Part shown: piece after piece, positions 1 to 18,859 of the stretch
Layout: every line of letters starts with the position of its first letter
Numbering within the stretch: position 1 is the stretch's first letter
Assembly (NCBI GenBank): GCA_001179505.1
Contig: CDMY01000805.1
Span: 1-18,859, forward strand
Source: Vitrella brassicaformis CCMP3155
Taxonomy: Eukaryota; Protista; Chromerida
Length of the DNA stretch: 18,859 nucleotides
Reading direction: 5' to 3'
Position numbers and translations under genes: made by a program
Notes under the pieces: model-generated
What the model was told of the DNA's origin: nothing
Seen by the model: the letters and a program-made list of their open reading frames with translations, nothing else
The model's database searches: none

Positions 1-80
1 CACACTTCCAGTCATCTGAGCCGAGCGCCTTCATCAGGGCCACAGACAGGGGCGAAGGGCATCGTGAGCACTTCGCAACA

Positions 81-2311
81 GCCATCAAGGTACACGAAAA
101 TGAAATCGGCCTTATGGACACCGTGTCGCGCGCCATTGCCGCTTTGTGTCGATCAGAGTTGTTTTGCATTCGATCCGGCCGATCGCCCGACAGCGAAAGA
201 GGTATTCGACATACGATTGGGATAAGCGTCCGCCATGTCAGTTTGCCGCATCTGACTCACCCGCAGGTGCTCGCGAAGCTCGGCATTTCATCGAGTCAGT
301 CAACAGTAAAAAGGACAGCCCATTGCCGTGGCGAGTCTTTGAATGCATGCAGGTGCGGCGCCGGCCGTCCCCCCTGCCCCCGTGAGTCCCGCTGACGTGT
401 CGCCCATCAGCCCCACATCGGGTGTGCACACCAGCATGGCCAGCACCACAACGGGGCTGCCCAGCACGGTCTCTCCGGCACAGATCAAGCCTGTGGTCCC
501 GTCAAAGCAAACAGGTCGGTATATGAGGCAGTGGCAGAGAGATTCCACTTGATCTGCGTGTATTGTAGCGTCCCCTGGTCAGCCTAACGCACCAGCCAAG
601 TCACCTCCAAATGCACCACAGCCACAGCGACAAACCAAATCCGTGAGAGAGCCGTTGCCAGACAACGGATTCCTATCAATGGCAAACATTTCTCTTTCGC
701 TGTTGCATGTCAGGCGGACACCGTCCTGACGACGAAGAAGATCAAACGGGTAGTACCGAAAGAACACTGATCGTTCACGCCTCACACAGTCGCTTGTATG
801 TGATGTATACTGTGTGTTGAAGAGGAACATTTATTCTGCGGTGAGAGCTGGTGACGTCACGTCTGTTGCTCAGCTAATCAAGCTGCGCGGACCGAGCATC
901 CTCGACAACGAAGAAGTCACGTGCTTCTGCTGCATAGTGACGCACTTCCGACTTGCACGCGCAGCAGAGACACTCAACTTGTATTTTTTCTGCTGCAGGG
1001 TGGCACTCCCTTCACCGAGGCTGCAAAAAGGGGTCACGTGGGCATCATGTCGGTAATGTGTGAGAGCAATCCTGACGTACTGCAGCAATTGACCAAGGTA
1101 CCGACACAGACAAGGCAGCCTATTTGCTGCTGCTGAAGAACTGTATGTCGGATGTGATGGAATGCAACTTGGTGGTTTGAATGCCCTGCACTTGGCTGCC
1201 CTCCAGGACCGTGTTGCGGCTGTCAATCAGCTGCTGGAGTGGAACCCCAAATCGCTCGATGCACGCAACGAGGTAATAGAGTACACACACGCGCGTACGT
1301 GTGTGTGTGTGTGTGTGTGTGTGTTGATCGCAGCGGGGCTTCACGCCATTCATCAAGGCTGCCTACGATGGTAATGTCGATGTGATGACGGTTCTGCATG
1401 CCAAAGGAGGGGAAAAGCTTCTCACTCAGACGGACAATGTGAGACCTCGTGCGGGCGAAACAGAAACAAAGTGCCTCTCATCTGATTGATTGCCTTTCTC
1501 TGTTTGCATTTTGCATGACACACACAGGACGAAGACACGGCACTCCACTGGGCTGCATATTATGGCAGATCTGCAGCTGTGTCTCAGCTGTGAGCGACAC
1601 AGATGACTGACTTACGCGAGTGTCTCATCCACACTGTCTCTCTGTCTGTCTGTGTGTCATTCTCAAAGGCTTGAGTGGGGCGGCAGTGCTCTGCTCGATA
1701 TCAGAGACAAAATTGTGAGTGCACACAGACATTCACACCATCGATGGGCCGAGTCATGTGCTCATCTCATCTCATGACGACAGGACGACACGCCATTCTT
1801 CATGGCTGCCAAGGGGGGTAATGTCGATGTGCTGAAGGCCATGTATGCCAAAGGAGAAGAAAAGCTTCTCACCCAGAAGGACTATGTGAGACCTCACACG
1901 CGAAACAACACACAATGCCTCTCGGTTGTGTGATTGCCTTTCTTTTGTTTGCATGACACACACAGGGCGGATACACGGCACTCCACTGGGCTGCGAAGTA
2001 CTGTCAATCTGCGGCTGTGTCTCAGCTGTGAGCGACACAGACGAATGACTGACGCGAGTGTCTCACACTCTCTCTCTTTGACTGTGTGTTATTCTCAAAG
2101 GCTCGAGTGGGGCGGCGGTGCTCTGCTCAACATCAAAACCACCAGGGTGAGTGCACACAGACATTCACACCATCGACGATGAGCCGAGTCATGTGCTCAT
2201 CTCATCTCATGACTACAGTACGAGGGCGAGAGGACGCCGTGGGACATGCCGCCGGACCGGAAACCGAAGAAAAGAGACGAGATCAGAGAGATCATGAAGA
2301 AGTACAAGTGA
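81..2311 (+). CDS. Ankyrin-repeat gene copy carrying only the last kinase subdomain (XI), a Pro/Ser linker and about 7 ANK repeats plus cap; 5' end not homologous to the kinase gene; possibly a pseudogene or silent cassette
   Basis: Exons: ..89, 157-201 (SCFAFDPADRPTAKE), 267-294, 353-514, 569-642, 714-749, 823-915, 999-1097 (GGTPFTEAAKRGHV), 1168-1272 (acceptor is CAA, not CAG), 1334-1438, 1528-1589, 1669-1714, 1784-1885, 1966-2027, 2101-2146, 2219-2311 (stop TGA). ANK motifs TPF/TALH-x-AA-xx-G-H/N are present and splice phases are frame-consistent. Confidence 0.8.
1334..2218 (+). repeat. Tandem duplication of a 3-exon/3-intron unit (about 450 and 435 bp), each unit encoding two ANK repeats
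   Basis: 1334-1783 and 1784-2218 repeat the same exon order (TPF-type exon, TALH-type exon, LEWGG exon) with near-identical introns, e.g. GTGAGTGCACACAGACATTCACACCATCG at 1715 and 2147. The right arm has only one unit. Confidence 0.9.
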
Positions 2312-3029
2312 TAGTCACTCTGTGGTGATGGCTGTGGTCTTATTTCTTCGTGTGTGGAGTGCGTAAAGCCCTTGTGTCTCTCGTGCGTGTGTGTGCAAGT
2401 GCTCTCTGATAGTCTGTGTGCGACTGGATGGTCGACTTGCTGAGTGCTCTCTGATGTGCTCATCGGTCAATTGAGCTCCGACGGGGCGGACAGAGGCGCG
2501 GGATCCTTTGACACAAAAAAGGCCTCGCCTTCTTCGGCACGGATCTCACCCCCTGGCAGCGCCTACCTCTCTGCGTGTTGAGTGAGTGAGGGGGGCGTCT
2601 GGTGCACTCTCTCCTTTGGTCGGGTGTGGTGTACTGCTGGTGGTCGTCCGTCTGTCTGTCTGTCTCTATCGAGTGGATGTGTCGAATCAACAGCTGTGGG
2701 CACACAGTTAGTTAGAGGTGCGCATGTTGCTCAACGCATGGACGTCCAACAAAGACAGACAGACAGAGAAAAGCCACGGACGAAGGCACTCATCCATCCA
2801 GCCACCCATTCAGTCATTCACGCATTAAAACTCACAGGCAGACACACACAGACACACACAGAGAAGACAAGACGAACCGAAACAAAACACCCGTTTTGTA
2901 CGTCTGCCTTGCTCACGCACCAATCAATCAGTCGACTGTCCTTTTCTCGTCGGACTGGAGGAAGGGACCATCACTCACACCCACAGACAGCATCCACACA
3001 CCACACACGCTGGCTGCCGGTGTGTGTCA

Positions 3030-3212
3030 TTATCCGGCTGCGTGTGTGCCGCCGAAAGTCTGCTGCTGGGGGTGCAGTGGGGAGGCCTCGGGCGATGGGT
3101 GGGGGGACGGCAGGTGGGGAGCCGCCGGGTGCAGTGTCTGCTGTGCGGTGGGGGAGGGTGTGTGGCCAGCTGCTGTGGCTCCCTGGTGGTGCTGTTTGGC
3201 GCTTTGGACGGC
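3030..3212 (-). pseudogene. Duplicated fragment of the importin-5 last exon (C-terminal 61 codons plus stop)
   Basis: [12 protein letters not shown]...GGTHAAG* matches 12899-13084 at 58/61 aa, with 6 nt differences in 186 by hand count. No upstream importin sequence is present. Confidence 0.9.
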
Positions 3213-3389
3213 GATGAGGTCAGAAAAAGGCACCCGCCCCATTCCGCCCACACACGCACACAAACAGACAGCAGCGTCCCACCGCCGAGCAAAACGGGTC
3301 TGCTCGACGCTTCGCTTCATTAGCTGGCACACACCCATGTCTGTCTGTCTGTCTGCCTGTCTGCTGTGTCACGATCGCTTCAATTTAGC

Positions 3390-3689
3390 NNNNNNNNNNN
3401 NNNNNNNNNNNNNNNNNNNNNNNNNNNNNNNNNNNNNNNNNNNNNNNNNNNNNNNNNNNNNNNNNNNNNNNNNNNNNNNNNNNNNNNNNNNNNNNNNNNN
3501 NNNNNNNNNNNNNNNNNNNNNNNNNNNNNNNNNNNNNNNNNNNNNNNNNNNNNNNNNNNNNNNNNNNNNNNNNNNNNNNNNNNNNNNNNNNNNNNNNNNN
3601 NNNNNNNNNNNNNNNNNNNNNNNNNNNNNNNNNNNNNNNNNNNNNNNNNNNNNNNNNNNNNNNNNNNNNNNNNNNNNNNNNNNNNNNNN
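3390..3689. other. Assembly gap (300 N), followed by a 19-nt poly-C run (3690-3708)
   Basis: Directly visible. The homopolymer is a plausible cause of the contig break. Confidence 1.
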
Positions 3690-3814
3690 CCCCCCCCCCC
3701 CCCCCCCCACACACACATTTTTCTTTTCACAGACAAAGTAAGGCCGGCAGTGTTACTGGCACATGCAGAGATATGACGGCTGCTTATCTTGTCATTGTCG
3801 TGGCTCTTGTCGTG

Positions 3815-5919
3815 TCATCGTACCGCCTTGTGGAGTGTCCGCGGCCGTCTCGGCACCTTGTCAAAAGCCATGAGCTCCTCGACGGGCCGCGAGGCGTCCA
3901 CGACAAAGTCAGCCTCAGCAGCGAGAGCGGCATCAATCGTCTCCACCACCTGCACAGTACACACAATAAAGGCACACAGAGAGAGACAAGTGGATATAGA
4001 CACAGCCGAGACACACAGGAACAAGACACCCACTGACTTGGTGTGCCTCTCTGAGTGCGGTGTTGAGGGCGGCTTCCTGCTCGGGCAAATGATGCTGACA
4101 CACAACACACCACGGCACACCATGAGAGGAAAGCAGAGCAGAGCATGAGCGCATTGCCTCTCTCTCTCTCTCTCTGTGTCTGTCTGTCTGTCTGTCTGTG
4201 TGAGGATGTGGTTACCCGTGTAGCGTCAGCCACCTGCACGAGCAGAGTTTTGAGGAGGGCATTCTCCCGCTTCAGTTCAACACCCTCGGCCAACGCGTCC
4301 TTGTACCTTAACATGAGGACATGCACCCACGTGTCTGCGCCATCCACGTGCTGTGTGTGCATTGATCTCACTTGGTGTGATATTCCCGCAGGTAGGCTAT
4401 CTGCTGATCCTTCTCATAAAGCCTTTAGACACACAGAGAGGTATCACATAACAAACAAGCCACACACAGCAGACAGAGAGACTTACTTGGTCATGAAGTT
4501 TGTCACAGTCTGCCTTCCGGTGTCGATGCGCGAGGCGGCCTGCGCCACACTCTCCTCCAGCACCACCGTCCTCAACCGCAGCGCCGCCTCGCTGTCCTCC
4601 TTCTCCTTGGCCAACGCCGCCAAGTCATCCTGAGTGGCCGCCAGCTGATCCTCGATAGTCTTCTTGACGCTCTCAAGCTGAACTGAATGATGACATCAAC
4701 CACAGACAGAGGGATGGTGCGTGTGGCGTGGGGGTGGGGAGGGGAGTACCCATTTCCTGCAGGAGCCGTTGTCTCTCGTTGGTGAAGGTGCCGGCGCACT
4801 CCTCACCCTGTTCGTGCTTCCGCTGCGTGCACAGGCCCAGACGCCACACACACAGACACACACACAAACACACAGACACATACACACATAAGTGATGACT
4901 CACATCAATGCCTCCAGGTGTCCGCCTGCCCACGGTGAGTGTGTCTTTGAAGAGCTTGAGGTCGCTCTGGAGGTGCTCAACGTTTTCCCTCTCTGACTGT
5001 ATCTCCTCTATCAGCCGCTGCAGCGTCTCGGACGCCTTGTCGAACAAATCATTGTCCTTGAGCTTCTTCGCCGACTCATTGCGCACCTGCACGCAACACA
5101 GCGGGGGAGGAAAGAAACGCGGCTGCATCTTTCTGCTGGTTTGCTCCTCGTTTGTCTGTGTCTCTGTCTCTGAGCGCGTGTGTCTTGTGCCACATTCACA
5201 CCCATCCAATCACACCCATCCGAATATAAACGTCCTCATAGACTTACAGTGAAGAAGTCGTCTTTGAGGAAGTCGAGCACCACTCTGAGAGTGGTCATGA
5301 GCCGCAGCTTCGAGGGGGCCTTCTCCAACTCCTTGAGCTCGTTGGGCTGCCACTTGCGCAGCGAAAAGGCCTCGCCGCTTTTGCCCTCCTCGGCCAATAT
5401 GAAAGCCAACATCTCCAAAAACTACAAAAAAACACATGGACGGACACACATTATGCTGCCGGCTCTCTCTCTGTGTGTGTGTGTCTGTGCTGGCACTGCC
5501 TGGCAGTGAGTGTCGCTGCATGGGATGGCTGAGTGACTGACCTCTTCCAGGTTGTGTAGGCCGCTCTTGTCGTCGTCAAACCGGTCAAACAGCTCCTGCA
5601 CCTCGTCCTTCTTTCGAAAGAGGCCAATGGCCCGCATCAGCGTCCCCAACTCGTCCATGTCGAGCAGTCCATTGCCGTCCTGGTCAAACACCACAAACAG
5701 CGCCGCCACCTCCTCCAGCTTCTTGCTCCTGTCGACATCCAGCCCCGTGCGCAGGGCTGTCTGGATGGCCAGCTCTCGTGCCTTGGTGTAGGTCTCCGTC
5801 TCGGCGCGCTTCTTCTTCTTGCCGGTCTTCCTCCCGGGGCTCGACGGCTCTGCCAATGCCTCCGACGGCGGCTGTGCTGCTGAGTCGGGTGGGTGGTGGG
5901 GCTCAGCAGAAGATGCCAT
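3815..5919 (-). CDS. Calmodulin-like EF-hand pair plus long coiled-coil protein, about 429 aa, 9 exons
   Basis: Exons 5919-5542, 5421-5248, 5086-4934, 4822-4750, 4682-4487, 4422-4372, 4306-4234, 4094-4038, 3949-3815 (1290 nt, all GT-AG, phases consistent). EF loops are DQDGNGLLDMDE and DDDKSGLHNLEE in a CaM-like context (ELGTLMRAIG...EEFLEML), followed by E/K/L/A/Q-rich heptad-like sequence. The exact 3' end is uncertain because of possible donors at 3822 or earlier. Confidence 0.85.
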
Positions 5920-6127
5920 CAGGACGGATGGATGGATGATTTTCTCACAGCCTTTCGAGTGAACTGCAAACACTGTCGGCCTTTGTTGCGGAACTCTGCG
6001 GCGGGAGGAAAAGCGCGCTCCACCTGATGCGCGCTTGACGATTGCGAGCTTGTCAATCTTCGTGTGAATGAGATCTGCCCCTCTGTGTGGAAGCGTTGTA
6101 TGAGGGAGAGCTTGTGAGATCAATAAG
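5920..6127. promoter_or_regulatory. Putative bidirectional promoter (208 bp) between the EF-hand gene and importin-5
   Basis: Divergent ATGs at 5919(-) and 6128(+). Contains the inverted repeat AAGCGCGC-N10-GCGCGCTT at 6011-6036. Confidence 0.65.
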
Positions 6128-7074
6128 ATGGACTTGCACCAGTTCTGTCAGCTGCTGGACGCCTTCCAGTCGCCCGAAAATGCCATCAGATCCCAGGTGG
6201 GTCAGGCAGTCAGGGAGGGAGGGAAGCGCACACTCTCTCACACACAAAGGCACACAGACACACAGACACACAGACATGCAGAAAAAGAGAGAGATCACTC
6301 CCTCTGTCCGCTGACAGAAAGAGACCATGCCATGTGTGTGGATCTCATTATTCATGTGTCTGTAGGCCGAGAGTGCCTTCGAGTCGCTCAAGCAGCAGGA
6401 CCCCAACGGCACCATCACTCTGCTGCTGACGGTGCTGCGCACCCACACCGACCCCAACAAGCGGCGCGACGCCTGCATCTACCTCCGGACCACACTGCGG
6501 GAGTTCTGGATGGGCAAGGAGACCAACAACATCTGGAACCGCCTCTCGCCCCACACACAGGAGGCCGTCAAGACCGCCCTCGTCGACAGCATCGAGGCAG
6601 AAAACTCGACCCTCGTCATGGTCAGCATTGTGGGCTTTGTTTGTCTTTCGATGGTGGATGCGATTATGTGTGCCTTTCAGGACCAGATATGCGACACTGT
6701 TGGCAAGATGGCGGGCCAGCTGACGGGTGACGAAGAGAAGGGCTGGCTGCCGCTGACCGAGGAGCTGTTCTCACTCGTCCAGAGTGAGGATGCCGACAAG
6801 CGCACGGCGGGGCTCAAAGTGCTCAAGGAGTGTGTGGTAGGCTTGCAGGACCACAAGCATACCCACAAACCCCATTTTGCTTGTCGTTGGTTTGGCTGTG
6901 TTGTGTTTCGTGTGGTTGTGTGCAGGACCACTTGCCCAAGACGCTTGTGCAGCACCAGGACGCTTTGGCGCAGGTCATCAGCCAATCCATCATGAACACA
7001 CACTCCTTCTCAGTCAGGTACGCGACGGCACGGGGGATGGGGGGTGTGAAAAGGGGCATCCATACGACCGTCCA

Positions 7075-7114
<40 letters not shown>

Positions 7115-8827
7115 TGTGTGACAGGTTTGAGAGCATCGGGTTGATTCGTGCAGTGGTCGACAGTCTGGATCGCCCCGTCTGGAAGAAACTGCAGGGCAGG
7201 TACACAAAGGAGGCAAACAAAGAGGGAGGGAGGGAGGGAGGCACATCCGTTGACGTGTGTGTGTGGATCGTCGTGTGTGGCTGGGTGCGGTGCAGTTTGC
7301 CTCACATCATGGCCTCCCTGGGTAGGGCACACACACATACACACAGATAAATGTCACGAGTGGCGCGATCATTCGGTCGATCCGCCCACCTGTTTTAGGT
7401 ATGATGCTTCAGGACCAGAAGAAGCACCTGGACCACGCCAAGTGAGCACAGACAGACAGACAGACAGACGCACACACAGATGTATTCCTTGCGTGTGTGT
7501 GTGTTTAGGGAGGTGATTGAGGACATGATAACGATGGCTGAGAGCGAGGCGCTCTTCTTCAAGCCGCACCTTCCCGGCATCGTCACACAAATGCTCACAT
7601 ACATACGGTGGGTATGCCTGTCTGTCTGTCTGTCTGTCTGTTGGGAACCCCACACGAAATGTTTGTTTGTTTATGTGATCCCCTCCCTCTCTCTGTGGTG
7701 TGTGTTGCATCTCAGCACCTCCACATACGAAGATGACATCAGGTGTGCACAGGCGGAGCTTAGAAGGGAAAACACACGCAGACACAGTGCGTGTTTGTGA
7801 ATGTGGCTGCATATCTCTCTCTGTGCGTGTGTGTCCGCACACAGGCAGCTCGCCGTGGAGTTTCTGCTCACACTCGCCCAGCAGAGACCAAAAGCGTAAG
7901 CAGTGAGCACTCTCCCACACGAAACACGTCCCCCCCCTCTCCCCCTCCCACTTGTGTGTTGTGGTATTTATGTGTGTGTCAGGATGGGCAAGGTGCCTCA
8001 CTTTGTGGACCACTTCGTCCCGGCCTGCATGGAGCTGATGCTCGAGGTGGAGGACGACCCCGAGTGGCAACAAAATGACGACGACGACGACGAGGTGCGT
8101 CAGACACCCACACATCTGCGACGGACGGATGGATTGATGGATGGACGGATGTGTGTGTGTGTCTGTGTGTGTTAAGGATACGACGAACTACGACGTGGGT
8201 GAGGAGGCGCTGGACCGCATTGCCAACAACATGGGCGCCGAAGACGTACTCCCCCATGTCTTCAGGTCAGCCAGTGCAGCCATCCCATCCGCACACTCAC
8301 ACAGGGATGCATCCTTGCGTCTGAGCATCTGTGTGTGGATCACTGTGTGGGTGCAGAAACGCGAGCGTCTTTCTGGAGCAGGTAACACAACACGCACAGA
8401 CACACGAAGGCGTACGACGTCCCACTGTGGTCCCTCCCCTATCAGGGTTCCAAGCACAACAGTTGGAAGCACAAGTTGGTGGCCATCATGAGCATCTCGC
8501 AGGTGGCTGAGTACATCGACGAGGACGAGCTCGACAGCTACCTGCCCAAAATCATCCACGTCCTACTCACCGTAAGCAGCAACCATGGCTGCGTGACAGA
8601 CAGACAGACAGACGGACAGACAGCTATACGCCATGGATGGATCGCTGAGTCGATGGATAGATGGCACCAATACGCAACACTTATACGATACGTATATATA
8701 TGTGTATACTTAAATCTAAGATGTATACGTACATATACACATATACACATATGTGTACACATACATATACATTATACATACATACAAATATGTATACATA
8801 CAGACATTTGTATATATCTCTCTGTCC

Positions 8828-8862
<35 letters not shown>

Positions 8863-9978
8863 TGTGTGTGTCCATAAAGAATGTTGAGGACGTCCACCCC
8901 CGTGTGCGTTTTGCGGCGCTGCACGCGATAGGACAGGTGTCGCTCGACCACAACCCTCACGTGCAGGACAACCACGCCGAACAGGTGCCTATGTCGATAG
9001 ATAGACAGACGGATGGATGGGTGGATGCACCGGCCGATGTGTGTGTATGTCTGTCAGATTCTGCCTGCGATCGTCAAGGCGCTCAACGACCCAGAGCCTA
9101 AGGTGGGTGGGGATGTATTCCACAGACAGACAGACAGACAGATACATGGGTGGACGGACGCACAGATGAACACATGAGAATGTTCGTCTGTGTGCACGTA
9201 CACATACGTAGGTCTGTGGTCATGCAGCGGCCGCATTTGTCAACTTCGGTGAGTCAACGACACACAGAGATGATGGATGCAATGCACACGCCATGACAGA
9301 CACGCATCCATTTGTGTGTGTGCATTGTATTGTGTGTCTGTCTTTGTGTGGAATAGGTGAGGATGTGGACGAGGCCACACTGCTGCCGCATGTGGACCCT
9401 CTCATGAACCGCCTCTATGCACTCCTCGCCGCATCCGGACAACACCAAAGTGAGTGCGTCAGGAGGGCTACAGGCCACACACTGACACCCAGAGGCACAT
9501 GTATTTTGTGTGTGTATGTGTGTATGTGTGCCTGTAGTTCGTTCGATCAAGGACCACAGTGTGACGGCGATAGCGGTCGTGGCTGGGGTGGTGGAGCAGC
9601 ACTTCATCAAGTTCTACACACACATCATCCCGCTACTCAAGACCATCCTCGCGTACCCACGCAGCCCACACAATCCATCCATCCATCCACCCATGTGTGT
9701 GTGTGTGTGTGGGTCCTCGTGTGATACATTGCAGTCAGTGCACCTCCAAGGATGATCGTCGACTGCGTGGCAAAGCGTACGAGTGCATCTCACTCATCGG
9801 ACTCGCAGTTGGTACGTCCGGACACACACTCATACCCTCTCCATCCATCCATCCGTCCATCCATCCATCCATCCGTCCATCCATCCATCCATGTGTGCAT
9901 GTGTCTGTGTGCAGGCCGCGACACGTTCCGCAATGACGCCAAGGAGGTCATGCAGAGCATGATAACCGTCTATGGGGT

Positions 9979-10009
<31 letters not shown>

Positions 10010-13000
10010 CGGAAATGTGAAATGTGTGATGGATGGATGTGCGTATCAGAGCGGATTGGACGCCGACGATCCGCAGAAGGAGTACATCCAGGAGGCCTTC
10101 CCGCGCATGTGCAGAGTCCTCAAGGAGGAATTCATACCCTACCTCTGTAAGGAAAGGAACCCATCACACACCACACAACACACAACACACAGACACTGGA
10201 TGGATGTGTACGTGCGTGCAGCTGTGCTGATGCCGCACTACCTGAGCACGCTGAGGACACAGGCGACGGAGGTGGACACCGACGCAACGCCCGAAGACGA
10301 AATCGACGACATGTCGCTGGCCATGGTGGACCAGAAGTGCATGGGGCTCAAGACCACTGTCGTCGAGGACATCCAGCAGTCAGCACACGAAGACACATGG
10401 CTGTGTACTTGTGTGGGTGTGGTGAATGCATGGATTATGGTGTGTGCAGGGCGGTGACGATCATCAAGACCTTCTTGGAAGTGCTCGGTAGGCGGCGCAG
10501 AAAACAATCACTCGTGAGTGTTCCAATCAGCGCTGCTGTCCCATTCCTTCTCTATCTCGTCGCAGGCACCGACTTCAGGGAATACATCCCCACAACCACA
10601 GAGGTACACACTGACACACACACACATGCTCACTTAGACACACACATACCTGGACTCCCTCCCTCTCCGCTGTGTGCATTAGGCTGTCGTGGCGCTGCTG
10701 TCGTTTCACTTTGCGGATGACGTCAAGACCAAAGCGGTGGGCGCCATGGCCGAGCTCATCAGAGTCACACGAGAACTCGTCGAGGTCAGCAAACACATCG
10801 ATGAAGCGGCTCACCGATGGATGGATGAAACTTTCTCTGTGTGGCACTCCACTCCTTGATTCAGCAACGTGAGGCGTCTCAGCAAGGTCAGCCTGCCGCT
10901 GAGAGGGAGCTGCTCGTCAACATGGTCGTGCAGGCCATCGACCGGATATTCAAATGCATGGAGGTCAGTCGGCACAGCACCTATACCCTCCACCTCTCAC
11001 ACACATACACACACACAGAGAGAGAGAGAGAGATGTGTGTGTGCCGGTGTGTAGGAGGAGGAGGACCTGGACAATCTTCGAGCGCAGGCCATGGGCATCA
11101 CCAGGTGCATCGCCGCCGCAAAGGGCGGCGTACTCAACGACGACCAAGTCAGCAACCAATCAAACCAACACACACCTACGCCCCCCACCACAATGTGTGT
11201 GTGCAGTTAAGCCGGATATGCGAGTGCACCATAACGCAGCTGACCGAGGCGACCCACAGGCGCATCGAGAGGGAAAAGGACAAGCCAACACCGCAGGAAC
11301 CGGTACGCCCTACACCCACCTCTCTCCCTCTACGTGTCGGTCGACTCGTGTGTGTGTGCGTTGGCGTGTAGGGTGACACAGAGGAGGTTGAGGATGACAT
11401 GGAACTCATCGAAGAGGAACAAGAAGCGGTCAGTAAACCCACACACAGGCAGACAGGGAGGGAGGGATGGACCACCACATTGTGGCTGTGTCTGTGTGTG
11501 TGTGTGTGTGCAGGAGCAGTCTCTCCGCAGCAGTTTGGCCGAGGTCCTCGCCGTCATCATGAAACACTACCCTGACGCATTCCTGCGCGTAACCACACAA
11601 AGACACCCACACACACACACACACAGAACAAAGCAACCTTTGCTCTTGGAATGATCTGATGTGTCCATTAGACGAGTGCGTCAAAGGTGATCCCCTATGT
11701 GGGTCACTTTCTGCAGCCCAACAGCAGCGTCGCCGACAGGGCTCTCGGGCTCTACTTCATCTGCGACTTCCTCGAGCACCTCCAGGCACGAGAACACACA
11801 GCCACGCCACACACGCAGAGAGAGAGAGAGACAGACAGACACGTGTGTGCACTCGTGTGTGGATGATTGTGTGACACAAACAGGATCGTCATTTCCACGA
11901 GTGGGGTCAGCAGTTCGTGGCCAAGATGCTCGACTGTGTCCTCGACGACCACACGGAGATCAAACAACCAGCCTGCTACGGGGTGCGCCACACACACACA
12001 CACCATTGCATCTGCCTCTGTGCGTGTGGGATGATAGACGGATGGATGGATGGGTGAGTGCAGGTGTCGCTTGCGTCGAGGCTGAGTGCCTTCGTGCCGG
12101 CCGTCCAGGTGCGTGAGTGCCTAACCATTCACCTCTCTCTCCATCCATCCATCCATGTGTGTGTGTCTGCACCCACTCAGGTGGCATTGGAGAGGCTGCA
12201 CCACGTCATAGTGCAGCAGGACAAGAACACCACACAGAAGAAGCGGAAAGAAATGCAGGCAAGAACCCAACACACACATCCATCCATCCACCCATGTGTG
12301 TGTGTGTGTGTGTGTGTGCAGCCAGCGATCGACAATGCCGTGTCGGCTTACGGCGAGATCCTCGTCAACTGCGGATCTCAGTCGCCTGCTTTATCGGGCG
12401 GGGCGTCGGTGTGCGGCATGACACTGCAGCAGCACTACGGTTTCTGGCTCGACCACCTGCCGCTCAGGGCCGATCCCGAGGAGGGACAGAAGGTGCACGA
12501 GAAGCTCCTGAAGCTGATGAACCAGGTGTGTGTGCTGCGTATGAGGGTGGGTGGACGGGTGGCCACACACGGACGCCATCGGCCTCTTTCTTCCTCTGTG
12601 TGTCTCCTCAGAACCACGAGGGCGTGTTGGGCCCCAACCGCTGTCACCTCCCCCGCCTCGTGGGCATCCTCTCGCGCGTCTACAAGACCGACTGTTCAAC
12701 CGACGAGTGCAACACAGCCATCCTCTCACTCCTGCAGCAAATCGGTCTGTCTGTGGGGGCGCATACACATCCCAACACACACACACGTCTCTCTCTCTGT
12801 GGTTGGATCTATCAGGCCACGAGCAGCTGCACCAGTGGCAGCAGAGCGGTGCCTTCAAGCCAAAGGAGGCCGAGCGCATCGAGAAGGTCTGGAAGGACAT
12901 AGCCGTCCAGAGCGCCAAACAGCAGCACCAGGCAGCCACAGCAGCTGGCCACACACCCTCCCCCACCGCACAGCAGACACTGCACCCGGCGGCTCCCCAC

Positions 13001-13084
13001 GTGCCGTCCCCCCACCCATCGCCCGAGGCCTCCCCGCTGCACCCCCAGCAGCAGACTTTCGGCGGCACACACGCAGCCGGATAA
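6128..13084 (+). CDS. IPO5: Importin-5 / karyopherin beta-3 (RanBP5, Pse1/Kap121 family), HEAT-repeat nuclear import receptor, about 1190 aa, 38 exons
   Basis: Exons: 6128-6196, 6366-6620, 6681-6836, 6926-7017, 7125-7199, 7296-7321, 7399-7441, 7509-7607, 7716-7742, 7845-7895, 7983-8094, 8177-8265, 8357-8381, 8446-8571, 8880-8984, 9058-9102, 9212-9248, 9357-9449, 9538-9652, 9735-9811, 9915-9976, 10050-10146, 10222-10378, 10450-10487, 10566-10603, 10683-10784, 10865-10963, 11055-11147, 11207-11302, 11372-11428, 11514-11588, 11672-11785, 11884-11982, 12064-12108, 12181-12258, 12322-12525, 12612-12744, 12816-13084 (3573 nt, one open frame). Family motifs include [84 protein letters not shown] and [18 protein letters not shown]. 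Confidence 0.9.
8572..8879 (+). repeat. 308-bp intron packed with (GACA)n, (GATG)n, AT-rich (TA/ACAT)n, (CT)n and (GT)n simple repeats
   Basis: Longest importin intron. The repeats are directly visible. Confidence 0.9.
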
Positions 13085-15571
13085 TGACACATACCGGCAG
13101 CCAGCGTCATGGTGTGTGAATGCGTGTGTGGTGTGAGTGCTGGTCCCTTCCTCCAGTCGTCATTGCATATAAGCCGACGAGTAAAGGAGAGTCCACTGAT
13201 TGGTGCGTGAGCAAGACGGACGTACAAAACGGGTGTTTTGTTTCGTCTCGTCTTGTCTTCTCTCTCTCTGTGTGTGTGTGTGTGTGTGAGTTTTAATGCG
13301 TGAATGACTGAATGGGTGGCTGGATGAATGAGTGCCTTCGTCCGTGGCGTCTGTCTGTCTGTCTTTGTTGGACGTCCATGCGTTGAGCGCCATGCGCAAC
13401 TCTAACTAACTGTGTGCCCACAGCTGTTGTTGATTCGACACATCCACTCGATAGAGACAGACAGACAGACGGACGACCACCAGCAGTACACCACACCCGA
13501 CCAAAGGAAAGAGTGCACTAGCCGCCCCCCTCACTCACTCAACACGCAAAGAGGCAGGCGCTGCCAGGGGGTGAGATCTGTGCCGAAGAAGGCGAGGCCT
13601 TTTTTGTGTCAAAGGATCCCTGCGCCTCTGTCCGCCCCGTCGGAGCTCAATTGACCGGTGAGCACATCAGAGAGCACTCAGCAAGTGGACCATCCAGTCG
13701 CACACAGACTTATCAAAGAGTACTCCCCGCCACACACACGAGAGACACAAGGGCCTTACACACTCCACACACGAAGAAATAAGACCACAGCCATCACCAC
13801 ACAGTGACTATCGCTTGTACTTCTCCATGATCTTTCTGATCTCCGGCCTGTTCTTCGCCTCGCCCCACGGGGTGTCGCCCTGTCGTCATGAGATGAGATG
13901 AGCACATGACTCGACCCATCGATGGTGTGAATGTCTGTGTGCACTCACATAGTTGTTTTTGATGTCGAGCAGAGCACCGCCGCCCCACTCGAGCCTTTGG
14001 GAGTGACACACGGAGACAGAGAGAGAGTGGGGGAGACATTCGCGTCAGTCATCCGTCTGTGTCGCTCACAGCTGAGACGCAACTGCAGATTCGCCCACCA
14101 CTGCAGCATAATGGAGTGGCGTCCAGCGATGCTGTGTGTGTCATGCAAACAAAAGAAAGGCAATCAATCAGATGAGAGGCATTCTCTTTCTGTTTCGCCC
14201 GCATGAGGTCTCACATTGTCCTTCTGAGTGAGAAGGTCTTCCCCTCCTTTGGCATACAGAGCCTTCAGCACATCGACATGACCACCCGCGGCAGCCTTGA
14301 TGAATGGCGTCATGCCAAACTGCAATCAACACAGACACACACACACACAGTCCACACACAATCGTCACACTGAGGTGTCAGAGACATGTGTGTGCTCTCT
14401 TACCACTTTGTTGCGTGCATCGATCAGTTTGAGATCCCACGCCAGCAGCTGATTGACCGCCGCAACATGACCCTTGGAGGCAGCGTAGTGCAGGGCGTTA
14501 AAACCAATCTGTATTTCATCACAGCCAACACATCTCTTCACCAGCAGCACAGATCATGGTTTGTATGTCTCGGTACCCCGCTTGTTTGCTGCAGTACGTC
14601 AAGTTTGCTCTCATACATGACTTTCATGACGCCAACGTGACCCTTCTCAGCAGCTTCAAGGAAGGGTGTGTCCCACTGCAGTATGAAAATACAAGTCGAG
14701 TGTCTCTGCTGCGCGTGCAAGTCGGAAGTGCGTCACTATGCAGCAGAAGCACGTGACTTCTTCCTCGTCGAGGATGCTCGGTCCGTGCAGCTTGATTAGC
14801 TCAGCAACAGACGTGACGTCACCAGCTCTCACCGCAGAGTAAATGTTTCTCTTCAACACACAGCATACATCACATACAAGCGACTGTGTGAGGCCTGAAC
14901 GATCAGCTGTGCCCTTTCGGTATTACCCGTCTGATCTTCGTCGGGAGGGCTTCATTATCGATTCTCAGGACGGTGTCCGCCCGACATGCAACAGCGAAAG
15001 AGAAATGTTTGCCATTGGTAGGACTCCGTTGTCTGGCAACGGTTCTCTTACGGCTTTGGTTTGTGGCTGTGGTGCCTTCGGAGGTGACTCGGCTGATGCG
15101 TCAGGCCGACCAGGAGACGCTACAATACACGCAAATCAAGTGGAGTGTCTCTCTCTGCCGCTGCCTCATATACCGACCTCTTTCCTCTGACGGGACCACA
15201 GGCTTGATCTGTGCCGGAGAGACCGTGCTGGGCAGCCCCGTTGTAGTGCTGGCCATGCTGGTGTGCACACCCGATGTGGGGCTGATGGGCGACACGCCAA
15301 CGGGACTCACGGCGGCAGGGGGGACGGCCGGCGCCGCATTTTGTACTGTTGACTGACTCGATGAAATGCCGAGCTTCGCAAGCACCTGCTGGCGAGTCAG
15401 ATGCGACAAACTGACATGGCGTACGCTTAACCCAGTCGTATGTCGAATACCTCCGTCGCTGTCGGGCGATCGGCCGGATTGAACGCAAAACAACTCTGAT
15501 TGACACAAAGCGGCAATGGCGCGAGACACAGCGTCCATAAGGCCGCTTTCATTTTCATGTGCCTTGATGGC
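12898..15571 (-). repeat. Right arm of the inverted duplication (partner 81-3214)
   Basis: The reverse complement aligns with 81-3214 by eye. It is about 460 bp shorter, mainly because it lacks one ANK tandem unit. Confidence 0.95.
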
Positions 15572-16921
15572 CTCCTTGGTGTGTTGGGGCAGGAAGATGG
15601 GAATGTCAGGAACCTGACAGAAAGGGAGACACGGGTGAATGGATAATGAGGCGGCAGAGGGGAGACGACTATTGGTTTTCGATGCCAGATCAGTTCAATA
15701 CCTCCTTGTCAACGACGATTTTCTTAACGATCACCGCCGTGCCTTTGCCCTTGAAGGGAGGCCGACCTGCACGCAAAGTTCGTCGTGGCGCTTTCTGTCT
15801 TTGGGCTATGTTACAGAGGATTTGCTGCTCACCTCCGTGAATTTCTCCCAGTACTGAAGACGGACATACACACAGATGCATCAGGGAGAGGCGATGAGGA
15901 AATAGTTGTGGGATGGCTTACTGCCGCCCAAAGCCCATATGTCCGCCTTGACGGTCAACTTGTCCACTGAAAGGCACAACCATAAGGCCCTCCAGTCACA
16001 TCGACTCGCTTTGCTTACAGTCTGTGTCGAAGCCCTCGGGGGGCATATAGTTTGCGGTCCCTCCAACAAAAGTGAGTGTTGTCTTTCTCTGAGCGCCCCG
16101 AATCATCCCAAAGTCCGATATCTTCAGAGTAAGGCCTTCACTCAACTGACAGACAAACAAGTAGGAGGAGAACAAGAGTTCTGGAACTCTGTGAAAGAGA
16201 GGCTCTCTGTCGTGACCGACAAGAATGTTCTCCGGTTTCAGATCTCTGTGGACGATGCCCTGGTCGTGCAAGTACTGCAGACCCTCACAGATCTGTGACC
16301 AACACACACACAGATGATGGAGACGCAAGAAGCCCTCTGCACTCCTTTTGACCTGTTTGGCGAATCTGTCTCGCACGTCGGACGGCAGTGGTCCGTTCTT
16401 GGCCAGATAAGCCGCCAGGGAGCCGCCCTTACACAACTCTGACGAGAATGACAAAAGGAGACACCAGAAGGGACAAGGCCGATGGGGGAGAGGAGTGCTA
16501 CCTAGTACCAAGGACAATCATGAGTCCGTATTTGTCGTCTCGGCAGACGCCTAGCAGCTGCACTATGTTGGGGTGTCGCAGCTGAGCCATGGGGAATGCC
16601 TCCTTGAGCACCTCCATGAACTGCGACTGCACACAGACACACCGATCCAACAACAGAGAGGGGGAGGTTTGCCGAGGCTCCTGCTTGCTGGGCACCGCTT
16701 GGTCGAGCTCTTCATGTGCTTTGTAGATTTTGACAGCCACGGGCCGCCCTCGCAGCTCCCCTCGACGGACAACCCCGAACCCACCACTTCCTAAGGAACG
16801 GGATGACAAACAAACACACCCATCCGTGCAGCCAATGAATTCGCTGGGTGGGCGAGTGGTGCTGACCGAGCTCCTTGTCGCTCACAGTCAGGTCTTTGGG
16901 GTCGATCACCAGATCAGCCAT
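13808..16921 (-). CDS. Ser/Thr protein kinase (TKL-like) with Pro/Ser-rich linker and C-terminal ankyrin repeats (about 5 plus cap), about 562 aa, 21 exons
   Basis: Exons: 16921-16867, 16790-16696, 16626-16509, 16438-16353, 16292-16221, 16145-16019, 15966-15922, 15853-15833, 15766-15702, 15613-15563 (GC donor), 15495-15451, 15385-15178, 15119-15052, 14980-14927 (acceptor CGG), 14850-14758, 14675-14577, 14508-14407, 14319-14215, 14131-14070, 13994-13949, 13879-13808 (1689 nt). All catalytic motifs are present: LGSGGFGVV, VAVK, LRHPNIVQLLGVC, HRDLKPEN, DFG, GTANYMPPE, ADIWALG, RPPF, CFAFNPADRPTA. ANK motifs: WDTPFLEAA, FNALHYAA, MTPFIKAA, WTPLHYAA. Confidence 0.9.
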
Positions 16922-17019
16922 TGAACACCACTCGGAAAACCCACAAGGTCTGCCGAGGACTGAGTCGGAGAGAGGGGGCGCCCCCCACGAGACTGCCAGT
17001 GCGAGCTTACTACGCCCCC
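16922..17019. promoter_or_regulatory. Putative very short bidirectional promoter (98 bp) between the kinase-ANK gene and the membrane-protein gene
   Basis: Divergent ATGs at 16921(-) and 17020(+). Contains the perfect palindrome GGGGGCGCCCCC at 16974-16985. Confidence 0.5.
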
Positions 17020-18777
17020 ATGACACTCAACTTGAATGAAATGAACGAAGGTGCGGCTGTTTGCTTTGGCACAGAATGTGCGCCAGGGGTCACTCCCAGC
17101 GACATCAACGTTAACATTGGGCTGCACGAGGCCCCCCTCGTCGACGTCCCCACAGGTCGTCAAGACAATAAGCAGCGGAATCAGCCACCCAGCAGTGAGA
17201 ATTGGGCGTGTGAACCACCTGGAGAGGCGGCAGATGGGCATGACATTGATGTGTCCATGGATCATCGCAGCGAGAGGAGGAAAGAAGCGAGGCAGCTGAG
17301 CGAGATGGTGGCTCAATTCTATGAGGCGGCAGGAAGCACGTCGGCGGCTTACGAGGAGGTCCCCACTACCCTGCGATACGAGACGCGAGTCAACGACAGC
17401 GGGGAGGTCGAAGAGAAGCTTGTCGGGATAGCGTTCACTCCTGAGCCTTTCATCAAGACAATGCGGCAAGTGGCTCGTCTCCTTCTCTTTCAACTGGCAA
17501 CTGCATTGGTCTTTGCAATCGCATGGGCGCTGTTCTGCGTGGGAGTCTGGCAGACGTGTGAGGATAAGAGCGTTACACTGCCTTGGATCCTGATTGACTT
17601 CCTGAGGCGGCTGCTGACACTGGCCGGCTATATTGCGCTTTTGTTCCTGATGGCTGAAGGCGATATGGGCCAAGCCCTGCATCGCTTCCGGACAGGAGAA
17701 TAGTGGATCCTCCTAGTTGACACACCCATACACTTTAATGAGACTGTTATTTCTCACTTTGCCTTCAGAGGGCAAGCGCTGAGAAACATAAGTTATGTGG
17801 CTTGGTTTCTCAGCAGTTTGCTAACGCCCTTTCTTTTCTTTCGCTGGACTGCGCACGCAAGAAAGGCGATCAAGCGAAAGACAATCTACGCCTTGCAGTT
17901 ACCATTGGTGTTTGGGATCAGTATTTTGCTCGCTTTTATGGTTGAACGGGTCATGTTGCCATTGGCAGTACGACTGGCGACTGACGGCGAGCGGACGCAA
18001 CTCGTCATCTCTTTTTTGCTCATCCTATTGCCCGTTCTCGCACTCAGTACGTAGTAGATTGATATGAACACATATATGAATATGCGACTGGTTTCAATAC
18101 GTATGCCATCGCCTGTCTGTTCGTATCCGTATTTCTCAGTGGCGGCGACGAATCGCGCCATACGAGAAGGTCCTTGCAGTCAGACGGCACCAAGTCTTGT
18201 TTTTGCAGCCATGGCCTACTCTTTGTTTCCTCGATAACCAGACCCAGTGACATTACTATTGTATGAATGCTGTTGATGTGGAATGCATGGCAGAATGGTG
18301 CAAGCGAGAATGAGCAACTTCTCACCACATCAGTAAAGTCCAAATGCATAGATGTATCACTCTTGACCTCTTGGCAGTGAATGCGTGTGTGTGTATGTGT
18401 GTCTGCGTAAAATACTCACCTCCTTCATGTATGTCAATAGGCTTCTCGATTATGGCACAAATGCGGCGCAAATCGATCTGTGTTACATCTCGCAGGTTCG
18501 GGTGCTTCGATCTGGTCACAGACATTATGATTCCCTACGGTGAGTGAGGATCCATATGTTGTGTATCATTTCATGTCTCTTTGTGTCTTCTCATATGTGG
18601 CCAGGCGTGCTTGTAAGTGACGCGTGCGAAAAACTCTCTATTCGGCTACTGGCCCGCTGCAAGGCCAGCAGAGAGACGGGAGACCAGCCTAGCGACACTC
18701 TGGACGTGATTGGCGTCAGAGACACTGGTGGATCTATTGTGAATGACAGCAGCATTCGGAGCGCCTTTAGGCTTTAG
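17020..18777 (+). pseudogene. Multi-pass membrane protein gene, apparently damaged; family not recognised
   Basis: 17020-18054 is one frame with at least 5 hydrophobic segments (LLLFQLATALVFAIAWALFCVGVW; LPWILIDFLRRLLTLAGYIALLFLM; YVAWFLSSLLTPFLFF; LQLPLVFGISILLAFMV; LVISFLLILLPVLAL), interrupted only by TAG at 17701-17703. Further putative exons: 18140-about 18233, and ..18539 joined in frame through intron 18540-18604 (GTGAGT..CAG) to 18605-18777. The model between 18234 and about 18440 is unresolved. Confidence 0.5.
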
Positions 18778-18859
18778 GGTTTAGGGTTTAGGGTTTAGGG
18801 TTTAGGGTTTAGGGTTTAGGGTTTAGGGTTTAGGGTTTAGGGTTTAGGGTTTAGGGTTT
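18766..18859 (+). repeat. Telomere: one variant unit TTTAGGC (18766-18772), then 12 perfect TTTAGGG units plus TTT to the window end
   Basis: The G-rich strand runs 5'->3' toward the end, as at a true chromosome terminus. TTTAGGG is the plant/apicomplexan-type repeat. Confidence 0.97.

Follow-up and report, generated by a model that had tools for sequence, protein, structure and literature searches.

Repeat receptors in which a homogenised scaffold carries positively selected contact residues are known from plants, animals, fungi and brown algae, and they are built of LRR, WD, TPR or ankyrin (ANK) repeats. To our knowledge, nearly all such receptors have their repeats joined to a NOD or GTPase module. 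The animal RIP-family proteins RIPK4 and ANKK1 are cytosolic and consist of an N-terminal Ser/Thr (TKL-like) kinase, a linker and a C-terminal ANK array; they are single-copy, conserved and without a hypervariable surface. The partners of kinase-ANK architectures (ILK, DAPK and RIPK4) are mostly endogenous. In fungal NLRs (NACHT or NB-ARC with ANK, TPR or WD repeats; Podospora anserina Pa_3_8560 and nwd/het-e; Dyrka et al. 2014), positive selection has been reported at five positions per ANK repeat, which map to the beta-hairpin and the inner helix of the concave face (PMC4986451). Candidate receptors of the ROCO-LRR and NB-ARC-TPR types in Ectocarpus (Zambounis et al. 2012) are composed of phase-0 repeat exon modules, and exon shuffling obscures their paralogy (PMC3341825). 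In these candidates, which form clusters and include pseudogenes, the concave face is under positive selection; the LRR-kinases are without exon shuffling (PMC3341825). DARPin libraries randomise positions 2, 3, 5, 13, 14 and 33 of the ankyrin repeat (PMC1261162), all of which sit on the concave face (PMC10484509). We describe here the same evolutionary logic in an alveolate alga, in which the repeats are joined to a kinase that is predicted to be active. Our literature search found no paper describing the kinase-ANK cassette family of Vitrella brassicaformis, and the family is so far specific to this species.

The window analysed is the whole contig CDMY01000805.1 (18,859 nucleotides) of V. 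brassicaformis CCMP3155 (assembly GCA_001179505.1; genome size 72,700,666 bp). Vitrella brassicaformis is a coral-associated alga; chromerids live with corals and are alveolates close to the apicomplexan parasites, being a sister lineage of Apicomplexa. Two related genes lie in the arms of a subtelomeric inverted duplication (Table 1). Positions 1334-2311 form the 3' half of an ANK gene, gene A, with two tandem copies of a cassette, and gene B is its inverted paralogue, in which a single cassette stands behind an intact kinase. The contig start removes the 5' end of the gene A kinase, and only its last two kinase exons are inside the contig. The telomere repeat at the other end also terminates at least 18 contigs, among them C374, which holds the largest cassette cluster. 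The spacer and the telomere-adjacent ORFs gave one EF-hand match and nothing else.

Exon limits in both genes rest on homology, open frames and GT..AG boundaries. The layout of the candidate RNA runs (contig-level and of uncertain type, two of them guessed to be RNA) contained no splice joints for gene A. A joint from 312 to 354 was rejected as splice evidence, being a cross-match of paralogue B that is present in DNA runs too, and the many joints from 1654 to 2645 were rejected as an artefact of the (TGTC)n microsatellite.

Table 1. Features of the window discussed in the text, with positions counted from its first letter.
Feature	Position	Strand	Description
Arm A of subtelomeric inverted duplication	78..3216	+	Gene A: last kinase exons, linker, ANK array, 3' flank; inverted-repeat pairs I1-I21, 74-97% identity to 12898-15571, and full alignment
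N-terminal capping, ANK-like helix pair exon, gene A	823..915	+	31 codons, phase 0-0; AG/GT-bounded open frame; 96% identity to gene B 14850-14758
ANK exon type 'a', gene A	999..1097	+	33 codons
ANK exon type 'b+c fused', gene A	1168..1272	+	35 codons; start set by homology, canonical acceptor mutated CAG to CAA
Cassette 1 exon a	1334..1438	+	35 codons; first ANK repeat; hypervariable codons 1334-1336, 1340-1342, 1355-1357, 1364-1369 (DARPin positions 3, 5, 10, 13, 14 by phmmer)
Cassette 1 intron a	1439..1527	+	Phase 0; GT..AG; alignable in 38 copies, mean per-column diversity 0.18
Cassette 1 exon b	1528..1589	+	62 nt; second ANK repeat begins; hypervariable codons 1528-1530, 1534-1536, 1549-1551, 1558-1563
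Cassette 1 intron b	1590..1668	+	Phase 2; contains (TGTC)n microsatellite
Cassette 1 exon c	1669..1714	+	46 nt; LEWGG...LLDI and hairpin of next repeat; hypervariable codon 1712-1714
Cassette 1 intron c	1715..1783	+	Phase 0; 1/69 differences from gene B; most conserved of the family's three introns, diversity 0.16
Cassette 2 (tandem copy)	1784..2218	+	Exons 1784-1885, 1966-2027, 2101-2146 and introns; direct repeats D7-D10, 84-94% identity
Gene A terminal exon	2219..2311	+	Partial capping repeat and basic tail; stop TGA 2309-2311
Arm B of inverted duplication	12898..15571	-	Gene B 3' part and flank; from inverted-repeat pairs and alignment
Gene B ANK array	13808..14850	-	Exons 14850-14758, 14675-14577, 14508-14404, 14319-14215, 14131-14070, 13994-13949, 13879-13808 (stop TAG); one cassette; all AG/GT bounded, frame open
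Gene B kinase domain	15451..16921	-	11 exons, 260 codons from ATG at 16921; GSGGFG, VAVK, HRDLKPEN, DFG
Telomere repeat (TTTAGGG)n	18752..18859	+	Contig end; about 1.8 kb beyond gene B start codon; direct repeat family D6

The cassette consists of three exons and three introns and encodes 71 codons, which make up two ANK repeats, with symmetric 0-0 phase. The genome holds at least 49 DNA matches to it, of which 38, located on 16 contigs, are full length. Frames are open in all 38, and GT donors and internal AG acceptors are likewise kept in every copy. Where the first acceptor aligns, AG is missing from five of the 38; in at least one of these (cassette 2) the cause is an alignment offset, its AG having been confirmed. 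Genes carry one or two full cassettes (two in A, one in B), and some contain further partial matches. Single-exon Pfam queries gave Ank and Ank_2-5 at E-values of 3e-4 to 0.06, just below the gathering scores because each exon holds at most one repeat. A phmmer search of exon a against PDB gave E = 1e-19 for ankyrin-R/B and 1e-17 for DARPins. The motif x-G-x-TP[FL]-x-x-AA-x-x-GH is present in 38 copies. The unit belongs to the ankyrin repeats (Pfam clan CL0465), tandem helix-turn-helix and beta-hairpin motifs of roughly 33 residues with the signature G-x-TPLH-x-AA-x-x-GH.

A sequence-only reading of this locus had proposed that the binding-surface codons of the ankyrin repeats diverge more than the neighbouring introns. 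The peptides on which it relied are indeed translations of GT..AG-bounded exons in cassette 1, cassette 2 and gene B (14319-14215, 14131-14070 and 13994-13949, minus strand), and the scaffold that it described as conserved (VDV[ML], LLTQ and SAAVSQLLEWGGGALLDIK) is seen in 38 genomic copies. Between cassette 1 and gene B, exons differ at 47 of 213 nt (22.1%) and introns at 21 of 226 (9.3%; Fisher p = 3e-4). Its figures were also reproduced in full: the last intron of the pair (1715-1783 against 13948-13880) differs at one of 69 nt. In the six codons just before it there are six differences in 18 nt, and none of the final four residues is shared. The three introns of the pair are heterogeneous, however (6/82, 14/75 and 1/69; p = 0.0013), so the value of 1/69 is partly a local mosaic or conversion effect and not a uniform neutral baseline. 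The divergence is concentrated in 11 hypervariable codons, which differ at 24 of 33 nt (73%), as against 23 of 180 nt (12.8%) in the other 60 codons (p = 6e-12).

Over the 38 copies, the only cassette codons with more than 3 bits of amino-acid entropy are 1, 3, 8, 11, 12, 36, 38, 43, 46, 47 and 71, which correspond to ANK positions 3, 5, 10, 13 and 14 in both repeats when DARPin numbering is mapped by phmmer alignment to DARPin chains. Hypervariable sites are confined to five positions per repeat and are not scattered once the family is aligned; the hypervariation is confirmed as real and family-wide. The proposed coincidence with the contact positions of DARPins holds for positions 3, 5, 13 and 14 (above 3 bits, posterior 1.0), whereas positions 2 (about 1.8-2.0 bits) and 33 (about 1.3 bits) are only moderately and weakly variable and position 10 has to be added. 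Placement of the variable residues on the concave binding face, with 3 and 5 at the tip of the beta-hairpin and the other three lined up along the same side of helix 1, is suggested by the sequence alignment to DARPins and by the literature. The pattern recurs in the two ANK exon types upstream of the cassette. In the b+c-type exon (13 copies), positions 3, 5, 13 and 14 lie above 2.5 bits and position 10 at 2.4; in the a-type exon (20 copies), the 2.5-bit level is passed at positions 5, 10 and 13 and at the last codon, with position 14 at 1.6. Four independent repeat types share the five-position pattern, position 14 being weaker in the a-type.

That this variation reflects diversifying selection on the ANK surface, as had been suggested, was supported both by a test at the a-priori DARPin positions and by site models on two trees. 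In 18 disjoint pairs, dN at these positions was 0.85, and the neutral proxies were 6.7 times (intron distance, 0.127) and 4.1 times (dS of the other codons, 0.206) lower, with the same direction in 18 of 18 pairs (Fisher p <= 1e-38). This demonstrates an excess of amino-acid change at specific sites over neutral proxies. Site models, for which we used our own codon model with fixed topologies and one global branch scale and which ignores recombination, a simplification that inflates the LRTs, gave lnL values of -4452.3 (M1a) and -4219.7 (M2a) on the full-cassette tree (LRT 465, omega2 = 7.8 at 15.7% of sites) and an LRT of 538 with omega2 = 8.5 on the intron-only tree; 16-17% of sites fall in the class across both trees. 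On the intron-only tree, P = 1.0 was obtained at the same 11 sites and at codon 49. The selected set comprises ANK positions 3, 5, 10, 13 and 14, and weakly also position 16.

Inside the hypervariable codons, diversity at the three codon positions is 0.70, 0.65 and 0.51, pS is 0.54, and dN/dS computed there alone is about 1. We attribute the high pS to saturation and multiple hits; with replacement and silent changes alike saturated, the neutral reference was taken from introns and from synonymous sites in the other codons. Diversity at all three positions and high pS would also be seen if targeted mutation, in the form of local hypermutation or templated diversification, made the variation and selection were secondary. 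However, repeated amino-acid turnover itself predicts high third-position diversity, and the variation sits in single codons at a spacing given by protein structure (1, 3, 8, 11, 12 and so on) with normal silent sites between them. No template repeat or reverse-transcriptase-like element was noticed in an unsystematic look through the window. Fourfold third positions adjoining the hypervariable codons have a diversity of 0.19, compared with 0.23 elsewhere and 0.16-0.18 in introns. Because these adjacent sites are not elevated, a mutation hotspot is excluded, and we regard targeted mutation as the origin of the pattern as exceedingly improbable. The variable sites look functional because they contain no stop codons, where about 25 would be expected, and because Trp (7.9% against 3.3% expected) and aromatics (p = 2e-5) are enriched and Pro makes up 0.5% of the residues.

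The scaffold and the introns, in turn, look homogenised by exchange between paralogues, as inferred from mosaic relationships and from the contrast in rates between kinase and cassette. In the same gene pairs, kinase introns are 1.4-3.4 times more diverged than those of the cassette, and kinase synonymous sites 1.5-4.5 times more than those of the scaffold; homogenisation between paralogues accounts for part of the low divergence seen in introns and scaffold. Within the ANK region, the paralogue closest to gene A changes at intervals of 100-300 nt (B, C705:23220, C374:64690/65831 and C705:4355), while the flanks are B-like throughout; the second half of cassette 2 (about 2041-2220) has its best match at C705:4355 on another contig and not in cassette 1. 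A PHI-like test, applied to 43 biallelic sites, was not significant (p = 0.38) and is without power here, four-gamete failures amounting to 30% at all distances.

Homogenisation of this kind raises the alternative that constraint on the surface is merely relaxed, such that the surface drifts freely, gene conversion keeps introns and scaffold similar, and selection is overstated. The homogenised state of the cassette relative to the kinase half and the heterogeneous intron divergence within one pair are compatible with this, as is the fact that ANK surface positions are variable in all ANK proteins (PMC1261162). However, a conversion tract is unable to pass over individual codons. In the flanking codons, fourfold sites are as conserved as introns, and homogenisation would therefore reach the variable codons too unless it was opposed by selection. 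Neutral drift would also give omega of at most 1, as against the 7.8-8.5 estimated here with LRTs of 465-538, and it is at odds with a dN four to seven times the neutral proxies in all 18 independent pairs and with the non-random usage of residues. We consider relaxed constraint improbable.

Mosaic ancestry bears on gene A itself. All nine of its ANK exons downstream of 823 are open and their splice sites are intact in all but one, the acceptor of exon 1168..1272, which is CAG in the five paralogues compared and CAA with a 3-nt insertion in gene A; reading of the sequence revealed no alternative in-frame AG for this exon. Because this conserved acceptor is lost and the 5' end is cut by the contig start, gene A may be non-functional or a pseudogene. 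A frameshift in its linker exon, suspected from 40 extra nucleotides relative to gene B, was rejected since the segment is also present in the paralogue on C591 and can be read as a GT..AG intron of 59 nt (294-352), which gene B has lost by deletion except for a 21-nt remnant read in frame. A CaaX motif is absent from the C-terminal end of gene A. It is possible, although we lean against it, that most differences in this window were imported and did not evolve in place. Gene A would then be a subtelomeric copy, decaying or silent, into which cassettes were pasted from paralogues, perhaps an archive of donors, and the contrast between A and B would reflect mosaic ancestry. The switching of nearest paralogues between B-like flanks, the foreign best match of cassette 2, the lost acceptor, the truncation and the subtelomeric position all point in this direction. 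Open exons with nearly all splice sites intact do not, and mosaic import gives no account of why every donor varies at the same five positions. Such an origin of gene A is compatible with, and no alternative to, selection at the level of the family.

The coupling of the variable surface to a kinase, also part of the sequence-only reading, is upheld by the intact catalytic domain of gene B and by the genome, where a same-strand kinase paralogue is located 1-3.5 kb upstream of no fewer than 12 of the 38 cassettes (37 distinct). In Pfam searches run exon by exon, the HRD exon matched PF00069 with 40.1 bits against a cut-off of 31.7, and a second exon matched PF07714 with 25.3 bits against a cut-off of 23.1. 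The joined frame is open, and the product is a eukaryotic protein kinase, an assignment that applies to gene B only. Of the exon-sized pieces queried for subfamily, one was without a PDB match and the other matched ABL, CSK, EGFR and a RIPK with weak E-values. The kinase half is under purifying selection, dN/dS between gene B and four paralogues being 0.19-0.36. The gene B exons read showed neither a signal peptide nor a transmembrane segment, the kinase starting directly at the N-terminus, and by sequence the protein is predicted to be cytosolic.

The best explanation overall, and in our judgement a likely one, is a kinase-ANK multigene family with a homogenised cassette and a positively selected surface of five residues. 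A typical member would comprise a catalytically intact TKL-like Ser/Thr kinase, a Ser/Pro-rich linker and five to seven ANK repeats, the array being built in part from the two-repeat cassette in a copy number that differs between genes. Recent duplication and sequence exchange among paralogues would hold cassette introns and scaffold codons similar, while positive diversifying selection would drive five residues per repeat apart and give each paralogue a different concave surface. We infer that this surface may bind proteins, that binding may target or regulate the kinase, and that the driving force may be a conflict or a recognition task.

It is also conceivable that each ANK surface docks its own endogenous substrate or scaffold, and that the family arose by subfunctionalisation after duplication. 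The predicted cytosolic location would suit such housekeeping roles, as would the mostly endogenous partners of kinase-ANK proteins of the ILK, DAPK and RIPK4 type. However, omega of about 8 at the same positions over some 40 young copies, together with variation in repeat number, clustering and subtelomeric location, is the pattern reported for conflict-driven receptors (PMC4986451, PMC3341825) and is unlike one-off subfunctionalisation; we regard housekeeping specialisation as rather unlikely. The earlier reading is partly supported, namely in the selection on the surface and the coupling to a kinase; an innate-immune or non-self sensor role would be a candidate function. In the strongest form of this idea, Vitrella would possess a repertoire of intracellular receptor kinases, dozens of cytosolic kinases with natural DARPin-like ANK binders, whose specificity would be renewed by cassette exchange among clustered and subtelomeric copies (including defective donors like gene A) and which would sense foreign proteins of viral, bacterial or host origin and signal by phosphorylation. 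We offer this as a speculation that is unlikely to hold as a whole. If true, the lineage that is sister to Apicomplexa would have a form of innate recognition that is based on ANK repeats, is independent of NLRs and has no counterpart among the immune systems described. Should the family sense foreign molecules, it would open a first way into chromerid immunity or partner recognition, and its roughly 40 natural ANK binders, whose variable positions are defined, could be used to look for ligands. The cassette with its conserved introns offers a clean case from nature in which exon-module exchange and site-specific selection act together.

Compared with the systems described above, the family has the features of repeat receptors with concerted evolution and diversifying selection of the fungal NLR type. 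Both have repeats of high mutual similarity, variable repeat number and inferred exchange between repeats or paralogues. However, the gene B model reads Met-kinase-linker-ANK; no exon or ORF scanned matched NACHT or NB-ARC, and the exons read leave no NOD domain, which places gene B outside the NLR/STAND class. The signalling module in this chromerid alga is an N-terminal protein kinase. The Vitrella repeats are split by conserved introns within the two-repeat, three-exon cassette and the homogenised units are dispersed among genes, whereas the fungal repeats lie mainly in tandem in one exon. With Ectocarpus the family shares an algal lineage, phase-0 repeat-exon modules, shuffling of exons that blurs paralogy, concave-face selection, clustering and putative pseudogenes. 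The Ectocarpus receptors, in contrast, use LRR or TPR with one repeat per exon and a GTPase or NB-ARC, and the Vitrella genes use ANK with two repeats per three-exon cassette and a kinase. With RIPK4 and ANKK1, gene B has domain order alone in common, and this shared architecture is probably convergent.

The variable surface also resembles that of the DARPins (Binz et al. 2003/2004, cited in PMC1261162), which likewise have a near-constant, consensus-like scaffold with variation at a small number of contact sites. The match is exact at positions 3, 5, 13 and 14, and the near-absence of Pro at the variable sites resembles library design. The Vitrella family is natural, however, and its inter-repeat loops are two to three residues longer. 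Position 10, a fixed framework Leu in DARPins, is hypervariable in Vitrella, while 2 and 33 vary less. The selected positions match four of the six positions of the DARPin library, and nature adds position 10.

At positions 1334-2311 of the window a cassette occurs twice in tandem and is followed by a terminal exon; this stretch belongs to gene A, a plus-strand gene coding for a kinase and ankyrin (ANK) repeats. The cassette is a unit of three exons and three introns which codes for two ANK repeats in 71 codons (70 in cassette 2). It is in phase 0 at both ends, so that gain or loss of a cassette leaves the reading frame intact. The 3' part of one gene is present in each arm of an inverted duplication: that of gene A in the plus-strand arm and that of gene B, its paralogue, in the minus-strand arm. 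Introns throughout the window are short, bounded by GT..AG and rich in CA/GT and (TGTC)n microsatellites, and the sequence is eukaryotic in character.

Coordinates of the features in the window
Feature	Position	Strand	Remark
Inverted duplication, arm A	78-3216	+	arms 74-97% identical by segment
Gene A ANK array	823-2311	+	
Cassette 1, exon a	1334-1438	+	
Cassette 1, exon b	1528-1589	+	
Cassette 1, exon c	1669-1714	+	
Cassette 1, last intron	1715-1783	+	
Cassette 2, exons	1784-1885, 1966-2027, 2101-2146	+	tandem copy
Gene A terminal exon	2219-2311	+	
Scaffold gap	3390-3689		300 N, then poly-C run 3690-3708
Inverted duplication, arm B	12898-15571	-	
Gene B cassette	14319-13949	-	single copy
Telomere repeat (TTTAGGG)n	18752-18859		contig end

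The sequence-only reading had claimed that the binding-surface codons of the ANK repeats diverge more than the neighbouring introns, and the peptides which it quoted are exactly the exons of cassettes 1 and 2 and of the gene B cassette. Its counts for cassette 1 against gene B were reproduced: the last intron differs at 1 of 69 nt, the six codons before it differ at 6 of 18 nt, and none of the last four residues is shared. However, the three introns of this pair are heterogeneous (7%, 19% and 1.4%, p = 0.0013), and therefore the intron chosen was the most favourable one. With all introns pooled the contrast stands, as 22.1% of exon but 9.3% of intron positions differ over the whole cassette (p = 3e-4). 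In the 11 hypervariable codons 24 of 33 nucleotides differ, whereas in the other 60 codons the count is 23 of 180.

Searching the genome (72,700,666 bp in 1064 scaffolds, as in the published Vitrella brassicaformis CCMP3155 assembly (PMC4501334), of which the window is one entire contig) with cassette DNA including its introns gave at least 49 matches of 67-85% identity. Our family sample comprises 38 full-length cassettes (37 distinct) from 16 contigs. All 38 are open and keep their GT donors and internal AG acceptors; five of them lack AG where the first acceptor aligns, which for cassette 2 at least is an alignment offset, AG being confirmed there. At least 12 cassettes lie 1-3.5 kb downstream, on the same strand, of a paralogue of the gene B kinase detectable at the DNA level. 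Two cassettes on contig C374 (9513-9950 and 10619-11056), 1.1 kb apart, are identical in exons and introns, which points to a tandem duplication of very recent date within one cluster or to duplication in the assembly.

Among the 38 copies, codons 1, 3, 8, 11, 12, 36, 38, 43, 46, 47 and 71 of the cassette have an amino-acid entropy above 3 bits, while the remaining aligned codons stay below 2.7 bits and most scaffold codons below 1 bit. DARPin libraries randomise positions 2, 3, 5, 13, 14 and 33, which were picked from co-crystal contacts (PMC1261162); they lie along the concave face, in beta-turns and the short helices after them (PMC10484509). When exon a is aligned with DARPin chains by phmmer, codons 1, 3, 11 and 12 fall on the randomised positions 3, 5, 13 and 14, and codon 8 on Leu10; the second repeat of the cassette varies at the same five positions. 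The earlier assignment of the changes to DARPin contact positions thus holds for 3, 5, 13 and 14, but positions 2 and 33 are moderately or weakly variable in Vitrella cassettes and position 10, a Leu in DARPins, has to be added. Positions 10, 13 and 14 would share one helical face because of their i, i+3, i+4 spacing. Two types of upstream ANK exon served as an independent replicate of the pattern. In the b+c type (13 copies) positions 3, 5, 13 and 14 exceed 2.5 bits and position 10 reaches 2.4 bits; in the a type (20 copies) positions 5, 10, 13 and the last codon exceed 2.5 bits, with position 14 at 1.6 bits.

The cassette's 13 codons at DARPin positions, fixed beforehand against circularity, were compared in 18 disjoint cassette pairs picked by lowest intron distance. 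For this set dN is 0.85, against an intron distance of 0.127 and a dS of 0.206 at the other codons, and pN of the set exceeds pS of the other codons in all 18 pairs. Codon site models, which the sequence-only reading had proposed as a check, likewise support positive selection. We used our own implementation (F3x4, fixed topology, one fitted branch scale), in which branch lengths are scaled and not re-estimated and recombination is ignored. On the full-cassette tree (M0 omega 1.13) the log-likelihood rises from -4452.3 under M1a to -4219.7 under M2a (LRT 465), with omega2 of 7.8 at 15.7% of sites; on the introns-only tree it rises from -4743.9 to -4474.8 (LRT 538), with omega2 of 8.5 at 17% of sites. 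The same 11 sites have a posterior of 1.0 on both trees, joined by codon 49 (ANK position 16) on the introns-only tree.

Diversity at fourfold third positions of conserved codons lying between hypervariable ones is 0.19, comparable to other fourfold positions (0.23) and introns (0.16-0.18), whereas the hypervariable codons reach 0.70, 0.65 and 0.51 at codon positions 1, 2 and 3. Neither a hotspot of mutation nor an artefact of conversion can act with the resolution of single codons. The variable sites contain no stops (about 25 expected), show an excess of Trp and other aromatics and have very little Pro, and their residues look functional. Inside the variable codons pS, too, reaches a high value (0.54), which we read as saturation.

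Between gene B and four paralogues, the kinase half shows a raw intron difference of 0.21-0.47 and a pS of 0.30-0.52. For the scaffold of the ANK cassette in the same gene pairs the values are lower (0.14-0.17 and 0.11-0.22), and therefore the cassette has been homogenised more than the attached kinase, or is younger than it. Along the ANK region of gene A the closest paralogue changes every 100-300 nt among gene B, C705:23220, C374:64690/65831 and C705:4355 (C705 and C374 being other contigs of the genome), while linker and 3' flank resemble gene B all along. The tree of the cassettes has a star-like shape and low support; a PHI-like recombination test had too few sites to help. Taken together, the rate contrast, the switching nearest paralogue and the star-like tree point to cassette segments having been duplicated and exchanged among paralogues, with selection that would preserve or create the differences at contact codons.

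Gene B is complete, running from the ATG at 16921 to the TAG at 13808. Its kinase of 260 residues is encoded by 11 exons, contains the motifs GSGGFG, VAVK, HRDLKPEN and DFG, and scores above the Pfam cut-offs in an exon-by-exon search (PF00069, 40.1 bits; PF07714, 25.3 bits). Against the four paralogues dN/dS of the kinase is 0.19-0.36 and every motif is retained. A Ser/Pro-rich linker and seven ANK-coding exons follow. Gene B and the paralogue on contig C591 have GC at the start of the intron that follows the exon ending ...GCCATCAAG (gene B 15563-15562; gene A 89-90), where gene A has GT; this appears to be a GC-AG intron that some copies have conserved.

Gene A is incomplete, as the contig start cuts into its last kinase exons. 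Read depth at positions 1-69 is 5-10 times that of the adjoining sequence in all four runs, as for a high-copy repeat, and homology to gene B ends here; this dispersed repeat probably broke the assembly within the kinase. The acceptor of the ANK exon at about 1168-1272 (site 1160-1170) is CAA with a 3-nt insertion, compared with CAG in five of five paralogues, and no alternative in-frame AG was found for this exon. The change may reflect recent inactivation or forced exon skipping. Because the 5' end is absent from the assembly and the acceptor is lost, gene A could be a defective gene, could splice past this phase 0-0 exon, or could serve as a sequence donor alone. An apparent frameshift in its linker relative to gene B was rejected, the segment being better read as a 59-nt intron (294-352) common to the C591 paralogue. 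The gene B counterpart is mostly deleted, and the 21-nt remnant (15357-15337) stays in frame and adds seven linker residues, on this reading an example of intron exonisation by deletion.

The ATG of gene B lies about 1.8 kb inside the telomere repeat. Contig C374, with the largest cassette cluster (10 full-length copies), also ends in a telomere repeat, and these two contig ends suggest that the family may be concentrated towards chromosome ends. The plus-strand arm stops about 170 nt short of the 300-N gap. In the spacer between the arms, a minus-strand ORF (5425-6123) codes for an EF-hand pair (PF13499, 32 bits; PF13405, 33.6 bits); a Pfam scan found no match in the other long spacer ORFs or in long ORFs between gene B and the telomere. 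The (TGTC)n/(CTGT)n microsatellites at 1634-1659 and 2645-2667, in introns and 3' flank, match many unrelated contigs and thereby create false long-range joints in read layouts.

The word ankyrin is absent from the Vitrella genome paper (PMC4501334), and a full-text literature search found no description of the kinase-ANK family, which appears to lack coverage in the published literature. Any ligand, activation and immune role of the family are putative. RIPK4/ANKK1 and gene B have the same domain order. The closest described phenomenon is that of fungal NLR repeat domains, where ANK, TPR and WD repeats show high internal conservation and repeat-number polymorphism, concerted evolution has been inferred, and five positively selected positions of a Podospora ANK locus lie on the concave surface (Dyrka et al. 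2014, PMC4986451). In ROCO-LRR and NB-ARC-TPR genes of the alga Ectocarpus the repeats are encoded by phase-0 exons, exons are shuffled, and the concave face is under positive selection (PMC3341825). In contrast to these fungal and algal genes, the Vitrella family occurs in an alveolate, carries a kinase in place of a NOD or GTPase module, and has ANK repeats encoded two at a time by a three-exon cassette whose introns are conserved.
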